In this document: positions 1 to 64,000 of the stretch, piece by piece
How the letters are laid out: every line of letters begins with the position of its first letter
How positions within the stretch are numbered: position 1 is the first letter of the stretch
Source: a virus
Reading direction: 5' to 3' (one strand)
Length of the DNA: 64,000 nucleotides
Virus record (IMG/VR): IMGVR_UViG_3300032053_000047
Span: 1-64,000 of that record
The notes under the pieces: model-generated
What the model was told of the DNA's origin: nothing
The model's input: the letters and a program-made list of their open reading frames with translations, nothing else
Databases searched by the model: none
Made by a program: the position numbers and the translations under genes

Positions 1-64
1 ACCCGCGCAGGATTAAGCCGCCGAAGCTTGGTATGAAGGCCACCCTTATAGATGGCGAAGCGTA

Positions 65-307
65 TTGGATTCAGGCGGAGGTAAAGGTATGAGCGCAACA
101 CAACGGCGGGCGAAACGCGAGGCGCGTGAAGCATATGAGCGGGCGCACCAAGAGCGGGTCGAGTGTGAGAGCGCGATCTTAGCGTCCTACCGCGGTAGCC
201 TGGTTCCACGCCATCCACAACGGGTCATAAAAGCATTCTACCGCGCCCTACTTGCCGCGGAACGTGACGCTAAGACCGCGCTGGATGCGGTGAAGGAGAA
301 AGTATGA
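65..307 (+). CDS. hypothetical phage protein
   Basis: ORF coupled (ATGA overlap) to the next gene; true start may be the later ATG (MSATQ). Confidence 0.5.
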   Translation: MDSGGGKGMSATQRRAKREAREAYERAHQERVECESAILASYRGSLVPRHPQRVIKAFYRALLAAERDAKTALDAVKEKV

Positions 308-642
308 TCACCGTTTATTATGTCCATGATTCGTCAAGAACACCTGAGCCTGTTGAATGCAAAATGCTCAGTTTCCCAAACCTTGATGCTTTGGGGCGAA
401 TGATGTATGAGAACACGCACTATGCTACCGAAGAAGCGGCATGGGAAAAAATACGGCGTACCGCACCCTTATGGACTGAGAATGCCGACCGAGATTTACA
501 AGTTGCCAAAATCAGGCTTACGAAGGCAGAACAATTCTACGCTCGTGCTATTGAACATGTCACGGCTGTCAACCGGAATTATGAGCGGTTCATGGCAGAA
601 CGGAGTGCGCAAGCTATAGATACGACGAAGGAGATGCCGTGA
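304..642 (+). CDS. hypothetical phage protein
   Basis: AAGGAG SD; overlaps with both neighbours. Confidence 0.65.
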   Translation: MITVYYVHDSSRTPEPVECKMLSFPNLDALGRMMYENTHYATEEAAWEKIRRTAPLWTENADRDLQVAKIRLTKAEQFYARAIEHVTAVNRNYERFMAERSAQAIDTTKEMP

Positions 643-845
643 GAACGTGGCCCGGTGCGTGCCCGCATTGTGGCGGAACTGCAGGAATTGAGACACGGAC
701 CAAAGCGTATGTAACCCAATGGTTGCGATGGAATGGGCAACCTGAAACTACGGAAATAAATAGCATCACGTTTGCTAGGCGTGGTGAATGTATCGAATGT
801 GGGCGACTTGTGACATTACCAAAAGTGGTGAAGGAGCAGCCATGA
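639..845 (+). CDS. small zinc-ribbon protein
   Basis: CPHC...CIEC pairs; AAGGAG SD; coupled. Confidence 0.65.
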   Translation: MRTWPGACPHCGGTAGIETRTKAYVTQWLRWNGQPETTEINSITFARRGECIECGRLVTLPKVVKEQP

Positions 846-1480
846 CCGACAAGCCAATGAAACCGCTACTAATGTGCGGCCCCATGGTGCGGGCGTACAT
901 GGAGGGGCGGAAAACTGCTACCCGCCGCGTCATGGTGCCGCAACCAAGCCCACCGTGTCATGATGCAGAGCTTGTATCTTTGGCAAATGGCGATTATGGA
1001 TGGTGGCTGGATGGCGAAGTATTTGGCCCATTTTATAAGCCGCGCTACCAGCCCGGCGACATACTGTGGGTGCGGGAAACATGGATGGAAATCCCATGGG
1101 CTGATGGAGTTACGGTATCGAAACGCGCAATTTATCGGGCTACAGATGAGGAATGGTTTGACAAGTCTATCGGCGATAAGTGGCGTCCTTCCATCTTCAT
1201 GCCGCGCAAGTACGCCCGCCTGTTTCTGGGTGTCATCGATGTGCGGGCCGAGCAGTTGCAGGATATTACGGAAGAAGATGCGATAGCCGAAGGAATGGAG
1301 CTCCTATGGACATCGGCTTCGTATGACTGGAAAGATTATCAGGTTAGCTCACCCGCCCATTGCCTTTCAGCCCGTGATTCATTTATGACATTGTGGGATA
1401 AGTTGAATTCCAAACGCGGCTACCCTTGGAGTGGCAACCCGTGGGTGTTCCGGTATGGGCTGGGAAAGGAGAAGGGGTGA
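842..1480 (+). CDS. ASCH/PUA-like phage protein
   Basis: MVRAYMEGRKTATRR, PGDILWVRETW, WRPSIFMPR, LQDITEEDAIAEG and NPWV motifs typical of this phage family. Confidence 0.75.
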   Translation: MTDKPMKPLLMCGPMVRAYMEGRKTATRRVMVPQPSPPCHDAELVSLANGDYGWWLDGEVFGPFYKPRYQPGDILWVRETWMEIPWADGVTVSKRAIYRATDEEWFDKSIGDKWRPSIFMPRKYARLFLGVIDVRAEQLQDITEEDAIAEGMELLWTSASYDWKDYQVSSPAHCLSARDSFMTLWDKLNSKRGYPWSGNPWVFRYGLGKEKG

Positions 1481-1640
1481 GCGCCATATGGCTTAGATAT
1501 TTCTGTTGGCGCTGTAGGCTCTGGAATGCACTCGAAAAGTGCCGTTCATGTAAGGGTACATGTTCACAACCAGGATCGAGAGCTAGTGCTGAAATTGCGA
1601 TTGAAGCGCGAAAGCGCGCGGAGCCATGGAAGGAGCTGGC

Positions 1641-2399
1641 ATGAACAAGACCAGCGCAAAACCATATCTGACAGGCGGGATTTATCAACCCAAGGGGAAG
1701 GCGGGTGAGTATTCAAAATATGCCTGCAACCTGTATCGCGGTTGCGGCCACCAGTGCGTCTACTGCTACTGTCCAGCCATGCTCCGCATGAAACCTGCTG
1801 ACTGGCACGCACTGAAACCAACCCCGCGTAAGAACATACTGCGGGCACTGGAAAAAGACGTGATAAGGCTTGCGAATATAGAACCGGGGGCGGAAGTGTT
1901 CCTGTGCTTTACCTCAGACCCATACCACGGCGGGGATACTAGCACAACACGGGAGGCGATCCGCATCATTGGCGCAGCGGGGCTTGTGCCGGTGATTTGT
2001 ACCAAGGGCGGTGCACGGGCAGAACGCGACTTTGATTTAATGAAACAATATAGCGGCAAGTTCGGGACAACGATGGTGTTCTACGATGACTATGTGCGGG
2101 CGCAATGGGAGCTACACGCACCATCAATTGAGGATCGCATAGACGCGATTCAAATAGCGCATCATGAGGGGATCTATACATTCGTGTCTCTTGAACCGGT
2201 GATCGATCCAAGGGAAACCCTGCAAGTGATTCGGAACATGGCGCGATATGTGCGGCACTGGAAAGTCGGCAAGATTAACTACGATCCTGTGCGCGAACGG
2301 GCTGTAGACTGGCATGATTTTTACAAGGAAGTAACAAGAGTACTTGATTCAGTTGGCGCGGATTACTACATCAAAGAAAGTTTGAGGGCTTACGCATGA
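1641..2399 (+). CDS. radical SAM protein (spore photoproduct lyase-like clade)
   Basis: NLYRGCGHQCVYCY (CxxxCxxC), TSDPY, ICTKG, VSLEPVID. Confidence 0.85.
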   Translation: MNKTSAKPYLTGGIYQPKGKAGEYSKYACNLYRGCGHQCVYCYCPAMLRMKPADWHALKPTPRKNILRALEKDVIRLANIEPGAEVFLCFTSDPYHGGDTSTTREAIRIIGAAGLVPVICTKGGARAERDFDLMKQYSGKFGTTMVFYDDYVRAQWELHAPSIEDRIDAIQIAHHEGIYTFVSLEPVIDPRETLQVIRNMARYVRHWKVGKINYDPVRERAVDWHDFYKEVTRVLDSVGADYYIKESLRAYA

Positions 2400-2500
2400 A
2401 CGGCCGCGTGCTGGACGGGCGGGAGTATAACGGGGGGATTGCGTGGTGAGGCGGCGACGGGCTGCAAATGGTGGCGGGTCTGGGCTGAGGAAGTGGTAGT

Positions 2501-2995
2501 ATGGTAGGAAAACCAGGGCGGCATACGAAACTGACGCCGGAAGTGCAACAAATAATTGTAGATAGTATCTTAACTGGTTACACTCTGGGGAGCGCGGCAA
2601 AATTAGCTGGTATACGGCGAAGTACGTTATTTCTTTGGCTCACCCAAGGCAATCCGCGTAATGCCCCTAAACTATTTATGGACTTTTCGGACTCGGTTCG
2701 CGCAGCACAGAAACAGGCCGCAGAAGTTAAGATTAAAGCCAACCCGCGGCCATTGGCCCGCGCCCGGTATGAACGGGATGCCACGCCGGATGAAATGCGG
2801 AATGCATTTTTTCTGGAGATTATACGATGTCGAAAACAAGGGCGAGTGCCCTATGATGCGGCGCTAGAGGCTCTACAGATGGCCATAGACGAACTTGAAG
2901 ATAGTATGGCGGAGGAATCCTTGTCGTGGGTTGATGACCCTGTGGCGGCCCCTGTGCACGGCGGTAGCCGCGGGCGGATGAGTGGTAGAGAGTGA
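2501..2995 (+). CDS. HTH DNA-binding protein (TerS-like N-terminus)
   Basis: GRHTKLTPE...AAKLAGIRRSTLFLWL helix-turn-helix. Confidence 0.65.
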   Translation: MVGKPGRHTKLTPEVQQIIVDSILTGYTLGSAAKLAGIRRSTLFLWLTQGNPRNAPKLFMDFSDSVRAAQKQAAEVKIKANPRPLARARYERDATPDEMRNAFFLEIIRCRKQGRVPYDAALEALQMAIDELEDSMAEESLSWVDDPVAAPVHGGSRGRMSGRE

Positions 2996-3177
2996 TAATC
3001 TTGGAAGTCGGCGATGAGCGCGTAGTAAGGCACGGCCACGGCAGGTACACGTTTGGCAATAAACAGACCGCGACTGGGATTGATCCCGCGCTTGGTAGGG
3101 CGATAGAAGTGCTTGTGACTGAACGTGATGAGGCGGTAAAACGAGCGGATAAATTGGAAGTTGATGAAACAAATTAG
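2992..3177 (+). CDS. hypothetical protein
   Basis: GTGA overlap with the upstream gene. Confidence 0.45.
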   Translation: MIILEVGDERVVRHGHGRYTFGNKQTATGIDPALGRAIEVLVTERDEAVKRADKLEVDETN

Positions 3178-3287
3178 CCGCAAGGCTGAAGCCGGGCTAT
3201 AAGAGAAAGAGAGAAAAGTAGCAAAAGAGAGAAAGAGAATTGACCGGAAAGAGGGTTGACAAAGCGAAAGAAGGGAAAGCCGATTGA

Positions 3288-3623
3288 ATGGCAATGAAAT
3301 GGCTGAAAAAGAAAACCGCGCGGCTGCTGTTGCGCTTCTTGCCGGAATACAGCATGGAAATACAGCGGCATGAAGACTGGCTACAACATCCAGGCGCGGA
3401 AACGTTCCGCGTTGTGCGCCGGTATTGCGGGGCAAGGCGGGTGGTTACTGAAATTGAATGCACGGGGTATGAAGGCGTCTTTGTGGCGACTAATGCCTTG
3501 CAGTTACAGTGTATGGAGCGAGAGGTAATTCTGCAAAAAGTACTCCCGGATTGGTATAAGCGATTGCTGCTAATGAAGTTCGGATATCCCGCCGACCATT
3601 TAGAGAAGGCGCGTCTGTCCTAG
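3288..3623 (+). CDS. hypothetical protein
   Basis: ORF in operon orientation. Confidence 0.5.
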   Translation: MAMKWLKKKTARLLLRFLPEYSMEIQRHEDWLQHPGAETFRVVRRYCGARRVVTEIECTGYEGVFVATNALQLQCMEREVILQKVLPDWYKRLLLMKFGYPADHLEKARLS

Positions 3624-3641
3624 ACGCCGCGCGGTACACTT
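3621..3641 (+). promoter_or_regulatory. putative late promoter motif, copy 1
   Basis: TAGACG-N8-TACACT; six intergenic copies in the window. Confidence 0.6.
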
Positions 3642-3656
3642 CGCCATAGTCCTACT

Positions 3657-4250
3657 ATGGTAACAGGTAGTATCCCAAAAAAGAACCCCTATAATATCAA
3701 GGCTTTAGGCGACATTTCTCCTGATCCGAAAAATGCAAATCGTGGGACTGAACGCGGGCTCGGGATGCTGGAGCAGTCCTTGCGCACATACGGCGCGGGC
3801 CGGTCGATCCTATGCGACCGTCATGGGGTCTGTATCGCAGGAAATAAAACGTTAGAACGGGCTGCTGATATCGGCATGGACGTGGAGGTAGTCCAGAGCG
3901 ACGGCAAGCGGCTCGTGGTGGTACAGCGGACCGACTTGGACTTGGCGGAAGGCGGGGCCGCGCGTGAACTGGCCTATGCCGACAACCGGGCGGGGCAGGT
4001 TGGACTCGACTGGGACCCGGCAGTACTGGCAGCGGACCTTGCGGCGGGGATCGACTTGGACAAGTTCTGGTTGCCGGGGGAAATGGAATTGATCGGGCCA
4101 GAAAAAGAGTCGGAACCGCTGGATGCTTCGCCCCAACTTGGCGCACTGGAATACCGGATCATCGTGACGTGCCGGGACGAAGAACATCATGCCGAAGTCT
4201 TGTCGATGCTTCAAAAAGAAGGGCTTGAATGCAAAGTTTTGATATCGTAG
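3657..4250 (+). CDS. ParB/Srx-like N-terminal domain protein
   Basis: PDPKNAN...SLRTYGAGRSILCD...IAGN...LAYADNR...WD. Confidence 0.75.
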   Translation: MVTGSIPKKNPYNIKALGDISPDPKNANRGTERGLGMLEQSLRTYGAGRSILCDRHGVCIAGNKTLERAADIGMDVEVVQSDGKRLVVVQRTDLDLAEGGAARELAYADNRAGQVGLDWDPAVLAADLAAGIDLDKFWLPGEMELIGPEKESEPLDASPQLGALEYRIIVTCRDEEHHAEVLSMLQKEGLECKVLIS

Positions 4251-5356
4251 TCGAAAGCAACGTGTCCGCTTCTGCGCGGTGCAGACAACTAGAAGGCATG
4301 TTCGATGTGCCGCCGTCGAAACGATCGCGCCTACAGTTTAGTGGCGAGGTCGACCTCGACTCGCAATCGTGGAACGTGGGCCTGATTGTCGGGCCGTCCG
4401 GGGCGGGCAAGTCCACAATCGCTAAGCACTTGTTTCCCGCCGAGTATGGGCGCATTTACGAGTGGGGCAAACAGAGCGTTATAGACGACTTCTCAGAGAC
4501 GCTTTCGGTTGCGGACATATCGAGCGTATGTCAGGCGGTCGGGTTCAACACTATACCGGCGTGGCTACGCCCGTTTGCTGTGCTTTCCACTGGCGAGCGA
4601 TTCCGAGTGGAACTTGCCCGCAACCTTATCGAAGGCGGCGATCTCATTGTAATGGACGAATTCACGTCCGTTGTGGATCGGCAAGTCGCGCAGATCGGCG
4701 CGAACGCAGTCCAGAAATACGTGAGACGAAACGGAAAACGGTTTGTGGCCGTTTCGTGTCATAGTGACATTATCGATTGGCTACAACCCGACTGGATTTA
4801 CGAACCGGCCTTGTCCAGGTTCGTAAGGGGGTTAGTTCGGCGACGCCCAAGCATGGAGGTTGAAATCACAAGAGTCAGCTATGAAGCGTGGAAACTATTC
4901 GCTCCATTTCACTATCTGACGGCAGAACTAAACCGGGTGGCGAAATGTTTCGGCCTATGGATTGGCGGGCGCTTAACGTCCTTTGCTGGATTGCTCTGCC
5001 GCCCAACCAAGAAAGCGGATCTATGGGGTGTGAGTAGGCTTGTGACGCTACCAGACTGGCAGGGATTGGGATTGGCAATGATACTAGCGTGCAAGATGGG
5101 CGGGGCGCACAAAGCCATTGGCAAGCGGCTCCACATGTACCCGGCGCATCCGAGCCTTATACGATCGTTTGACAAATCGCCGGAATGGGCGCTCATAAAG
5201 AAGCCAGGAGAATTCAAGGGCAAGGAAAACCAAAAGGGGTTTAAAGCCATGAAGGGAAACCGCATAGATCCGAATAACGAGGGCCGTCCCTGTGCCGTGT
5301 TCGAATACTGCGGCCCGGCAATGGACCGGGCGGCGGCGGAGGCCCTACTTGCGTAA
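4229..5356 (+). CDS. ABC-type ATPase fused to GNAT acetyltransferase
   Basis: Walker A GPSGAGKS, LSTGE signature, Walker B IVMDEF; C-terminal SRLVTLPDWQGLGLA acetyl-CoA motif. Confidence 0.85.
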   Translation: MQSFDIVVESNVSASARCRQLEGMFDVPPSKRSRLQFSGEVDLDSQSWNVGLIVGPSGAGKSTIAKHLFPAEYGRIYEWGKQSVIDDFSETLSVADISSVCQAVGFNTIPAWLRPFAVLSTGERFRVELARNLIEGGDLIVMDEFTSVVDRQVAQIGANAVQKYVRRNGKRFVAVSCHSDIIDWLQPDWIYEPALSRFVRGLVRRRPSMEVEITRVSYEAWKLFAPFHYLTAELNRVAKCFGLWIGGRLTSFAGLLCRPTKKADLWGVSRLVTLPDWQGLGLAMILACKMGGAHKAIGKRLHMYPAHPSLIRSFDKSPEWALIKKPGEFKGKENQKGFKAMKGNRIDPNNEGRPCAVFEYCGPAMDRAAAEALLA

Positions 5357-5710
5357 CGTCACAATGCGCGGCTCCTGGCCTTTGGGCCGGACTTCGACAC
5401 GGAAGAACCCGAGACTCCCCTTCGCCGGAATCGGGTTGATTCGCCGCACATTAGCGATAGCCCACGCGAACATGCCGGGGATGTGCTCGACACAAGCGGC
5501 GTCTTCGTCTGCGCGTACAAACGGGCGGCACTCGATAATGTCGAACACGGCAATCGCAAAACCCGCGGGGTATATTGCGGGCGACGCCGAGGAACACAAG
5601 AGCACCCCTTTGCGAGCGGGCGTTGTCCACGTTCTCACTTCAATTGTTTTTCGCCCGTCTGCAATCATGCTCGCCCACGGCTGCTTGATAGATATCGCGT
5701 CAAGTTCCAT
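5345..5710 (-). CDS. ASCH domain protein
   Basis: AISIKQPWASMIADGRKTIEVRTW...PAKGSLGFF. Confidence 0.85.
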   Translation of the reverse strand: MELDAISIKQPWASMIADGRKTIEVRTWTTPARKGVLLCSSASPAIYPAGFAIAVFDIIECRPFVRADEDAACVEHIPGMFAWAIANVRRINPIPAKGSLGFFRVEVRPKGQEPRIVTLRK

Positions 5711-5808
5711 GCTTTATTCTATCAAATTTATTGGGATACCGCAAGCAAAATCATCTATCCTAAGTTGCGCTGATTCCAGCACTTACAGCGGTTTTATTGG
5801 TTTAAATT

Positions 5809-6297
5809 ATGCCTAAGAACGGCAAACCCCGCCCGCGCCAGCTATACGACCCCGCGCGCACGCCGGGTATCATCCGCGCACTCGCCCAGGTGGGCCACAC
5901 GAACGCTGAAATGTCCGCTCTACTCAACGTGTCCAGCAAATGCCTATGGCAGTGGCGGGATAAATATCCGGAGGTCAAGGCGGCGTTGGAAGATGGCAAG
6001 AGCGTTGCCGACCAAATGGTGGTAGACGCGCTATACAAACGGGCGCTCGGGTATGAGTACGAGGAAACCGAAGTCAAAGGCGTGGTGGACGAACACGGCA
6101 AGTCTATTGGTAACAAGGAACTCAAAAAGGTCAAGAAACAACTCGCTCCGGACGTGGGCGCTATTTGTTTTTGGCTCAAAAACCGCAGGCCCGATGAATG
6201 GCGCGATGTATACAAACAGGAACATAGTGGCGACGTTATACTATCTATAATCCCGCCACCTAAACCTAATGCCGCTCAAGTCCCGCCTACAGATTGA
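5809..6297 (+). CDS. terS: terminase small subunit
   Basis: HTH, ALYKRALGY, PDVGAICFWLKNRRPDEWRD; directly upstream of TerL. Confidence 0.85.
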   Translation: MPKNGKPRPRQLYDPARTPGIIRALAQVGHTNAEMSALLNVSSKCLWQWRDKYPEVKAALEDGKSVADQMVVDALYKRALGYEYEETEVKGVVDEHGKSIGNKELKKVKKQLAPDVGAICFWLKNRRPDEWRDVYKQEHSGDVILSIIPPPKPNAAQVPPTD

Positions 6298-7516
6298 CCT
6301 CAGCCGTTTACGCGAGGCGAGTCTCCCCAAGTTCTATCCCCTATTCGAGAATCAATCCCGATTCCTTGTACTGGTTGGCGGGGCCGGTTCAGGCAAATCC
6401 CATTTCGCGGCAGAGAAAACGCTTGTCCGGCTCGTGTCTGAACCGGGCCCACACCGTTTTGTAATTGTGCGTAAAGTGGCGCGGACATTGCGGGCATCCT
6501 GTTTCCGTCTCTTGAATGATTACATAACCCGCTGGGGCTGGTTGAAATATTTCAATGTCAATAAGAGCGACCTCGATATTACGTTTCTGCCGACAGGCGC
6601 ACAGATCATGTTTCTCGGCATGGATGATCCCGAGAAACTGAAATCTATTGAACAGCCGACGGGCTTTTGGCTTGAGGAAGCTACTGAACTTGAGGCCGAT
6701 GATCTTGAACAGATAAACCTTCGGCTACGCGGCGAGATGCCGAATTACAAACAAATCGTCTTGACGTTCAACCCAGTAAGTATCAACCACTGGCTAAAAA
6801 CCCGATTTTTTGACTGTGAACCGTCCGACCGTGTGACCACCATGCGGACAACCTATCTCGATAACCAGTTTATTGATGCCGCATATCGCGCTGAACTGGA
6901 AGACCTCCGGCTTCGCAACCCGTCCTGGTGGACCATTTACGGCCGTGGCGAGTGGGGCGTCATGGAAGGGCTGATATACAACCCGCCCATTATCGGCCCG
7001 TGGCCGGAATCGTTTGACGAAACCTTCTATGGACTCGACTTCGGGTTTAACAACCCGACGAGTCTTATCCGGGTGGATATGAAAGACGCAGGCGCATACT
7101 TGACCGAAGATCTCTATGAGACGGGGCTTACCAATGCCGATCTGATTGCCCGGTTGCGGGAAATTATACTAAGGCGCAGCCTGCCGATTTACGGCGACTC
7201 TACTGAACCGGGACGGATTGCCGAGATATGCCGGGCGGGGTTTAACTGTCAGGCCGCTGACAAGGGGCCTGGCAGCGTTCATGCGGGAATATCTTTCTGC
7301 CAAGGGCTTAAACTCCATAGTAGATCTGCCAATGCCAACCTAAATGCCGAGTTTAGTTCTTACGTGTGGGCTAAAGACAAGAATGGCAAGACGTTAGATG
7401 AGCCGGTAAAATTCAAGGATCATGCCATGGACGCCATGCGAATGGCCCTCTGGACCCACTTGGGCAAGCGCGAACGTGTCCCCGCCCCGTTCTCCCGCAA
7501 GTTAATTGGCGCATAG
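6269..7516 (+). CDS. terL: terminase large subunit (PBSX family)
   Basis: GGAGSGKS, WLEEATE, LTFNP, GLDFGF, DHAMDAMR. Confidence 0.95.
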   Translation: MPLKSRLQIDLSRLREASLPKFYPLFENQSRFLVLVGGAGSGKSHFAAEKTLVRLVSEPGPHRFVIVRKVARTLRASCFRLLNDYITRWGWLKYFNVNKSDLDITFLPTGAQIMFLGMDDPEKLKSIEQPTGFWLEEATELEADDLEQINLRLRGEMPNYKQIVLTFNPVSINHWLKTRFFDCEPSDRVTTMRTTYLDNQFIDAAYRAELEDLRLRNPSWWTIYGRGEWGVMEGLIYNPPIIGPWPESFDETFYGLDFGFNNPTSLIRVDMKDAGAYLTEDLYETGLTNADLIARLREIILRRSLPIYGDSTEPGRIAEICRAGFNCQAADKGPGSVHAGISFCQGLKLHSRSANANLNAEFSSYVWAKDKNGKTLDEPVKFKDHAMDAMRMALWTHLGKRERVPAPFSRKLIGA

Positions 7517-7517
7517 C

Positions 7518-7538
7518 TAGACGTGCCCCGGTACACTT
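7518..7538 (+). promoter_or_regulatory. putative late promoter motif, copy 2
   Basis: TAGACG-N8-TACACT. Confidence 0.6.
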
Positions 7539-7607
7539 GCCTCTAAATAACCCCCGGATGAGCGCATTACGCGCTTTGTAGCCACAACAGATCCGGGAGA
7601 TCGCGCC

Positions 7608-8702
7608 ATGACTGCAACATCAAGCCCTATCGTAGATCCTGAATTTTCAAAACTCATTCCGCCGTTGACGCCAGAAGAGATTTCGCTTCTGGCCAACTCG
7701 TTGCTCGAAGACGGATGCCGCGATCCCCTTGTGGTGTGGGATGAAAAGTGCATTTTGCTTGACGGCCACAACCGCCTGCGCCTATGCCAAAAACATGGTA
7801 TTGAGTATCAGGTGGCCCGGTTGTCATTTTCAGATAGGGCGGCGGCGGAAACATGGATAATCCGCAATCAGTTAGGTCGCCGCAACCTCAGCCCCGACGC
7901 GGCCAGTTACCTGCGGGGACTCTTATACAACCGGGAGAAGAAAGCGGTTGGCAAGCCCAAAGGAACGATATTAGATCAAAATGATCCAATATCCACAGCC
8001 GAACGCTTAGCCAAAGAGCACGGAGTGTCCGCGCCGACGATCAAGCGTGACAGCCAATTCGCCAAGGCCGTGGAAACGCTCAAGCCCCACGTGGCCGATA
8101 TTGAACAGCGGGTTATGTCGGGCAATATTCCCGATAAGCAACGCATTATTGAGGCAGCAAAAACCCCGGAAAAAGCAGAAAAACTGCTTACTGAAAAGGT
8201 TGTGCATGTTTCACACAACAGCGGCGAGAATGAGTGGTACACGCCCGCACCTCTTGTTGAAGCGGCCCGCAAGACGATGGGCGGCATTGACTGCGATCCG
8301 GCGTCAAGCAAAATTGCAAACCAGACAATCAAGGCAAAAACCTTTTACACAAAAGACAATGATGGGCTCACCCAGAAATGGGCAGCTCGCGTATGGATGA
8401 ATCCCCCGTATGCGCAACCGCTCATCTCACAGTTTTCCGATGCACTTGTGAAGCGCTTTAAATCAGATGAAGTCAAGCAGGCGTGCGTGTTGGTAAACAA
8501 TGCAACGGAAACAGAGTGGTTTCAGACCATGCTTCGCGTGGCGAGTGCCGCCTGTTTTCTCAAGGGGCGCGTCCGCTTTATCGACCAAGAAGGCAACCCG
8601 TCTGGCGCTCCACTTCAGGGGCAGGCGATGCTTTATCTCGGCGGAAATATTGAACGGTTCAAAACGGAATGGTCACCGTTTGGGATTGTCCTTTTGCGAT
8701 GA
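7608..8702 (+). CDS. ParB-like domain fused to phage N6-adenine DNA methyltransferase
   Basis: N-terminal LLDGHNR/NQLGRRNL; C-terminal EWYTP, DCDPAS, VWMNPPY, NNATETEWFQ. Confidence 0.9.
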   Translation: MTATSSPIVDPEFSKLIPPLTPEEISLLANSLLEDGCRDPLVVWDEKCILLDGHNRLRLCQKHGIEYQVARLSFSDRAAAETWIIRNQLGRRNLSPDAASYLRGLLYNREKKAVGKPKGTILDQNDPISTAERLAKEHGVSAPTIKRDSQFAKAVETLKPHVADIEQRVMSGNIPDKQRIIEAAKTPEKAEKLLTEKVVHVSHNSGENEWYTPAPLVEAARKTMGGIDCDPASSKIANQTIKAKTFYTKDNDGLTQKWAARVWMNPPYAQPLISQFSDALVKRFKSDEVKQACVLVNNATETEWFQTMLRVASAACFLKGRVRFIDQEGNPSGAPLQGQAMLYLGGNIERFKTEWSPFGIVLLR

Positions 8703-9115
8703 CTGAACGCGGGAAAATATATAACCGTGAATATGCTGCGCAACTCCGGGATTTCTCGGGGTTGCGATACGGCAAAATTACCCCAACTGACATAGATGGT
8801 TTTATGGATTTTGGGGGCAAAGCGTTTGTTTTTATTGAAGCAAAATACGGCGATTCCGAAATGCCGTTTGGCCAGAAATTAGCACTTGAACGTCTTTGTG
8901 ATGCTTGTGATAAGGGCGGGATCAACGCGGTTGTCCTTGTCGCGTCACACAATACCAGGGAAGACATAGACTTTGCGGCGATGACCGTAACGATGGTTCG
9001 GCACAATGGGGTGTGGCGGCCGCCACGGCGAGAACTCACGGTTAGGCAAACAATAGACGCCTTTCTTGAATGGACTTCCGCCGCCAAACTTCCTAGATCT
9101 TCACCCTCCCGGTGA
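8699..9115 (+). CDS. PD-(D/E)XK-like protein
   Basis: PTDIDG...FIEAK...GQKLALERL. Confidence 0.6.
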   Translation: MTERGKIYNREYAAQLRDFSGLRYGKITPTDIDGFMDFGGKAFVFIEAKYGDSEMPFGQKLALERLCDACDKGGINAVVLVASHNTREDIDFAAMTVTMVRHNGVWRPPRRELTVRQTIDAFLEWTSAAKLPRSSPSR

Positions 9116-9163
9116 ACGCCCCGCCAGTGCGGAGTTGTGGCCGCAAAATAACTGGCGGGGCAC

Positions 9164-9184
9164 TTTACAGTATCCGGTACACTT
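9164..9184 (+). promoter_or_regulatory. putative late promoter motif, copy 3 (after hairpin at ~9118-9161)
   Basis: TTTACA-N8-TACACT, 17 nt before the portal ATG. Confidence 0.6.
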
Positions 9185-9200
9185 GCCCATAAATCCCCGC

Positions 9201-10655
9201 ATGGCAATACAACTGACACCTGCTGATATCCTGACAATTTGGAATAATTCGGAAACCGACCGCACCTTACAGACGGAACGGGCCGAATATTATGCGGGCG
9301 ACCAGGCGATTTGCGACGAAACAGTCGAACGATATGACGGCCAGGACCGCAATCTCGTTGTCACCAACTGGGTTAGATACATTGTTAATAAACATGTTGG
9401 GTTTCTAACTAGCAAACCCATTCGCTATACGGCGCGGGAAGGGCAAGAGCCGGAAGCGCTCGTTAACCTGGATGCCATTTCTCGATACAACTACCTAAAC
9501 GCCATTGATGTTGAACATCTAAGAAATGCGATCCTCGCCGAATTTGGTGTCGAGGTCCACGGGTTTGATGGCGAGCAAATTGAGATCACCGGATACCCGC
9601 CGCACAACTGGGCGTTTCTTGAAGATGCAGACGGCAATATCTTGGCCGCAGTGTACTGCGCAACGTTGCCGATTGGTACATGGTGGCAGGACAAGATCCT
9701 AATAGCCGAACTCGATGTTTACACCTGCTATACCGATACAGAAATCATAACCCTTACTCTTGTTACCCAAAATGCGTCTGTGCCGGTGCAGGGAATCCCA
9801 ACTTCAACGCCTGGCGCAACTGCGGCAGCACTTCAGATTGTTGGTGAACCCGTCAAACACGAATATGGCTGCGTCCCGGTTATCCGTATGGCGGTTAGTG
9901 CTGACCGTACCGCCTTCATAGACAACGCTTTCATAACCCAGCAGGACGTGTTCAATGAAACCCGCAGCCGCAACGCTGACGATGTTGAATATAACGTTGA
10001 TGCACTTCTGAAAATCATTGGATACGCCCCCGATGCGATGACTCAGGTAGATACGGATGGCAAGACGTTCCTAGAGAAAATGCGGGAACATCGAATCCTG
10101 CCGCTTAAAGAAGGTGGTGAAGCCGAGTTTCTTACTAAGGGCAATGAATATACGAAAGCTGAATTTGATCTAAACCTCACCCGCGACGCGATTCATCTGA
10201 TGGGATCTGTTGCTGACACTGAGGCTATTGCGGGTGCGACAGGTGCCACATCGGGGATCGCCCTAAAGCTAAAACTCCAACCTCAGATAGCCCAAGCGGG
10301 CGTATTTACCTCGTATTTCGAGCAGGGTATCCGCGAACGTATTGACCTCATAAATATCATTTGGGCAGCTCAAGGTAAACCGCTCCTCGAAGATTATGAC
10401 GTGTCATTCAGCCTGCAAATCCCCATCAATGAACAGGAGATTTGGCAGGGACTGCCTTATCTAGATCCCTATCTAACTAAAGAAGACATCTTGAAACTTA
10501 TCCCCAGCGTAGAGGACCCAGCGGCGGCGGCAGAAGCGAAACAGGCAGAACTGGACGCCAATACGCCGACGTTTGAACCCCTTAACCCTGTGGGTGAGAT
10601 AGACGAAGAGGACGAAACGGAAACCCCAACTGAAGAGGAAAACGTAAATGCCTGA
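9201..10655 (+). CDS. portal protein (SPP1 gp6-like)
   Basis: YYAGDQ, NWVRYIVNKHVGFL..KPI, TSGIALKLKL; position after terminase; acidic tail. Confidence 0.9.
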   Translation: MAIQLTPADILTIWNNSETDRTLQTERAEYYAGDQAICDETVERYDGQDRNLVVTNWVRYIVNKHVGFLTSKPIRYTAREGQEPEALVNLDAISRYNYLNAIDVEHLRNAILAEFGVEVHGFDGEQIEITGYPPHNWAFLEDADGNILAAVYCATLPIGTWWQDKILIAELDVYTCYTDTEIITLTLVTQNASVPVQGIPTSTPGATAAALQIVGEPVKHEYGCVPVIRMAVSADRTAFIDNAFITQQDVFNETRSRNADDVEYNVDALLKIIGYAPDAMTQVDTDGKTFLEKMREHRILPLKEGGEAEFLTKGNEYTKAEFDLNLTRDAIHLMGSVADTEAIAGATGATSGIALKLKLQPQIAQAGVFTSYFEQGIRERIDLINIIWAAQGKPLLEDYDVSFSLQIPINEQEIWQGLPYLDPYLTKEDILKLIPSVEDPAAAAEAKQAELDANTPTFEPLNPVGEIDEEDETETPTEEENVNA

Positions 10656-11355
10656 AGAAAAAACCGAGGATCAAAAGGCCGCGACGGATGACGCTGCAAA
10701 AACGTCAACGGACGGCGCTATTGACACTCAAGACAAAGAACCCGATCTGGACACGCTTCTGAAAGACAAGCGGATCCAGGGCGAGATTGACCGGCGGATA
10801 GCTTCATTGCAAAAAACAATGGAGTTAAAAGCTAAGGAACGCGAGGCGGCTGCAGCAGATAAGGCCAAACGCGAATTCGCCGAGGCGAAGTTACTGGAAG
10901 ACAAGAAATTCCAGGAACTTGCTGAACTCAAAGCGAAAGAAGCCACTGATGCCCTGGCCAAACTAGAACGCTATGAACATGAAGCGAAAGTTGCTGCACT
11001 TCTCGACAAGAAGGGCGTGACAGACCCCGAATTGCGCTTATTGTTCATGCGTTTTAACGGCGATTTAACCGAACTGGACCCGGTGATCGACAAGTTCCAT
11101 TCACAGATCGAGGTCCAGGTCGAGAAGCGCGTCAATGAACGCCTCAAGACGCCGCCACCGCCGTCCAAGAGCGAAGCGAAACCCAAGGAAGACACTTCGC
11201 TGGACGCCCAAATTGCCGCGGCAGAAAAGGCCGGCGACTACAAAGAGTCGCTACGACTCAAGCAGATAAAAAGCAACCAACTCAATCAAATCATGCGGAA
11301 AGCACCCGCGTCAATAACGGAAGTAATAATGCCCCCAATGCCGGGGCAACAGTAA
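10648..11355 (+). CDS. capsid scaffolding protein
   Basis: coiled-coil, charged; lies between portal and capsid. Confidence 0.75.
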   Translation: MPEEKTEDQKAATDDAAKTSTDGAIDTQDKEPDLDTLLKDKRIQGEIDRRIASLQKTMELKAKEREAAAADKAKREFAEAKLLEDKKFQELAELKAKEATDALAKLERYEHEAKVAALLDKKGVTDPELRLLFMRFNGDLTELDPVIDKFHSQIEVQVEKRVNERLKTPPPPSKSEAKPKEDTSLDAQIAAAEKAGDYKESLRLKQIKSNQLNQIMRKAPASITEVIMPPMPGQQ

Positions 11356-11392
11356 CGTGTAATGCCGTCGGTGCCCGCTAGGAGAACCACAA

Positions 11393-12346
11393 ATGGCTTC
11401 TCAGACAGAGCCTATTTCAACGTATGATGTCCCCAATTATGTAGGCGAGGTTCTTTACCTCGGCGCTACACTGGGGAAAAGCCCACTCCTGTCCATGGCG
11501 GGCCTGACAGACGGTTATGAAACATCCCAGTGGAATGAGTATCCAATGGGCAACGTCCTCAGTGGTAACGCTGCCGCGCAGAACGTCGTAACTGAAGATG
11601 CTTCTATTGCGGCTATTGCCAGAACCAGTTATGCCGCAGCCCAGGCAACGAACTTCCTGGAAATCCACGACGTATCATACGTCCAGTCATACGCCCGCGC
11701 AGCCCTTCAGGGCGGAATCAGCGGCGTGGCTATCAATGGTGCAAAAGCTGCCGTGATTGGCAGCCTGGAAACCCAGCGGACAGCCCACCTAAAACAGTTG
11801 GCGTGTGATCTCGAATTCTCAGCCCTCCGCGGCACGGTCCAAGCATGGACGAATGCTGCTACTGCCGGCGCGACCCGCGGTCTCGTAACCGCCATCGAAG
11901 CCGGGTCCGAAACTGCTGCGGCTGGCGCATCGCTATCCAAGACGTTGATCGACACCGAGATCGCGCGTATGGCCGCGGCGGGTGCCGAGTTCACTCGCAT
12001 GGTGATCGCGTGCAACGCTCACCAAATGCAGATGTTGAACACCTTGTACGGGTTTGCCCCCCAGAGCATTACCGTTGCGGGCGTCCAACTTCAGCAGATC
12101 TGGTTGCCAATTGCGGGCCAGTGCGGCGTGGTCTATGACTCCGTACTCGCAACCGACGACCTAGTGTTCGTGGACATGGAGCATTTCCGGCCCGTGTTCG
12201 GAATCGTGCCGGGCAAACCGCCGATCTTCGTCGAACCGCTCGGCAAGATCGCGGCAGGCGAACAGGAACAGTTGTACTGCCTGTTCGGCATCGACTACTC
12301 GAACATCATCTTCCACGGCATGGTGAGCGGACTTGCCACGTCGTAA
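11393..12346 (+). CDS. major capsid protein (HK97 fold, SU10/DUF5309-like)
   Basis: PNYVGE...PLLSMAG, DLEFSALRG, EPLGKIAAGEQEQLY; size and position; strong SD. Confidence 0.85.
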   Translation: MASQTEPISTYDVPNYVGEVLYLGATLGKSPLLSMAGLTDGYETSQWNEYPMGNVLSGNAAAQNVVTEDASIAAIARTSYAAAQATNFLEIHDVSYVQSYARAALQGGISGVAINGAKAAVIGSLETQRTAHLKQLACDLEFSALRGTVQAWTNAATAGATRGLVTAIEAGSETAAAGASLSKTLIDTEIARMAAAGAEFTRMVIACNAHQMQMLNTLYGFAPQSITVAGVQLQQIWLPIAGQCGVVYDSVLATDDLVFVDMEHFRPVFGIVPGKPPIFVEPLGKIAAGEQEQLYCLFGIDYSNIIFHGMVSGLATS

Positions 12347-12419
12347 GCAGTAAACAGTTGAAGTGCGGCGGGGTCTAATAATAGGCCCCGCTAATTAACC
12401 ACAAATAGAGAGGATCTAT

Positions 12420-12863
12420 ATGGACGCGATACACATGCAAGCGAGGCTCGATGCGTTTTATCACGAAATGTCCGCGATGATCACTGATGTCGGGGTACAG
12501 GATGTTGCTGAAACCGACCTCGATGAAATCCTTGTGATATTACGGGAACGCTGCCTGTGGAAGAAAGAAAACGACACCACACTAAACGCTATGGGCACTG
12601 GTAGTAAATCCCGTGCGCAGGCGTTTGGAGAACTCAGTCTTGGCAATGCGCAAATCCAACGGATTCTCAAAGAGTTTTATGTGGGGCGACCAAAACTGAA
12701 AATGCTGGTAACGGAAACACCTAAACCGGAAACACTAGAAGCGCTTCCGGCATTTCCGATTCCGGTAACGCCCCTAGTGAAACGCGGGCCGGGTAGGCCT
12801 CCTAAAGTACGTGATGCGGAACTTGCGCCCCCGGAATCTGCCCCTACGCCCGAAACTGAATAA
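12420..12863 (+). CDS. hypothetical head-region protein with AT-hook-like KRGPGRPPK
   Basis: GAGG SD; position after capsid. Confidence 0.6.
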   Translation: MDAIHMQARLDAFYHEMSAMITDVGVQDVAETDLDEILVILRERCLWKKENDTTLNAMGTGSKSRAQAFGELSLGNAQIQRILKEFYVGRPKLKMLVTETPKPETLEALPAFPIPVTPLVKRGPGRPPKVRDAELAPPESAPTPETE

Positions 12864-12914
12864 CCACGGAACCAATGGGGGCGTTCACCGCCCCCTACGT
12901 GAAAGGACCACGAA

Positions 12915-13541
12915 ATGAAAACACACGGTAGTATCCAAAACCCCGAACTACGCATGATCCTGAATGCCGAAGGGTTGAAGCAGGTGGCGTTCATGCCCCT
13001 AGCGCCGGATGATGACTGGTTTAAAGTCTCGACCGTGCCGACGGCACACGCAACTTCCAGCGTGACCACGTTACTCGCCGCAGCAATGACGTTACCCTAC
13101 TGCCCCGGCTGGCCGGTTGTTCCCGTGTTGACGTGCATCGAAGACACGCACGATACGTGGACGGTAGTTTCGGCACTCGTTACGGGCATCAACCAGTTTG
13201 GCGATTGGTGCCAAGAAACAATTGCGGGTGTGAATAGTCCCGCGAAAACATGGACCGCAACGTGCTTAAACGCTTACCAGACCTTGATCAGCATCGTCAT
13301 CACGATCACGGGCGATGTTGCTGCGGCTGACAGGTACAAACTCGGGTTCAATAAAACCTATGGCGTCGGCTACCACCTCGAAGCGGCCACGGACCTGATC
13401 TGTTCACTGTTCAACTTCGCGGCGGACGCGGGCACGTTGTCTCTGGCATATCAGACATACATTATTGCGGGTACGCCAGCAGCAAGCGTCGCAACGAATG
13501 TGATCCTGCTCATGAGGCCGCAGCACTACTTCGGCAAATAG
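12915..13541 (+). CDS. putative virion structural/decoration protein
   Basis: Ala/Thr-rich; position. Confidence 0.55.
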   Translation: MKTHGSIQNPELRMILNAEGLKQVAFMPLAPDDDWFKVSTVPTAHATSSVTTLLAAAMTLPYCPGWPVVPVLTCIEDTHDTWTVVSALVTGINQFGDWCQETIAGVNSPAKTWTATCLNAYQTLISIVITITGDVAAADRYKLGFNKTYGVGYHLEAATDLICSLFNFAADAGTLSLAYQTYIIAGTPAASVATNVILLMRPQHYFGK

Positions 13542-13562
13542 GCCGAGGAGAGGCGGTGCATC

Positions 13563-13955
13563 ATGGCACTAGCAGTTACCAGAGAAGAATATTGCGAGGA
13601 CTGGCTCGCCTGTTACACGCTCGAATGGGTATCGGCTGCTGATGGCACGTTAAGCGAAATCATTGCGGCCATCCAGGGCACGATAGAACGTATTGTGTTC
13701 AAACCCTCAAGCGATGCCGGTGAAACCCCGTTCAGTCTCTATGACGTGACCCTACTTGATCGGGATGGTATCGACATACTATCCGGCAAAGGCGCAAACC
13801 TGAGCAACACGGCGGCATCCAGCGTGCTCGTTACAGACACCACGCCGGTACTGCCGATTGCGACTATAGGCCTGCTCACGTTGAACGTCGCCCATGCCGA
13901 TAGCGGCGGTGCTGGTACACACTCGGGCACAATCCGCATTTACCTGAGACGATAA
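13563..13955 (+). CDS. putative virion structural protein
   Basis: beta-rich (LYDVTLLDRDGIDILSGKGANL); position. Confidence 0.55.
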   Translation: MALAVTREEYCEDWLACYTLEWVSAADGTLSEIIAAIQGTIERIVFKPSSDAGETPFSLYDVTLLDRDGIDILSGKGANLSNTAASSVLVTDTTPVLPIATIGLLTLNVAHADSGGAGTHSGTIRIYLRR

Positions 13956-14012
13956 AACCTCCGGGGCGGGGCGTTCGCATCCTGCCCCGGATAACTCTAT
14001 TGAGGGCGTGTC

Positions 14013-14453
14013 ATGGCGAGCACATGGATTTCTGAAGTCGCTGCCGATACCTATTTCGCAACGCGGCTCGGCGCATCAACCTACTGGAGCAGCGGGGCAG
14101 AAAAAGAGGCCGCGCTAACTACGGCACAATGGCAGATCGAGAATTCCGATCTGTTTGGCGGTTATCCCGATGTATCCGTAACGGGCGAAGTTGCAACGCA
14201 GGCCATGGCGGATGCCGTGTGCGAGCAGGCGCTGTTCCTATTGCAAGACGCCGATGTCGATACCCGCGTGAACCTACAGGCGCAAGGAGTTCAGCAGGCA
14301 GGCATGGTGCAGGAGACGTACAAATTGGGCAACGGCAGGATCGCCATATCGGGCCGTGCTTATGCGTGTATGCAGAAAGCGGGCTACCTCAAATACGGTA
14401 AGGGGTTCCGGTATGACAGTCTGGCCAGCCAGAACGCCGATGATCTCGACTAA
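14013..14453 (+). CDS. head-tail connector (DnaT-like/gp15-like)
   Basis: ADTYFATRLGA..W, KEAALTTA, AVCEQALFLL. Confidence 0.7.
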   Translation: MASTWISEVAADTYFATRLGASTYWSSGAEKEAALTTAQWQIENSDLFGGYPDVSVTGEVATQAMADAVCEQALFLLQDADVDTRVNLQAQGVQQAGMVQETYKLGNGRIAISGRAYACMQKAGYLKYGKGFRYDSLASQNADDLD

Positions 14454-15799
14454 TGAAGGCAACCCACGTAATGCTTTTACAGCGGCGTAACGCGCAACGA
14501 AATCAAGTAGTTGATAATCAGGAAATATACAAGTCACAAATGTCGCCGCCGATCCCGCCCTGCCCCCTTTCCACACAACCGATTTGCGGACAACCTCTAT
14601 ACACGGTCCTCGACGACGGGGCTTGGGCGGGACAACGTTGTTTTCTAATTGGCGGCGGACCCTCTTTGATCGGATTCGATTTCTCGCGTTTGGATGGCGA
14701 ACTTGTTATCGGGATCAACCGGGCGTATGAAAAAATTGATCCGGCGATCATCTACACGATGGATACCCGTTTTATCGCATGGGCATCTAGCGGCACTATC
14801 AGTATTGAGGCACGCAAAAAACTCTATACGTCATTGGCTACCCGCGTTTTTTCTCGGGCATCTACAAAAAATTATCCTAAAGGTTTTTACATTATCGAAC
14901 GTTCAGGAAGCGACTTGTTTCAAGGCAGTTTACGCAAAGGGTGGTGTGGGCACAACAATTCCGGGTCCGGCGCATTATCTTTGGCGATAGCCCTCGGCTG
15001 TTCTGAAATTTACTTGCTTGGGTTTGACATGCACGGCGATCCGGTTACGGACAAACAAACCTGGTGGCATTCAGGGTATCCGGCGGACAGCATACAGAAA
15101 GCCAGCGTGGTCTACAAGGCAATGCGGAGCGCATTCGGACATCATGCGGATGCCATTAAAGAACGCGCGCGCGTTATTAACTGCAATCCCGATAGCGCAC
15201 TTCGCTGTTTTGAGTTTGGAGATCTCCCTGAACCATGTCCGCCGCGCCCTACGGTTGTGGGTTTCTACACGGCTGGAACTGGGTATGAAGCCGAAGCGCG
15301 AGAGATGATCGCCAGCGCTCACCGTATGGGACTCAGGACTGATGTGCGGGCAATTGAGAATCAGGGTTGGCAACGGAACACCTCGTATAAGCCGCGGTTG
15401 TTGCAGGAAATGGTAGAGAAATATTGGGAATCCGCTATCGTCTATACCGACGCCGACTCCCGGTTTATGCGTTACCCGGCGTTATTCAATGCCGATGGCG
15501 GTCTAGCCGATTTTGCCTATCACCGCCATAAGAGCAAAGAGGTTCTATCCGGCACGTTATTTATCCGCTGTAACGAATCCACCGCGGCACTTATGCGGCT
15601 CTGGGCTAAAACGTGTGAGCAAAATCCGCAGACATGGGATCAACGAAACCTGGAAATCGCGCTGGGCAAATGGGACGGCAACTGTTCCATATTGCCAGCC
15701 GAATATTGTTGCATCTTCGATTACAAACCCGCTCCCGATAAGCCCGTGGTAATTCACTATCAGGCGAGTCGGCGGCTGAAAAAGGAAGTAGGTGCCTAA
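14453..15799 (+). CDS. two-domain glycosyltransferase-like protein (MptE/DUF115-like plus nucleotide-diphospho-sugar transferase)
   Basis: FLIGGGPSL, IGINRAY, NSG...IYLLGFDM; C-terminal YKP, YTDADS (DxD), WDQRNL, VIHYQASR. Confidence 0.8.
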   Translation: MKATHVMLLQRRNAQRNQVVDNQEIYKSQMSPPIPPCPLSTQPICGQPLYTVLDDGAWAGQRCFLIGGGPSLIGFDFSRLDGELVIGINRAYEKIDPAIIYTMDTRFIAWASSGTISIEARKKLYTSLATRVFSRASTKNYPKGFYIIERSGSDLFQGSLRKGWCGHNNSGSGALSLAIALGCSEIYLLGFDMHGDPVTDKQTWWHSGYPADSIQKASVVYKAMRSAFGHHADAIKERARVINCNPDSALRCFEFGDLPEPCPPRPTVVGFYTAGTGYEAEAREMIASAHRMGLRTDVRAIENQGWQRNTSYKPRLLQEMVEKYWESAIVYTDADSRFMRYPALFNADGGLADFAYHRHKSKEVLSGTLFIRCNESTAALMRLWAKTCEQNPQTWDQRNLEIALGKWDGNCSILPAEYCCIFDYKPAPDKPVVIHYQASRRLKKEVGA

Positions 15800-16020
15800 T
15801 GTACTTCCTAGTCACCGGCGTACTGCGTGGCAGACCGGGCAAACATCATTTTGCGATCTGCGCCGATGACCATGAGCAGGCGGCCACGACGTTGCGGCGA
15901 ACACGCCCGAATCTCTGCGATGTTCGGTTTGAAGCATGGAAAATGTTTGCTGGAGAATCCTGGTTTAGTTACGAACTTGATGAAGATACAAAACAATGCC
16001 TGGTAAAACTACAAAACTAA
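15799..16020 (+). CDS. hypothetical protein
   Basis: TAATG coupling. Confidence 0.5.
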   Translation: MYFLVTGVLRGRPGKHHFAICADDHEQAATTLRRTRPNLCDVRFEAWKMFAGESWFSYELDEDTKQCLVKLQN

Positions 16021-16208
16021 AGAGCGGCAAAGTCCGCGTGCGATGGGGCGGCAAAGTCGTTGCCAAGAAGACGACAAAGAAGAAAGCCCAAGCCCAACTA
16101 AGGTTGCTCAGGGGAGTCGAACACGGATGGAAGCCAACAGGGAAAAAAGCGAGCAAAAAGAAGAGCAAGAAGGCGAGCAAAAAGAACCGGCGGAGTAAAC
16201 GGAAATGA
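15996..16208 (+). CDS. very basic Lys/Arg-rich protein
   Basis: AKKTTKKKAQAQLRLLRGVEHGWKPTG followed by a poly-K/R tail. Confidence 0.7.
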   Translation: MPGKTTKLKSGKVRVRWGGKVVAKKTTKKKAQAQLRLLRGVEHGWKPTGKKASKKKSKKASKKNRRSKRK

Positions 16209-17083
16209 TCGGCCACTACGTTACCGGCAATGACAAGGCCCATCTATATACGCCCACCTATGAACATTATTTCAACTGTCCCATCATAGGCACATTCAAC
16301 GTCAAGATCGATGGACGCATTAACGATTACCGGCCCTGTATTGTAGATGAGCAGGAACTAGACCGCCGCTTTTGGGTTGTCCGTATCAATGACAAATATT
16401 TCGCATGGGCGGTACGTTGGCGCGGTTCAAAAATGCCGTACAACATAATCGAACTCGTGTCCAAAATGCCGTTACCCGACGATCTCAAAGAAGGCGATCT
16501 ATCTATCGAAGTGCTGGAACCGCTCATAGGCGCTGAACTCCAGAAGTGGATATCTCAGCAAACCTACTGGTTCCAAAGTTTCTCATGGTCGCCGCAACGG
16601 GCCGACTCGGCACTAGTATGGAACGCCGTCAAGGATCATGTGGATTGGTCTGGCAAAACATTACTCGATATCGGCGGGGCAAACGGGGCGCATTGTTTCC
16701 CGCCGTCGCGGCTGGGGGCGCGGGTTACGTGTTTTGAACCCGATACGCCCGCCCGCGAAAAAGGGATGTTCATAAACGACCATATTGAGATGTGTGACGT
16801 GACCTTCTGCGATGCCGACTCCGATGGCGTGTTCGACGTGATTTTCTATTTCTCCGTGCATCACCAATGGGATGAAGCCTATTCGCATTTAGCGGAAACG
16901 CTTGCGCAGTTTAAGAATCGGGCGCGAGAGAAAGTCTTTGTCGAACTGATTGTACCTGACCTCACTAACAAACTCACTGAACTGCAGATTGACGCGATTG
17001 TCGGCGGTCAACCACTTCTAACCTATCGGCACAAAGTACGGCGAGTGCGGCGGATTTATGAACTAATAGGGGAAGCCGAATGA
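16205..17083 (+). CDS. class I SAM methyltransferase
   Basis: TLLDIGGANG motif I; FDVIFYFSVHH. Confidence 0.8.
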   Translation: MIGHYVTGNDKAHLYTPTYEHYFNCPIIGTFNVKIDGRINDYRPCIVDEQELDRRFWVVRINDKYFAWAVRWRGSKMPYNIIELVSKMPLPDDLKEGDLSIEVLEPLIGAELQKWISQQTYWFQSFSWSPQRADSALVWNAVKDHVDWSGKTLLDIGGANGAHCFPPSRLGARVTCFEPDTPAREKGMFINDHIEMCDVTFCDADSDGVFDVIFYFSVHHQWDEAYSHLAETLAQFKNRAREKVFVELIVPDLTNKLTELQIDAIVGGQPLLTYRHKVRRVRRIYELIGEAE

Positions 17084-17826
17084 TCTCTATCGTCATGCCC
17101 ACGTATAACCAAGGCTGGTATATCGCTGAATCCGTCCGCAGTGTTCTGGCGCAAACCTATAGCGATTTTGAATTGATCGTTGTGAATGATGCTAGTACCG
17201 ATGATACCGCGCAAGTGCTTAGTGCGTTTTTTCATCCCCGGATGATTGTCTTGACACGCACCGAAAACGGCGGCACGGGATTGACGTTAAACACCGGATT
17301 CAATGCGGCGTCACCCCAATCGGTTTATGAGACGTGGTGGGCATCAGATAACGTGATGTACCCGCAGAACCTGGCGATCCTTACGAAATACCTCGATGAT
17401 CACCCTGAAATAGATTTCGTTTACGGCAACTGTGATATCCGGCAAATGGATGCGAACGGAAAAGAGATCGGGCGCAAAAACTTACTGGCTGAGGTTAAAA
17501 CACAGACGTGGGATTTAGATCGCTTCTTACAGTCCTACCACCTCGGCATCTGCTGGTTATGGCGTCGGGCATTGCGGGAACGGGCCGGATGCTGGTTTCA
17601 AAAAACACCTTGCGAAGACTATGACATGACCGTGCGTATGGCCGCTGTCGGCGGACAGTTTGCCCATATCCCGCAGACGCTCGGGTGGTTCCGGCGGCAC
17701 AATCAGAATATGTCATGCCGCATCCGGGGCAAGGGGATCGCGCCGAATTACGCGCAGAACTTGCGCAAATTTCAGTATATCCAAGAACACGGTATCAGTG
17801 CGTGGATGAAAGAAACGGCGCAATGA
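17080..17826 (+). CDS. glycosyltransferase family 2
   Basis: ISIVMPTYNQ, ELIVVNDASTDDT, CEDYDM. Confidence 0.92.
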   Translation: MISIVMPTYNQGWYIAESVRSVLAQTYSDFELIVVNDASTDDTAQVLSAFFHPRMIVLTRTENGGTGLTLNTGFNAASPQSVYETWWASDNVMYPQNLAILTKYLDDHPEIDFVYGNCDIRQMDANGKEIGRKNLLAEVKTQTWDLDRFLQSYHLGICWLWRRALRERAGCWFQKTPCEDYDMTVRMAAVGGQFAHIPQTLGWFRRHNQNMSCRIRGKGIAPNYAQNLRKFQYIQEHGISAWMKETAQ

Positions 17827-18782
17827 AGATCCTACTCCTAAATTTGGAATTCGATTGCGGCGGCGCATCTTGGAATCTGATGGAGGCGATCCGGACGTGC
17901 CACCCTGGGCACGAAGTCAGGCACGCCATATTCAAGACCACCTACGCCGCTCCTAATAGTGACATTCTATTCAAGCGAGTAGAAGATCTGTTGCCGTTCT
18001 GCGAATGGGCCGATGTGATTCACTTCAATAACTGGCTTTGGACACACAAACCCGGCAACAATCGGCTCGGGTTCTATCCCGTTAATGAGTATGGCGGACC
18101 CTCGCCGTTTGAATCCGTATTGCAGGACAAAAGCAAAACTATCGTTTATCATTTCCACGGCGGCAATCACCAACTCAACCCGAAATATTGGCTTGACGAA
18201 TGCACTCGCATTGGCGTTCGTATCCTGAAATGCGACCCGTTGTGTCCGATACCCGGTGCAACATGGTTGCCAAACGTACTCGACCTGAAACCCGCGCAGG
18301 TCTGCCGACATCAGCCGTTCGGCGTGGCTATCATGGGCAATGTTAGCGATCAACGCCGAAACAATTATGCTATCCAATCCGTGTTGAAATACCTCGATAT
18401 CCCGCACAAGTTTTTTGGTGAAGTTCCCCGTCAAATTGCTCTCGTGGAACGCCGCAAATACCCGGTGTGTATTGATAATCTCACCCAGGGGTTCGCAGGC
18501 ATGTGGACGTGGGAAGCCCTCGCCATGGGACAGGTGCCGATTGCGCGGCTGGACCCGGCGGTAACGGTGCAATATCAGGGTGCGCCTATTGTCCAATGTC
18601 CCAACCTCGATTGGGTATCATTTCGACTTCGGCGATTTCAGGATGACCCGGTATTCTGGGATCAATGGTCGCGGGCCGGGGTTGCGTGGACGGAGGAACA
18701 CAATTCATCTGCCGCGGTAGCGGGCCGGTATATCGAGTTTTACCAAAAGGCAAAAGATGATCCAGACAATCTCAATCATTGA
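17823..18782 (+). CDS. GT-B fold glycosyltransferase (GT4-like)
   Basis: ADVIHFN, YHFHG, WLPN, WEALAMG. Confidence 0.7.
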   Translation: MKILLLNLEFDCGGASWNLMEAIRTCHPGHEVRHAIFKTTYAAPNSDILFKRVEDLLPFCEWADVIHFNNWLWTHKPGNNRLGFYPVNEYGGPSPFESVLQDKSKTIVYHFHGGNHQLNPKYWLDECTRIGVRILKCDPLCPIPGATWLPNVLDLKPAQVCRHQPFGVAIMGNVSDQRRNNYAIQSVLKYLDIPHKFFGEVPRQIALVERRKYPVCIDNLTQGFAGMWTWEALAMGQVPIARLDPAVTVQYQGAPIVQCPNLDWVSFRLRRFQDDPVFWDQWSRAGVAWTEEHNSSAAVAGRYIEFYQKAKDDPDNLNH

Positions 18783-19299
18783 CATCTGCAACCTAATACT
18801 TAAAAAGTGGGGTGCTGAATCCGCCCTTGAACTCGGTTGCGGTATCTGCGGGATGATTTCCCGCCTGCATCTAAACGAACGCCGCGTCGGTATTGATAAC
18901 TGGCAACCGTCTCTAGATGAAGCACGCGAGAAATTCCCTTTTGTAAAAACCATTTGCGCAGACATCCGCAGGGTAGGCGAGTTGTTCGTCCCCAGTAGTA
19001 TAGATATCGTCTGCGGGTTCGATATCTTGGAACACCTCCTATATGCAGATGCTATGCAGGTTATGGATGCTGCCGAACGCATAGCCCGGAAAGGAGTCAT
19101 TTGGTGGGGACCGCTCGAAGAAGACGAACCGCGCGATATTGAAACCCATGGCAACCCCGGCATGAAACACATACGGATTATCAACCTGAATGAATTTGAG
19201 ACACGGGATTATGAATTGATCACGTTTCCCCATTATTGGACAGAACTACCCATGTATGGGGCTACCGGATTTTTGGCATTCAAAGGAAGTGCGCAATGA
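18757..19299 (+). CDS. class I SAM methyltransferase
   Basis: ALELGCGIC, VGID, DILEHL. Confidence 0.85.
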   Translation: MIQTISIIDICNLILKKWGAESALELGCGICGMISRLHLNERRVGIDNWQPSLDEAREKFPFVKTICADIRRVGELFVPSSIDIVCGFDILEHLLYADAMQVMDAAERIARKGVIWWGPLEEDEPRDIETHGNPGMKHIRIINLNEFETRDYELITFPHYWTELPMYGATGFLAFKGSAQ

Positions 19300-20270
19300 C
19301 CCAATCAGGTCCGGCCTTAGTAACACAATATTTATCAGCCAGCACGTATCCGGCAAAACTGATTGCCGATCCGGGTACGATTGCGATGATCAAACGCGGG
19401 TTTATCCCGCCCATTCACGTACAACTATCACCAACAAACCGTTGTACACGCGCCTGTAGTTTTTGCAACTGCCGGGGCCGCGACAAAGACGCCGAACTAT
19501 CATTAGCCCAGATCATGCAATGCCTCCGGGACTTTTTCTCGTTAGGTGCGCGGGCATTGACCATTACGGGCGGCGGCGAACCGCTTTGTTATCCCGATCT
19601 CGATGCCGTGATCGAGTTTGCTGCTAACCTCGGGTATGACGTGGGGCTGATCACAAACGGCGATTTACTGAGTGTGAAACCGTCAGATGCCGCGCTTCAC
19701 CGCCTAACATGGTGCCGGATCAGTGCAAGCGATGAAACGAATCAGATAGCCGCACTGGAAGAGCGTGTTGCCGCCCATTTTTCCGTTGACTGGGCGCTCA
19801 GTTATGTTGTCACGGCAAAATTCGATTCAAGTAACCTAATGGAACATATCGCATGGGCTGAACGCGCCAATATGACGCATATCCGCATCCTAGAAGATCA
19901 CACCAATCTCGGCAAGACGCTGGGCATTGAACAGGTTGAAGCGCTTGTCGGGGTTGACAATCCGCGCATCATCTACCAGCACCGAAAAGAGTTCTTCCGC
20001 GGTCCCGCTAATTGCCGGATCGGATTGCTCAAGCCCTATGTCGGCTCTGAAGGAAACATATACCCCTGTTGCGGAATCCAATTCGCCCTCGGTGATAAAC
20101 GATATGCTCTACCGAAAGAATTGTCTCTATGCGCTATTGAAGACATTAAAGAGTTCTGGCATAAGCCGACGCTATTCAACGGTTCCCAATGCGTCCAGTG
20201 CTACTATCAAATGTACAATGACGTACTGCGGATTCTCACTTCCAATATTGCGCATGGGGGGTTTCTATAA
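19296..20270 (+). CDS. radical SAM/SPASM-twitch protein
   Basis: CTRACSFC, TGGGEP, ITNG; C-terminal C..GNIYPCC..CVQC. Confidence 0.88.
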   Translation: MTQSGPALVTQYLSASTYPAKLIADPGTIAMIKRGFIPPIHVQLSPTNRCTRACSFCNCRGRDKDAELSLAQIMQCLRDFFSLGARALTITGGGEPLCYPDLDAVIEFAANLGYDVGLITNGDLLSVKPSDAALHRLTWCRISASDETNQIAALEERVAAHFSVDWALSYVVTAKFDSSNLMEHIAWAERANMTHIRILEDHTNLGKTLGIEQVEALVGVDNPRIIYQHRKEFFRGPANCRIGLLKPYVGSEGNIYPCCGIQFALGDKRYALPKELSLCAIEDIKEFWHKPTLFNGSQCVQCYYQMYNDVLRILTSNIAHGGFL

Positions 20271-20441
20271 ATGGCCGACAAACCCAGAACAATAAGCAGC
20301 GAGGAGTATCTGCGGCGTACTACCCAGTACGCGGCGGAATCTCAGGCCGAACGACTTGAAATGGAAAATAGTATGTTGCGGCAAGAAAACGAGGAACTGA
20401 AACGGCGGTTAAAGTGCAAAGATAAAAAGGAGATACGCTAA
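20271..20441 (+). CDS. small coiled-coil protein (absent from ORF track)
   Basis: 56-aa ORF MADKPRT... filling the gap; TAATG coupling to the next gene. Confidence 0.55.
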   Translation: MADKPRTISSEEYLRRTTQYAAESQAERLEMENSMLRQENEELKRRLKCKDKKEIR

Positions 20442-20767
20442 TGCGACAAGTAAGTTGGTATTTCAAGCAGATGTTACCGTTGCAATACAGGTCACGTTAT
20501 AGTGAGGATGACAATGAATGTATAGCCATTTGGCGTATGTGGTTTGGTCGCGTATTTTGGCACCGGGTTTTTGCATTCCCAAGTAGCGGGTTTATTACTA
20601 GGGAATTTGCCAAAGCCATGACGCGAATTAAAAAGTTACAGGGAGCGATTCTTGCAATTGAACGTGCGCCATTAACCGAAATGAATTCCGATCTACGAAC
20701 TGCAATCGGTGATGCAGTTAAGGTTGTATGGGAAGGTGCTAAATGCCTAAAGGAAGCGAATACGTGA
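20441..20767 (+). CDS. hypothetical protein
   Basis: AAGGAG SD. Confidence 0.6.
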   Translation: MRQVSWYFKQMLPLQYRSRYSEDDNECIAIWRMWFGRVFWHRVFAFPSSGFITREFAKAMTRIKKLQGAILAIERAPLTEMNSDLRTAIGDAVKVVWEGAKCLKEANT

Positions 20768-20771
20768 AATC

Positions 20772-21191
20772 ATGAAACAAATCTATATCGGCACATGGGC
20801 GCTTAGCTGGCGAAACGTTGACCTATATGGACGCGAAGAATACGGAGGACATGGCGATGTACTACCCAAGGACAAGGGCAATGCCAGACTCGAAATCTCT
20901 CTTGCGCCCAAAGAATGGGTTGATATTCTCTTTGCCCTGTTACATGAAACAGAAGAATTTCTATTAAACGAAGCTGGAGTAAGCTTCAGGAAGTTGCGCG
21001 ATTGTTCAAACGATACAGGGAATAGATACTTTCAGTTTTCCCATCAGGAACTTACTTCAATCAACGCCCATCAAGCCGACTTCATCGCAGCCTGTGAAGA
21101 CGCCGTGAAGAAGGCCTGGCGTGAGTTTAGGAAAAAACTCATGCCCCCTAAAGGCAAGAAGATTGCAAAAAAGAAAAAATCCACCAAATGA
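20772..21191 (+). CDS. hypothetical protein with HExxE metalloprotease-like motif
   Basis: ALLHETEE. Confidence 0.55.
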   Translation: MKQIYIGTWALSWRNVDLYGREEYGGHGDVLPKDKGNARLEISLAPKEWVDILFALLHETEEFLLNEAGVSFRKLRDCSNDTGNRYFQFSHQELTSINAHQADFIAACEDAVKKAWREFRKKLMPPKGKKIAKKKKSTK

Positions 21192-21463
21192 CTGCAACAG
21201 AAATTAGCGCACTCAATGCGACCGTAGACAAAATCCTCGGGGTTCTACAGGGTGAACCCGGCGAAACGGGACTTGTCAGTGAAGTTAAGGCTATTGGGGT
21301 AGAACTCGCTCAGCAAGGAGTCCGCCTTGAAATACACCTAACGGCACACAAGGAATGCGATACTAAAAAAGAAACTCGCATGTGGGATATATTTAAGACC
21401 ATACTTATTCCGCTTGCCGCCGGACTAGTTAGCGCAGCCCTCGTAGTATGGGGTCTAAAATGA
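21188..21463 (+). CDS. small protein with C-terminal TM helix (holin-like)
   Basis: ILIPLAAGLVSAALVVWGL. Confidence 0.55.
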   Translation: MTATEISALNATVDKILGVLQGEPGETGLVSEVKAIGVELAQQGVRLEIHLTAHKECDTKKETRMWDIFKTILIPLAAGLVSAALVVWGLK

Positions 21464-23337
21464 GCGCCCAGCGGGGTCGCCCCAACCTGCCGCCCGACGT
21501 GACGCGCGCGCAACAGGAACTTATCCGGGCATACCGAAATGCTACCCGGCGGCTAGAACGGCAACTCTCAGGAGCCGCCCTTACGGATTTCCAGCGGTTC
21601 CGAATCACCGAACAGCTTCAACAGATCCGAGTTATCATTGCAGCCCTTAATCAACAGGCCCAGGATGCCGCACAGCGCATGATCGGCCCATCCTATAGGG
21701 TAGGGATCAAACTGTCCGCGGACGCCCTTGTACGGGCTGGTATCGAAGTGAATATGGGCAATGTATTGGCTACTGAGGCTATTGCGGTTGTTGCCGATCA
21801 AATGGCGATGGATCTTATTGCTGCGAATGCCAGTTTGGAAATACAGGCGCGGCGGTTTTTGCGGCTTACGCAACAAAAGTTGCTCACTGAACAACAGATT
21901 AACCAAGGGATCGCCCGAGGGATTATCGAAGGTGAAACCCGGAAACAGGTGAGCGACCGGCTGTTGAAGCAGCTTAAGGGGAAGATGGAAGAAGGCGCAC
22001 GGATCGTTATCAAGTGCAAGGATGGCAAACTCCGGTCCTACGACCCGGCCCAATATGCCGAACTTGTAGCACGCACGCGCACGCGGGAAGCCGTTACGCA
22101 GGGGACGATCCGCACCGGCATGGACTATGAAGTCTACCTATTTCAGGTATCCGTGCATTCCGGGGCGTGTGAGATGTGTATCCCGTTTCAGGGCAAAGTG
22201 TTTGCTATAGTTGACGGTACGGGGTATCCGATACTAAAGGAAAGCCCCCCGTTTCATCCGAACTGCATTTTGCCGGAAACGCCTGTCTTTGCCCCTGGTA
22301 AGCGGGCCGCATTTGTTGCCGCCTACAACGGCCCGGTAATCGATATTATTCTGTCCAATTCCGCAAGGGTGTCCGTCACCCCGAATCACATGCTCCTGAC
22401 CCCGACCGGGTTCGCTTTTGCAAAGGATCTTTGCGAGGGACAAGAGGTACTCTATAGCACCGCCTTTGAGAATGTAGTATTTGGACACCCAAATAATAAC
22501 AACCGTCCATCCTTCATCGCGGATATAGTCGAATCGCTTTCTAAAACGAGCGGCATGTGCTCCAGTAGCGTGCCAGCTACCTCCGAAGATTTCCACGGCG
22601 ATGGGCGGTTCGTTAATAGCGACATCAATGTTATATGGGCCAATGGCCTTTTGCGAAGTAATATCGAATCCAAATCGGGCGAGGTGCCGAGCGAGAACGA
22701 TTTCGATGGGACTGACATTGCTCTGTTTGGTCTCACGTGTTGTCGCACGACGGCAAAGATGCTCAAAACTTTGGCGCTTGCCGCGGACGGCATCATGGGC
22801 GGCTTTCGTGATGGCTGCGCGGCCCTCTGGCCCCATCTTCGCCATGGCAATTTTGGTGGCTTCGCTTCCAGTACGCTTCTTAATTTTACCCCTGCGGAGA
22901 ATTCCATCAATGACGCACTGAATTGTTCCGAATTCACGCATCAATTCTCCTACACTCTCTCCGGCACAATAGCGCGAGCAAATCTCATTCGCGGGCAACA
23001 ACAGTCCCGGCCTTTGATTTCTCTTGATGCCCCGCCTTTTCAGGATGCCGTTAACATCAACGGGAAATTGTTTCTTGATTTCCTTAAACGGAATTCTAGC
23101 CAAATAGGCGTTGCACACGTCGTCTTTAAGGGAATTCGGCAATATTCTGGGCATGTCTATGATCTCCAAACTGATTCATCATTATACCTATGTAATGGCA
23201 TAGTATCAAGTAATTGCGGCCATGTCCTAACTGCCTTTATCCCCCGCGACGACGAACAAAACACCGCCCTGCGCCAGTTTTCCCACACCCGGGGGGGCGT
23301 TGCAGATTATGAGGAATACCAGGCCGCAATAGCTTAA
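21460..23337 (+). CDS. MuF/gp7-like minor head protein containing an intein
   Basis: YAELVARTRT, CEMCIPFQGK, PPFHPN|intein|CGH; splicing restores PPFHPNCGH. Confidence 0.88.
   Translation: MSAQRGRPNLPPDVTRAQQELIRAYRNATRRLERQLSGAALTDFQRFRITEQLQQIRVIIAALNQQAQDAAQRMIGPSYRVGIKLSADALVRAGIEVNMGNVLATEAIAVVADQMAMDLIAANASLEIQARRFLRLTQQKLLTEQQINQGIARGIIEGETRKQVSDRLLKQLKGKMEEGARIVIKCKDGKLRSYDPAQYAELVARTRTREAVTQGTIRTGMDYEVYLFQVSVHSGACEMCIPFQGKVFAIVDGTGYPILKESPPFHPNCILPETPVFAPGKRAAFVAAYNGPVIDIILSNSARVSVTPNHMLLTPTGFAFAKDLCEGQEVLYSTAFENVVFGHPNNNNRPSFIADIVESLSKTSGMCSSSVPATSEDFHGDGRFVNSDINVIWANGLLRSNIESKSGEVPSENDFDGTDIALFGLTCCRTTAKMLKTLALAADGIMGGFRDGCAALWPHLRHGNFGGFASSTLLNFTPAENSINDALNCSEFTHQFSYTLSGTIARANLIRGQQQSRPLISLDAPPFQDAVNINGKLFLDFLKRNSSQIGVAHVVFKGIRQYSGHVYDLQTDSSLYLCNGIVSSNCGHVLTAFIPRDDEQNTALRQFSHTRGGVADYEEYQAAIA
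22234..23154 (-). CDS. antisense DUF559/Vsr-like endonuclease with N-terminal DNA-binding repeats, nested in the intein
   Basis: SPIEIVL...IGPYNIDVA...IAVEIFGGSWH...RFDYIRDEGWTVVIIW; GGAG SD 9 nt before ATG 23154. Confidence 0.85.
   Translation of the reverse strand: MPRILPNSLKDDVCNAYLARIPFKEIKKQFPVDVNGILKRRGIKRNQRPGLLLPANEICSRYCAGESVGELMREFGTIQCVIDGILRRGKIKKRTGSEATKIAMAKMGPEGRAAITKAAHDAVRGKRQSFEHLCRRATTRETKQSNVSPIEIVLARHLARFGFDITSQKAIGPYNIDVAINEPPIAVEIFGGSWHATGAHAARFRKRFDYIRDEGWTVVIIWVSKYYILKGGAIEYLLSLAKILCKSEPGRGQEHVIRGDGHPCGIGQNNIDYRAVVGGNKCGPLTRGKDRRFRQNAVRMKRGAFL
22264..23214 (+). mobile_element. intein (317 aa)
   Basis: block A CILPETPV, block B VTPNH, block F HVYDLQT, block G NGIVSSN followed by Cys+1. 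Confidence 0.9.
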
Positions 23338-23346
23338 GCGGGTTTG

Positions 23347-23375
23347 TGGACAACTCAGGAAAGGTATGATATACT
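23347..23375 (+). promoter_or_regulatory. sigma70-type promoter
   Basis: TGGACA-17-TATACT with extended TGn. Confidence 0.65.
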
Positions 23376-23381
23376 ATTGCT

Positions 23382-23507
23382 GTGATTGGCTATGCCTGAC
23401 AAGCGTAAGGTCGTCGTCTAGCTGGCTTAGGACAGTTCCAAAAAGGCAGTTTGTCGCTGCTGAGTACCGAGAAAACGCGGGTCCGAATCCCGCCGACCAG
23501 CCATCAC
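23382..23507 (+). ncRNA. tRNA-like RNA (atypical)
   Basis: D-arm-like TCGTCTAGCTGGCTTAGGAC, T-arm GCGGG-TCCGAAT-CCCGC, stems GGTCG/CGACC and GTGATTGGCT/AGCCATCAC. Confidence 0.55.
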
Positions 23508-23548
23508 TCGCTTGCTTGAAAGCGATTTCCGCAATAACCTAACCCGCC

Positions 23549-23568
23549 TTTACCCAATCCGGTACAGT
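23549..23568 (+). promoter_or_regulatory. putative late promoter motif, copy 4
   Basis: TTTACC-N8-TACAGT. Confidence 0.5.
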
Positions 23569-23747
23569 CCCCCATGCTTAATCTAATCCGCTAATGCGGA
23601 GGTGGAAGGCCCGTGCAGGGCCTTTGTTGCCACTGAAATCGCGTATGCGCCGTAGGTGACTTGGTGGTGGTGAAATTCACCTACCATAGAATAGGTAGAA
23701 TTCTTGGCCCGCCAACATCATGGCGGGCCTTGTATTGTATTCGCCTC

Positions 23748-23768
23748 TTTACCTTCCCCGGTACACTT
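23748..23768 (+). promoter_or_regulatory. putative late promoter motif, copy 5
   Basis: TTTACC-N8-TACACT, 16 nt before ATG 23784. Confidence 0.6.
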
Positions 23769-23783
23769 CCCCACCCTATCCCC

Positions 23784-24080
23784 ATGTTGGACTCCTATCT
23801 GACAGATTCGATTGTGTGGGTTCAATCCACCGGAAACGATGAATTCGGCGATCCGCTGACTCCCACGTCCACCACGATCAAGGCCCGCGTCAATTGGGTT
23901 ACGAAACTCGTAACGGACTTTGCGGGCGAACAGGTGCTTGCCGCGGGTCACGTGGACATGAAATCCAAACCGTCCCACGCTGATAACCTCACGATTAGCG
24001 GGGTAGATCACATCATTATCCGTATCGAAGAACTCAAATCCTACTCCCGCGTCTGGGGATACCGGGTGTATTTCCAATGA
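23784..24080 (+). CDS. head-tail adaptor/closure protein
   Basis: DEFGDP motif; size and position. Confidence 0.7.
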   Translation: MLDSYLTDSIVWVQSTGNDEFGDPLTPTSTTIKARVNWVTKLVTDFAGEQVLAAGHVDMKSKPSHADNLTISGVDHIIIRIEELKSYSRVWGYRVYFQ

Positions 24081-24547
24081 GCGCCGAACGCGATCTATCT
24101 GCGGGCCTGGGCGCGGCTGATAAGGCCATGCGTGATGCGGCCATGTTCGGCATGGGCCGGGCAGGGTTGATGCTGTTACATGACTCAATTTTAGAACAGC
24201 CGACAGTGCCGAAAAAAGAGGGTGATCTACGCGGGTCAGGTTCAGTTCATGTACAGGGCAAGTTCCTAGAGGCATCCCCGGCTATCGGTATTGATTCAAC
24301 GCCAAACACGGCCAACATTGACCCGCCGATTGGCGACGTTATCGAAGCCACGGTCGGATTCAACAAACCCTATGCGGCTGTCCAGCATGAAGGCACATGG
24401 CAGACCGGCCCGCTGGCAGGTGTCCAGATCGTCAACTACACCGAACCGTCAAGTGGGCCGAAATTTCTTGAATCCAAAATGGCGGCACACGGCGAACGCT
24501 ATATAGAAGAGGCAGCGGACACCATGCGGCGGAGGATGGGATCATGA
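24077..24547 (+). CDS. neck/tail completion protein (HK97 gp10-like)
   Basis: VPKKEGDLRGSG, VGFNKPYAAVQHE, PKFLE. Confidence 0.8.
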   Translation: MSAERDLSAGLGAADKAMRDAAMFGMGRAGLMLLHDSILEQPTVPKKEGDLRGSGSVHVQGKFLEASPAIGIDSTPNTANIDPPIGDVIEATVGFNKPYAAVQHEGTWQTGPLAGVQIVNYTEPSSGPKFLESKMAAHGERYIEEAADTMRRRMGS

Positions 24548-24957
24548 TGAAATCCTTCTGCTGCTGGCTGGTAGATCAGCTTCCCACGGGCGATCTCGTA
24601 TTGGGTGATACATTGCACCGGGGGTTCATGCCGCAAGACGTTCCGAACCTTTGTACGGCAATTATGGAACGCACACCGGGCCGGACAAATCCATATCTAG
24701 ATCATCGGACGGAGAAATATTATCAGCTTTTGACGCGGGGACCCTCCTATACCGCCGCTGAAACTGAAGCCCGGAAAATCTATGCCGTTGTCATCAACCT
24801 TCGGGCGATTGATCTCACCCCTTATGTGAATACCGGCGAAGACATTTACACCATTCTGATTACTGAAGGCAATGAACCGGCGTATATCGGACAGGACCCG
24901 AAGAGCCGGTTTGTGTTCAGCGCAAACCTGACCCTGCGGGTCAAAAAGGAGAATTAA
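24544..24957 (+). CDS. tail terminator-like protein
   Basis: YQLLTRG..Y, PAYIGQD...FSANL. Confidence 0.7.
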   Translation: MMKSFCCWLVDQLPTGDLVLGDTLHRGFMPQDVPNLCTAIMERTPGRTNPYLDHRTEKYYQLLTRGPSYTAAETEARKIYAVVINLRAIDLTPYVNTGEDIYTILITEGNEPAYIGQDPKSRFVFSANLTLRVKKEN

Positions 24958-24958
24958 A

Positions 24959-25510
24959 ATGTTTCCAAGCACAGACCTTGGCCCGTGCGAAATATGGGCC
25001 GGAACTAACATTGCGGCTGCCGTCAAAATCTGCGACACCGTTGGCGGATTCAAACTCGGCTATACCGAAGAATACGCCGAAACCAAAATGGACAAAACAG
25101 GCAACCGCGGTCGATCTAAAGTAGTCATTGGCGGCGAATGCAAAGGCACTGGCGCAGCCGGTGAAGCAACTTTAACGCAGATTGCCGCACTAGCAGGTCA
25201 AACCGTTGATACCGGGGGTACTCGGCTCGCGTTAAATTCACGTATTGGCGATGACCTTCGGGCCGACGCCCAGCTTGTCGTGATCAAGCCGATCATCAAC
25301 AACGTAGTAAGTACTACGGCTGCCGACTGGTTCTATATCCCGGCGGCAACGTTTGAGGTCAACTGGGAGCTTGTGTGGGACGTTTCCGGCCAGCGCGTGT
25401 ATGGATTCGCTATCGAAGGCCATCCCGTAACAGAAGATGAAATAGTCACTGGCGGACGCCTCATATCGGACGGGTATGACGAAGGCGACATCCTCGTACT
25501 CGGCAACTAA
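24959..25510 (+). CDS. major tail tube protein
   Basis: LGPCEI, TVGGFKL; strong SD; position. Confidence 0.75.
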   Translation: MFPSTDLGPCEIWAGTNIAAAVKICDTVGGFKLGYTEEYAETKMDKTGNRGRSKVVIGGECKGTGAAGEATLTQIAALAGQTVDTGGTRLALNSRIGDDLRADAQLVVIKPIINNVVSTTAADWFYIPAATFEVNWELVWDVSGQRVYGFAIEGHPVTEDEIVTGGRLISDGYDEGDILVLGN

Positions 25511-25573
25511 TTTCAAATAATGGAACTGGGGGCCGGTATGGTCCGGCCCCCGCATACAACGGAGGTTTTACTT

Positions 25574-25897
25574 GTGGCTCGACACATGAATATTGATGAA
25601 TTGCCCTCGGCTAACGAAGCAGTGACGTTTACGCTTGGCGGCAAAATCTACACAATTACCGATTATAGCCGCGAGATGTACGGGCGAGTCCTTGCTATTG
25701 AAGAAGAGGGACAGGCGAGCAATCAGAACCCTGGCGCAATCCACGCAAAACAGTTGGCCATGATGACGGGCCAGCCGGAGGAAGAGTTCCTAGTTGTGAA
25801 TGATTTGCGCAAAACGGCAGCGGCAATTGGATTCGCCATGGGCGCCATTATCGAATCAGCGGATGCGGCCACAAATAGAAAAAAGCCGAGGCGGTAG
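25574..25897 (+). CDS. tail assembly chaperone (gpG-like)
   Basis: between tail tube and tape measure; ends at slippery A_AAA_AAG. Confidence 0.75.
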   Translation: MARHMNIDELPSANEAVTFTLGGKIYTITDYSREMYGRVLAIEEEGQASNQNPGAIHAKQLAMMTGQPEEEFLVVNDLRKTAAAIGFAMGAIIESADAATNRKKPRR

Positions 25898-26196
25898 CTG
25901 ATGTTTGGGGGACGTTCCCCGGATTTAGTTACCGTGAAATAAAGAGGCTTCCCGAACGCCCCATAGTGTTAGCGTCGTGGGTACGGCAGGCACAACGGAT
26001 TGAAGCACGCCGACAGTTAGACGCGATGACAGCAGCGGATATCCCATTTATGGATAACGACAAACGCGAAAAGTTGCGCAGAACGTTGATCCAGATCGCT
26101 GAGACAGAAGACATACGGGCGGAGGCCACGCAAGAAGCGCAGTGGGCGGCTAACCGCGAATCAGTACGGCGTGGGTTGAAGAGAAAAAGGATCTAG
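25879..26196 (+). CDS. -1 frameshift extension of tail chaperone (gpGT-like)
   Basis: AAAAAAG at 25879-25885; -1 frame open (AEAVADVWGTFPGFSY...) to 26196. Confidence 0.75.
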   Translation, partial: KKAEAVADVWGTFPGFSYREIKRLPERPIVLASWVRQAQRIEARRQLDAMTAADIPFMDNDKREKLRRTLIQIAETEDIRAEATQEAQWAANRESVRRGLKRKRI

Positions 26197-26198
26197 TC

Positions 26199-29159
26199 AT
26201 GGCCTATGACGCAGGTGCGGTGGTCGGCCATTTACGGATGGACATGTCCGGGTGGACGCAGAACGTCGCCAAGGCACAATCCGATTCAACGTCACTCAAA
26301 GCGACTATGAAAAGCCTTGGCGATAGTGTCCGTATGGCGTCCCTGGCATTCGGCGCAATTGGTGCAGCCATAACCTTGCCTCTCAAAAAGATGATCATGT
26401 TGGCGGGTGAAGATCAGCGGATATTTGCGCGCCTGCAACGGGCTGTTGAAAACGTCGGCGTGTCGTGGTCGAGTGCCGCTAAACGTGTTGATGAATTTAC
26501 CATGGCGATAGAACGGCAGTCCGTTTATAGTCACGATGAAGCGGCCGCATCTTTAACGCGCCTAATCATTATGACGGGCGATCTTGAGTCCGCCATGGGC
26601 GGCGTGAAATTGGCGGCTGATTTTGCTTCAAGCGGATTAGTTGATTTTCAAACTGCCTCTAAATACGTCGGTATGGCGATGTCTGGCCAGATATCTAAGT
26701 TGGGAAGAATGCTACCCGACATGTCGGTTGCCAATGATGAAATATTGAAGACGATGACCGGAGTGCAGTTAGCAGTATATGGGATTGATCTACTACAAAA
26801 GAAATTCAGAGGACTATCTGAAGCCGAACTACAAACATTACCTGGCCAATTAAAACAGTTGCATAACTATCTTGATCTCGTACAGGAATCTATCGGCGAG
26901 ACGATGATTCCGACTGTAACGGATTTTGTGAAACGCATGGGGGATGCTGCAACCGGACTTACGCGATTCATAAAAGCCAATAGTGAGGCGGTCGGGAAAG
27001 TGACTTTAGTCGCATCGGGCGTAGGCGTTGCTTCACTTGCTATCGCTGCCATGGGTGCTACATTGACGCTAGTAGTCCCTGGTATAGTTATGGGGTTTCA
27101 TGCAATAGCTATTGCAGCGGGCGTAGCGTGGGCGGCGATACTTGGTCCCATCGGCCTTATAGTTGCCGGACTCGCGGGAGTTGCTGTTGCTGCCTATGTA
27201 TTACGGGCGGAATTCAAACAGAATCTATATGGAATGAAAGCGGAATTCCAGGGGCTTGTTAATTTCATCGGCAAGGGTCTTGAAAACATGGTGGGCAATT
27301 TTGGCGGGTTCTTTCACGTTGTCGGCAAAGGATTTATTAACCTATTTAATTCCATAGTCGGCGGTTGGATGGGGATCAATGCTGTAATCAATAGTAGTAT
27401 TAGGAATATGTTTGATCCTAGTGGTCTTAATAAAGCTCTTGATGCTGGTCTTGCCGCAGTACGGAAGGACTATTTTGGGCCTCTATTCAATTTTATAACA
27501 GATGAATTCAAAGCGGAATGGATGAATTTGAAAGAGATTGGTGCGGCAACTGCCGCACAAATGATAGCAGACATTGCGGTGATACGCGGAAAGTTTCCCG
27601 GTCAGTCCGTGGGCGAACAGATGCAATCCTGGTTTCCTGTTATACCTGAACCCAAACCCGCGCCTGGCGCATCCGATGTCGAAAAGGGGGCCGCTGATGC
27701 TGCTAAAAAGGCACTGGAAGATCTTATCGATGCGGGCAAAGCCGCCTATTACGCAATAAACCCGGTTGAGGGCATCTTTGCCAAACTACAAGAGGATCTA
27801 CTCGGTATAAAAGCCGCCGGATTACTTACCGATGACACGCGCAGCCTGCTCGGGGTTGCCTTATGGGACCAGATCAAAGAACTCGCACCTGCGTCTATAC
27901 AGGCCATCATAGACAAGATCGCCGCACTTGACCCTGCAATTGCAGCCGCTACGGAATCGGTCCGCCAACTCGCCATAGCGGGCGAAGCCACGAAGATCCT
28001 CACCGAAGCCCAACCCGATCTCATGGCGTTCCAAAAGATCACTGGCGAACTTGAAACGCTCAAAACGGCGGGCCGCATGGGCGACGAGACTATGAACATC
28101 ATGTCCGCCCAGTACTGGCGCGAATGGGGCGGCATGGCTGATGCGGAATTGCAGCGGCTCATAGATCGGCTCGACGAAATGGGTGGGGCGGCGGCGGAAG
28201 TTGGCGAACAGTTACGGACCAATATGGCGTTAGAAAGCGTTGAAAAAAAAGCCGATCCAGAACTGGCAAAAATCAATAGAAAAATAAAAGCGTGGGAGGA
28301 TTTGCGCGGAATGGTAGGCAGTCTGGCAGGCGAATTATCTACCTTGGGATCAAATATGGGTAGCACGGCACTCCAGGCAATCGGACAAATTATTAGTGCT
28401 CTACTTACTATGATAATCACCTACTATATGATGATGGCGGCGGCTATTGCTGCGGGAACGGCGGCGGCGATGGCATGGATGGCAATACTAGGACCAATTT
28501 ATCTTGTTGTTGCAGCGATAAACCTTGTTATCAGTCTTTTCATGATGTGCGGTAGTACAGCCAAAAAAGAAATCACCACCATTCAAAAATTGATGAAGGG
28601 CCTGCAAGACGTAATGAATTCCGCCATAGACAGTTTTGCCGACGCCTGGGTGGATTTCCTCGAAACCGGCAAGTTCGAGTTCAAGGAATTTGTAGACAGC
28701 GTTTTGAAAGATCTTGCCCGTATGATGGCCCGGCTGGCCATGCAGGAAATTATCGGCGGTGTCTTTGGTCTAAGTGCAAGTGTGTTCAGCGCCAAAGGCA
28801 ATGTGTTCAAGGCGGGCAACATCGTGCCGTTCGCACGCGGCGGCGTAGTTCCCTACCCCACCATGTTCCCCATGCCGGCCAACAAACGCGGCATGATGGG
28901 CGAGGCGGGGCCGGAAGCGGTGTTCCCGCTTACACGGACACGCGGGGGCGATCTCGGTGTGCGGGGACAGGTTGCGCCGGTCAACATCGTGGTCAACGAC
29001 ATGCGCCGGGGCGGCGAGCCGGTCCAGGTATCCGAACAGACGGCCCGCGACGGCACACGGCAATTACAGATCACAATCCGCGACGCCATTGAGAGCATTG
29101 CCGCTGAAGGCGGGTTAAAGCGCACACTCCGGCTGGCAGGCATACAGGGGGCCTACTAA
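26199..29159 (+). CDS. tape measure protein
   Basis: 986 aa, Ala-rich helical; lambda-type C-terminus FARGGVV...MGEAGPEAVFPL. Confidence 0.92.
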   Translation: MAYDAGAVVGHLRMDMSGWTQNVAKAQSDSTSLKATMKSLGDSVRMASLAFGAIGAAITLPLKKMIMLAGEDQRIFARLQRAVENVGVSWSSAAKRVDEFTMAIERQSVYSHDEAAASLTRLIIMTGDLESAMGGVKLAADFASSGLVDFQTASKYVGMAMSGQISKLGRMLPDMSVANDEILKTMTGVQLAVYGIDLLQKKFRGLSEAELQTLPGQLKQLHNYLDLVQESIGETMIPTVTDFVKRMGDAATGLTRFIKANSEAVGKVTLVASGVGVASLAIAAMGATLTLVVPGIVMGFHAIAIAAGVAWAAILGPIGLIVAGLAGVAVAAYVLRAEFKQNLYGMKAEFQGLVNFIGKGLENMVGNFGGFFHVVGKGFINLFNSIVGGWMGINAVINSSIRNMFDPSGLNKALDAGLAAVRKDYFGPLFNFITDEFKAEWMNLKEIGAATAAQMIADIAVIRGKFPGQSVGEQMQSWFPVIPEPKPAPGASDVEKGAADAAKKALEDLIDAGKAAYYAINPVEGIFAKLQEDLLGIKAAGLLTDDTRSLLGVALWDQIKELAPASIQAIIDKIAALDPAIAAATESVRQLAIAGEATKILTEAQPDLMAFQKITGELETLKTAGRMGDETMNIMSAQYWREWGGMADAELQRLIDRLDEMGGAAAEVGEQLRTNMALESVEKKADPELAKINRKIKAWEDLRGMVGSLAGELSTLGSNMGSTALQAIGQIISALLTMIITYYMMMAAAIAAGTAAAMAWMAILGPIYLVVAAINLVISLFMMCGSTAKKEITTIQKLMKGLQDVMNSAIDSFADAWVDFLETGKFEFKEFVDSVLKDLARMMARLAMQEIIGGVFGLSASVFSAKGNVFKAGNIVPFARGGVVPYPTMFPMPANKRGMMGEAGPEAVFPLTRTRGGDLGVRGQVAPVNIVVNDMRRGGEPVQVSEQTARDGTRQLQITIRDAIESIAAEGGLKRTLRLAGIQGAY

Positions 29160-29527
29160 TGAGCGCGGGATCATGGCCTAGCGGGTTGCCGCAACTGCCG
29201 TTAGTCGGGGTAGCTGAAGAACATCTTGCCAACTATATTGAATCGGATGTTGATGCCGGACCCCCGAAACGCAGGCGCAACACTACCAAACGCCGCATAA
29301 TCCAGACCGTATCGTTGGAATTTACCGGCGCGCAATACGCCATTTTCAAGACATTCTATCAGGACACGCTCGAAGACGGGGCGCTCACGTTCGATTGGAC
29401 CGATGCGGTTGACGATACGGCTGTTGAATTCCGGTTTGCAGAACCCCCCCAGGTCGGACAATGGACACCCGCACCCGACCCGGATGACAGGTTCTATACA
29501 CTCACCCTGAAACTGGAGGTTATGTAA
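29159..29527 (+). CDS. distal tail protein (gpM-like)
   Basis: DAGPPKRRR..T, FYQDTLEDGALTFDW. Confidence 0.75.
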   Translation: MSAGSWPSGLPQLPLVGVAEEHLANYIESDVDAGPPKRRRNTTKRRIIQTVSLEFTGAQYAIFKTFYQDTLEDGALTFDWTDAVDDTAVEFRFAEPPQVGQWTPAPDPDDRFYTLTLKLEVM

Positions 29528-30019
29528 ATGCCCCGCGTGGTGTCGGCACAAGTCAAGGCGGCGGCAAACGCGCGGGAAACCGGCGTCATCCTGTTACAGA
29601 CGATTGATATAGTGCTTCCGGGCGGAACTACGCTCTATGTGGTCAACAATCCCGAAGACATTTCGGTCAACGCCCAGCCCTATACGCGCGCGGGGTTCCA
29701 GTTCGATATGCCGGAGGAAACCGAAGAAGGATTTTCAACGGCTCGGATGGCGGTAGACAACGTCGAACAATGGTTAACGCCCCACATCCGAAATCTGTTC
29801 GGACCCGTAACCGTAATAGTCCGGGTAGTCTCGCAATCCAACCTGGCGGCAAGTCCGCCCGAATTTGACAACGTAGAATTCCTATCGCGTCCGCTTCAAC
29901 TAAAAAATGTGACCTATGATACGCGGACAATGCGCGGCGTCCTGTCATACAACGATACGGCTAAACAATCGTGGCCGCACGATGGGTTTACGCCAAACCA
30001 TTTTGCGGGGTTGTTCTAA
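29528..30019 (+). CDS. tail tip protein (DUF1833/gpL-like)
   Basis: VNNPEDI, AVDNV, FTPNHFAGLF. Confidence 0.75.
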   Translation: MPRVVSAQVKAAANARETGVILLQTIDIVLPGGTTLYVVNNPEDISVNAQPYTRAGFQFDMPEETEEGFSTARMAVDNVEQWLTPHIRNLFGPVTVIVRVVSQSNLAASPPEFDNVEFLSRPLQLKNVTYDTRTMRGVLSYNDTAKQSWPHDGFTPNHFAGLF

Positions 30020-30399
30020 TGGACTGGACCAAATACATCGGAATCCCTTTCTCCTGGCATGGCCGCGACTGGACTGGCGTGGATTGTTACGGCATTCTAT
30101 GTCTCGTATTTGAAGCGCGCGGCATTATCCTACCCGACTATGGGTATTTGGACGCCCCCAATCTTACGCCACTTTTTAGTGCGGGTCTCCACGAATCGTG
30201 TTGGCGGCGAGTCGATAAACCCACTACATTCGATGCCGTACTGTTTTCGATCAACGGCCAGCCGCTTCATTGCGGCGTTATGGTGGATGACACGCGATTC
30301 CTGCACGCCCGCGCGGGCGTGAACAGTTGTATTCAGCGCGTAGACGGTATGGCGTGGCGCAACCGCGTACTGGGGTTCTACCGATATGTACAGCCCTAG
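30019..30399 (+). CDS. NlpC/P60 tail peptidase (gpK-like)
   Basis: YIGIPF..GRDWTGVDCYG, HCGV, FLHA, GFYRY. Confidence 0.9.
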   Translation: MDWTKYIGIPFSWHGRDWTGVDCYGILCLVFEARGIILPDYGYLDAPNLTPLFSAGLHESCWRRVDKPTTFDAVLFSINGQPLHCGVMVDDTRFLHARAGVNSCIQRVDGMAWRNRVLGFYRYVQP

Positions 30400-33300
30400 A
30401 ACAATAGATAAAGTTATCATAACAGCGGGTTCACTATTTTTCCCCGGTATCCGCACCCGCATGGAAGCTGAACCCGGCGGTTCGATTCTGGATCTTATCA
30501 GGTTGGCGAAAATCCCGGAACGGTATCATTCATACCTAACCGTATGGCTTGATGAAATGCCTATCCCAGAAACGTTCTGGCCGCGTGTCAGACCGCGGGC
30601 GGGCCATATTCTGGCTATCGGCATGGCACCCGCGGGCGACCTCACTGGCGCGAACGGGAAAGACACCCTGCAACTGGCGATTCCCGTCATGCTCCAATTT
30701 GGCGCAATGGCAGGCGCGCTCGCGTTGGGCGCTCCGGGGATTCTCGCTGGCGCAGCGAGTCTTGCGGGCGGCGGGATCGGGGTATGGATTGCACAAAACC
30801 TGATTCATGTGCCGGAACCCTATACGAATCCGGGGTTCAGCACAATCGTTGGGGCACGCAACCAGGTCCGTAAATATGAATGTGTTCCCCGCGTTTACGG
30901 GCGTATCCGGTATGCGCCGCCGCTTGCAGCTATGGCAGATATGCCATTCGAGGGGGCGGATCAATATGCCAAACTATTATTGACGCCCGGACACGCGCCT
31001 TTGGCGATTAGTGCGATCCGTATTGGCGATATTCCAATTGTTGACGCTGAGGCTGTAAACATTCAGATTGAACGTGTATGTCACTGGCACGACCAGGATA
31101 CGATTACACTATTCAGCCGCGACGTTCATACTATTATGCTTGAAAAGCAACTCAATTATGCCGATAGTTGGATAAATACTGAAGATCGATCCGGCGCAGA
31201 ATCTCCACACCTAAACGTCGTCACTGCTGCAACGCAGGAAAAAACCACGGAAGTCACGATAGATTTCTTGTTTCCCGATGGATTATGGAAGGAAAATAAC
31301 AAAGAGGTTGAATCGCGTACAGTTACGCTTGCCATTCGATACCGGCTCAGGGGTGCTACCGGGTCTAACTCTTGGATGTTATATTCAACTAGAGAGTTGG
31401 TATCCCCAAAACCTAAATCCGCTTGGGTTGCCGATCCGTGGACCTATACAAGCCTTGCGACGTGCAACAGCGTGCTTACAACAGCCGACGCCGCAATGAC
31501 GCTTATTGATGTAGGATCTAGGACCGTTTCGATGACTGTATGGACGTATTTCTTGGCGAAACTATCCAGCGTTGATGCTCGACTAGCGGCGAACATTGCA
31601 CAGGGTTTTCTTACATCTAATCAAGAAACAGAATCTATAACTGCCCGCGTCCTAATTGCCTCAATATCTGCAACACTCAACACGGCAACAATTACAGCAG
31701 ACATGACGGAATCCACCGCCTCTGATTTTAATGATGCGCTATCAGGTTTAACGTTTGTCCTCGATGCCATAGACTGCATAGAGCAAATGTTAGAGGCCCG
31801 CAACAATAACCTAGATTGGGATTCCCTTCCGGCATGTCACCGTCTTTGTATGTATGAATTGGGACTTACATTAGTGTGGCCACCGCGCCCATCTAATACA
31901 AGCGCGATTATCGTGACTGCGGCAAGCGCTGCGCCTTTGCCATACGCGGTTTCATGGTATGTTCCCGAAGGCCAGTATGATATTCAGGTCCGCAAGACTT
32001 CAGCGGATAACTATGGCGATCAAACCGTCCATGCAGTCATCGAGTTGTTTGCCTACCGGAGCACCTCGTTGGAAGCGGCTGTATCCGAGGCAATGAAACA
32101 AAAACTGGCATTCGTAGCCATGAAGATCAAGGCGACTGACGAGTGGAACAACCAGATCGACCAGATCACCATGCTGTGCGAGTCACCCTTGTACTGGCAT
32201 GACGGATTAGTATGGCGCGGCCCGGATCTCCTAGATGACGCCGGATATGAAGTATCCCGCAATCCGGCGTGGCAGATGTGCGATATCCTGCGGGGCGGCG
32301 CGGCCAAAGAACCCATTACGGACGACGATGATCTCGATCTTGTGCGGATTCGGGAGTTTGCCAATTATTGCAACACGCACAAGTACACCTGCGATATCGT
32401 ATTTGACAAACGGGTTAGCGCCGAAGAAGCGATGATGACCGTATGCCGGTGCGGGAAAGCCACCCCGAGTAAAACGGGTGAAGGCAAGTATACTGTAATT
32501 ATAGATCAACCTCAAACTACTCCCGTTGCCCTTATAACCCCGCGCGTGAGCAGCAATTTTGTTGCCACAAAAAATATGGAGGAACGCCCGCACGCACTCC
32601 GGGTGAAATTTCAAAATGCCAATAAAGATTATCAGGAAGATGAGGCATATGTTTATGCGGACGGATACGGGATAGAACACGGACTTGCCGAACCGACCGT
32701 CATAGAAGATGTTGAAATGCCCGGCGTTACCAGCCCCACGATGATCAAACATTTGGGCCGGTATTTCCTTGCTTGTTCCCAGTTGCGGCCCGAGATTTTT
32801 CAGGTTGACATAGATTTCAAAGCCATTGTATTCGAGCGCGGCGATCAGGTCCTGCTCCAGCATGATGTGCCGTTATTTGGCCGCGGGTCAGCCCGTATAA
32901 CGGCGTTGGAAGTCATTGGGGCACGCACGTTCGTAACGCTCGACGAACACCCAACAGCATGGGCGTGGGGTGCGGGTGCGTCAAATGCGATCCGTATTCA
33001 GACAGGAGGCAACCTGTTTGCCTATACGCCGTGTATTTACGATATTGAGGTTGATGCGGATCGGCTTTATGTTGATGAACCATACCCGACTAACTGGGGA
33101 AGTATCGCAGTAGGCGATCTTATTGCAGTTGGCGCAATTGACCTGGAAACGGTTGAATGTATTGTGCGCGGGATTTCGCCCGGCCCGGACCTGACATACC
33201 GCGTCACATTCCTCGATCATGCGCCCGAAGTCCATGACGCCGACGACGATATCCCGGAATACGATTCGCACATCACTTTACCGTATCATCCCGAACTTGC

Positions 33301-34777
33301 ACGGCCCCCACGCCCTGAAGTCATCGGGATTTCAACGGCTGATTCCGCAACGGTGCGGCAGACTGATGGAACCAAAGCAGCGCGTATCCTGCTATCGCTC
33401 CGGTTATCGCGTGGTGTAACGCCAATCGAACGGGTAGCGGCACAGAATGTTACGGGCGTCGAAGTCCAGTATCAGCGCATTAGTAGTTCCGGGTCCACTA
33501 ATGACCCCTGGCAGGTTATGCCGGTATTCACCCGCGATCTCAGTAACGTCTATGTGGACCCGATAGAGAAAGGGAAACCGTACAACATCCGGGTGCGCAG
33601 CGTCACCCGCACGGGCGTACCATCGGAATGGTTTTTACTCCTAAACATAATCGCGCTCGGCAAACAGGCGCGCCCGCCGGATGTTACTAGCTTGAAATAT
33701 GAAAACGGCGTGTTGACATGGAACACTTTTATCTCGCCGGACTTCGCCGGGTTTGAAGTGCGAATGGTTATTGGCAACGGAAACACCTGGGGTACTGCGG
33801 CCACGGCGCACAGCGGACTCCTCTATGCGGCCCGGTTTGAATGTCCAAAGATTGACCGCGTACAAGTGGAGTATTTTGTCAAAGCGTTTGATACATCCGG
33901 CAATGAATCGCATCGTGCCGCCTATCTGGCTATCACAATTCCGGCGTCGAAAGAAATGTATGATCTGGGCGGCTATGCTGACTGCCTATTATTCTCCACT
34001 CTTAATGGAATGGAGGCATATTTTACGGGGGATGGGGGCGTCCGTGCAGTCTCCGGTCGGTCTACGCGCTTCTATGACGGTTCCGGCGAACCGCTCTACC
34101 GCGCCGCAGGCACGCCTTTTTATGGAACTCTTTATGGTGCCTGTTCACTCATCACGCCTATCTTAGATGCCTATACTGATGCCACAGAAGAAAGCAATGC
34201 CAATGTGACCCATGATAACACGGAGTTTATCTGGTTCCGGTTGACTCAGACCAGTGATAAATGGCGCTTGCTTTATCGGAATACGGCTAAAGATCTTTGG
34301 CCGGCAGATCTCGATAATAATCTTTGGCCCGATGATATGAATGCCGATTTTTGGCCGGACCATTCGGCGAATTTCGAGGTTTTAATGGAAAAACCGCGGA
34401 CGCCGCTTCATCCCGATGCCAGTACATACGGGCATCAATTCAAATTTGAGTTTCCGCCGTGTGATACGCGGCCTGACATGACTAGTCTGCGAATAGTACG
34501 CGAGTTCCGCCGTCTTGAAGAAAGCGGACAAGGCCTTGCTGTGGCAGATAGTGGGAACGTATATATTCCGATAAAACTACCTTGGCAATATTGTGATGAA
34601 CATACTGTTGCATTAAGCAACGATCCTGACCAGAACGTTAACGCCGTAGGCGCATTAGCCCTTACGGCGACGCCCAATAGCGATACCGAAGGCCCGAAAG
34701 TTGTTGTTTACGGCGCAGGCGGATATCCGGCAGATCGTGTTGAAGGTATTATTGATTTTCACCTTGTGGGGTTTTAA
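30386..34777 (+). CDS. central tail fibre/host specificity protein (gpI-gpJ-like fusion)
   Basis: ubiquitin-like N-terminus, VPRVYGR, SRNPAW, FN3-like C-terminal repeats. Confidence 0.88.
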   Translation: MYSPRTIDKVIITAGSLFFPGIRTRMEAEPGGSILDLIRLAKIPERYHSYLTVWLDEMPIPETFWPRVRPRAGHILAIGMAPAGDLTGANGKDTLQLAIPVMLQFGAMAGALALGAPGILAGAASLAGGGIGVWIAQNLIHVPEPYTNPGFSTIVGARNQVRKYECVPRVYGRIRYAPPLAAMADMPFEGADQYAKLLLTPGHAPLAISAIRIGDIPIVDAEAVNIQIERVCHWHDQDTITLFSRDVHTIMLEKQLNYADSWINTEDRSGAESPHLNVVTAATQEKTTEVTIDFLFPDGLWKENNKEVESRTVTLAIRYRLRGATGSNSWMLYSTRELVSPKPKSAWVADPWTYTSLATCNSVLTTADAAMTLIDVGSRTVSMTVWTYFLAKLSSVDARLAANIAQGFLTSNQETESITARVLIASISATLNTATITADMTESTASDFNDALSGLTFVLDAIDCIEQMLEARNNNLDWDSLPACHRLCMYELGLTLVWPPRPSNTSAIIVTAASAAPLPYAVSWYVPEGQYDIQVRKTSADNYGDQTVHAVIELFAYRSTSLEAAVSEAMKQKLAFVAMKIKATDEWNNQIDQITMLCESPLYWHDGLVWRGPDLLDDAGYEVSRNPAWQMCDILRGGAAKEPITDDDDLDLVRIREFANYCNTHKYTCDIVFDKRVSAEEAMMTVCRCGKATPSKTGEGKYTVIIDQPQTTPVALITPRVSSNFVATKNMEERPHALRVKFQNANKDYQEDEAYVYADGYGIEHGLAEPTVIEDVEMPGVTSPTMIKHLGRYFLACSQLRPEIFQVDIDFKAIVFERGDQVLLQHDVPLFGRGSARITALEVIGARTFVTLDEHPTAWAWGAGASNAIRIQTGGNLFAYTPCIYDIEVDADRLYVDEPYPTNWGSIAVGDLIAVGAIDLETVECIVRGISPGPDLTYRVTFLDHAPEVHDADDDIPEYDSHITLPYHPELARPPRPEVIGISTADSATVRQTDGTKAARILLSLRLSRGVTPIERVAAQNVTGVEVQYQRISSSGSTNDPWQVMPVFTRDLSNVYVDPIEKGKPYNIRVRSVTRTGVPSEWFLLLNIIALGKQARPPDVTSLKYENGVLTWNTFISPDFAGFEVRMVIGNGNTWGTAATAHSGLLYAARFECPKIDRVQVEYFVKAFDTSGNESHRAAYLAITIPASKEMYDLGGYADCLLFSTLNGMEAYFTGDGGVRAVSGRSTRFYDGSGEPLYRAAGTPFYGTLYGACSLITPILDAYTDATEESNANVTHDNTEFIWFRLTQTSDKWRLLYRNTAKDLWPADLDNNLWPDDMNADFWPDHSANFEVLMEKPRTPLHPDASTYGHQFKFEFPPCDTRPDMTSLRIVREFRRLEESGQGLAVADSGNVYIPIKLPWQYCDEHTVALSNDPDQNVNAVGALALTATPNSDTEGPKVVVYGAGGYPADRVEGIIDFHLVGF

Positions 34778-34779
34778 CC

Positions 34780-35673
34780 ATGGCCTTTCCAGCAGCAGGT
34801 ACGTTTGAAGTCCCGGCAACGCCCGCCGATTTTATAGCAGACGATTTTGAGATAGCGCAAGAGGCGTTTTTGGCCGCGACTAAACAACTCATTGGCGCGG
34901 CGACACGAACAGAACTAACGTTATCCGCCGGAATCATTGTGCCGACAATCGGTTCGCACACCGTCGATACCGAAGCGGGCGCGGCAACCGATGATCTGAC
35001 AAACATCCAATATACCAATTTTGAAGACGGAGCCGCAATAGTCCTTTGGCCGGAAAATGCCGCGCGTGTTGTAACCCTAAAACACCTGGCGGGCGGCGTT
35101 GGTCAAATCAGCGTCTTAACGGAAGTGGATTTAGAGTTAACTATCCCGGTAGTTCTACAACGCCATGGCTCAGTCTGGTACGAGATGTTTCACGGGGAAG
35201 GCGTTGGCGTGCATATTGCAATACTCGCAACCATCGCAACACTTGGCCGCTGGCTAATCCGGGCGGCAGGCGGTTCAATCACGGACGACTATACTGGCGG
35301 GTACGCGGGCGGCACGAGCGGTTATAACGCCATGTTGGTGACGCAAACGGCCCCCGCATCGATGAAAGTCGCGGTTGCCGCCGGACTCTTTGCGATTGAC
35401 AATGTTCCCTATACGTTTATTGCCGCCGGCGATAGCGCCGTAATGACCGCGCCAAATGCTCAGCCGCGGATAGATAAAATCTGTTTGGATACCGACGAGA
35501 CGATTCAAGTAACGACCGGCGCTGAAGCCGGTTCGCCAGTTACTCCCGCAACCCCGGTAGGACAGTTTGCACTCGCCACGATCTATCACCGCGTTGGCGA
35601 AACCAGTATCAAGACAGTTGATGATACCGTGAACGGCTATGTCTATACCGACGAACGACATTTCTTCAATTAA
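34780..35673 (+). CDS. tail fibre/baseplate-associated protein
   Basis: VDTEAGAATDDL; C-terminal PRID..IYHRVGET domain. Confidence 0.65.
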   Translation: MAFPAAGTFEVPATPADFIADDFEIAQEAFLAATKQLIGAATRTELTLSAGIIVPTIGSHTVDTEAGAATDDLTNIQYTNFEDGAAIVLWPENAARVVTLKHLAGGVGQISVLTEVDLELTIPVVLQRHGSVWYEMFHGEGVGVHIAILATIATLGRWLIRAAGGSITDDYTGGYAGGTSGYNAMLVTQTAPASMKVAVAAGLFAIDNVPYTFIAAGDSAVMTAPNAQPRIDKICLDTDETIQVTTGAEAGSPVTPATPVGQFALATIYHRVGETSIKTVDDTVNGYVYTDERHFFN

Positions 35674-35686
35674 AGGAGCGTGACCC

Positions 35687-36487
35687 GTGGCATATGAATT
35701 CCCTGGACCTAACCCCATGGCGGAAGTGATCCCCAGCCGGAAAGCTCAAGACTTTTTTGACTGGCTGGAAGACAACGTGGGAGTCGCATTTGTGGATGTG
35801 CAACAAGCCGTGTTTTGGATGATCTCCAACGCCATTGCGGGTACTGGCGATTGGTATTTCCGTTCTGATGGCGGCTCCAACGTTTTAGCGACAACCCCAA
35901 CTTCAATGCAGGTGACGTTGAAAGCCGGGTTTGGTTTTTTGAACGGCGTACCGTTATACATAGCCGCTGATATTACGAGCGACGTGTTTGTCGCACCGAA
36001 TTCTGATCCCCGGATCGACGTACTGGCAATTGACGCCGATACCCGCCTCATTGTAATTTTCGAGGGCGCAGAAGATCCGGCTCCAGTAGCGCCAGCCGTT
36101 ACGGGCAATTGCGTTGGGGTTGCGGAAATCTATCATAGGGTCGGTGAAACTACCATTAAACAACTTGATGATAGCGTGAACGGATACATTACGAATCTCT
36201 ATATGTCCATACAGGCATTCACGGACGCTGACGCTACCCCGTCGGTGCTAGCCGCAAAACTCATTAGTACCCCGACAACAGTTGCGGCTCCCTACAACAT
36301 AACCATGTTCCATGACGGCTACAGAGGCCAGGAGATTACGCTGATTGGCTATAATCCCGATTGCACGGTAAAACAGGGAAGCAACCTGAAAATCAATGGT
36401 GATTGGACCGCCACGGCATATTGCACGTTACGGCTCCTATTCGGCGGGACGAACTGGTTTGAAATCTCGCGGTCCCCAAATGCCTAA
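35687..36487 (+). CDS. tail fibre-associated protein
   Basis: shares PRID..IYHRVGET domain with the upstream gene and its C-terminal domain with the downstream gene. Confidence 0.65.
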   Translation: MAYEFPGPNPMAEVIPSRKAQDFFDWLEDNVGVAFVDVQQAVFWMISNAIAGTGDWYFRSDGGSNVLATTPTSMQVTLKAGFGFLNGVPLYIAADITSDVFVAPNSDPRIDVLAIDADTRLIVIFEGAEDPAPVAPAVTGNCVGVAEIYHRVGETTIKQLDDSVNGYITNLYMSIQAFTDADATPSVLAAKLISTPTTVAAPYNITMFHDGYRGQEITLIGYNPDCTVKQGSNLKINGDWTATAYCTLRLLFGGTNWFEISRSPNA

Positions 36488-36502
36488 ACGGTTATTGTGT
36501 TA

Positions 36503-36523
36503 TTGTATTTTCCCGGTACAATT
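36503..36523 (+). promoter_or_regulatory. putative late promoter motif, copy 6
   Basis: TTGTAT-N8-TACAAT. Confidence 0.55.
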
Positions 36524-36559
36524 CGCCACCATGTAACTAATAGATAAAGGATCGATTCA

Positions 36560-38092
36560 ATGCGAAAATACACACCTTTTGCCCTTGCCGCTCTAGTCCT
36601 GATTTTCGTTTGTACTATCGCCGGGTTTTCGGGCGTTGTTCTGCACAGATCCGTTAAGATCGGTATGGATGACAGCGTTGGCCTCACAATTGACGACGCC
36701 GGGGCCGTGGACACCGACGGCGCAATACTGTCGGCCTCTACCGTCACGGGTACGCGACTCATTTCAACTATCGCCACCGGCACGGCCCCGCTGACTGTGG
36801 CAAGTACGACGGAGGTTGCCAACCTCAGAGCGGCAAAGGCGACGGCGCTTAACACGCCCCGCGCAATCAACGGCGTGAACTTCGACGGCACAGCGCCGAT
36901 CACGGTGCCGGTCAACAATACGAATGACACCGCGACCAATGCCTCAGTCTTTCCCGTTTGGGTTAAGACGGCAGCCGGCAACTACAGTGCCTATGTCACA
37001 ACGGACGACCTCTATTTCAATCCCTTCACGGGGATGCTAACGGCGGCGGGGTTGACGGCCAGTGACGGTACTAATGGGACGGTATACCTTAAACGTGTAT
37101 CGAATGCGTCACCAAACGTAGCACAAACGGTTTTCGCGACACGTGTTGGGATTAATGAAGTAATTCACTGGCTTGTGGGACTCAGGGGAGACCTAGCACC
37201 CGGAACAGAAGATTTTGGATTCTACAACAACGCAATGTCGTGGGTTCCGACACTATTACTTCAATATGCCACTGGCAACGTTGGCATCGGGACGACGGTG
37301 TTTGATTATGTTGCGTTTCCGTGGACTACTGCTATTCACTGTAGTACAGTTATTAAAGGGAAGACATCTGGCATATCCGGTGATTCTCCACTAGCGTTGA
37401 TAGACAGCAATTCTCAAGTGTCTGCAATATTTGCAAACAGTGGAAGACTCGATTTGATTAATTATGGTGGATTTGGAGGGACAATGGTTTTACAGAATCA
37501 GACTTCCCCGGCTGTTAATGATGAGCAGACAGGACATTATGCCTTTTCTGGAAGAAATTCTGCCGGAAATATGAACACAACTGGAACGATTTTCAATTTT
37601 ATTCGAGATGTTACAGAGACCAGTATGAACAGCGAATTTCATTTTGGTTTTATGGATCATCAGGATGCAAGTGGGAGCGACTATAAACAGCCAAATAGAT
37701 ATATTGTTCTCGGTTACCAAGGCTTGAATCTTATAGACTATCCGTTAAACACAACCGGCGTAATTACTTCTGGCGGGATCATTAGTACCGGGCCGATATC
37801 CAGTTCCACCGTAACCACATTCACCGGTAATGATACGACTCCATCTGTTGCCTCGGGGAACCTTTTCATTGTGCCGGGCACATGGACGACGGGCAACAAT
37901 GTAGTTGATTTCGACGGTGGGTCTATTGGGCAGACACTCCACATTCGCGGTGGTGACAGTGATTGCGTCGTAGTTGACGGGGGCGAGTTGGCGTTAACCG
38001 GAAATTGGATAGCCGCTACTAATGCAACTCTCGTGTTGACTATGTACACACTCGGGAACTGGACGGAAGAAAGCCGCTCGGCTAACGGATAG
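36560..38092 (+). CDS. tail fibre-like protein with N-terminal signal/TM segment
   Basis: ATGTAPLTVASTT, PRAINGVNFDGT, GNVGIGTT fibre motifs; hydrophobic N-terminus. Confidence 0.7.
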   Translation: MRKYTPFALAALVLIFVCTIAGFSGVVLHRSVKIGMDDSVGLTIDDAGAVDTDGAILSASTVTGTRLISTIATGTAPLTVASTTEVANLRAAKATALNTPRAINGVNFDGTAPITVPVNNTNDTATNASVFPVWVKTAAGNYSAYVTTDDLYFNPFTGMLTAAGLTASDGTNGTVYLKRVSNASPNVAQTVFATRVGINEVIHWLVGLRGDLAPGTEDFGFYNNAMSWVPTLLLQYATGNVGIGTTVFDYVAFPWTTAIHCSTVIKGKTSGISGDSPLALIDSNSQVSAIFANSGRLDLINYGGFGGTMVLQNQTSPAVNDEQTGHYAFSGRNSAGNMNTTGTIFNFIRDVTETSMNSEFHFGFMDHQDASGSDYKQPNRYIVLGYQGLNLIDYPLNTTGVITSGGIISTGPISSSTVTTFTGNDTTPSVASGNLFIVPGTWTTGNNVVDFDGGSIGQTLHIRGGDSDCVVVDGGELALTGNWIAATNATLVLTMYTLGNWTEESRSANG

Positions 38093-38152
38093 GAGATTCA
38101 TATGAACATCATATTGAAATGGATAATGGCGACAAATTAAAGGTGATGGTAA

Positions 38153-38692
38153 ATGATACTTGCTGAGATCCGCCGCCTTTGCGTTGACTGCGCAGCCCGG
38201 TTTCCCAATCCGGAACATGCGGCGGATTTGCTGCTCGGCACTGCCGCGCAGGAAAGCGGGTTTATACATCGGCGACAGATCGGGTTTGGCGACGAACTCC
38301 GCGGCGGGTTTGGATTGTGGCAGGTTGAACCGGGATCTATAAAAAGTAGCCTATCCTATATTAACAGACGGCTTGAGTTTACTGTGGCAGGCTTAGCGTT
38401 TCTCGCGTCTTATCAATTTGGGTTATGCGATCTACTCCGTTCACAAAACGTTGCTGACATCGCCAACATCATGCGGGATCCGGCAGGCGATCCTATGGCA
38501 TGTTTATTTGCCCGCTATCATTTCCTGCGCATATCCGCGCCGATTCCCGAGGATTTACATGCACAAGCAGCCTATTGGAAGCAATACTACAATACTAAAC
38601 GTGGTAAAGGGATAGCGCAACAGTATATAGATAATTGGCAGAGACTATGCCAACAGGAGGAGGACAGAGCCGGAGACCATAATGAGCCGTGA
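38153..38692 (+). CDS. putative endolysin (lysozyme-like fold)
   Basis: LLLGTAAQESG, GLWQVEP, YWKQYYNT; follows tail genes. Confidence 0.7.
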   Translation: MILAEIRRLCVDCAARFPNPEHAADLLLGTAAQESGFIHRRQIGFGDELRGGFGLWQVEPGSIKSSLSYINRRLEFTVAGLAFLASYQFGLCDLLRSQNVADIANIMRDPAGDPMACLFARYHFLRISAPIPEDLHAQAAYWKQYYNTKRGKGIAQQYIDNWQRLCQQEEDRAGDHNEP

Positions 38693-38975
38693 TCATTTAA
38701 AGGTTGGCAACATCGTATATCTAGTTATCCGAAAAGCAAAAATTATTTTCCGCGGTAAGGAACAGGGCGGTCTGTTTTGTCCAAAAGAACAGGAAATACA
38801 TATTCTCGATGGAATCCCCCACAATGACGAGCAGGAATATAGGTAGGAAGAGATATTACATACTGTTGAATTCCAACAGGGGTTGAATATCAATCACAAA
38901 CACTTACGGGTGCTCGCAGCCGCGATACCCTACATTCTCCGCGATAACCCCTATATGAGGCGAGGGGCTGAATGA
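38682..38975 (+). pseudogene. metalloprotease-like phage ORF with in-frame TAG at 38844
   Basis: MSRDHLKVG...EQEYR*EEILH...ILRDNP; overlaps both neighbours. Confidence 0.6.
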
Positions 38976-39769
38976 CTATAGAGACAATCGGGATAATTGC
39001 CGACTTGCATTGTGGGAGCAAATGCGGCCTCTTGCCGCCGTCATACTGGAATGATTATACCCCGGACGCGATCAAGTGGCTATGGGAACAGTACACTACA
39101 CTTCTAACGTTGTGGCCGAAACGTCTTGATCTACTCATTATTAATGGCGATCCTATTGATGGGAAACAATCGCGGGCCGCAGGGACAGGGCTTGTGGACA
39201 ATGACCTGAGCGGCCAGGTGCGGATCGCTATCGAATGTCTTGAGCCATTTGTGGAACGATCCGGCAAGACAATCCGCATGTGCGGCACAGCATACCATGA
39301 ATCATTCGATGGGCCGCTTGCCGCACTTGATGAACATTTCGGAATCACGCGACCGCCGACGTACCAGAAAGAAATTATCCGCGACATCGAACTTGAAGAC
39401 GGGGCGATCCTGAACATCAAACATCAGCCGGAAGGCGAAGGGATGCTTTATCGCGGGACAGGATATGACCGTGAACTATTATGGGCAACAGTGACGGAAA
39501 CATTAAAGCATTTTCCACGGGCAACGCATATTGTCCGTGCGCACATTCATTCAGATGGTCACATGCGCGGATTCGGCAAGGAAATCAACATCTGTCCATG
39601 CTGGTGTTTTCAGGCACCGTATGCGCTACACAAAAAGCGGTATCGTTGGGTTCCTGACATTGGTGCAATACTAATGCGGCGAGACCCAGAAGGCTATAAA
39701 GGATACAATACGTGGATCAAAACTTTCCCAATCCCGGCAGAAGGAGCGGACAGTTATGACGATCTCTAA
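38972..39769 (+). CDS. calcineurin-like metallophosphoesterase
   Basis: ADLHCG, NGDPIDG, GTAYH, RAHIH. Confidence 0.85.
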   Translation: MTIETIGIIADLHCGSKCGLLPPSYWNDYTPDAIKWLWEQYTTLLTLWPKRLDLLIINGDPIDGKQSRAAGTGLVDNDLSGQVRIAIECLEPFVERSGKTIRMCGTAYHESFDGPLAALDEHFGITRPPTYQKEIIRDIELEDGAILNIKHQPEGEGMLYRGTGYDRELLWATVTETLKHFPRATHIVRAHIHSDGHMRGFGKEINICPCWCFQAPYALHKKRYRWVPDIGAILMRRDPEGYKGYNTWIKTFPIPAEGADSYDDL

Positions 39770-40076
39770 TCCAAACATCGTCGCCGCATGGATTCATGCG
39801 CAATTAGCTGAAGCGGATATACCTTCAATTGAACGCATCTATAATGCTGTGATGGCTGCATATAAAACTGCCGTTGAATCAGGCGATAAGACCCTATTGG
39901 CTACGCGGCACATAGTGGGGTGTACCCTTAACCTATCTGGTCCGCAAGTAGGGCGGTATTTGTGTGAATTAAAAAACAATGGGCGGATACAGTCATTTCG
40001 AGTAGGCAAAGATGTGTATTACGTTCCACGAATCGAAATAAAAACCAGCGGCCCGACCGCCGCAGAAAGTGAGTAA
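39756..40076 (+). CDS. winged-HTH protein
   Basis: helix-turn-helix plus wing (VGKDVYY). Confidence 0.5.
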   Translation: MTISNPNIVAAWIHAQLAEADIPSIERIYNAVMAAYKTAVESGDKTLLATRHIVGCTLNLSGPQVGRYLCELKNNGRIQSFRVGKDVYYVPRIEIKTSGPTAAESE

Positions 40077-40080
40077 CAAA

Positions 40081-40497
40081 ATGAAGACGAGTATTGCGAT
40101 TTTGATGTGTATGGTGGCGCTCCTTATTGGCGTCAGTTACGTGTCCGCGGACGCGGGCGGGATGGCGAAGGTGCGCGAGTTAACTGTAAATCAGGCGTTG
40201 GCAGCGAACGGTGCCGCCATCGATCTATACCCATGCACAACTGCCGTCGAGTTCGGCAGTCTATATCTTGATAAAGGCTGCAAAGGCTATGACGCAATCG
40301 ACGGCGATATTAGTCACCTGGTTGAATCAACCTATTTAGACGGCCCCGTGGACACGAATGTGCTGAATGGTATTTTTCGCGTCCGCTACGATGTGACCAA
40401 CAGTAAAGGGATACCGGCGGAACCTGCCGTTCGGAGGATTGTCGTAATCGACACGCGCCCTCCGATACTGGAGATCGAAGGTTGCGACGAATTCTAA
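40081..40497 (+). CDS. secreted Ig-like (DUF5011-type) protein
   Basis: signal peptide; YDAIDGDIS, VDTN..G...YDVTNSKG, VIDTRPP. Confidence 0.75.
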   Translation: MKTSIAILMCMVALLIGVSYVSADAGGMAKVRELTVNQALAANGAAIDLYPCTTAVEFGSLYLDKGCKGYDAIDGDISHLVESTYLDGPVDTNVLNGIFRVRYDVTNSKGIPAEPAVRRIVVIDTRPPILEIEGCDEF

Positions 40498-40645
40498 TCG
40501 CGGTCTTCGCCGTTGTCTTGTGGTTTATTTTCGCCCTTGCATCGAGGCGGCGTAGACGGTGTAGGAAATGACGCGCAGGCAGATTGTAAAACTTGTATGG
40601 ACAACATGGCGGCGGAAACGCCGGATAGAAAAAGAGGTACAGAAA

Positions 40646-41011
40646 ATGGATGTTGAGTTGAAACCCTATAAGCCTGAATTGACGCAGGCTAAGGCCGCCA
40701 AGGCTGCGGGGCCGGTAGCTATTGCCGCCGCAGTTGTTGCGCTTTTGCGAGTCGCATTTGGCGACTACCTATTTTGGGGACCTGACAAAGATGCCGTTGC
40801 TGCTGGCGTTGCAGCTACGGCGGTCGCGGGCATATGGAAATACTGGTCCGACCGGCGCAAACACAAGCAGATCGAAGCGGAAGCGTTGGCCGCTGTTGAA
40901 GCGCAAACGAAGGCGGAAACACAAACTGCTTTTTTGAAAGAGATGCACGAAACGGCGGCAGCAAATCGAAAGGCAAAAGATGAAAAAGATACCAGCATTG
41001 GATCGCCATGA
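40646..41011 (+). CDS. holin-like membrane protein
   Basis: two hydrophobic segments; charged C-terminus. Confidence 0.55.
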   Translation: MDVELKPYKPELTQAKAAKAAGPVAIAAAVVALLRVAFGDYLFWGPDKDAVAAGVAATAVAGIWKYWSDRRKHKQIEAEALAAVEAQTKAETQTAFLKEMHETAAANRKAKDEKDTSIGSP

Positions 41012-41390
41012 CGTTCGGCCAATCTAAACTGCCCGCCGCGCCGGACGCCGCTGCGTTGGGACGCCAGGAAGCCCAGCACGGGGCCGCGTTTGACCCGCAG
41101 CACGTGCGCGAGCGGACTAAGGGTATAAGCGTCCGGTTCCTGCTGCTCGCCTTGTTGAGGCGGCTGCGGCATAAATAGTTTTCCCCACGTCGCCGGGCCT
41201 ATCCCTCCCCCGGCGACTCCTCCCCAGCCCGTCCCGGATAGCCCACCGGGGCGGGCACCCTGTTTGCTATCGAGTCCGCTGAAAATACACCCTTACTATA
41301 CTACCGCAATATCAATATTTTCCCGCCCGATTATCCCGTAACTCTATACGGCACAAGGACTTACGGCCTTCGTAATTATTTTAAAAAGTG

Positions 41391-41421
41391 TTGACTTTTC
41401 ACCCTGATTATAGGTTATAAT
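41391..41421 (+). promoter_or_regulatory. promoter of the early small-gene array
   Basis: TTGACT and TATAAT (19-nt spacer) with AT-rich upstream region. Confidence 0.55.
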
Positions 41422-41462
41422 TAATGTAGAAAGTTGAGGCCCGCGAGGGCGAGGAGACGGAA

Positions 41463-41885
41463 ATGGAATGGGTTTATGATGACGGCGGCAGGGCATCGGC
41501 GGGATTCCGCGGTTGCACTAACGACTGTGTAACCCGCGCGGTCGCTATTGCGGCGAAATTGCCCTATGTCACTGTCTACTCCGCAATCAATGCCATTGCC
41601 CAGGCAGAGAAACCGCGCAACGGCCGGAAACGTTCGGGCGCCAGAACGGGTGTAATGAAACCGACAACTCGCCGATACATTGAGTCGCTAGGTTGGGTAT
41701 GGACACCCACAATATCCATCGGGAGCGGTTGTAAGGTGCATTTACGAAACGGCGAATTGCCCATGGGATGCCTGATTATTTCAGTATCACGCCATATTGT
41801 TGCCGTAATCGATGGCATTATCCATGACACGCACGATTGTAGCCGGGGCGAAACCCGCTGTGTTTACGGATATTGGTCAAAATAA
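41463..41885 (+). CDS. conserved phage protein (papain-like Cys/His motif)
   Basis: DCVTRAVAIA, HIVAVIDGIIHDTHD. Confidence 0.75.
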   Translation: MEWVYDDGGRASAGFRGCTNDCVTRAVAIAAKLPYVTVYSAINAIAQAEKPRNGRKRSGARTGVMKPTTRRYIESLGWVWTPTISIGSGCKVHLRNGELPMGCLIISVSRHIVAVIDGIIHDTHDCSRGETRCVYGYWSK

Positions 41886-41923
41886 TTCCAGCCCGGCTTA
41901 ACGGCCCGCGAGGGCAAGGGAGA

Positions 41924-42187
41924 ATGCAGATGAAGTTTAGTTGCGGCCATGAGGGAGAAACCCCGCGAGACATGGGGCGCGGCAGGGCGCGGCAGTTGAG
42001 ACTCGTGTGCTATTTCGACCGACTCTGCCCCGAGTGTCATCGTGCAAAGTGGACCGCATTTTTCGCAGGAGATCATCATATCACGGGTAGGGTTTATACT
42101 GCGGATGAACAGGCGCGGGCCGTAGAACGCATGATGACGAGTTGGGAATGCCAAACGAGGCGCATTGTACAATTTTACCGTAGCTAA
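41924..42187 (+). CDS. zinc-binding small protein
   Basis: FSCGH...LCPEC; hairpin-SD leader. Confidence 0.65.
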   Translation: MQMKFSCGHEGETPRDMGRGRARQLRLVCYFDRLCPECHRAKWTAFFAGDHHITGRVYTADEQARAVERMMTSWECQTRRIVQFYRS

Positions 42188-42214
42188 TAGCCCGCGAGGG
42201 CAGGAGGATCGGAA

Positions 42215-42565
42215 ATGAGAATCACGCGAGTCACTAACAGCCGGTTTGAAATCGTGTCAGGCTCCAACACGTATCACATTGATCATTATCGGTCCGTTGG
42301 GCAGATGAGGTGGACGTGCAGCTGCCCCGCGCTGGGCGCGTGCAAACACCTACGCACGGTGCGAGGGTGCGAGGGGCTGGGGGTGGGAGATAGCATCGAA
42401 CTCGATGCCACACCGAGACCGAAACCGGGACCGGTTGTGGAACATATCGAGACGGAAAGGATAGATGAAGATTACGAGGATCAGCACATGGCCGACGATG
42501 TGGCCCCCGAAATTGAGGCTGCTCGTAGAGGCCGTGCGGCCTATCGTCGGTTTTTGGGATACTGA
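42215..42565 (+). CDS. SWIM zinc-finger protein
   Basis: WTCSCP....CKH. Confidence 0.75.
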   Translation: MRITRVTNSRFEIVSGSNTYHIDHYRSVGQMRWTCSCPALGACKHLRTVRGCEGLGVGDSIELDATPRPKPGPVVEHIETERIDEDYEDQHMADDVAPEIEAARRGRAAYRRFLGY

Positions 42566-42596
42566 CAACGCCCGCGAGGGCAAGGGAGAAACGAAC

Positions 42597-42803
42597 ATGT
42601 GGACCATGATCGAAAACAGCGATGGGAGCGAATGGCTGCACCATGACGGCGAACCCTACGCGCGGACGACGCCGTGGCCGGCCGATGCGGACCTGCTCGC
42701 GGCCACTGGCGCAATCCTATTGGGCGAGATCCGGCGAATCACCGGAACCATTTTTGCATTCGGCACGCCAACCAGCCCCGAGTTTTTCACCACGATGTTT
42801 TAG
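42597..42803 (+). CDS. hypothetical protein
   Basis: hairpin-SD leader. Confidence 0.6.
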   Translation: MWTMIENSDGSEWLHHDGEPYARTTPWPADADLLAATGAILLGEIRRITGTIFAFGTPTSPEFFTTMF

Positions 42804-42872
42804 CCTCGATGGCGGTCCCCTGCGGGGGATCGACGTGGACGCACAATAGCCCGAGAGGGCAAGGAGACGGAA

Positions 42873-43151
42873 ATGGAAACGCGGAAATGCCCAAACGTAT
42901 TATGCCCCGGCACAATGTACTACTCTGACGACATGGAAAACCCGTTTGCCGGGACCGATGATCACACCCCATTTTGGCAGTGCGAGTTATGCGGGGATTG
43001 TCAGCCGGAATACACCGCGGCACAGAAACGCCTAATCGAAGAACGGAGGCTAAACTCCCGCTGGGAAAATGCGACTGAGCATGAAATGGCGACAACCCCG
43101 GAAACCGAGGAATACTCGGACGAACGGTACGACCAGGAGAATCAGGACTAA
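42873..43151 (+). CDS. acidic zinc-ribbon protein
   Basis: CPNVLC...CELC; hairpin-SD leader. Confidence 0.65.
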   Translation: METRKCPNVLCPGTMYYSDDMENPFAGTDDHTPFWQCELCGDCQPEYTAAQKRLIEERRLNSRWENATEHEMATTPETEEYSDERYDQENQD

Positions 43152-43226
43152 TTCCGCCCCGCCCGCTGTCCCCTACGGAGGGCCGACGTGGACGCTACGC
43201 CCGCGAGGGAGAGTGGAACATGGAAC

Positions 43227-43445
43227 ATGGCACTAACAAGCAAGGAAGCCATATACGCTGAGATGATCGATGAATTGCACAGGTCACATGCGATGCTACG
43301 ACGTCGGCGGACAAGTGCAGCCCTGCGGACCGCACGTCGAAACATCCATCGTCTGTTGGCGGGTGTGCTCATTGGTGCCTACCCAACCGAGGAGCAATGC
43401 CGCACGGCGATCTGCCAACATCAGGTGGCGATGCGCGGTATCTAA
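43227..43445 (+). CDS. hypothetical protein
   Basis: hairpin leader. Confidence 0.5.
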   Translation: MALTSKEAIYAEMIDELHRSHAMLRRRRTSAALRTARRNIHRLLAGVLIGAYPTEEQCRTAICQHQVAMRGI

Positions 43446-43499
43446 CAGTGCCGGTGACAAGCCCGGCACACAGCCCCGCGAGGGCGAGGGAGAAATGGC

Positions 43500-43682
43500 A
43501 TGGAAGAAGGAGCGCAACGATATTACCGGGTTATGTGGAACGGGAAAACGCATAGACGATTTGACGAGTTTGAGGATGCTTTAACTTGTCTGCGCCGCCG
43601 ACTAGCAAAACACCCAGGCGCAAACATCGTTATCGTCGAAATCGCCGTCAAGACCACAATTGAGCAAGTGTATCCAGCATAA
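43500..43682 (+). CDS. hypothetical protein
   Basis: hairpin-SD leader. Confidence 0.55.
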   Translation: MEEGAQRYYRVMWNGKTHRRFDEFEDALTCLRRRLAKHPGANIVIVEIAVKTTIEQVYPA

Positions 43683-43780
43683 CGCCGCGCACACTGCCCC
43701 AGGCGGGGCGACCGCGGACGGGATAGGGATAGAGCGCCACGGGAAACAACGCGCCGGAGAGCGCAAAGGGAGACGTGAAC

Positions 43781-43915
43781 ATGATTAAGCATTGCACACA
43801 ATGCGGGGAAAAACACGAAGAATTAGAACCCTGTCCAGAACTAATTCTTAAGAAATGGTTCCCCGGTGTGAAAGGAATCGGGCCGGATGGGAAGCCGTTA
43901 AAAGGTATTTGGTAA
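43781..43915 (+). CDS. small Cys-rich protein (absent from ORF track)
   Basis: GGGAG SD; MIKHCTQCGEKH. Confidence 0.5.
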   Translation: MIKHCTQCGEKHEELEPCPELILKKWFPGVKGIGPDGKPLKGIW

Positions 43916-43944
43916 CAACGCGCCACGGCGCGGAAAGGCAGAGG

Positions 43945-44181
43945 ATGCCAACCTTTGAAATTGATAAAAATGGGTATCCGCGACTTGTACCAAATGCACC
44001 CGAGTGCGGATGCCAATATCGAACTGCGGAAGGTCCAGACGGAAAGTGTGAACAGGTTTTGGTTCAGGCTTGTGATTTACATGCCGCAAACCCCAAAGCC
44101 CGCTATATGAAACCATTGCAACAGGGATGGACCGTAGAGGAGCCGCGCACGCAAATAGAAAAAAGAGTAGAGGAAAGGTAG
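43945..44181 (+). CDS. hypothetical protein
   Basis: GAGG SD; CGC...CDLH. Confidence 0.5.
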   Translation: MPTFEIDKNGYPRLVPNAPECGCQYRTAEGPDGKCEQVLVQACDLHAANPKARYMKPLQQGWTVEEPRTQIEKRVEER

Positions 44182-44183
44182 AG

Positions 44184-44366
44184 ATGAAACACAACATAAC
44201 TCCCGCCCCTAAACGCGCGGGCCGCCCACCGCTGGACCGGTATACCACACGCACCATGTTTGACCTTAGCGACGAAGATCGGGCGCTATTGCTCGAACTC
44301 GGCAATAGCGTGAGTATGGCGGCGGGCTTGCGGCGGCTACTGGAAAAAGCCCGTGGCAACGTTTAA
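44184..44366 (+). CDS. small DNA-binding protein (ribbon-helix-helix-like)
   Basis: RAGRPP followed by beta-helix-helix pattern. Confidence 0.6.
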   Translation: MKHNITPAPKRAGRPPLDRYTTRTMFDLSDEDRALLLELGNSVSMAAGLRRLLEKARGNV

Positions 44367-44548
44367 ATGCCTATGGCAATCCGTGGCAATGTTGCCATAA
44401 GATACGATAATGTTCAGTAGTATACGGTTGTTTGTTGCCATTGTGAACATTAAAAACCCCTTGTTTTATGGGGTTTTTGAAAACTGGCGGAGAGGCCGGG
44501 ATTTGGCTTATACCCCTGATTCATTGGCCTTTTTCTACTCGTTGCCAC
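44353..44548. other. attP with core = tRNA-Ser 3' end (44485-44505) and arm-type RTGGCAAY repeats
   Basis: minus strand CAAATCCCGGCCTCTCCGCCA; repeats at 44353, 44373, 44383, 44391, 44434, 44541; adjacent to integrase. Confidence 0.85.
44452..44478. terminator. bidirectional intrinsic terminator
   Basis: AAAAACCCC-N9-GGGGTTTTT. Confidence 0.7.
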
Positions 44549-44563
44549 AAGTGACGTGCATTT

Positions 44564-45688
44564 TCAGGTAAATCGCGCCTGCGCCGCGTCTAATTTCGGC
44601 TTGCAATTTCCGGGGTGGACGTAGTGCATTGTCATGCGGATATCGCTATGCCCGGCCTGTCTCTGGACATCCGGCAGGGGTATTCCCCAAACGTTGACGG
44701 CCAGACTGCAAAACGTGTGGCGGAGGTCTTTGACGTTGCACCGCCGCTCGAATCCCTCAGCTGCCAATGCCCGCGTGAGGCCATTGTAGAGGATGTTGTT
44801 CGTGAGGGGATATCCCTCAGTCCCAGTAAACACAATTTCACTACTGATCCCCCGCACCCGTTCCCGTTCCAGGACAGCAATCACGGCCCCGCTGATTTCA
44901 AATGTTGCTAGTCGCCGCGCCTTCTTTTGAGTCCGTTCCACAATTCCCGTTTTCAGGTTTACTTGCCGCCATTTCAGCGCCGTCGCGTCCGAAGGCCGCT
45001 GGCCAGTCAATCCAATCCATCGGATACAATTGGCAATGTGTGGCGCTCGTTGGGCGACAATTTCAAAGACGCGGGCGAGTTGATCCTCAGTCAGCGGCCA
45101 GATCTCCGGTTCCTCGCATTTCGGCAGGAGCCATTTGCGGATCGGCGACTGGCCTATCAGTTCCCGATCCACAGCGGCGTTCAGACAGGCCCTCAACATC
45201 ATCAGCCGGTTCCGCGTCGTCTTGGCCGCATGGCCATCCCGGATGCGGCTGTCGGCGGCCCAGGCGTCCACAGTAGCCGGTGTGAGTTGGGATACCCGCC
45301 CGATATTGCGGCCCGCGCAGAATTGTTGGAAATCATATAGGACGCGGTTCGCCAGCGCGATTGTGCCGTCCGCAGCATTTTTCGCAGGTAGCACTTTATC
45401 TACATAATGGTCAACAATATCCCGAATACGGGGCCCCGCCGGGTCTTCCCCATCGGTCTGGGCCTCAGCAGCATGGTCTGTTATGAGTGCCGGCACGACT
45501 TCTTCCTTATATTGAGTCAGTGCGGCGTGGGCCTCAGCCTCCGACTGGGCGTTTATAAGCCGCCGGGTCCGCTCCTTTGTCCCCGGCCAATAAGTACTAA
45601 TCCCCCAGCGGTTTTTGGCGCGGTTGCGGTAGAGTGAGACGATAGGTTCGTTACGGCGCATGGGGCGACTCGGTTTTGACGACTTCAA
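44564..45688 (-). CDS. int: tyrosine integrase
   Basis: TGQRPSD (R), KDLRHT, AGHSDIRMTMHY (H, Y). Confidence 0.93.
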   Translation of the reverse strand: MKSSKPSRPMRRNEPIVSLYRNRAKNRWGISTYWPGTKERTRRLINAQSEAEAHAALTQYKEEVVPALITDHAAEAQTDGEDPAGPRIRDIVDHYVDKVLPAKNAADGTIALANRVLYDFQQFCAGRNIGRVSQLTPATVDAWAADSRIRDGHAAKTTRNRLMMLRACLNAAVDRELIGQSPIRKWLLPKCEEPEIWPLTEDQLARVFEIVAQRAPHIANCIRWIGLTGQRPSDATALKWRQVNLKTGIVERTQKKARRLATFEISGAVIAVLERERVRGISSEIVFTGTEGYPLTNNILYNGLTRALAAEGFERRCNVKDLRHTFCSLAVNVWGIPLPDVQRQAGHSDIRMTMHYVHPGNCKPKLDAAQARFT

Positions 45689-45989
45689 CTACGTCATCAC
45701 CCGGCGCAGCATCGACTATCCGCATACTCATTTTTATCTTGTTTGGGGCGCATGGTAGGGCGGTTAGGACGACCTTTTTCCCAGCTTCCCGCAATGTGTC
45801 CGCGGGGAGTTTATCCGGCCATGCCCGTATGTGGCGGCGGTGGATTTCCGCATAGGTTTCCCGTTGCGTTCGGGCGATGACCTCCCCTTCACGTTCACGG
45901 AATGAACGGGTATCAGGCGGATCTTGCCGGATCATGAAAACATGAATAATGCTGCTATACCGAAGACGGCTAACATAATTGATGACCAC
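45651..45989 (-). CDS. hypothetical protein
   Basis: ORF upstream of and overlapping int. Confidence 0.4.
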   Translation of the reverse strand: MVINYVSRLRYSSIIHVFMIRQDPPDTRSFREREGEVIARTQRETYAEIHRRHIRAWPDKLPADTLREAGKKVVLTALPCAPNKIKMSMRIVDAAPGDDVVEVVKTESPHAP

Positions 45990-46067
45990 ATGTTTTCAAA
46001 CGCATTACCCATTCCAAAGAATAGAGGACCAAGGGCACCAATGAATATTCCGAGTAAATCCCACATG

Positions 46068-46439
46068 TCAATTCTCCTCTTTTATCGCTGCTAAAATCCG
46101 TTCGATGTTTCGTTTGTTCTTTCCATATGCGACAATTTGGCCTAATGTCTTAGAATTGGCCTCGATACGCGTAGTTTTTTCGTCTACGGGGGTGAGAATC
46201 AGCGTGACTTCATCACCCCATGTCCAGAGACTTACCGGCGTACCTGCTGTGATTATGCCCGCCTGTTTATCACTGAACTTGACGGTCCAACCAAGATCGG
46301 CGACTGCACGGACCGCCGCAGAGAAAGCCGTATCTATATTTCCGCCGTAAACGACAGGGTCAATGCCGCCGCGCCCCGTACTCGTGGAAGCACACCCGAA
46401 GAGGAACAAAACTAAAACAATACACAATCCGCGTTTCAT
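46068..46439 (-). CDS. lipoprotein (lysogenic conversion/exclusion candidate)
   Basis: lipobox LFGC. Confidence 0.75.
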   Translation of the reverse strand: MKRGLCIVLVLFLFGCASTSTGRGGIDPVVYGGNIDTAFSAAVRAVADLGWTVKFSDKQAGIITAGTPVSLWTWGDEVTLILTPVDEKTTRIEANSKTLGQIVAYGKNKRNIERILAAIKEEN

Positions 46440-46442
46440 CGC

Positions 46443-46955
46443 CTACCGACCTCCGTAGTTGCTCGCGCGCGCTTCCCGTTTATGCGTCACCGCCTCAATG
46501 GCTTTTTGTCGCCATAATGCTGTATCTCCGGCATTTCCGGGCGCAGTCTGAGTGATCGGCACAAGATCTGTATGAATGCCGTCTGGCAGATTGGCAGATG
46601 CACCACTTGCCGCGTCAATCCCTATGCCTATAGGCGCAAGCAGGCCGATTAGTAATAGGTTGCCAAAACCCGATCCCGCCGCGTTCTTTCCTACTGTTCG
46701 GTTAATAGGAGAGGTGACGGTATGATATCCGTCAAGAGTGTAGGTAGCAAAATAGTTCTTCTTTTTGGAGAGTTTTATTGTCCCCGGTGTGGTAGTCGTA
46801 AAGTAAAGACCCGGCTTTTTCGATTCCACGGCCACCTTTGCGCCGCGAGGTTCAGAGGTAAAAGTAACGTTCTTGCTCGTATTGCCTAGAATTGTAGCGC
46901 AACTCGCCAAAGAAACGAGCATAATTATAATCACTGCAACCCTAACCCTTCTCAT
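46443..46955 (-). CDS. PEGA-like domain lipoprotein
   Basis: lipobox LASC-ATI; FTSEPRGAKV; GIDAASGA. Confidence 0.78.
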   Translation of the reverse strand: MRRVRVAVIIIMLVSLASCATILGNTSKNVTFTSEPRGAKVAVESKKPGLYFTTTTPGTIKLSKKKNYFATYTLDGYHTVTSPINRTVGKNAAGSGFGNLLLIGLLAPIGIGIDAASGASANLPDGIHTDLVPITQTAPGNAGDTALWRQKAIEAVTHKREARASNYGGR

Positions 46956-47159
46956 AATGTCCCCTTTCTCGGTTTTTCCACTAGCTTTGTCCAGTGTTTC
47001 CTTCAATAATACCGTATTACTTATAACTCCTATTGACAAAGAAACCTATTGGTGATAAAAGGATTCCGCTGCGGTGCAGGCCACTCCTGAGTCTGCCGGG
47101 GTGCCGCCGATCCTGCCTAAATGATTTGGGGAGGTACGGGCATGAAGTCACAATACGAG

Positions 47160-47570
47160 TCATTTTTTGCCTGTCTTAAACGGCATCTCGGCGCGATCCA
47201 TCGCGGTCGCATAGCAGGTTACAAACGTGCCAAGCTTTTCGATCTTTCGGTCGAGGCTGAACTCGCGGTCGGGCAAATTAAGAGCAGCGGCAAGCGCATT
47301 CGCGTCAAGCCTGGCAACCCTAAGCGGGTCCGAAGTTGAATCGCTAATTTCAGCGGGCGGCATTATCTTCATAATAAATCCATGTTCACGCAACCAAGGC
47401 TCTAGGCTGGAACGCTTCTCTGGGCCAAGAACGCCACGGCTCACAAAATCATACAGCGGCTGCGGAGTTTTCAATCCAATTGCTTTGGCGATATCTGTTA
47501 CGTGAATTCGCTTAGACGCGGCGGAAAGCGCCGCTCGTAGCCGTTCTTTTTCCGGTTCCATGTTGAACAT
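47160..47570 (-). CDS. putative repressor (HTH)
   Basis: VTDIAKAIGLKTPQPLYDF; divergent from cro-like gene. Confidence 0.6.
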   Translation of the reverse strand: MFNMEPEKERLRAALSAASKRIHVTDIAKAIGLKTPQPLYDFVSRGVLGPEKRSSLEPWLREHGFIMKIMPPAEISDSTSDPLRVARLDANALAAALNLPDREFSLDRKIEKLGTFVTCYATAMDRAEMPFKTGKK

Positions 47571-47638
47571 TGTAAACGCTGTAAGTCCTTATCACAAGCC
47601 TCTCTAGAGCAATCTAGACACCCCAGTCAAAATTCCTC

Positions 47639-47667
47639 TTGACAAATCTAGGTAAATCGTCTAAGAT
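47639..47667 (+). promoter_or_regulatory. rightward lytic promoter with AATCTAG operator-like repeats
   Basis: TTGACA-17-TAAGAT; AATCTAG at 47611, 47645, 47677. Confidence 0.75.
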
Positions 47668-47693
47668 TCTAAACGGAATCTAGGAGGTACACG

Positions 47694-48005
47694 ATGAACA
47701 AAGACAATAATGACCGCCCGCCGAGGGCTGAACGGCTTCGTGAATTACGCGGTGAACGAACCCTCCGCGAAGTAGCTAAACAGTTGGGGCTTTCACCTGC
47801 AACCATATCACTTAATGAAAATGGATACCCAATTTCCGCCGAGGTAGCCAACCTCTACAGCCAATTCTATGGCGTCGAAGTATCCGAATTTTGGACGCCA
47901 CCGGAACTTCCAATGGCCGACGCGGCCCAATCCGCGTCCTCTTGCGCTGACAATAGTTTACCACTGGCCGACGAAAATTTCAACCTGGAAGATGTCCATG
48001 CCTAA
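47694..48005 (+). CDS. Cro-like XRE HTH regulator
   Basis: LRELRGERTLREVAKQLGLSPATISLNENG; AGGAGG SD. Confidence 0.88.
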   Translation: MNKDNNDRPPRAERLRELRGERTLREVAKQLGLSPATISLNENGYPISAEVANLYSQFYGVEVSEFWTPPELPMADAAQSASSCADNSLPLADENFNLEDVHA

Positions 48006-48288
48006 AGTCGCAACTGCCGATCTCGCGATGCGCGAGTACTGGACCCCCGCCCAGGCGGCGCGGGTGCTCGGCCACGGGGCGGCATTCTGGCGGGCCGCGT
48101 TTGACCGCGGCGACGTCCAGGGGCAACTCGCGGGGGATCGCCGGTATCTAGTCGCCGGTTCAGCCCGCGTCTACCTGACTGGCCTATGCCGGGCCACTGC
48201 GCCCACAAAACCGCTGCAAACCCGCGGAGAAGCGGCTGTAGCGCGGTTCATGGCCCAACATGGGGCGCGGCCAGTTAGTACGAATTGA
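47998..48288 (+). CDS. excisionase-like HTH protein
   Basis: WTPAQAARVLG...GDRRYLV. Confidence 0.6.
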   Translation: MPKVATADLAMREYWTPAQAARVLGHGAAFWRAAFDRGDVQGQLAGDRRYLVAGSARVYLTGLCRATAPTKPLQTRGEAAVARFMAQHGARPVSTN

Positions 48289-48330
48289 CGAAAACGGAGG
48301 GGATCTGAAATTTGAATCGGCAACGCCGAC

Positions 48331-48404
48331 GGCAGGCTTGGCGCGGCTAGGCACGGCGAGGAATGGCCTGGCTAGGACCGGCTGGGCACGGCATGGGATG
48401 GTTT
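48331..48404 (+). repeat. GGY-NN pentamer array 1 (putative guide RNA)
   Basis: GGCA followed by 14 GGN-NN units, intergenic. Confidence 0.85.
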
Positions 48405-48423
48405 ACAAAATGGAGGAAACAAC

Positions 48424-49095
48424 GTGAAGAAGACAGAGGAAGCGGAAGCGGCACCAAAACAAAAGACGGTTTTAATTGAAAAGCCAAACATGGAAATCGG
48501 GCTTTTCCGTATCCGTGGAACGGCTCCTTATGTGCAACACCGTTTCGCCACGAAAGCCAAGGAAATGATGAAGGCGAAACAGGAAGCCGGATCAACGGCA
48601 GCAAAAGGCGCAAAGCGAGAAGCTAAAAACTTCATGGCAGAGTATGAGGCGGCGATGTACAAGATCGGCGCAAACGGGAAACCGGTGGAACATGGCATTC
48701 CCGCGCCTGCATTCCGTAACGCCATGATCTCGGCTTGCCGGGTTGTCGGCTTCCCTATGACGCGCGGCAAGTTGGCCGTGTTTGTGGAGGCCGATGCGTT
48801 CGATGAAAGCGACGGCACGCCCTTGGTGCGCATCATCAAAGGCAAACCCCACTGTACTGAAATGCCAGTGCGCCTCGAAACAGGCGTGATCGATATTAGG
48901 GTACGCCCGATGTGGGACGCGGGGTGGGAAGCCGAAGTGCGTATCCGATTCGATGCCGACATGTTCACGTTGGAAGACATCGGAAATCTGTTGTTCCGGG
49001 CGGGCGTGCAGGTAGGTATCGGTGAAGGACGGCCCGACAGCAAAAAGTCCTGCGGGATGGGCTGGGGGTTATTCGAGGTTGTCAAAAGCAAGTAG
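48424..49095 (+). CDS. stand-alone Cas7/RAMP-like protein
   Basis: FRIRGTAPYVQH, GIPAPAFRNAM, C-terminal G-rich loop GVQVGIGEGRP...GMGWGLFEV; GGAGG SD. Confidence 0.75.
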   Translation: MKKTEEAEAAPKQKTVLIEKPNMEIGLFRIRGTAPYVQHRFATKAKEMMKAKQEAGSTAAKGAKREAKNFMAEYEAAMYKIGANGKPVEHGIPAPAFRNAMISACRVVGFPMTRGKLAVFVEADAFDESDGTPLVRIIKGKPHCTEMPVRLETGVIDIRVRPMWDAGWEAEVRIRFDADMFTLEDIGNLLFRAGVQVGIGEGRPDSKKSCGMGWGLFEVVKSK

Positions 49096-49123
49096 CCGCC
49101 GCTGTGTGTGATAGTTGAATCAA

Positions 49124-49279
49124 GGCAGGCACGGCGGGGCCGGGCATGGCGGGGCTCAACGGGGTTCGGCTTGGCGCGACTTGGCGAGATAGGCTTGGCA
49201 GGCGCGGTTCGGCGGGGCGGGGCGGGGCGGGGCGGGGTATGGCACGGTTCGGCAAGGCATGGCAGGCATGAAACGGTTG
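49124..49279 (+). repeat. GGY-NN pentamer array 2 (two full units plus a stub)
   Basis: about 29 pentamers punctuated by GGCAGGC at 49124, 49197, 49261. Confidence 0.85.
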
Positions 49280-49280
49280 A

Positions 49281-49763
49281 GTGAGCGAAACGACGAAAGG
49301 ACAGAACGGAATGGACAGTTCAGTGTTGGATGAACTTGAGATGATCCGCGTCAAAAGCGGCGGCGTGCTCAAGCCAGAAGATGTAGTCCAGCGGGCGAAG
49401 GGCAAAAGCAACCCGCTACACAAGTATTTCACATGGGATGATACGGCGGCGGCGCGTGAATACCGCCTGTGGCAGGCCCGTGAGTTAATCCGCGTTCATG
49501 TGCGTATCGAATCACCGGGGCAAACATTTCCAACCCGCGTGTACGTCAGTCTCGATGCCGACCGGCAAGATGCGGGCGGCGGGTATCGCCACATCGACGA
49601 CGTGTTAACCAATACAGACTTGCGCAGCCAACTACTTGACGAGGCCGACCGCGACTTCCGGTATTGGGAAGCCAAGTATTCACACTTGAAAGAACTCGCT
49701 GGCGTTATCGAATCAATGGATATGGTGCGGACAAGACGTAGCAAGAAATCCAAGGCGGCGTAA
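49281..49763 (+). CDS. conserved phage protein linked to the RAMP-like gene
   Basis: LKPEDVV..A...NPLHKYFTWDDTAAAREYRLWQARELIR. Confidence 0.75.
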   Translation: MSETTKGQNGMDSSVLDELEMIRVKSGGVLKPEDVVQRAKGKSNPLHKYFTWDDTAAAREYRLWQARELIRVHVRIESPGQTFPTRVYVSLDADRQDAGGGYRHIDDVLTNTDLRSQLLDEADRDFRYWEAKYSHLKELAGVIESMDMVRTRRSKKSKAA

Positions 49764-49773
49764 CGGAGGCCAC

Positions 49774-50049
49774 ATGACGGCACGTAAGTGGAAACAGAAA
49801 CGGGCATTACAGCGGTTCGCGGAGGCGGTCCAGGCGCTACCCGGATTAGCCTTATGGGGAAAATGCAAAACGCTTGAAGACGTTCTGTATCGCGTTGCCC
49901 ATCCCGCTTGGCTGCCAATTGTAGATGCATGTACGGAAAGAACTGGTTTTGCGCCAATGGATGCGGCCAACATCGAATCCCGCAAGGATATTCGCTGGCT
50001 CTACCGGAGGTTACTTACCGCCTGCGGTGTTGATGCACGGCACGTATAG
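49774..50049 (+). CDS. hypothetical protein
   Basis: GGAGG SD. Confidence 0.6.
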   Translation: MTARKWKQKRALQRFAEAVQALPGLALWGKCKTLEDVLYRVAHPAWLPIVDACTERTGFAPMDAANIESRKDIRWLYRRLLTACGVDARHV

Positions 50050-50229
50050 GAGAGGGGCATGAAAACGGCGATAGTCGCGTGTAAATGCGCACACGCATGG
50101 CAGGACGCCCGTTACGGCGCACACAACCGCGTGCATAACTACTCCCCGAACAAAACTTCGCCGAAATGGGTTTGCACAGTATGTCGCGCTGAAAAACCAG
50201 CGCCTAATATTTAAGAAAGGAGAGGAACT

Positions 50230-50463
50230 ATGAGACTAGAACTCTACGGCAGTGGACCACCGCAAGAGCAGGTGACACGGATTCGGGTGCGGCAAAATAC
50301 TGACGCCATCATTATTGACGCAGTTGATGCCAATGGCAACCAAGTAGAGCATGGACTTTTGTTCGAGTTGACACCTAAAGGCCTTGAATGTTTTTGCAAG
50401 GTTAATAAGACATTGGGATTTCCCCTTGAAGGTGCTGGTTATATCAAGGTCATTAACAAATAG
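50230..50463 (+). CDS. hypothetical protein
   Basis: GAGG SD. Confidence 0.6.
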   Translation: MRLELYGSGPPQEQVTRIRVRQNTDAIIIDAVDANGNQVEHGLLFELTPKGLECFCKVNKTLGFPLEGAGYIKVINK

Positions 50464-50520
50464 CCTCCTTCCGCCGCGAGCCGGGGCGCGGAGTAGTACC
50501 CCGGCATAGAATTGAACTGT

Positions 50521-50593
50521 AGTCGTGTAGCGCAATAGGTAGAGCGCGGCGCTGTTAACGCCGAGGTTGTAGGTTCGAGTCCTACCGCGACTG
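50521..50593 (+). tRNA. tRNA-Asn(GTT)
   Basis: cloverleaf; CGGCG-CTGTTAA-CGCCG anticodon arm; GTAGG-TTCGAGT-CCTAC; no encoded CCA. Confidence 0.9.
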
Positions 50594-50736
50594 TTAAAAG
50601 TTGAAGAACCGATCCCCGGTGTGCCGCTGGGCACGTTCATCCTCACCATCCAACCCAGTAGCCGATTCACTCAGATAGGGACGCGCCACCCTCGCGTCCC
50701 ATGCTCAGCGGCACACTATAAAAATTGAATAGCTTT

Positions 50737-50806
50737 TTGATGTGCTGGGAAATGGTATAGCGGAGTTTGATAGTAAACAGGTTTCGATTCCTGCCAGCAC
50801 ATCGAG
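50737..50806 (+). ncRNA. short tRNA-like element
   Basis: terminal stem TTGATGTGCTGG/CCAGCACATCGA; T-arm-like CAGG-TTTCGATT-CCTG. Confidence 0.45.
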
Positions 50807-50973
50807 TTTGCGAGGATGTCACCGGGATTACCCGATGGCATTTCCGCAAAGTGGCGTCACCTGCCGTGCTCCGTTTATGCCTAGGCTGAGCGAAGTGGTG
50901 AGGGAACGCCGCCAGACTAGGCGTGACTTAATGCCACGGTTCAGAGTAACCGAGGCGAAGAAATTGAATAGTT

Positions 50974-51167
50974 CTTGATGTGTTGCGGCGTGGTGGGACA
51001 CGCTAAAAGGCGGCAACGACCGGCTAGAACCACAAAGGGGTAGTGACCCTTTCGATTGTCGGTAAGTAGGTGAGCTACTTGTAAGACGAGCGCGGAAAGT
51101 GCCGATATTGACCCGCGCATGTGGAACCGAACAAACGGGCAGGTTCAAATCCTGCCAGCGCATCGAG
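50974..51167 (+). ncRNA. long tRNA-like RNA with large insert
   Basis: 12-bp terminal stem, GCGTG/CACGC arm, GCAGG-TTCAAAT-CCTGC T-arm. Confidence 0.55.
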
Positions 51168-51482
51168 TTTTTGCCCGCCGAATGAGGGCAGTAGAACGCG
51201 AGAGAGGAGGTGGTCCGCGAGACGGCTAAGCGGACCCCATGACACAGTTGAATCTGATCTTTGGCGTGCTACCGGCTACCCTTGCGGAACATGCGCGAAC
51301 CCTGCGGACTGTCTAGACAGCGCCGTAGCAAGTATGCACTAACGGTTTAGCACACCAAAGTTTTTGCGGCCTGTGATGCCGCGAGCGGCGACACCAAGGA
51401 TTCAATCTAGCCGCATAGTGCGTGCGGTGCCGGGTTTGTGGAAACTTTCCCGGCACCGCCCTCCCCAACGAAAGGAGAACTA

Positions 51483-51839
51483 ATGTTCAGGTTAACGACA
51501 AACGACGATACTGTTGTGTTTCAGGTCCCGTGTGGAGAGGGAACTATCCGCTTTGAATGTTATTGCGGAAGCGGAGGCGCTGCATTAGTCGTTGCTAATG
51601 CACTTCGCAATGCCCATCCGGTTCTCTTCGACACCATTGAAACGGAACCCCATGTGTTAAAAAGTGAAGGGGATTGGCTACGTGAACGGTTACATGAAGT
51701 ACAGACGAAAATGGATCGTGCCGTGGCGGAGATACGCGATTTGGAGAAGATAGCGAAAAATACATCACCTATCCCTACACTTCAAGAATTTGGATTGTTT
51801 CGAGACGCCGTGTTCGCGGCGGTGAAAAGAATCGAATAG
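51483..51839 (+). CDS. hypothetical protein
   Basis: AAGGAG SD. Confidence 0.65.
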   Translation: MFRLTTNDDTVVFQVPCGEGTIRFECYCGSGGAALVVANALRNAHPVLFDTIETEPHVLKSEGDWLRERLHEVQTKMDRAVAEIRDLEKIAKNTSPIPTLQEFGLFRDAVFAAVKRIE

Positions 51840-51858
51840 TTACCAAAGTTGAATTCGT

Positions 51859-51947
51859 GGGCGAGTGGCGAAATTGGCAAACGCAGCGGACTTAAAATCC
51901 GCTACCCCGGCCAGGGGTTTTTGTAGGTTCGAGTCCTGCCTCGCCCA
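51859..51947 (+). tRNA. tRNA-Leu(TAA)
   Basis: GGGCGAG/CTCGCCC acceptor; GCGGA-CTTAAAA-TCCGC; long variable arm. Confidence 0.92.
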
Positions 51948-52538
51948 TCTTATGAATTATTAAACTATTAGGTTTTGGCTAATAGTTGCCCCGGAGAGTA
52001 CGGGTATACAGTTGAATATTTTTAGGTGTGCTGTGGCCGAAGGAATGCGTGACGGGCGCGAGAAATCGCGTTGGTAGTGCGACGACGGCCCCAACGGTCG
52101 GCTCAATGATGGAGTAAGGAACAAACCCCTAGAGCAGCAAGCAGGTCAGCCGGGCGCGGGTGATTTTACCCGTAATGACAGTACAGGCCGAGATAATCGC
52201 CTGATAGCCATAGTATACCGATTTCCCAGCAGCGACCTTGCGGGGCCGTGCGGTGACATGGCGTAGCTCTCCCATAGAGAACGTCATGGCATCGTTACAT
52301 CAACCCGTTCCGGTTCTATCACGGCTGAGGCCGGACGCCGCTCGGATAACAGTTGACGGGTATCGGCGGATGTCCCAATGGCACTGTCCAGGAACAGTGG
52401 TCGGGCTTCGTGCGGTGCGTCCCTGGCGGGTGCGTGGGGTTCGATTCCCCAACGCACAGAATGCAGCATCCGCCGAGTTTTAGCGATGCCAAGGAGCGGG
52501 TCAACAGCGGCCCGCCCCCGCAAAGAAAGGAAAATGAT

Positions 52539-52769
52539 ATGAAAATCGTAGACAATAGAATCACTAAAACATCAATAATGGTAAATTCAGAAGATATTAA
52601 AGTGGGCATATATTTTATGGGACGCATCAATGAATGTAACGGCCTTTTCTTGCGTATCTATGAGGGAGTCGTATTTATCGATGATCCGGCCTATACGTGG
52701 AATGGATCGTGTGATGTAAGTGAGTACGAGCCTATCGAGGTCGAGATCCACATTGAACGGAACCCGTAA
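52539..52769 (+). CDS. hypothetical protein
   Basis: AAGGA SD. Confidence 0.55.
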   Translation: MKIVDNRITKTSIMVNSEDIKVGIYFMGRINECNGLFLRIYEGVVFIDDPAYTWNGSCDVSEYEPIEVEIHIERNP

Positions 52770-52896
52770 TGGCTAACTTCACGCGCCAGATCCGCCTGAA
52801 GCGTAGGCGTAGTAAACCTAAATTCAGAGGTACGAAAGCGGGCAAAGAATCGGGTTACACACGGGCGGTTAAACGGGCGTTTGGAGGAACGCGGTA

Positions 52897-53094
52897 ATGG
52901 CAGAGTTCATATCAAAAAGCGAGATTTTAGAAGCTATCAAAAGCGCACGAGCGACAATGCGGTCCGCAGATGAAGCCGCGAACGACATGGCTATCCTACT
53001 GATTGGTAGATTGCATCATGTTGGCTCATATGCCCTGAACGAGCTAAAGCACGAACTTGCGCGGTACAACATGCATACGCAGATGTGGATATGA
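52897..53094 (+). CDS. hypothetical protein
   Basis: GGAGG SD. Confidence 0.65.
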   Translation: MAEFISKSEILEAIKSARATMRSADEAANDMAILLIGRLHHVGSYALNELKHELARYNMHTQMWI

Positions 53095-53351
53095 CAACCC
53101 CACGCCCGATCTTCGCCAAGACGATCAAACCGGATAACCCGCCCCGGTCCACGCGCATCGCAGCCAGCCACTACCATTTTCAGGGCGCATACTACGACGC
53201 CGATCCTATCCACCAACCTGACAAACCCACCCGCAAACGCCCACCCGATTACGATTATGACCGCCGCTGTACCGGGTGTGGCAAAGTGCCCGAATGTTGC
53301 GAATGTGATGAGGAAGACGCACGAAACTACCGGGAAAGGCACGGATTATGA
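53085..53351 (+). CDS. hypothetical Cys-rich protein
   Basis: coupled ORF; CTGC..CCEC. Confidence 0.5.
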   Translation: MDMTTPRPIFAKTIKPDNPPRSTRIAASHYHFQGAYYDADPIHQPDKPTRKRPPDYDYDRRCTGCGKVPECCECDEEDARNYRERHGL

Positions 53352-53599
53352 ACCAGACCATCAAAGAGGGTCTCGACCGCTATACACAACACCATGTACA
53401 AACAGGTTCGTTTCTACGGGCTGTGCTTGAAAACGATCTCAGAGACGCCGTGTGTAGGGCTGATGATGACAATATGCGTGATCTGCGGGAGATCGTCATG
53501 TACGTATACTGGGAACTACCGGGCCAGTGTTGGGGATCGCCTGAACTTGTCCGGGCATGGCTTGCACAGAAACCGGCGACAGCGGAAGCAACAGTATGA
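53348..53599 (+). CDS. conserved phage protein
   Basis: GSFLRAVLENDL..AVCRAD...CWGS. Confidence 0.75.
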   Translation: MNQTIKEGLDRYTQHHVQTGSFLRAVLENDLRDAVCRADDDNMRDLREIVMYVYWELPGQCWGSPELVRAWLAQKPATAEATV

Positions 53600-53868
53600 T
53601 CACCGAGCGCCACTTAGCTCTAACTGAAATAATGATCGCCATTCTTGAGGAAATGACTCGCGTATGCGGTGCGCTATCACCACTGGCGTGCAAATATTAC
53701 GCGACCCTGGAGGGCTGTTACACTGGTATTGCGCATAGCCGCGCAGTCGAGGTTCTGCATGTGCGGAACTGTGGCGGTGCTACGGGGTGTACTGAATGAA
53801 CTGAAACGGGTCGCCAGTGCGGGCACCGCGCTAGCGGATACAACGAAGACAACGAAGGGAGACTCGGA

Positions 53869-54819
53869 ATGGGAACTGAATTAGTAGCACAAAATGAACG
53901 TGATCTCGCAACTCGCTCAGACGTATGCCATATGCTGAGCGTTGCCGAGGTCAAGGCGCAAATGGATGCACTTGAAGAACTCATGCGTATCTGCCTGAAA
54001 AAGGGCGATCTTGCCAAGGGCAATGAGGGCGATTACTACACGTTGCCCGGTGGCAAAAAGCCCTGTCTAAGTAAGGCGGGCGCACAAAAAGTAGCGACGA
54101 TGTTTCGCTTTGCCGCATCCTACCCGATCATCGAAGATCTGAGCACAGCGAATGAATCGCGGTATCGCGTCCTGTGCCGCCTCACCCGGCCCGATGGTTT
54201 ATTCGTTGGCGAACAATGGGGCGAGGCCAGTTCGGCGGAATCAAAAAATCGGTGGCGTAAGGCGCTCGATGACGAAGAGTTTGACAGTTCACATGAAGAT
54301 GAGAAACGGATCGTAAAACGCAAGAACCAAAACGGCGACGTGTACGAAGTGAAGCAGATCATGGTAAACCGCGCCGATAGTACAACGAACGTGTTGCCAA
54401 AGGCGCAGAAACGTGCCTACGTTCAAGTTGTGCTTGCCGCCTCGGGCGCGTCCTGCCTGTTTACGAGCGGCCTTGAACCGGATGATCCCGATTCTGCTGG
54501 TGATGGTAACGGCAAAGAGCCGCACAAACCGATTCAGAAACCCCAGGCGAAAAAGGAGTCCGCGCCCGCATCCGACAGTAGTGATATCAAAACGATCCAA
54601 GGCGTGGTTACGCGAGTAGCTGAAAAACCAACAGCCAAGGGTGGTACTCGCTTTGGTGTCTGCATTTTGGATGCATGGTACAACACATTTGATGACAAAA
54701 TCGCGGCAGTGTGCGCAAAGGGCGTGATCATCACGCTGGTCTATAAAGTCGGTCAGTACGGCAACGATATTGTATCGGCGGAAATATTCAACGAACAACC
54801 AGGCGAGGCGGCGGAATGA
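53869..54819 (+). CDS. putative ssDNA-annealing/recombination protein
   Basis: DYYTLPGGKKPCLSKAGAQK, KAQKRAYV; adjacent to an exonuclease. Confidence 0.6.
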   Translation: MGTELVAQNERDLATRSDVCHMLSVAEVKAQMDALEELMRICLKKGDLAKGNEGDYYTLPGGKKPCLSKAGAQKVATMFRFAASYPIIEDLSTANESRYRVLCRLTRPDGLFVGEQWGEASSAESKNRWRKALDDEEFDSSHEDEKRIVKRKNQNGDVYEVKQIMVNRADSTTNVLPKAQKRAYVQVVLAASGASCLFTSGLEPDDPDSAGDGNGKEPHKPIQKPQAKKESAPASDSSDIKTIQGVVTRVAEKPTAKGGTRFGVCILDAWYNTFDDKIAAVCAKGVIITLVYKVGQYGNDIVSAEIFNEQPGEAAE

Positions 54820-55397
54820 TCGTCTGTACCTCCGACCACACTTACGTTGATGATGCTACCGGGCGCACCTACCCCGGCGTCACGCAAATTATCTATGAGG
54901 CCGGACTCATGGGGTACATGCCCGGTGATGATTGGTACATGACGCGCGGTACGCTTGTTCATGAATGCACCGCCATGTGGGATTGCGGCATATTGTGGGA
55001 GGAGGCACTCGACCCCGCGCTGACCGGGTTTCTGGCGGCATGGAAACGATACCGGGCCGACACCGGGTTTACGCCCGCGCCGGACTTCATCGAGCGGATC
55101 TGTTTCGATCCGGTGTTGGGGTACGCGGGCACGATTGACCGTGATGGATTGGACATTAAAGCGGGTGTGCCCACCAAGTGGTTTTTGATTCAGGCTGCCG
55201 CCTACTGGCATTCGCCCGAGGTAAATAAGGGGCCGTGGCGAACGGTCTTTCTCCGCGAAGAGGGTACCTATAAGGTCATCGTTTACAACCCGCAAGATTT
55301 GTATAGGGCATTTCAGGTGTTTACCGCCGCACTTACCCTATACGCATGGAAAGCCCAGAACGGGTTATTAACATCAAATCAAGGGGTTATATTGTGA
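54816..55397 (+). CDS. PD-(D/E)XK exonuclease
   Basis: PGVTQII, RGTLVH, YAGTIDR..LDIK, QAAAY. Confidence 0.8.
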   Translation: MIVCTSDHTYVDDATGRTYPGVTQIIYEAGLMGYMPGDDWYMTRGTLVHECTAMWDCGILWEEALDPALTGFLAAWKRYRADTGFTPAPDFIERICFDPVLGYAGTIDRDGLDIKAGVPTKWFLIQAAAYWHSPEVNKGPWRTVFLREEGTYKVIVYNPQDLYRAFQVFTAALTLYAWKAQNGLLTSNQGVIL

Positions 55398-56005
55398 ACA
55401 CCCGAACACCATATTGTCTAAGTAATAGAGCAGCAAAGCATGGAAATACATGGAGTGGTTTTACAAAGACTGCAAGCTGGAGAGAGTTGTCCGTGAGAAG
55501 TCGGTGGTTTGTGCTCGCCGGGTGCGGTGAGAAAAATGATTGCTGGTTATGGCGCGGTTGTATCAACGAGAATGGCTATGGATCGTTAAACTTCCATCAT
55601 TCAAATATTTTAGCTCACCGCATCGCCTATGAATTGTTCATCGGTCCAATTCCGCCAGGGCTAGTAATTGATCACCTTTGCCGTAATAAGGGGTGCGTAA
55701 ATCCACTTCATCTTGAGGCCGTCACTGATAGGGTAAATATTCTGCGCGGCGAAGGACCGGCTGCAATTGAGGCGAGACAAACCCACTGTATCCATGGCCA
55801 TGAACTGAGTGGCGAAAACCTTCGCATTACCATGTTCAAAGGTAGAACTTATCGTGGCTGCATGGCGTGTCAAAGACAACGCAAGCCTAAAGACCGTGAG
55901 AAATACCTGGAGTATCAGCGCCAATATAACATCGATAGGCATGATGCAAAGTTGGCATATATGAAGGAATATAGAAAAAGGAAAATGGAGAACAAAATCC
56001 GATGA
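55394..56005 (+). CDS. HNH homing-type endonuclease
   Basis: CWLWRG, AHRIAYE, IDHLCRNKGCVNPLHL, THCIHGH. Confidence 0.9.
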   Translation: MNTRTPYCLSNRAAKHGNTWSGFTKTASWRELSVRSRWFVLAGCGEKNDCWLWRGCINENGYGSLNFHHSNILAHRIAYELFIGPIPPGLVIDHLCRNKGCVNPLHLEAVTDRVNILRGEGPAAIEARQTHCIHGHELSGENLRITMFKGRTYRGCMACQRQRKPKDREKYLEYQRQYNIDRHDAKLAYMKEYRKRKMENKIR

Positions 56006-56709
56006 GTGCAATTATCGAAGAACCTCCGCAGGTAAAAACCTTACGCGCGATTGTGCCGTTCACAGAAAATACTGAGAGCGCGATAGCCCTTGTAAACATG
56101 GCCCGGTCATTCAAGATTGTCACGGTGGACGATCGTGTATATGCCGAGCGATTGATTCAAGCCCTCGATGCCGCATCAACATGGTGGCATAACGAACACA
56201 TCGACAATAAAAACAAGGCGTATGCAGCGTATCAATCCGCGCTCCGGTTGCACGATGACAAAATCACGGAACTTGATGATGCCCGCAAGAAACATCTGAA
56301 ACAGGAGTGCATCCGGTGGGATGCCGAGCAGGAAGCAATTCGCCGCGCAGAGGAAACGCGATTACAGGCCATTGCGCAGAAACAAGCCGAAGATGAGGCG
56401 CTGGCAATGGCCGCACAAGCCGAAGCCGCGGGCGACCACGAGATCGCCGAGGCTATTGTAGCCGCGCCCGTGGTTGCACCTACCGTGCGAATCATCCCAA
56501 CCGCGCCCACGCCGTCTAGGTTGACCGCTGGACGTTCTGATTGGACCGCCGAGGTAGTTAACCTCATGACGCTAGTCCAGGCCGTGGCGGCTGGTACACA
56601 GCCGATAGAACTGCTCCTGCCGAACCAGGTGGCATTGAACAGAATGGCGAAGGCGCTGCATTCGGGGTTCAAGGTCCCTGGCGTCCGCGCCGTGGAAAGG
56701 AAAGTATGA
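56002..56709 (+). CDS. coiled-coil phage protein of the recombination module
   Basis: long coiled coil; C-terminal VPGVR. Confidence 0.65.
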   Translation: MSAIIEEPPQVKTLRAIVPFTENTESAIALVNMARSFKIVTVDDRVYAERLIQALDAASTWWHNEHIDNKNKAYAAYQSALRLHDDKITELDDARKKHLKQECIRWDAEQEAIRRAEETRLQAIAQKQAEDEALAMAAQAEAAGDHEIAEAIVAAPVVAPTVRIIPTAPTPSRLTAGRSDWTAEVVNLMTLVQAVAAGTQPIELLLPNQVALNRMAKALHSGFKVPGVRAVERKV

Positions 56710-56761
56710 CAGACACACAGGTAGTTACCGTACCGCACTTCAAGGCCGAAGAGGAGAAAGT

Positions 56762-57061
56762 ATGATTGAACTCAACCATGTGCCGCCGCTGACGGATGAC
56801 GGCATAACCGCAATAATGCAAAAGTGGAGTACCGGACATGACGCATTAACGATACTACGCCGGTATCTGCCCGATGGCCTAACCCATAGGCAAACACTAG
56901 AATATCTCGATACTATTTGCCAGCAAGCCGCGAAGTGGCGGGAATTTGTGAGCCTCATAACACTCACCGATGCCATTCACAGAACAGAGAAAGCCGTATC
57001 CGATCTTGAACAGCGCGTGGAATTCCTTGAACAGATCATACGAGACGGGAGAGTGGAATGA
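56762..57061 (+). CDS. hypothetical protein
   Basis: GAGGAG SD; N-terminus resembles the next gene. Confidence 0.6.
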   Translation: MIELNHVPPLTDDGITAIMQKWSTGHDALTILRRYLPDGLTHRQTLEYLDTICQQAAKWREFVSLITLTDAIHRTEKAVSDLEQRVEFLEQIIRDGRVE

Positions 57062-57705
57062 TTGAACTGAGACAGGGCGTGGAACCGTTGACGGTAAATA
57101 GTCCCGAGATAAGAAACTGTGCTTTAAACACAAGTGAGCCAGCCTTTCATCAAATGTGGTCCGACTGGATGGATGTCGTTGCGCGCTATTTACCGGCCTT
57201 TGAGTCTGAATCTATAGTCTACCGCGAATCCCTTCTTTTGCTCGACGGTATCTGCGAGCAGGCCGCACAGGCGCAGGCCATCGAAGCGGAACTCGTGCGA
57301 CTTAAGGCCATAAACGACTTCGGGCGCGTGGTCAGGCCAGCTTTATCAGAAGACGAAATCGACGCCGTGATTGACGATTTTGCCGAGAATGGCGCTAAAC
57401 CACGGGCCGACGTGCGCGATGCGGAGACGTGGAAGCGGGAATTGTGCGACGAGGTTCTGCTAGATCATAACATGTACATTACTATTGAACTTGCCACGTT
57501 CAACAAACTTGTCGATGCCGCTGCGAACCGGGGCGGTAAGACGTTGCGGGATGAACTCGCAATGGAAGTCATGAAGAAAATGCTGGAGTTTGTTTTAACA
57601 CATGAAAATCGCCCCGATGTGCCGGTTGAACGGATCGCAAAACAAGCCTACGGTCTTGCTGACGCCATGCAGGTCGCATCGAAACAGAAAGAGAGTAATA
57701 AATGA
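57058..57705 (+). CDS. hypothetical protein
   Basis: C-terminal TLRDELAM...AYGLADAM motif. Confidence 0.65.
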   Translation: MIELRQGVEPLTVNSPEIRNCALNTSEPAFHQMWSDWMDVVARYLPAFESESIVYRESLLLLDGICEQAAQAQAIEAELVRLKAINDFGRVVRPALSEDEIDAVIDDFAENGAKPRADVRDAETWKRELCDEVLLDHNMYITIELATFNKLVDAAANRGGKTLRDELAMEVMKKMLEFVLTHENRPDVPVERIAKQAYGLADAMQVASKQKESNK

Positions 57706-57986
57706 AACTCGATGTCTATGGAAAACCCGGTGATTTTGCAGCAAGCGGCGAATATGAAAACGCTATTATCGATGGCGTTCTTTCTCCATGTCCGTTTTGT
57801 GGGAGCGTCGTTTTAGAAGTAGGCAATACACATACGCCGCACTATACGGTGATATGCGCTGATTGTGGTGCAGAAAAACCGTGTGCAATAGGTAGTGGAA
57901 AGCATTTTAAATCGAAGGACGCCTGTGTTCGGGCACACCGCCAAAGTTTTAGGTCAGCAATCACGGAATGGAATACGCGGGCATGA
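57702..57986 (+). CDS. Lar-family restriction alleviation-like zinc finger
   Basis: LSPCPFCG...CADCGA...AITEWNTRA. Confidence 0.75.
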   Translation: MKLDVYGKPGDFAASGEYENAIIDGVLSPCPFCGSVVLEVGNTHTPHYTVICADCGAEKPCAIGSGKHFKSKDACVRAHRQSFRSAITEWNTRA

Positions 57987-58348
57987 GCAAACATAGCAAT
58001 CTCAAATGCCCCGACTGCGGAGCCCTCATGATTCTGCGGAAAAGTCAGCATGGCCCATTTTTCGGCTGTACTAGTTGGCCTAATTGCGCGGCCACGCACG
58101 GCGCACACCCGGACGGTACCCCGCTTGGCATTCCCGGCACACGTGAGGTTAAAGATGCGCGGATCGCCGCGCACGCCGCATTTGATGCGTTCTGGCGCGG
58201 GGCCGGTATGACGCGAAAACGAGGGTATGCGTGGTTACAAGATCTACTCGGCTTGATACCGGAAGCATGTCATTTTGGGCGGTTTGACGTGGCGACGTGC
58301 GAGCGGGTAATTGAGATCATTGTAAATGCGCGGGGGAAACTGGTATGA
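57983..58348 (+). CDS. zinc-finger protein (topoisomerase-type C4 plus DUF3268-like)
   Basis: CPDCGALMILR..FFGCTSWPNC, AHAAFD..W, CHFGRF. Confidence 0.75.
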   Translation: MSKHSNLKCPDCGALMILRKSQHGPFFGCTSWPNCAATHGAHPDGTPLGIPGTREVKDARIAAHAAFDAFWRGAGMTRKRGYAWLQDLLGLIPEACHFGRFDVATCERVIEIIVNARGKLV

Positions 58349-58632
58349 ACGCGCCCGCCCGCACACGCGCTGATTTCATCCGCATAACGCGGTCCTACCG
58401 GCTGTTGCGCGAGTTCATGCGCGACGGCCAGCCACACACGTTGCGCGAAATGGCGGTGGCTGCGGAATGTTCGGAATCTGCCGTATCGGCCCGGTGGCGC
58501 GAGTTGAAATACCCGTGTTCATTGGACAGGTTCGCCGGGTATGAACAGTACAAAGTTAAAATACGCGATACTGGCGTTTGGGTATATTGGATAAGACTGC
58601 GGGGTGTAGAGCAGATAATGTTAGCAGTGTGA
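58345..58632 (+). CDS. HTH protein
   Basis: [13 protein letters not shown]...AVSARWREL. Confidence 0.65.
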
Positions 58633-58696
58633 CAACAATGCCCGGCGCACGGATGCGCGGGCTTGGGGGCAGGGACGCCGAATGCGGGGAGTTGAT

Positions 58697-59377
58697 ATGC
58701 AGATTAAAAGCCGATGGAATGGCGAAGTACTGTATGAATGTGAGGCCGATAGTCTAATCGAGGTTGTCATTAAGGCCGTAGAAGCGGAGGCCAACCTCGC
58801 GGGGGCCAACCTCGCGAGGGCCGACCTCACGAGGGCCGACCTCACGAGGGCCGACCTCGCGGGGGCCAACCTCACGAGGGCCGACCTCACGAGGGCCAAC
58901 CTCACGGAGGCCGACCTCGCGGGGGCCAACCTCGCGGAGGCCAACCTCACGAGGGCCGACCTCGCGAGGGCCAACCTCGCGGGGGCCGACCTCACGAGGG
59001 CCTACCTCGCGAGGGCCGACCTCACGAGGGCCAACCTCGCGGGGGCCGACCTCACGGGGGCCGAGTTACCACATTTCCAAATCTGTCCTGAAGTCGGTAG
59101 TTTTATCGGCTTCAAAAAGCTAGACAACGGCATAATTGCCACACTATTGATCCCAGACGGTGCGCGGCGTATGACGCCGCTCGGTTATCGGAAATGCCGG
59201 GCTGAACGTGTGCGTGTATTAAGCGGCAATGGCAAAAGTCCAACCGCCAATACCAAACTGGAATACCGCGAGGGCGACATGGTTGAGGCGGACTCGTTTG
59301 ATGATGATATCCGGGTCGAATACAGCCACGGGATCGCGTTTTTTGTGACGCGGAAGGAAGCTGAGGAGTGGATATGA
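58697..59377 (+). CDS. pentapeptide-repeat protein (DUF5758-like C-terminus)
   Basis: A(D/N)LxR repeats (15-nt DNA repeats ~58790-59063); [18 protein letters not shown]. Confidence 0.85.
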
Positions 59378-59718
59378 AAGTCATCTATATCGGCGGCCCG
59401 TTCCGCGCACCTAACGCATGGGAACGCGAGAACAATATCCGTGAGGCGGAAACGCTGGGGTTTGAAGTTGCAAAACTCGGGGCAATGCCCGATATCCCAC
59501 ACGCAGGCACACGATTTTTCGACGGCACATTGACGCCGGAATTCTGGTTAGCGGGTACGCTTGAAAAGATGCGACGTTGTGACGCCATACTACTCACGCC
59601 GCACTGGCGTGAATCCGAGGGCGCGTGTATGGAAGTAGACGAGGCGGAACGGTTAGAAATGCCAATATTCGATAACCTGGACGATCTACAAGAATGGCTA
59701 AAAAGTGAAGGGGTTTGA
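59374..59718 (+). CDS. nucleoside deoxyribosyltransferase-like protein (DUF4406/DUF1937)
   Basis: [23 protein letters not shown]. Confidence 0.8.
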
Positions 59719-59776
59719 TATTGAATAGTAAGTGTAAATTGCACCGGCCAGGGGCGTTCTGGTTGAGGTCCGCTTG

Positions 59777-60508
59777 ATGAATAAATCCCCCGGCTTCCAC
59801 TTTTACCCTGATAAGTATATTTCACATACGAAGCACTTATGTCATCTGGCCGGCAGAATTTACATGGATATCCTGTGTTGGATGTGGGATCACAGTCCGT
59901 CTCATTGTCAGATTTCTACCGACCCAGGCACTATCGCGTTGCTAACCGGACATCCGCTCGAAGATGTTAAAGCAGCTATTTTTGAAATACAAAACCCCGC
60001 CATGAAACTGCTAAAAGAAAAAGGGAAATTATACATTAGTAACGGACTTAAAAAGGAAGCAGACAAACAGGCGACATTTGCCCAAAAACAAAGTAACTCT
60101 GCTAAAGCGTTGTGGGCACAAAGGAAAGCATTGAAGTCTAGTACAACTAAAGTAAGCCAACCTTATGCCCGCGCGAAGAAAGAGAAAGAGAAAGAGAAAC
60201 GGAAAGATCCTAATGATCTTCCAGAGGGATTTAAAGACTTCTGGGTAGCCTATCCTAAGAAGAAGGCCAAAGATGATGCGATCCGGGCGTGGGTAAAACT
60301 TAACCCAACCTCGGAAATCGAAGTAGCCATCCTTGCGGCATTGAAGTGGCAATGCCAATTGCCCGACTGGAAAAAAGAAAACGGACAATACGTTCCTTTT
60401 CCGGCGAGCTACCTGAACGGGCGGCGGTGGACCGACGAACAGGAAGTCAAACGGGTTATCAAAATGACCGATGTTGAAATTTTACGAATCCAACAAGGCG
60501 GGTGTTAA
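59777..60508 (+). CDS. replication initiator-like protein
   Basis: SPGFHFYPDKY N-terminus; FWVAYPKKKAK...PASYLNGRRWTDE C-terminus. Confidence 0.75.
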   Translation: MNKSPGFHFYPDKYISHTKHLCHLAGRIYMDILCWMWDHSPSHCQISTDPGTIALLTGHPLEDVKAAIFEIQNPAMKLLKEKGKLYISNGLKKEADKQATFAQKQSNSAKALWAQRKALKSSTTKVSQPYARAKKEKEKEKRKDPNDLPEGFKDFWVAYPKKKAKDDAIRAWVKLNPTSEIEVAILAALKWQCQLPDWKKENGQYVPFPASYLNGRRWTDEQEVKRVIKMTDVEILRIQQGGC

Positions 60509-60569
60509 TGGACATCTCGTGTGAGTGGACCCAATAGACCCGCGGCGTGTGGGGATACGGAGGATGGGA

Positions 60570-61043
60570 ATGAAAAAAGAATACGTAGTTGGGTTTTTCT
60601 TAGAGGGTACAGGGGCGGAATTTCCCGAGGATGTGTATGTGGTTCTTATCCGCAAGAGCAAACCGCTATGGCAAGTGGAGCGGCTAAACGGTATCGGTGG
60701 CAAAATAGAACCGGGCGAGTTGCCCATAAATGCAATGGCGCGTGAATGGTATGAGGAAACCGGAACCATGTGGACCTCATGGGGCGCACTTTTTACGCTA
60801 CAACACCCCGATCCCGCCGGCAAAAATGAATATACCCTCTACGGTTTTTTCACAACGTCAAATGACACGCGGGCCAGTGAATTACTTCATGGCAGGCTCG
60901 TATCAGGTGAAGGGGTAATTGAAATTTGTAATGCCCGCCATCTACCTGATGCCATTATTGGCAATCTGCGGTGGATGATCGGACTTGCACTTGATGCCGA
61001 TATTTCAAAACCCGTTCTCCTGAATGACAACGGGGGCAACTAA
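60570..61043 (+). CDS. NUDIX hydrolase
   Basis: GGKIEPGELPINAMAREWYEETG. Confidence 0.9.
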   Translation: MKKEYVVGFFLEGTGAEFPEDVYVVLIRKSKPLWQVERLNGIGGKIEPGELPINAMAREWYEETGTMWTSWGALFTLQHPDPAGKNEYTLYGFFTTSNDTRASELLHGRLVSGEGVIEICNARHLPDAIIGNLRWMIGLALDADISKPVLLNDNGGN

Positions 61044-61095
61044 TGAACCGCAACTTTCAGACCCGCGGCGAGTTCGCGTGGGGCGGGTGGGAACA

Positions 61096-61533
61096 ATGAA
61101 CGGTTTCCCCGCACACTGGCCCGCGGAACTCGTGGAACGGTTACGATTTCAGCGGCAAATGCGGCATACGGACTTGCCGCCCGTTCCGCCAAAGCATTGT
61201 CGTTGGTGCGGAAAACCCGTTGCTGGACGGCGGCAATGTTAGTGTAGCGATAAATGTGTGCATGAATACGAGTTGAGGGCAAATAGGGGGGCTGTTCTTA
61301 ATGCCGTTATCCAACGTGACGGTTATATATGCGCGATCTGTGGCAGGCGACCTTGGAACCCGCAGGTTGATCATGTGGTTCCCATTGCCGAAGGTGGCGG
61401 TTGTTGTGGGCTGGAAAATCTGCGCTTATTGTGCTGGGAATGTCACAACCGTGTAACCGCCGAACTTGCAGCGCGGTTAGCGGCGAAACGGAGAGTAGAC
61501 GCGGGACAACCCGTACAGGAGGTGCTTGTATGA
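61096..61533 (+). pseudogene. HNH endonuclease with in-frame TAG at 61240
   Basis: CRWCGK..RRQC*CSDKCVHE...RDGYICAICG..DHVVP..GG..NLRLLCWECH in one frame. Confidence 0.7.
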
Positions 61534-61548
61534 AAACGGAGAACCATA

Positions 61549-62232
61549 ATGGATATTTTTAGAATCAAGAGTATTAGTGACTTTGAGCAATTCAAAACTG
61601 AAATCGGCTACCACGTGAAAGGACATCTGAAAATCGAATGTCCTATCTCACTCTGTGGATCGTTAATCGTTGATGGGTCCATCCATGCGGGCGAGTCCAT
61701 CAAGGCGGGCGGGTTCATCGAGGCGGGCAGGTCCATCCATGCGGGCGAGTTCATCAAGGCGGGCAGGTTCATCAAGGCGGGCGGGTTCATCGAGGCGGGC
61801 AGGTCCATCCATGCGGGCGAGTCCATCAAGGCGGGCGGGTTCATCGAGGCGGGCAGGTTCATCAAGGCGGGCGGGTTCATCGAGGCGGGCGGGTTCATCG
61901 AGGCGGGCGGGTCGATCCAGGCGCATGAGTCCATCCATGCGGGCGAGTACATCCATGCGGGCGGGTTTGTGTTTTCCTTCACCTTCTCTTTGTCCTGTAA
62001 GTGGCTTGAAACGCGCCTACTGCCGTTTTGGCGCGAATTCTATGCAACTATGCCACCGTTGCAAAAGTGGCGAGACAAGATTCTCAGCAAATCTTCTTGT
62101 TGGGGTGATCTACAAACATTAGTCACGCCTGATGAGGCTATGACTATCTGTGCATGGGATGGCTGGCATCCAATCATTAAGGCGCAACTGGAAATGTTTT
62201 TCGGTCTCAAAAAGCGCGTTGACTTTACCTAA
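61549..62232 (+). CDS. beta-helix hexapeptide-repeat protein
   Basis: (S/F)I(H/K/E)AG(G/E/R) repeats; 18-nt DNA repeats ~61675-61965. Confidence 0.75.
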   Translation: MDIFRIKSISDFEQFKTEIGYHVKGHLKIECPISLCGSLIVDGSIHAGESIKAGGFIEAGRSIHAGEFIKAGRFIKAGGFIEAGRSIHAGESIKAGGFIEAGRFIKAGGFIEAGGFIEAGGSIQAHESIHAGEYIHAGGFVFSFTFSLSCKWLETRLLPFWREFYATMPPLQKWRDKILSKSSCWGDLQTLVTPDEAMTICAWDGWHPIIKAQLEMFFGLKKRVDFT

Positions 62233-62485
62233 ATCGGCACAAAAGGAAACACAATGATAGCCCCTACACGCCCCGCGCCGTGCCCTAAGCCCCGTTACCC
62301 CTACGGCGGGGGTGATCGTGCCGTACGTGGCAGCGTAGGCGGCTCCAGCACGGCCCTGATGGACGAGTGGATACGCAATGTCGGGACCACGGCGGACATC
62401 CCGGTGATGATCCCGATCTTGTGGACCCTCATGAAGGATGACGGTTTATGAACGACGCGATTGACGGAACAAAAGGAGATTCGTA

Positions 62486-63061
62486 ATGAGACAAAAAGCG
62501 AAGGCGATACTTAATGCGGTGTATGAAGCATCGAACTACATGGCTTGTAGTGAGGCGGCAGATCATGCCAATCAAGCGGCGGCGACTCTAGCTGTTGGCG
62601 CTGGCATGGAGTGGATGCTTGCTGATTTTGGCGAGGTACAAGGATATTGGCGTAAGCATTGTTACCCGTTCGACCGCGAATACTGTTATGCCCTGGCAAT
62701 AGCCGTTGGAAATACGAGTTATATCAAAGCATTTGAAAAAAGTGAGGGTCGTAAGCCGTTCTTTGCGAATAAGGTGGAACCTGCTAATAGTCGCGGCTAT
62801 CTGCACATGGTCGGTATACGGATGCGCGAACGTCTCGGGATTGGATCGCAGGTTTGTCTGAATCTCCCTGGCTGTTACGCATGGGCAGAAGTCACAAGTA
62901 TCGATAATGAGCGCGTAGTGTTGACCGCGAAGAAAATGGACGGCGAGGATGGGGTGCGCAGGATTTTAAAACTCGATCATGACGCCTGCGCGAAAATGTT
63001 CCCCGCGCCGAAACGGGCGAAGGTGAAAGCGGCCGAAGAGACAGAGGTGCAGAGCGCATGA
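62486..63061 (+). CDS. hypothetical protein
   Basis: AAGGAG SD. Confidence 0.65.
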   Translation: MRQKAKAILNAVYEASNYMACSEAADHANQAAATLAVGAGMEWMLADFGEVQGYWRKHCYPFDREYCYALAIAVGNTSYIKAFEKSEGRKPFFANKVEPANSRGYLHMVGIRMRERLGIGSQVCLNLPGCYAWAEVTSIDNERVVLTAKKMDGEDGVRRILKLDHDACAKMFPAPKRAKVKAAEETEVQSA

Positions 63062-63113
63062 CGCCCGCCCGTATCGAGGCCGCGATCCGGGGCGGCGTAC
63101 AAGGAGAGTTGGT

Positions 63114-63422
63114 ATGAGACTTATAGAAATTGGAGCATCACAGTCCGTAGGGATTTTCGGATTGCATTTGCAACTTGTAGACACAGCGCGAGTACAAACG
63201 TTTTATCTGATGCGTAAACAGGCCCAGGAACTCATACCCCTCTTGCAGCACTTCGCAGACACGGGCGAGTTACCCATAGATGACCCTACCGCGCCACTGA
63301 TCTGGAAAGTGATTGAGGAGTTTGGGGAATCAATACCGGAGATCGAATGGGACAAGAGGAAACAGAAACAGACTATTTCTGATGCCACGAAACAGGCCGG
63401 GGGCGATGATAATGCCCACTGA
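63114..63422 (+). CDS. hypothetical protein
   Basis: AAGGAG SD. Confidence 0.55.
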   Translation: MRLIEIGASQSVGIFGLHLQLVDTARVQTFYLMRKQAQELIPLLQHFADTGELPIDDPTAPLIWKVIEEFGESIPEIEWDKRKQKQTISDATKQAGGDDNAH

Positions 63423-63738
63423 ACATGCGGAATGGATGGAAGCCGAAGTGCGTGTGCTGAAACGCAAAGAGCGTGAAAGTAAAAAGGCATTGCTTGTTTT
63501 GGTTGATGCCACTGGCGCGTTCCTAGAACAGTTCGCGGCCACCATGAAACAACCGGAATCAAAGAAACGCAATAAAGCCATTATAGAACTCTTCAGCGAA
63601 CTGAATATGGCACGAGATCGCGCACGTTATTTTGCACTAAATATCGACTACAGAACCGATAGCCTGAACACCAAATACAAACCGCTCGGGTGCTATGACT
63701 GCGAACTGAGGGCCGAAAAGGAGAGCGACAATGGCTAA
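63412..63738 (+). CDS. hypothetical protein
   Basis: coupled ORF. Confidence 0.55.
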   Translation: MPTEHAEWMEAEVRVLKRKERESKKALLVLVDATGAFLEQFAATMKQPESKKRNKAIIELFSELNMARDRARYFALNIDYRTDSLNTKYKPLGCYDCELRAEKESDNG

Positions 63739-64000
63739 CGTGACGCCGTTGAGCGATGCGGAAATGCGGATGTTAGAGGCCGTTCAGGATTACATGTATA
63801 TTGAACTACACTGTTGGAATTGTGAGGTATGTAAACAGAAGGGCGATCCCAATCCCGAAAATGAACCGTGCAAAACATGTATATCTGCGCGTATGCCGTT
63901 CAGCCGCCTTGTTGCCGCTCTGCGCGACCGCGACAGGAAGCTGGCCATACTCCGGGCGCACCGGCTTGATCCCGATTACCTATGGGCGCAGACACGCGGA
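63731..64000 (+). CDS. hypothetical protein (runs off window)
   Basis: AAGGAG SD; open to the window end. Confidence 0.5.
   Translation, partial: MANVTPLSDAEMRMLEAVQDYMYIELHCWNCEVCKQKGDPNPENEPCKTCISARMPFSRLVAALRDRDRKLAILRAHRLDPDYLWAQTRG

Follow-up and report, generated by a model that had tools for sequence, protein, structure and literature searches.

A class-1 intein inserted at HPN|C of a MuF-like gene, together with a Vsr-like homing endonuclease gene carried on the opposite strand, probably forms a single composite mobile element in the virus considered here. The window is a stretch of 64,000 nucleotides (positions 1 to 64,000) of the 72,989-base IMG/VR record IMGVR_UViG_3300032053_000047, which derives from an uncultured sediment virus. 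The arrangement is not unprecedented, and its architecture is already known. Antisense LAGLIDADG endonucleases have been described in inteins since 1998 (Gorbalenya 1998; Gogarten et al. 2002, as cited in bioRxiv 10.1101/2025.01.02.630785), and the VSR-like type was first described in 2025, in full inteins of actinophages (Gosselin, Arsenault and Gogarten, the same preprint). Besides this preprint, the literature searches made yielded no other report on antisense endonucleases in inteins. Three elements go beyond its main text, from which the terms promoter, ribosom-, start codon and express- are absent: a putative expression cassette embedded in the intein, a switch of selection from one strand to the other and the occurrence of the arrangement in cultured phages of Salmonella, E. 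coli, Pseudomonas, and Klebsiella.

The host gene (21448..23337, plus strand) encodes a 629-aa precursor of a MuF-like/SPP1 gp7-type minor capsid (head morphogenesis) protein and is matched by the Pfam families Phage_min_cap2 (E 8.9e-9) and Phage_Mu_F (E 6.7e-7). It consists of an N-extein of 272 aa (21448..22263) ending in ..PPFHPN, an intein of 317 aa (22264..23214), and a C-extein of 40 aa plus stop (23215..23337) that opens with CGHVLTAF. The intein extends from Cys1 (TGC, 22264-22266) to Asn317 (AAT, 23212-23214), the last residue of ..VSSN, and is followed by the +1 Cys of CGH. Alignment A3, which comprises the window protein and seven intein-less alleles, defines these limits: the 317-aa insert is absent exactly at HPN|C in 7/7 of the shorter MuF homologues, which read ..HPNC(K/R/L/A)HVL.. 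and align in the same way with the C-extein. Intein-less MuF homologues are 308-319 aa long.

The splicing regions are located at the two ends of the insert. The N-terminal one (residues 1-70, blocks A-B; 22264..22473) contains the block B motif TPNH, whose T39, N41, and H42 are invariant or nearly so, and the C-terminal one (residues 280-317, blocks F-G; 23101..23214) contains the conserved GHVYDLQT of block F and NGIVSSN. Both are modelled with high confidence (pLDDT 83-98 and 92-97, respectively), the predicted structure shows the HINT fold, and a fold search returned HINT domains only, over about 106 aligned residues. The Pfam Intein_splicing profile matches weakly (E 2.5e-4, 23.8 bits, below the curated cut-off of 35.8), its match being interrupted by the 200-aa middle of the intein. 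C...N is found at the aligned boundary columns in 83 of 90 unique relatives and is lacking in the remaining 7. The penultimate residue is Ser316, the usual His being absent; the ending SSN is shared by 46 of 87 relatives, and xHN occurs in others. Inteins without a penultimate His are able to splice. By its sequence the insert is a class-1 intein, which would be expected to splice.

The antisense strand contains an ORF of 306 aa plus stop (22234..23154, minus strand), which runs from an ATG at 23154..23152 to a stop at 22236..22234 and would encode 311 aa if started at TTG 23169. Its architecture, with an HTH/NUMOD pair at the N-terminus and a nuclease at the C-terminus, comprises a tandem helix-turn-helix DNA-binding region (about residues 1-95; 22870..23154), a Vsr-like, PD-(D/E)xK-derived nuclease domain (residues 145-265; 22360..22722), and a tail (residues 266-306; 22237..22359), all on the minus strand. 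The tail is read opposite intein blocks A-B and the final codons of the N-extein. It is probably dispensable: its pLDDT is below 50, selection there is on the sense frame, and a stop falls within the tail part of the nuclease match in 44 of 104 related loci. The gene is present in a single copy in the virus record.

The antisense protein has 142 homologues at E<=1e-3 (best 56% identity), most of the close ones have a precomputed match to PF18741, and many combine PF18741 with HTH families. On the window ORF itself PF18741 (REase_MTES_1575) gives E 2e-9, its 37.8 bits being 0.4 bits short of the cut-off of 38.2; Pfam DUF559 gives E 0.052, and the vsr and DUF559 models of NCBIfam match weakly. 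The predicted fold resembles those of Vsr and I-Bth0305I in a structure search. In alignment A1, D177 and H195 are invariant and E188 nearly so; these residues lie within YNID and VEIFGGxWH, whose likeness to the Vsr-type motif was judged by eye, the last Asp not being clearly conserved. When solved structures were searched with profile A1 (E<=1), a tandem-HTH protein (2lvs_A, 5.9e-7), 3hrl (0.013), and Vsr (1cw0, 0.018) were recovered, and further matches such as stathmin were discarded as noise. The nuclease domain alone recovered 3hrl only (0.088). By sequence, I-Bth0305I (3r3p) was matched neither by profile A1 at E<=1 nor by the domain alone at E<=10. Homology and modelling thus point to a real, conserved HTH plus Vsr-like nuclease, which would be expected to cleave DNA. 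The first-pass annotation had proposed a MuF intein at 22264-23214 with intact blocks and no LAGLIDADG or HNH motif in its middle, together with a 306-aa antisense ORF bearing HTH repeats and a DUF559/Vsr-type nuclease, and both proposals agree with the coordinates, motifs, family matches, and predicted fold given above. It had also suggested HMM searches of both frames; these place nuclease families on the antisense strand, whereas a Pfam search of the intein insert gave no match to LAGLIDADG or HNH families and found no family at all in the sense middle.

Relatives of the element were collected through alignment of the antisense protein, a search of viral contigs with the sense intein protein having returned 10 pattern matches and no relative. 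The 104 related loci comprise 80 of the 341 IMG/VR relatives and 24 species genomes. After removal of 15 exact duplicates from 105 sequences, 90 unique ones remained, and exclusion of 3 with fewer than 20 codons in the F-G segment left 87. Alignment A2 contains 39 of the 83 clean-boundary loci and the window.

The antisense stop is the complement of an in-frame Leu codon, CTA (22234-22236), and hence the two frames are codon-in-register. The earlier observation that both strands stay open for more than 900 nt in register holds for the window and extends to its relatives: in 104/104 loci no stop interrupts the opposite strand anywhere along the nuclease match (100% of its length), and the register is 0 every time, although the kinship of the loci means that such counts are not independent events. 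Both frames are likewise open and in register in the 6/6 cultured-phage loci examined. The probability that the opposite frame is open by chance is 3.9e-5 given the nuclease protein and phage codon usage, and 9.3e-9 given the intein protein, while the in-register antisense open runs of the other long ORFs of the window reach just 72-189 codons. Chance open frames were therefore rejected for the window, at a probability of 3.9e-5 or less. The reading of a dual-coding element is borne out by this conservation of the frames, as well as by the number of nuclease homologues.

The signals for expression of the antisense gene appear to be contained in blocks F-G. As had been noticed at first pass, the start codon ATG (23152..23154, minus strand) is the complement of the block-F His codon CAT, and a Shine-Dalgarno (SD) GGAG (23164..23167, minus strand), 9 nt before it, is the complement of the block-F Leu CTC and the first C of Gln CAA. 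Among the 90 unique sequences the antisense reading at the start column is ATG in 48 and GTG in 10. CAT accounts for 48/58 His codons at this column against a background of 43% (p 6e-10), and Leu at the SD column is CTC in 66/73 cases against 24.6% in exteins (binomial p 1.5e-32). The same blocks hold a sigma-70-type promoter-like site, TTGATA-17-TATAAT (23181..23209, minus strand; 11/12), whose -10 hexamer is the complement of Ser-Leu-Tyr TCA TTA TAC and whose -35 hexamer is the complement of Val-Ser-Ser GTA TCA AGT. At the same position in the 87 related loci, the match is 12/12 (TTGACA-17-TATAAT exact) in 22 and 11/12 in 19, so that at least 11/12 is reached in 41/87, compared with 0.32% of synonymous resamples. 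Third positions next to the promoter bases vary freely (e.g., Thr ACT 20, ACA 20, ACG 18, and ACC 10), and since neighbouring synonymous sites are saturated, the view that the promoter and SD bases are conserved through recent common descent was rejected.

The site is unevenly distributed. A match of at least 11/12 occurs in 39/46 loci of the SSN subfamily and in 0/18 of the xHN subfamily, and in six cultured phages examined the match is weak (7-9 of 12); the promoter is therefore not a general route of expression. The exact cassette pattern was found in at least 116 stretches of IMG/VR. Among 81 matches in the 80 loci listed for this pattern, 4 are intein blocks F-G, 1 further match is a false positive, and the others resemble the starts of ordinary genes. 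The pattern thus also occurs outside the element and cannot be used to count it. That blocks F-G double as a complete expression cassette, from which the endonuclease would be expressed early by the host polymerase, and that this cassette has shaped the intein sequence, is a tentative proposal to which slightly less than an even chance is given. According to this proposal, a sigma-70 promoter, an SD, and a start would be accommodated in constrained synonymous codons of S-L-Y, L-S-S, D-L-Q, and His, and the change of the penultimate His to Ser may have been promoter-driven, the first base of the Ser codon completing the -35 hexamer.

The element is widespread. Its nuclease lies opposite a MuF-type gene in all 104 loci, and the same holds for every annotated row among the matches listed in 121 GenBank phage records; tblastn places relatives antisense in the MuF-like genes of 11 Gordonia phage records. 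In E. coli phage Snoke, Gordonia phage Vivi2, two Jersey-type Salmonella phages, and Pseudomonas and Klebsiella phages, the nuclease is unannotated. Since the MuF gene alone was called in the cultured records opened, gene callers appear to miss the nuclease gene systematically. As regards the window copy, the nearest intein-less alleles are 36-55% identical to that of the window phage, none closer having been seen, and no contig from three metagenome runs joins across the intein to give an intein-less junction; there is hence no sign of recent mobility. Among the DNA runs, contigs of one, possibly the source run, are identical to the stretch and those of another study are near-identical over 21106-23337. 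No RNA run was listed as containing the stretch, a result that has no bearing on expression.

Such a distribution could also be expected if the endonuclease were expressed but domesticated, for phage exclusion, host DNA degradation or regulation, or if the antisense transcript mainly regulated MuF. The element is not only widespread but old, relatives being 28-63% identical across loci from many phyla; most VSR-like cases are reported as vertically inherited (bioRxiv 10.1101/2025.01.02.630785), and the consensus promoter faces the late MuF gene. However, the confinement of the nuclease to the intein, in the 104 loci and in the annotated GenBank rows among the matches listed, is what a homing partnership predicts, intein-less alleles do exist, and I-Bth0305I, with the same fold (by prediction) and domain order, is a proven homing enzyme (PMC3239194). 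Domestication is accordingly regarded as unlikely.

The diversity of the two readings indicates which frame is under constraint in each part of the element. In both splicing regions variation is greatest at sense codon position 3 (0.574 vs 0.473 for position 1 in the N-terminal one, 0.554 vs 0.405 in the C-terminal one). In the middle of the intein the greatest variation falls on sense position 1, which corresponds to antisense position 3 (0.53, 0.65, and 0.68 vs 0.38, 0.50, and 0.56), and amino-acid diversity is lower for the antisense reading (e.g., 0.449 vs 0.621 for the sense); in the splicing blocks and exteins the pattern is reversed. The alignment was built in the sense frame, so any bias runs against the finding of antisense selection. 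Purifying selection thus changes strand along the intein: the sense frame is constrained in the splicing blocks, the antisense frame in the region that separates them.

This result bears on the possibility that the antisense ORF is a relic, namely, a free-standing endonuclease gene which landed in the intein, is now unexpressed, and stays open only through constraint on the sense strand. A pseudogene outcome was foreseen in the preprint on actinophage inteins (bioRxiv 10.1101/2025.01.02.630785), in one locus of 104 (L066) the nuclease frame is broken although the sense frame is not, and many Jersey-like Salmonella phages retain a partial nuclease match only. Against this, a relic would not account for purifying selection on the antisense reading of the middle, for invariant nuclease motif residues, for a frame intact through the folded domain in 103/104 loci, or for a codon bias that creates the ATG, the SD, and the promoter. 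Moreover, sense constraint alone predicts no avoidance of TTA, CTA, and TCA, and these codons number 0 among 25,060 sense codons in the overlap, compared with 1.86% in exteins. The relic explanation is held to be quite improbable.

The sense-strand middle behaves as filler, as the first-pass annotation had suggested, a conclusion supported by sequence diversity and by modelling. In the predicted structure of the sense intein, pLDDT is below 50 over 106/317 residues, including residues 128-159 and 189-258. Residues 80-127 form a confident stretch (pLDDT 85-90), which counts against this reading. That the middle instead has a function of its own, for example as a novel nuclease or DNA-binding domain read in frame, with the antisense ORF as by-product, could be argued from this stretch and from several invariant sense residues (H111, G112, and D113 among them), but it is highly improbable, given that no Pfam family and no fold other than HINT was matched, that much of the region is modelled at low confidence, and that the invariant residues mirror the nuclease motifs IAVEIF and YNID within the more variable of the two readings. 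Lack of a DUF559/Vsr match, lack of conservation, and a nuclease fold on the sense strand had been named beforehand as contrary outcomes; the analysis found family matches and conservation on the antisense strand, and no nuclease on the sense strand.

The composite of intein and antisense homing endonuclease can be compared with several known systems. It has the same architecture as the antisense VSR-like inteins of actinophages (bioRxiv 10.1101/2025.01.02.630785), the window coming from an uncultured sediment virus and its antisense ORF starting in block F and running through blocks B and A. In the antisense LAGLIDADG cases (Gorbalenya 1998; Gogarten et al. 2002) the endonuclease also lies on the strand opposite the intein, but the nuclease family differs, as do the host genes (dnaX, a SpoVR-like protein, and an actinophage minor capsid). 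Fractured genes (Dassa et al. 2009, PMC2677866) likewise pair a phage intein with an HTH/NUMOD plus Vsr-like endonuclease that is encoded by a gene of its own, inserted between the splicing halves; there, as described, the host gene is split in two and the intein is trans-splicing, whereas in the window inversion of the endonuclease gene, together with the exclusion of TTA, CTA, and TCA codons from it, leaves the sense frame uninterrupted. I-Bth0305I, the EDxHD prototype (Taylor et al. 2011, PMC3239194), shares the domain order and, by prediction, the fold, but its gene lies within a group I intron of recA. The ShiLan insertion in a phage methylase (Arsenault et al. 2025, PMC11855218) also hides an endonuclease in an alternative reading of a stop-free insert. 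There, as reported, an HNH enzyme is read from the same strand but out of frame, the insert lacks a splicing domain, and no ribosome-binding site could be detected. In the window the gene runs antisense and in register within an intact intein, and it has a clear SD and a promoter-like site.

The life cycle of the proposed element would begin with an endonuclease supplied not by an in-frame domain but by a free-standing-type gene on the opposite strand. Host RNA polymerase may transcribe this gene from the internal promoter, antisense to the late MuF message. In co-infecting phages, the endonuclease would then bind MuF alleles that lack the intein and cut them close to the HPN|C codons, after which repair would copy the intein along with the endonuclease gene. 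The sense mirror of the gene would be translated within the MuF precursor as a stop-free linker, and protein splicing would remove it with the intein, restoring ..HPN-C.. in MuF.

Claims that two proteins are encoded over a long stretch, antisense and in register, are rare and usually met with doubt; the present case has comparative support from more than 100 diverged loci. The element may represent a living intermediate for models in which free-standing endonuclease genes colonise inteins and in which split inteins originate from "fractured genes". If the cassette is functional, a selfish gene would be expressed early, antisense to the late MuF message and without depending on it, and about 60 bp would hold a three-layer code, made up of intein protein, endonuclease protein or signals, and promoter. 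The 2025 papers asked how hidden endonucleases are expressed; the embedded promoter, SD, and ATG would answer this question directly, and in a form that can be tested.

The virus record that contains the window (72,989 bases, completeness rated 100%) carries on the + strand an ORF of 629 aa (21448..23337), whose matches to Phage_min_cap2 (E 8.9e-9) and Phage_Mu_F (E 6.7e-7) identify its product as a MuF/SPP1 gp7-type minor capsid protein. Within this ORF an intein starts at a Cys (TGC, 22264) directly after ..PPFHPN and ends 317 residues on with ..GHVYDLQTDSSLYLCNGIVSSN, followed by CGH. A search with the N-extein brought up shorter homologues (308-319 aa, 36-55% identity), and 7/7 of these show ..HPNC(K/R/L/A)HVL.. 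and lack the 317 residues; the insert is thus an intein at the HPN/C site. No intein-less allele close to the window phage was seen among these homologues or among the contigs of three metagenome runs. Immediately 3' of the MuF stop codon lies a promoter-like TGGACA-17-TATACT (23347-23375, + strand; 10/12, with TG before the -10), and several GenBank phage records label the MuF gene 'NAD+--asparagine ADP-ribosyltransferase'.

Opposite the intein, an ORF of 306 aa runs on the minus strand from an ATG at 23154 to a stop at 22236..22234. The first-pass annotation had read it as HTH-like repeats with a DUF559/Vsr-type nuclease, and profile searches support this: PF18741 REase_MTES_1575 matches at E 2e-9, 0.4 bits below its cut-off, the DUF559 and vsr models match weakly, and 142 homologues are found at E<=1e-3 (identity up to 56%), many of which also match PF18741 and HTH families; JGI calls some of the homologues 'very-short-patch-repair endonuclease'. 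In the predicted model (mean pLDDT 79.5), a helical N-terminal half with tandem HTHs is followed by a nuclease domain at residues 145-272; residues 266-306 form a tail that mirrors intein blocks A-B and is disordered in the model. The domain order is the same as that described for I-Bth0305I, an active homing enzyme (Taylor 2011, PMC3239194). In the sense-strand model, intein residues 80-127 (22501-22644, +), which mirror the catalytic core of the nuclease (its residues 171-218), reach pLDDT 85-90 with a helix at 85-94 and strands at 98-103 and 121-126; this confident stretch may either be a real HINT-fold extension or reflect conservation that the alignment carries over from the mirrored nuclease.

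The two frames are codon-in-register, nuclease residue j sharing three bases with intein residue 298-j. If the nuclease protein is taken as fixed, the chance of an open opposite frame in the window is 3.9e-5; with the intein protein fixed instead, it is 9.3e-9. Relatives were retrieved with an alignment of the nuclease and 19 homologues: IMG/VR gave 341 among 353 pattern matches, of which 80 were kept, and species genomes gave 24 among 92 matches (MAGs of many phyla, plus Streptomyces, Micromonospora and Ornatilinea). In 104/104 loci no stop interrupts the opposite strand anywhere along the nuclease match, and the register is constant. The enclosing sense ORFs measure 470-1151 aa, and nearly all share the same MuF site, ..HPN/C..(intein)..N/C(R)C. 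The nuclease frame is unbroken through the folded domain in 103/104 loci; since a stop cuts its tail short in 44/104, residues 266-306 look dispensable. The exception, IMG/VR locus L066 (3001-3882), has a nuclease frame reduced to a 23-aa ORF opposite a sense frame open for 713 aa, and is a candidate decaying endonuclease within a still intact intein.

Which reading is under selection depends on the position along the element. In a sense-frame alignment of 90 unique sequences, which hence favours the sense reading, variability in the exteins and splicing blocks is highest at sense position 3: nucleotide diversity there is 0.574 in the N-terminal splicing block and 0.554 in the C-terminal one, against 0.473 and 0.405 at sense position 1 (antisense position 3). 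In the intein middle it is highest at the antisense third position (0.53, 0.65 and 0.68 in three segments, against 0.38, 0.50 and 0.56 at sense position 3), and amino-acid diversity is lower in the antisense reading, e.g. 0.449 versus 0.621. These patterns indicate that selection acts on the intein reading in the splicing blocks and on the nuclease reading in the middle. On the sense strand this middle is filler, as the first-pass annotation had proposed, and stays stop-free.

The C-terminal splicing region also appears to carry signals for the antisense gene. As first noted, the block-F His codon, read in complement, supplies the antisense ATG, and 9 nt upstream of it a GGAG is supplied in the same way by Leu CTC and the C of Gln. 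Family-wide, this His is encoded by CAT in 48 sequences and by CAC in 10, giving antisense starts ATG and GTG; CAT (48/58 versus 43% background, p 6e-10) and, at the block-F Leu, CTC (66/73 versus 24.6% in exteins, p 1.5e-32) are both favoured. The S-L-Y and V-S-S codons contain a promoter-like TTGATA-17-TATAAT (23209..23181, minus strand; 11/12), which precedes the ATG by 26 nt. Of 87 related loci, 22 match the consensus TTGACA-17-TATAAT exactly at the same position, 19 score 11/12 and 8 score 10/12, and synonymous redraws from each locus's extein codon usage reach at least 11/12 in only 0.32% of draws. Recent common descent could also conserve these bases, but it is disfavoured: the promoter-site bases are fixed (Leu TTA 39, Ser TCA 35 and 41) while adjacent third positions vary freely, which argues for selection on the bases themselves. 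Among intein-end subfamilies, the site is typical of SSN (at least 11/12 in 39/46) and reaches this score in 0/18 of xHN. It is weak in the six cultured phages examined (7-9 of 12); a GAGG-type SD and His-codon start are kept in those of Jersey and Snoke type. The antisense transcript may end at a weak terminator-like hairpin (21879-21895, minus strand; 7 pairs, 3 of them G-C, followed by a T run) some 340 nt past the endonuclease stop.

In GenBank phages, tblastn matches 121 records, including Salmonella (62), Pseudomonas (15), Gordonia (11) and Klebsiella (8). Among the matches listed with an annotated feature, the nuclease lies opposite head-morphogenesis/MuF-type genes or hypothetical proteins. 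Both frames are open in register in 6/6 records examined, none of which annotates the antisense gene; the intein itself is annotated in Escherichia phage Snoke. Copies in many Jersey-type Salmonella phages (GenBank records H52-H68, H76-H81) may be truncated or in decay, as their matches cover only residues 85-225 or 85-277 of the nuclease. Three sediment metagenome runs contain other contigs, at depths of up to about 120, that resemble the window at 85-90% identity in just three short islands (22372-22415, 22567-22653, 22758-22809). The islands comprise block B, together with the nuclease strand EHVIR, and nuclease core motifs; presumably these contigs stem from further phages in the samples that carry related versions of the element.

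Split inteins with free-standing Vsr-like endonucleases have been described (Dassa 2009, PMC2677866), and are also cited by a 2025 preprint (bioRxiv 10.1101/2025.01.02.630785) that surveys actinophage inteins, with minor capsid proteins among their hosts, and that cites antisense LAGLIDADG cases (Gorbalenya 1998; Gogarten 2002). A literature search for antisense endonucleases in inteins found no report beyond this preprint; 'promoter', 'ribosom', 'start codon' and 'express' are absent from its main text. The dual-coding element recognized at first pass is real, and that reading is the best one, but an intein with an antisense Vsr-like endonuclease is a kind already described in the preprint. 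On this reading, the antisense endonuclease would be expressed and would cleave DNA, and the MuF precursor would splice. Three features go beyond the print reports found: a putative cassette of promoter, SD and start codon embedded in intein blocks F-G, a strand switch of selection along the element, and a double reading that all the relatives examined retain, far beyond the actinophages.

Follow-up and report, generated by a model that had tools for sequence, protein, structure and literature searches.

The closest described relatives of the locus reported here are the VIPR (Viral Interference Programmable Repeat) systems, which are known from recent preprints. Vipr is a stand-alone ancestral RAMP, and its guide RNAs (vrRNAs) consist of 9-16 YNNGG repeats in which GGY is constant and the dinucleotide NN is hypervariable (bioRxiv 10.64898/2026.04.26.720920). 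According to the same source, the systems possess one accessory gene, are located mainly in viruses, recognise DNA by skipping one base per unit, and silence the transcription of competing elements; self-targets are absent from the systems of that preprint. Seven VIPR types comprising 667 systems have been distinguished, with vap1-6, and tail-less architectures occur in types other than II (10.64898/2026.04.26.720920). In staggered arrays the vrRNAs arise from positions that overlap by 1 nt, the end of one being the start of the next (10.64898/2026.04.26.720920, legend to fig. S18). The use of NN as the guide has been demonstrated experimentally for the SUSP1 system (10.64898/2026.04.26.720920). 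In the structure of the SUSP1 Vipr filament, GGY is contacted by H17, R138, D177, W178 and R179, and W178 stacks on G2 (10.64898/2026.04.26.720927). In addition, a role of VIPR in phage-satellite competition has been described (10.64898/2026.10.15.759431).

The locus analysed in this study lies in a stretch of 64,000 nt (the window), which represents the first 64,000 nt of the virus record IMGVR_UViG_3300032053_000047 (72,989 nt) from a sediment metagenome. The virus contig was estimated by CheckV to be complete, and the genes for a terminase, portal, head, tape measure and tail proteins and an integrase present in the record define a viral setting; the carrier is a temperate siphovirus-like phage. 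We conclude, with a rough probability of 0.88, that the locus is a VIPR system of this phage. The features of the locus and of the adjoining DNA are as follows.

47597-47569, minus strand: divergent promoter-like site found by consensus scan, between a 136-aa minus-strand ORF and the HTH_3 gene
47639..47667, plus strand: promoter-like site TTGACA, 17 nt, TAAGAT, found by consensus scan (10/12 matches)
47694..48005, plus strand: gene for a Cro/CI-type HTH regulator, 103 aa (Pfam HTH_3, E 6.4e-08; PHROG transcriptional regulator)
47998..48288, plus strand: 96-aa ORF between the cro-like gene and guide 1, without a Pfam or PHROG match
48331..48334, plus strand: 4-nt GGCA unit opening guide 1, register-breaking punctuation as between the guides of relatives
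48335..48404, plus strand: putative vrRNA guide 1, 14 perfect in-phase GGNNN units, supported by the sequence and array statistics
48424..49095, plus strand: vipr, gene for a 223-aa stand-alone RAMP (Cas7-like) protein, GTG start 7 nt after GGAGG
49124..49127, plus strand: GGCA unit opening guide 2
49128..49187, plus strand: putative vrRNA guide 2, 12 units with GG intact in 10, the off-consensus units being AACGG and GACTT
49188..49200, plus strand: junction remnant GATA, GGCTT, GGCA
49201..49260, plus strand: putative vrRNA guide 3, all 12 units perfect, GGCGG occurring five times (also detected by TRF)
49261..49279, plus strand: closing GGCA (49261-49264) and residual units GGCAT, GAAAC and GGTTG, adjoining the next gene
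49281..49763, plus strand: conserved accessory (vap-like) gene, 160 aa, GTG start at 49281, alternative ATG start at 49311
50186..50203, plus strand: first terminator-like hairpin 3' of the module, found by consensus scan, with a putative terminator function

The pentamer arrays are non-random. When in-phase GG units were counted per 75 nt, the arrays reached 14/15 and 13/15, and the counts elsewhere in the 64-kb window stayed at 8 or below. Arrays equal to the two perfect ones arose in none of 20,000 mononucleotide shuffles and in none of 20,000 first-order Markov simulations; the imperfect array of guide 2 was equalled in 0/20,000 shuffles and in 6/20,000 Markov simulations. Besides these three, no array of at least 8 units was found on either strand of the 72,989-nt record. 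Two weak 6-unit runs, at 30056-30095 on the plus strand and at 41201-41235 on the minus strand, were set aside as probable chance occurrences. An earlier first-pass annotation of this DNA had described GGY-NN pentamer arrays on both sides of the 223-aa gene, and its observations were reproduced: three in-phase arrays flank the gene, the NN string of guide 1 (TT GC TA AC GA AT CT TA CC TG AC AT AT TT) is identical to the one it had listed, and its second array (49124-49279), which had been said to hold two further full units, contains guides 2 and 3. The guide lengths of 14, 12 and 12 units fall within the range of 9-16 given in the preprint.

The features by which VIPR systems are recognised were found together at this locus, namely homology to Vipr, repeat tracts on the same strand, the GGY/NN pattern, an adjacent accessory gene, and a viral setting without cas genes. 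With the VIPR systems that have staggered arrays, the locus shares a stand-alone Vipr RAMP gene, guides of GGY/NN pentamers, one accessory gene beside vipr and its residence in a phage genome. Moreover, consecutive guides in the locus family abut with a register shift of -1 at 292/318 junctions, which fits the wording of the legend on staggered arrays. The invariant 3' tail that follows the repeat tracts in type II is absent, the guides being separated by GGCA alone, and neither an Rfam element nor another structured element was detected at positions 47000-50500. Since the locus is without a structured 3' tail, it is not a type II VIPR. It fits the tail-less, staggered architecture. The resemblance to a VIPR-type architecture had been pointed out in the first-pass annotation, and such an architecture is indeed in print and matches (10.64898/2026.04.26.720920). 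The novelty that the annotation implied does not hold: this kind of system, its mechanism and its structures were already described in the 2026 preprints, and the locus raises no new question.

The product of vipr had been proposed to be Cas7/RAMP-like, and structure prediction bore this out. In a Foldseek search against the PDB, an AlphaFold2 model built from 33 sequences (pLDDT 84) gave 37 matches at E <= 0.001, with Csm3 and other Cas7-type chains at the top. As judged from the model, the protein has a Cas7/RAMP fold, and its nearest solved folds are those of Csm3, Cmr4/6, Cas7-11 and type VII Cas7. No Vipr entry (such as 36pp) was among the Foldseek/VIA matches listed, which came from libraries up to 2026-04-08. 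The 223-aa protein matched no family, Cas families included, in Pfam, NCBIfam or PADLOC, and among the PHROGs it matched phrog_4652 (E 6.5e-14), whose function is given as 'unknown'. Of 7,610 candidates in the protein database, 7,027 were related to it at E <= 0.001, nearly all of them without a name; one UniRef relative bears the name 'CRISPR-associated protein'.

The relationship to SUSP1 Vipr became apparent when family profiles were compared. Searched singly against PDB sequences, the 223-aa protein had the 'SUSP1 Vipr protein' 36pp_D as its sole match, at a non-significant E of 0.42, and the family profile (A1) alone was likewise not significant against these sequences (single-sequence and profile E 0.36-0.42). 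In the SUSP1 genome (KT454805.2, 90.7 kb), A1 matched one place, and this was the 200-aa Vipr ORF. We aligned A1 in hhalign with a second profile (A3) built from relatives of the SUSP1 Vipr ORF and obtained a probability of 97.2% (E 3.9e-11) over 172 columns covering residues 23-221, with about 20% identity between A1 and SUSP1 Vipr over the aligned columns; with the single SUSP1 sequence as the target, the probability was just 58.9%. The 223-aa gene is thus, as judged from the comparison of profiles, homologous to the experimentally studied SUSP1 vipr. The alignment pairs H39, R161, E201 and R203 with H17, R138, D177 and R179 of SUSP1, so that four of the five GGY-contact positions are conserved or conservatively replaced. 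The fifth, W178, aligns with G202 and is not conserved here. In the 33 relatives R161, E201, G202 and R203 are invariant, and position 39, which is H in the window protein, is variable. Two observations on the protein count against the VIPR reading, namely the replacement of W178 by G202 and the weakness of the direct link to SUSP1 when profiles are not used on both sides.

The type II systems of SUSP1 (KT454805.2; PDB 36pp) and of a Pseudomonas fulva prophage resemble the window locus in having a homologous Vipr, a partner gene directly after vipr, guides on both sides of the genes and guide lengths of 12-14 units; in the case of SUSP1 the contact residues R138, D177 and R179 are moreover paired in the alignment with R161, E201 and R203. 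However, the SUSP1 system carries a long invariant 3' tail with a pseudoknot, whereas the window locus is without a tail and its guides lie 4 nt apart. The systems also differ at the position of W178 and in their partner proteins: the 160-aa protein of the window does not resemble vap1 of SUSP1 in sequence (probability 0.3%). The missing tail and the partner protein, with its lack of similarity to vap1 and its low-scoring winged-helix resemblance, also count against the VIPR reading. Their carriers differ as well, SUSP1 being a lytic Ounavirinae myovirus and the window phage a temperate siphovirus-like one.

If the locus operates in the manner published for SUSP1, a single transcript would extend from guide 1 across vipr and both downstream guides through the accessory gene, and would yield three vrRNAs of 12-14 pentamers each, bounded by the 4-nt GGCA units. 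On each vrRNA, Vipr protomers would polymerise with one protomer to a pentamer, GGY being buried and the NN dinucleotides displayed. The resulting filament would bind dsDNA that matches the NN string, one base being skipped per unit, and transcription would be blocked. Competing phages and other mobile elements would be the likely targets, and the winged-helix-like partner protein may assist. We infer the transcript, vrRNA, filament, target-silencing and partner steps in the window phage from the published SUSP1 work alone. The earlier proposal that one subunit binds each GGY and that NN serves as a gapped guide coincides with the mechanism published for SUSP1 and would apply here by homology only.

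Among the alternatives to a functional VIPR system, the one that survives best, although we regard it as quite improbable, is that the locus is a genuine VIPR by descent and represents an idle or decaying copy whose arrays persist without a function. This is favoured by the state of the second and third guides, which also counts against the VIPR reading in general: two of the 12 units of guide 2 are without GG, its junction is broken, with a degenerate GATA where GGCA would be expected, and guide 3 is of low complexity, with five identical, slippage-like units. Because of these defects part of the array may be decaying, and guide 2 possibly is. However, the vipr ORF is intact and retains 51/51 of the columns that are invariant in the 33-sequence alignment, the partner gene is intact too, and the 14-unit array of guide 1 is both perfect and highly complex.

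The outcome of the target searches likewise favours a decayed copy and counts against the VIPR reading, as no target was found for any of the three guides in the collections searched with exact seeds; this blank result is weak evidence, however, because only exact seeds were used. Targets were scored by the published 1-nt skip rule, and the large collections were scanned only with exact seeds of 8-11 units, which miss targets with scattered mismatches. In the phage's own genome no self-target was found, in line with what the preprint describes for its systems: the best match was 18/28 for guide 1 and 18/26 for guide 3, the closing GGCAG being counted as a 13th unit of the latter, and no skip length was prominent except 3, at which the arrays match themselves. 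In the first-pass annotation, no convincing full target had been seen in the window by eye. In IMG/VR, exact seeds from units 1-9 of guide 1, units 1-10 of guide 2 and units 3-12 of guide 3 gave 0 matches each, and the same was true for guide 1 units 2-12 in the genome contig collection and for guide 1 units 3-12 in the metagenome contig collection.

Other seeds did produce matches in IMG/VR, none of them convincing among those scored. Units 5-13 of guide 1 matched once, and this match (20/28 overall) was chance-like outside the seed. Units 3-10 of guide 1 had 13 matches, the best three of which came from related large contigs and reached 23/28. These lie in the gene of a large repeat-domain surface protein, and the skipped base falls on codon position 1, not on the wobble position. 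They were rejected on an estimate of about 0.15 such matches by chance, and lie within chance for the 13 seeds examined. Units 5-12 of guide 3 gave 88 stretches; 80 of these, with 81 seed matches, were scored, and the best of them, 21/24, was within chance. The gapped-pattern search suggested in the first-pass annotation as a way of finding phage or genome targets yielded none that was convincing in the IMG/VR, genome and metagenome collections with exact seeds. As a test of the skip rule in this clade, we also compared 101 guides of related loci with 559 kb of local DNA, a sample too small for the purpose, and a match of at least 80% was found for 8/101 real and 10/101 shuffled guides, the real ones doing no better than the shuffled; no skip length was enriched in this small sample.

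The composition and turnover of the arrays were assessed in related loci, of which 80 were taken from IMG/VR, 49 from metagenomes and 4 from genomes (3 used); the closest relative (P0002, 82% identity) is not part of this set. Arrays of at least 8 units were present on the gene strand in 72/80 IMG/VR loci and on the opposite strand in 2/80 (353 vs 3 arrays). The corresponding numbers for the metagenome and genome loci were 40/52 and 0/52 (173 vs 0 arrays). When the threshold was lowered to 6 units and the search confined to the region from -400 to +600 nt relative to the gene, an array was detected in 71/80 loci. The number of units per guide in the relatives peaked at 10-11, again inside the published range of 9-16. 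Units were detected by GG, and position 3 was not used in detection; over 3,650 units from 313 distinct arrays this position was C in 80% and T in 9% of cases (89% pyrimidine), with an entropy of 1.04 bits, and the entropies of the NN positions 4 and 5 were 1.91 and 1.99 bits, respectively. Between vipr pairs with 95.4-98.7% DNA identity, 1/7, 0/6 and 0/6 guides were held in common, and the leader and trailer that border the arrays were conserved, unlike the guides; a pair with 99.7% identity shared 6/6 guides. Some of the loci in this comparison are cut by contig ends. Thus, two expectations expressed in the first-pass annotation were borne out in the relatives, where homologous genes are accompanied by arrays on the same strand and GGY is conserved while NN varies. 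Near-random NN together with complete turnover is the signature of information-bearing guides and not of a fixed binding site.

These data bear on a second alternative, which is very unlikely in our judgement: that the arrays are not guides but G-rich DNA or RNA elements with a structural or protein-binding role (iterons, G-quadruplex tracts or a leader regulating vipr, for instance), which the RAMP protein would bind only to regulate its own expression. G-quadruplexes could form from GG runs at 5-nt spacing, which would favour such a structural role. Guide 1 moreover stops 7 nt short of the vipr ribosome-binding site (GGAGG, 48412-48416), and at the 6-unit threshold 23 of the 78 related loci whose upstream DNA is long enough have an array immediately upstream of vipr. 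However, in most relatives (67/80 loci at this threshold) arrays follow vipr or the partner gene, NN is near maximal entropy and is wholly replaced between near-identical systems, and a guide role of NN has been demonstrated for the homologous SUSP1 system.

The least tenable view, and one that is almost certainly wrong, is that vipr is a lone Cas7 that stayed behind when a CRISPR-Cas system of type III, IV or VII lost its other cas genes, with unrelated pentamer arrays beside it, which would accord with the nearest solved folds and with the name of the one UniRef relative but conflicts with the absence of Cas1, Cas2 and spaced repeats from the complete virus record, with the lack of Cas family matches, with the strand-specific co-occurrence of the arrays with the gene family, and with a profile homology that points to Vipr. 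The first-pass annotation had described the window as free of cas1/2/3/5/6 and CRISPR repeats, which was supported for cas1, cas2 and the repeats: no match to a Cas1 or Cas2 family and no CRISPR-like spaced repeats were found in the record, and neither were the multi-subunit cas operon and the repeat-spacer array that characterise class 1 CRISPR-Cas (types III, IV and VII). Two matches returned by the spaced-repeat script are coding tandem repeats and not CRISPR. In comparison with the Cas7 backbone subunits of class 1 (Csm3, Cmr4, type VII Cas7, Cas7-11), the window protein is without partner Cas subunits, repeats and adaptation genes. Furthermore, the period of VIPR is 5 nt with 2 read bases, whereas that of class 1 Cas7 is 6 nt with 5 read bases, and the VIPR guide is a genome-encoded tandem repeat, whereas that of CRISPR is an acquired spacer.

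Returning to the VIPR interpretation, the 160-aa gene is a conserved partner of vipr, and its homologue adjoins vipr in 75/83 loci. The protein matched phrog_15946 among the PHROGs (E 2.3e-27), again with the function 'unknown', and no family in Pfam, NCBIfam or PADLOC. It is predicted to comprise an N-terminal winged-helix-like domain, the resemblance being below the tool's reliable level, and a C-terminal helical hairpin; Foldseek gave nothing at E <= 0.001.

The module probably occupies a position in the early rightward operon, after the cro-like gene. The site at 47639..47667 is a candidate early rightward promoter upstream of that gene, and the whole module could be driven from there. The locus had been placed directly downstream of cro, which is incorrect, as the 96-aa ORF (47998-48288) intervenes after the cro-like gene (47694-48005). 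No homologue of the cro-like gene, of the 96-aa ORF or of the next downstream ORF was present in the related loci (0/83); the cro-like gene and the 96-aa ORF are context outside the conserved module. The terminator-like hairpin at 50186-50203 is followed by two tRNA genes.

The junctions between the guides allow a further, speculative reading, which we think unlikely to be correct as a whole: that GGCA is a self-acting punctuation mark and that a filament on guide 1 feeds back on Vipr synthesis. The junction logo obtained from 205 unique contexts is sharp, showing a 4-nt GGCA unit with C in 98% and A in 94% of cases. Such a unit would break the 5-nt register, ending one Vipr filament and starting the next, so that the period of Vipr itself would define where guides begin and end, and neither a structured tail nor a special processing enzyme would be needed. 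As only 7 nt separate guide 1 from the ribosome-binding site of vipr, this site could be covered by a filament that forms on the leader before processing, and synthesis could be throttled once sufficient protein is present. If true, the feedback via guide 1 would be a built-in control that is not mentioned in the accessible portion of the preprint text.

With this locus, a natural VIPR system with clear limits is added from a temperate phage whose host is an uncultured bacterium of sediment; it combines three guides, a compact, tail-less array punctuated by GGCA, and a winged-helix-like partner gene. In addition, phrog_4652 and phrog_15946, both of 'unknown function', can be annotated as Vipr and Vipr partner, respectively, and the data on guide turnover and the junction logo are useful for the automatic annotation of arrays. 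The closest vipr relatives in genomes come from MAGs of Pirellulales, Phycisphaerales and Bacteroidota (47-59% identity), and the only named relative of the terminase is from a Candidatus Omnitrophica MAG (55%).

One guide of the VIPR locus contains a run of identical units. Inspection of tandem repeats with TRF revealed that guide 3, an array of GGYNN pentamers, includes five identical copies of GGCGG at window positions 49211-49237, and identical-unit runs were also present in relatives, e.g., four copies of CGAGG in L052 and three of TGGGG in L014. The occurrence of such runs both in guide 3 and in the relatives suggests that guide units can multiply via slippage.

In one related IMG/VR contig, L073, 13 pentamer arrays form an additional cluster far from the vipr gene, at a distance of approximately 2.1-2.7 kb on its upstream side. 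The cluster may represent a guide array that is detached, or 'solo'. An October 2026 preprint describes 'solo' guide arrays for other phages (bioRxiv 10.64898/2026.10.15.759431), and the remote cluster of L073 may be of the same kind as the arrays presented there. Within the window, two weak runs, each of six in-phase GG units, were detected outside the VIPR locus:

30056-30095 (+), falling within apparent coding sequence
41201-41235 (-)

In Markov-simulated genomes about 0.45 six-unit runs are expected per genome, and both runs are probably due to chance.

Relatives of Vipr, the Cas7-like protein of the locus, were found in 31 records of the phage collection (INPHARED/GenBank), where they are annotated only as hypothetical protein:

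Cyanophage Cy-LDV1, 55% identity
Mycobacterium phages, 25 records, 33-36% identity among the matches listed
Gordonia phages, 5 records

These phage records offer tractable hosts for work on the present Vipr clade.

Elsewhere in the window, two tandem repeats lie within open reading frames:

58789-59064, 15 nt in 18 copies (alternatively read as 60 nt in 4.6 copies), within ORF 58682-59377
61675-61967, 18 nt in 16 copies, within ORF 61549-62232

The former looks like a five-residue coding repeat, and the product of its ORF matched one PHROG family of tail fibres besides several PHROGs without an assigned function. The latter is a six-residue coding repeat, and the PHROG search with its ORF returned no match.

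The stretch from the integrase to the putative repressor includes a pair of small genes:

46068-47039 (-), two small genes

One of them matched phrog_6823 (unknown function), and the N-termini of both appeared by eye to be signal-peptide or lipoprotein-like. These genes look like lysogeny-expressed morons.

Follow-up and report, generated by a model that had tools for sequence, protein, structure and literature searches.

A likely staggered-type VIPR locus with GGCA-punctuated guide arrays in a temperate phage

The 64,000-nt stretch of viral DNA analysed here (positions 1 to 64,000 of IMG/VR record IMGVR_UViG_3300032053_000047, hereafter the window) most likely carries a staggered-type VIPR locus. 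It would comprise guide A, the vipr gene, guides B and C and a vap-like gene, with the tetranucleotide xGCA serving as guide delimiter. A probability of about 0.85 is given to this reading, under which the locus belongs to the early genes of a temperate phage of 73 kb. VIPR, for Viral Interference Programmable Repeat, is a CRISPR-related DNA silencer described in 2026, and its discoverers propose that it is older than CRISPR (10.64898/2026.04.26.720920). As described in the papers on it, VIPR combines a small RAMP protein, Vipr, with vrRNAs of 9-16 repeats, each made of an invariable GGY and an NN that varies; every repeat is covered by one Vipr protomer and the NN pairs read double-stranded DNA, every third target base being skipped (10.64898/2026.04.26.720920; 10.64898/2026.04.26.720927; 10.64898/2026.10.15.759431; 10.64898/2026.10.21.760802).

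Organization of the locus

Two intergenic arrays of GGC-NN pentamers are found on the + strand, at positions 48331-48399 and 49124-49269, with a 223-aa gene between them. Their phase is broken by a 4-nt GGCA at 48331, 49124, 49197 and 49261, and the units delimited in this way count 13, 12 and 12 pentamers plus a stub. Sequence parsing gives the following organization. The first array is opened by GGCA (48331-48334, + strand), read as a start-of-guide mark, and continues with guide A (48335-48399, +), whose 13 GGY/NN pentamers carry the NN series TT GC TA AC GA AT CT TA CC TG AC AT AT. The end of guide A is followed within 24 nt by an RBS and the GTG start codon of vipr, and this array has no closing GGCA. 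The second array is opened by GGCA at 49124-49127 (+). Guide B (49128-49187, +) has 12 pentamers with the NN series AC GG CG AT GG TC GG TC TT GC TT GA, two of its units featuring a degenerate GGY (AACGG and GACTT). A 4-nt GATA unit at 49188 and a single GGCTT then form a short stub between two breaks (49188-49196, +). The GATA is probably a degenerate junction; as a break unit it occurs in the window only among 211 related arrays, and the original prediction had not listed it as a break of the same kind. The GGCA at 49197-49200 (+), identified by parsing and by comparison with the clade, is the junction between guide B with its stub and guide C (49201-49260, +). The latter has 12 pentamers with the NN series GC TC GG GG GG GG GG AT AC TC AA AT and includes a (GGCGG)x5 run at 49211-49235 (49211-49237 according to TRF). 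The array ends with a closing GGCA and the one-unit stub GGCAT (49261-49269, +), followed by an A-rich spacer that extends to the start of the vap-like gene. The GGCA breaks of the original prediction, their distances of 73 and 64 nt and its NN lists for units B and C all agree with this independent parse.

When the window was scanned for at least five phased GGC out of eight, 27 start positions were obtained. All lie within the two loci on the + strand, the - strand having none. Chance does not account for the 5-nt GGC periodicity. No further array was detected elsewhere in the 72,989-nt contig. The heptamer GGCAGGC created by the break is present 18 times in the window versus 10.25 expected, a count reached in 1 of 100 shuffles, and 14 more copies lie outside the arrays. 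Taken alone the heptamer is not special; what gives it meaning is its location within the arrays and the fact that relatives have kept it.

The gene located between the two arrays, vipr (48424-49095, + strand), codes for a 223-aa protein that is presumed to bind the pentamer RNA. Family assignment, profile comparison and a structure model together identify it as a Cas7-like RAMP of the Vipr family. The window protein falls in phrog_4652 (E 6.5e-14), the family that also contains the experimentally characterised Vipr of phage SUSP1 (NC_028808.2; E 1.4e-96). Profiles were built from 25 proteins related to that of the window (A1) and from 24 related to SUSP1 Vipr (A2); hhalign aligned the two with 97.4% probability, E 1.3e-11, over 176 columns. 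The match of the single sequence to PDB chain 36pp_D, annotated 'SUSP1 Vipr protein', is weak (E 0.42) and that of the family profile has an E of 0.035. The family-invariant residues R161 and R203 of A1 align with R138 in the thumb and R179 in the G-loop of SUSP1 Vipr, both given as functional in the available text of 10.64898/2026.04.26.720927; thumb and G-loop are features of Vipr, a small RAMP with a single RRM. Invariant E201 of A1 aligns with SUSP1 D177, and the G-loop residue W178 of SUSP1 aligns with a glycine. The family of the window protein has at least 7027 members.

An AlphaFold model built from A1 (pLDDT 82.2, pTM 0.76) gave 44 matches in the PDB at E <= 0.001. All matches listed are CRISPR effector complexes, namely type III Csm/Cmr, III-D, type VII and Cas7-11, with TM-scores of only 0.36-0.51; the matched chains, of about 190-290 residues, are presumably Cas7-type backbone subunits. 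The fold library, with entries to 2026-04-08, returned no Vipr chain. Searches of Pfam and NCBIfam with the window protein gave no match, including none to a Cas model, and the Protein Atlas returned only viral clusters without names. One relative is labelled 'CRISPR-associated protein' in UniRef.

The contig is viral, with structural genes upstream of the locus. A tyrosine integrase gene (44564-45688, - strand) is followed by a cro-like HTH gene (47694-48005, + strand), array 1, the 223-aa vipr, array 2 and a 150-aa gene, two tRNA genes being found further on. A promoter-like site, TTGACA-17-TAAGAT (47639-47667, +), precedes the cro-like gene; it is a consensus match only, at 10 of 12 positions. 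No terminator-like site was found in 47500-49900. It is plausible that a single early rightward transcript from this candidate promoter near 47639 would carry both arrays.

The 150-aa product of the vap-like accessory gene starts at ATG 49311 (49311-49763, + strand), within an ORF open from GTG 49281, and belongs to phrog_15946 (E 2.3e-27). In 131 of 150 loci a phrog_15946 homologue follows downstream in the same orientation. The family gave no match in Pfam or in the PDB, and it is unrelated to SUSP1 vap1 (phrog_15946 against phrog_5926, hhalign 0.3%). One relative carries a MarR-type regulator label from its source annotation.

Punctuation and guide-target matches in related loci

The arrays were compared with 146 related loci, of which viral contigs supplied 7 + 80 and genome contigs 59; the window contig brings the set to 147 sequences. 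Many of the genome-contig loci are from Planctomycetota and Phycisphaerae MAGs, and some viral loci come from one contig twice. Among them, 132 have GGY/NN arrays in the orientation of vipr, totalling 39,206 bp, and only 8 have any in the opposite one, totalling 385 bp. Parsing by dynamic programming yielded 211 distinct arrays with 7218 units, whose logo has GG at ~90%, C at ~75% and mixed NN positions.

Internal units that deviate from 5 nt (n = 573) are 4 nt long in 536 cases, 6 nt in 27 and of other lengths in 10. The 4-nt units are GGCA (415), CGCA (58), TGCA (6) and AGCA (5), xGCA amounting to 484 of the 536. Segments bounded by xGCA (n = 321) have a median of 9 pentamers, 84% of them falling in the range 7-14 and 64% in 9-16, while 9% are stubs of three units or less. 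Spacing has its maximum at 8-12 units and shows no geometric decay. The xGCA break and its spacing of 7-14 pentamers are conserved across the clade. The original prediction had the GGCA break delimit guide-sized units, and the punctuation kept in the homologous arrays bears this out; homologous arrays lacking it, the outcome that would have spoken against the prediction, were looked for and this is clearly not the case.

The xGCA break lies directly before the first in-phase unit in 116 of 211 arrays and, under the caller used, is absent from the array start in 92. In 88 of the 211 the last xGCA is followed by 1-3 units, as in array 2 of the window, and among 175 array ends the last GGY is followed by A in 60%. 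The logo of 530 junction contexts reads GGC-A(58%)-H, then (G 85% / C 12%)-G-C-A, then GGC-R-H. The NN next to the break thus varies less freely than NN elsewhere: the unit before the break has A at N4 in 58%, versus 36% in the background, and G is depleted at N5.

The same grammar is found in cultured phages, namely Cyanophage Cy-LDV1, whose Vipr is 54.8% identical, and Mycobacterium phage Brocalys (34%), whose arrays lie at about 32517-32750 of NC_031262.1. Records with a homologue, including Brocalys, comprise 25 Mycobacterium and 5 Gordonia phages; a search of the mycobacteriophage RNA-seq literature listed none on these arrays. The delimiter consensus (G/C)GCA spans hosts from Planctomycetota to Mycobacterium and cyanobacteria. 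Since Brocalys, its relatives and Cy-LDV1 are cultured and share the grammar, the release of single guides is testable at the bench.

A search blind to the breaks was carried out with 4659 windows of eight consecutive pentamers, from which breaks were dropped, under the one-base-skip rule and against the 147 sequences, a search space of some 1.59 Mb with both strands counted. Fourteen exact eight-unit matches were obtained at skip 1; the controls with shuffled unit order, skip 0 and skip 2 each gave 0. The matches lie on eight diagonals and come from five guides. None of the five matched runs crosses the following break: each reaches it or stops 1-2 units earlier. Four of them begin with the unit that directly follows a break. 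The remaining guide (locus L111) is the leading segment of its array, with 9 of 10 units matched up to the break. The guide of locus L009 matches locus L008 in 10 of 10 units (20/20 bases), from break to break. Its target there corresponds to the Walker A codons YGQPGVGKTT of a Sak4-like gene, and the L009 phage's own copy of the site has 17/20. The degenerate repeats GACGG and AATGT inside this guide have NN that still match the target, and therefore the degenerate units of the window may still be read.

Targets of the five guides are Sak4-like genes (three guides), vipr of other phages (one) and a phrog_7858 gene (one), and at 6 of 6 sites the skip falls on codon position 3. Guides adjacent to a matched one do not extend the match along its target. 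Whole-guide matches of at least 90% number 6 versus 2 for shuffled guides. In three of the five matched guides the 1-2 units closest to the following break match the target incompletely; together with the biased NN beside the break, this suggests, at the level of sequence, a short handle at the junction. Drawn from five independent guides, the matches support the breaks as functional guide boundaries. Cross-phage matching supports them independently, and with matches in relatives that start and stop at the breaks the multi-guide reading of the original prediction is supported.

Searches with the three guides of the window itself gave less. In its own contig nothing exceeded the shuffles at skip 0-2, and in the 147 related sequences the best matches had 17-18 of 24-26 bases, equal to the shuffles; several top matches fall on vipr G-loop codons, probably an effect of composition. 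For guide A, viral contigs gave 0 matches with units 1-11 as well as with units 3-13, metagenome contigs gave 0 with units 1-10, and 5 + 401 Planctomycetota-centred genomes gave 0 at up to three mismatches. Guide B had 0 matches in viral contigs. Units 5-12 of guide C matched 88 stretches of viral contigs, the best full guide reaching 21/24, which is chance level.

Exact matches to units 1-10 of guide B were found at eight loci of metagenome contigs, where ~1-3 chance loci are expected for 20 fixed bases, an estimate from base composition and a guessed database size. In four of the eight, the match runs antisense to a tyrosine-integrase gene and covers the motif AKEP(E/D)PIRPV. These integrase matches extend to 22-23/24 over full guide B, with the skip base at codon position 3, and differences fall mostly on skipped bases. 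No relative of the matched integrase was found in viral contigs. A tyrosine integrase is thus a candidate target of guide B to be taken as a lead only, the number of matches being at chance level.

Slippage had also been proposed as a way to diversify guides. The (GGCGG)x5 of guide C is the sole GG run of five among the 211 arrays and may result from a local slippage event. As a general diversifying mechanism slippage is not supported: across the clade, a unit is identical to its neighbour no more often than in shuffles (552 of 6281 versus a mean of 551.9). The stretch occurs in three DNA runs and in no RNA run, and no length or indel variant was seen in contigs of the three, in which rare variants are invisible and (GGCGG)5 was skipped as a repeat. 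Internal guides exactly common to different loci number only five, all with the same or too-short neighbours. Inspection by eye found one guide common to L009 and L011 with different upstream neighbours.

Guide release and rival explanations

The staggered VIPR reading leads to a simple scheme. One Vipr protomer on each repeat would hide GGY and leave NN free to read double-stranded DNA, skipping every third base. The xGCA unit, here GGCA, would shift the pentamer register by -1, so that one base is common to the repeat closing a guide and the repeat opening its successor. In the available description of the SUSP1 structures each GGY is held by two adjacent protomers (10.64898/2026.04.26.720927), and a 4-nt unit therefore could not be spanned in register. 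The Vipr filament would be interrupted at xGCA by this register shift, and trimming or cleavage of the exposed junction may then yield guides some 60-70 nt long. Such guides would silence early genes of competing phages. A more far-reaching version, still tentative and somewhat against the odds, would have xGCA as the whole delimiter of a large VIPR clade, the filament discontinuity setting guide length and the junction repeats acting as a semi-fixed handle. If true, it would be the most compact multi-guide array grammar known, requiring no tail, ribozyme or Cas6-type repeat.

The junction might instead be read actively, the locus still being VIPR: rather than interrupting the filament passively by its register, xGCA would be a sequence-specific cleavage site, for which the enzyme would be either Vipr, acting as Cas6 does, or an RNase of the host with preference for the pyrimidine-A bond. 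The junction is indeed kept in sequence and not in length alone, with G/C-G-C-A fixed. Loss of any N would produce the -1 shift, yet the retained base is A in 90%, and both the bias of the flanking NN (A at N4, depletion of G at N5) and the 60% preference for GGC-A at array ends point in the same direction. A nuclease that reads the word alone would, however, cut mRNAs too, given the 14 GGCAGGC copies outside the arrays, and no RNase activity of Vipr is reported in the available text of the SUSP1 papers (10.64898/2026.04.26.720920; 10.64898/2026.04.26.720927). Active cleavage at xGCA is rated unlikely, though it deserves consideration; it is compatible with the staggered VIPR reading.

Two other proposals deny that the arrays are delimited guides. 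If the phase breaks were neutral one-base deletions in one long repeat tract they would delimit nothing, and the window taken by itself lends this some colour: it has only four GGCA units, two of them at array starts without an earlier phase to break, and the degenerate AACGG, GACTT and GATA show that the tract tolerates decay. The clade as a whole makes it highly improbable, with 536 breaks of -1 versus 27 of +1, 90% of the -1 units being xGCA, a spacing that peaks at 8-12 units in place of geometric decay and target matches that stop at the breaks. Still less credible is that the tracts code for Gly/Ala/Arg-rich peptides or form G-rich structures such as a G-quadruplex or an R-loop. Both arrays do lie inside open frames (ORFs 48260-48427 and 49108-49284) that end in GTGA overlaps with the next ORF, and the + strand is G-rich, with GG every 5 nt. 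The period is nevertheless 5 and not 3, the 4-nt units shift the frame, and the true gene starts of relatives are preceded by a spacer that carries an RBS. RNA folding is unexceptional (z -1.87, 8 of 200 shuffles folding as well). Neither coding nor a G-rich structure fits hypervariable NN beside fixed GGY, the co-occurrence of the tracts with vipr in 132 of 147 sequences, or NN strings of relatives that match phage genes at skip 1 only.

Comparison with known systems

Of seven VIPR types, type II covers the SUSP1 / P. fulva clade. The type II VIPR of Escherichia phage SUSP1 (NC_028808.2; PDB 36pp) shares phrog_4652, profile homology over 176 columns, GGY/NN repeats and a two-gene operon of vipr and an accessory gene with the window locus, and the relatives of the window clade obey its one-base-skip rule, the skipped base being the wobble one. 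In SUSP1, vrRNAs are described as separate units of ~100 nt with a conserved ~40-nt tail containing a pseudoknot, and inspection of the SUSP1 arrays shows these tails, whereas the window has no tail and its guides are 4 nt apart. SUSP1 repeats are mostly GGT and those of the window GGC; the accessory genes, phrog_5926 and phrog_15946, are unrelated. Assignment to type II is excluded by the lack of the ~40-nt structured 3' tail and by the unrelated vap. VIPR arrays interspersed with hammerhead ribozymes (fig. S19 legend) are likewise multi-guide and must be cut into single guides. The ribozyme type was rejected for the window: Rfam at E <= 1 in 40000-64000 found only the two tRNAs and a chance miRNA match, and there is no room for a ribozyme between guides.

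CRISPR effector complexes account for all PDB matches listed for the model. Class 1 CRISPR-Cas systems, with a Cas7 backbone on the crRNA and repeat-spacer arrays that Cas6 processes, likewise have one protomer per RNA step and a multi-guide precursor with a short conserved delimiter. The VIPR step is 5 nt with two informative bases, giving a noncontiguous guide, as opposed to 6 nt with five in class 1 CRISPR, and the delimiter is 4 nt in the window in contrast to a repeat of 28-37 nt. No cas1, cas2, cas6 or large-subunit gene lies beside the locus, its neighbours being the integrase, HTH regulators and unassigned genes. A class 1 CRISPR-Cas locus was rejected as TRF and the repeat view show no repeat-spacer array. 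Three further candidates, a binding array for a TRAP-like ring protein, an immunoglobulin-switch-like R-loop or G-quadruplex tract and pentapeptide coding, were dropped once the VIPR match appeared.

Closest to the window is the staggered VIPR type. In such arrays vrRNAs come from positions that overlap by 1 nt, the end of one marking the start of the next (fig. S18 legend, 10.64898/2026.04.26.720920). The passage of the Results that states confirmation by small-RNA sequencing does so for ribozyme arrays and single-guide systems and not for the staggered type (10.64898/2026.04.26.720920). As in the window, a Vipr RAMP gene is described there as flanked by GGY/NN arrays on its own strand, and guides abut with registers that overlap by 1 nt, as a 4-nt GGCA yields. 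The -1 register shifts inside array 2, at 49197 and 49261, fit this architecture as given in the fig. S18 legend. When repeats are written in the YNNGG register, ...CATGG and the GCAGG that follows share one G, which is the outcome of a 4-nt GGCA; therefore the layout has, to the extent of that legend, already been described. The window guides of 13, 12 and 12 repeats are within the 9-16 repeats given for vrRNAs in the available text. The VIPR system and its staggered layout are thus already in print and the locus is one more phage example of them.

Candidate targets of guides B and C

Among the metagenome contigs L240-L247, whose number of guide B matches is about that expected by chance, guide B (49128-49187) matches tyrosine-integrase genes on their antisense strand, in the motif AKEP(E/D)PIRPV, with 22-23 of its 24 NN bases in agreement. 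The integrase sites fall into three distinct sequences, which diverge mostly at the skipped (wobble) bases, and three further matches of the same guide in these contigs lie at a kinase-like G-loop.

The best local scores of guides B and C (49201-49260) are found on the codons for the Vipr G-loop (SCGMGWG) of other phages, at 3103 in L113, 3058 in L123, 622 in L118 and 3064 in L107 (coordinates local to each related locus or contig). These scores of 17-18/24 equal those of shuffled guides, and their position on the G-loop codons is therefore probably an effect of composition. The vipr gene is clearly targeted in two other loci, L081 and L102, by a guide of a third, L111, at a motif different from the SCGMGWG G-loop.

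Open frames, other repeats and tRNA genes of the window

Open frames of 55 and 58 amino acids traverse the two arrays of the window (48260-48427 and 49108-49284, respectively) and each overlaps the following ORF in a terminal GTGA. In all likelihood these frames are not genes but a by-product of G-rich repeats poor in stop codons.

Genes for tRNA-Asn(GTT) and tRNA-Leu(TAA) are positioned a short way downstream of the VIPR locus, at 50520-50594 and 51858-51949. The segment 58682-59377 codes for a pentapeptide-repeat protein with a carboxyl terminus DUF5758 domain (Pfam E-values 1.1e-30 and 1.2e-18), its pentapeptide repeats being encoded by 18 copies of a 15-nt tandem repeat at 58789-59064. An 18-nt tandem repeat present in 16 copies (61675-61967) lies within ORF 61549-62232, whose sole match is a weak one to a beta-solenoid (FapA), below the Pfam cut-off.

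GGCA-broken arrays in other phages

The arrays of two related phages, at 3134 in L009 and 3113 in L011, have one guide in common, with seven identical units following GGCA, while the guides upstream of that GGCA are unrelated. This single example, seen by eye, hints that whole guides are exchanged at the GGCA junction.

Cyanophage Cy-LDV1 (locus L147, from BK059895.1), whose Vipr homologue has 54.8% identity, carries two GGCA-broken arrays of ~4 and ~3 guides with 7-11 units each, one after the Vipr homologue gene (3120-3327 of L147) and one after the next gene (3925-4082 of L147).

Among phage records, the Vipr homologue gene is also carried by 25 from Mycobacterium and 5 from Gordonia. In the cultured M. 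smegmatis phage Brocalys (locus L148, from NC_031262.1) a GGCA-punctuated array (2127-2357 of L148) is found directly upstream of this gene, annotated as gp45 (2351-3097 of L148, 248 amino acids). Similarity of gp45 to Vipr begins only at residue 63, so that its start was probably annotated too far upstream.
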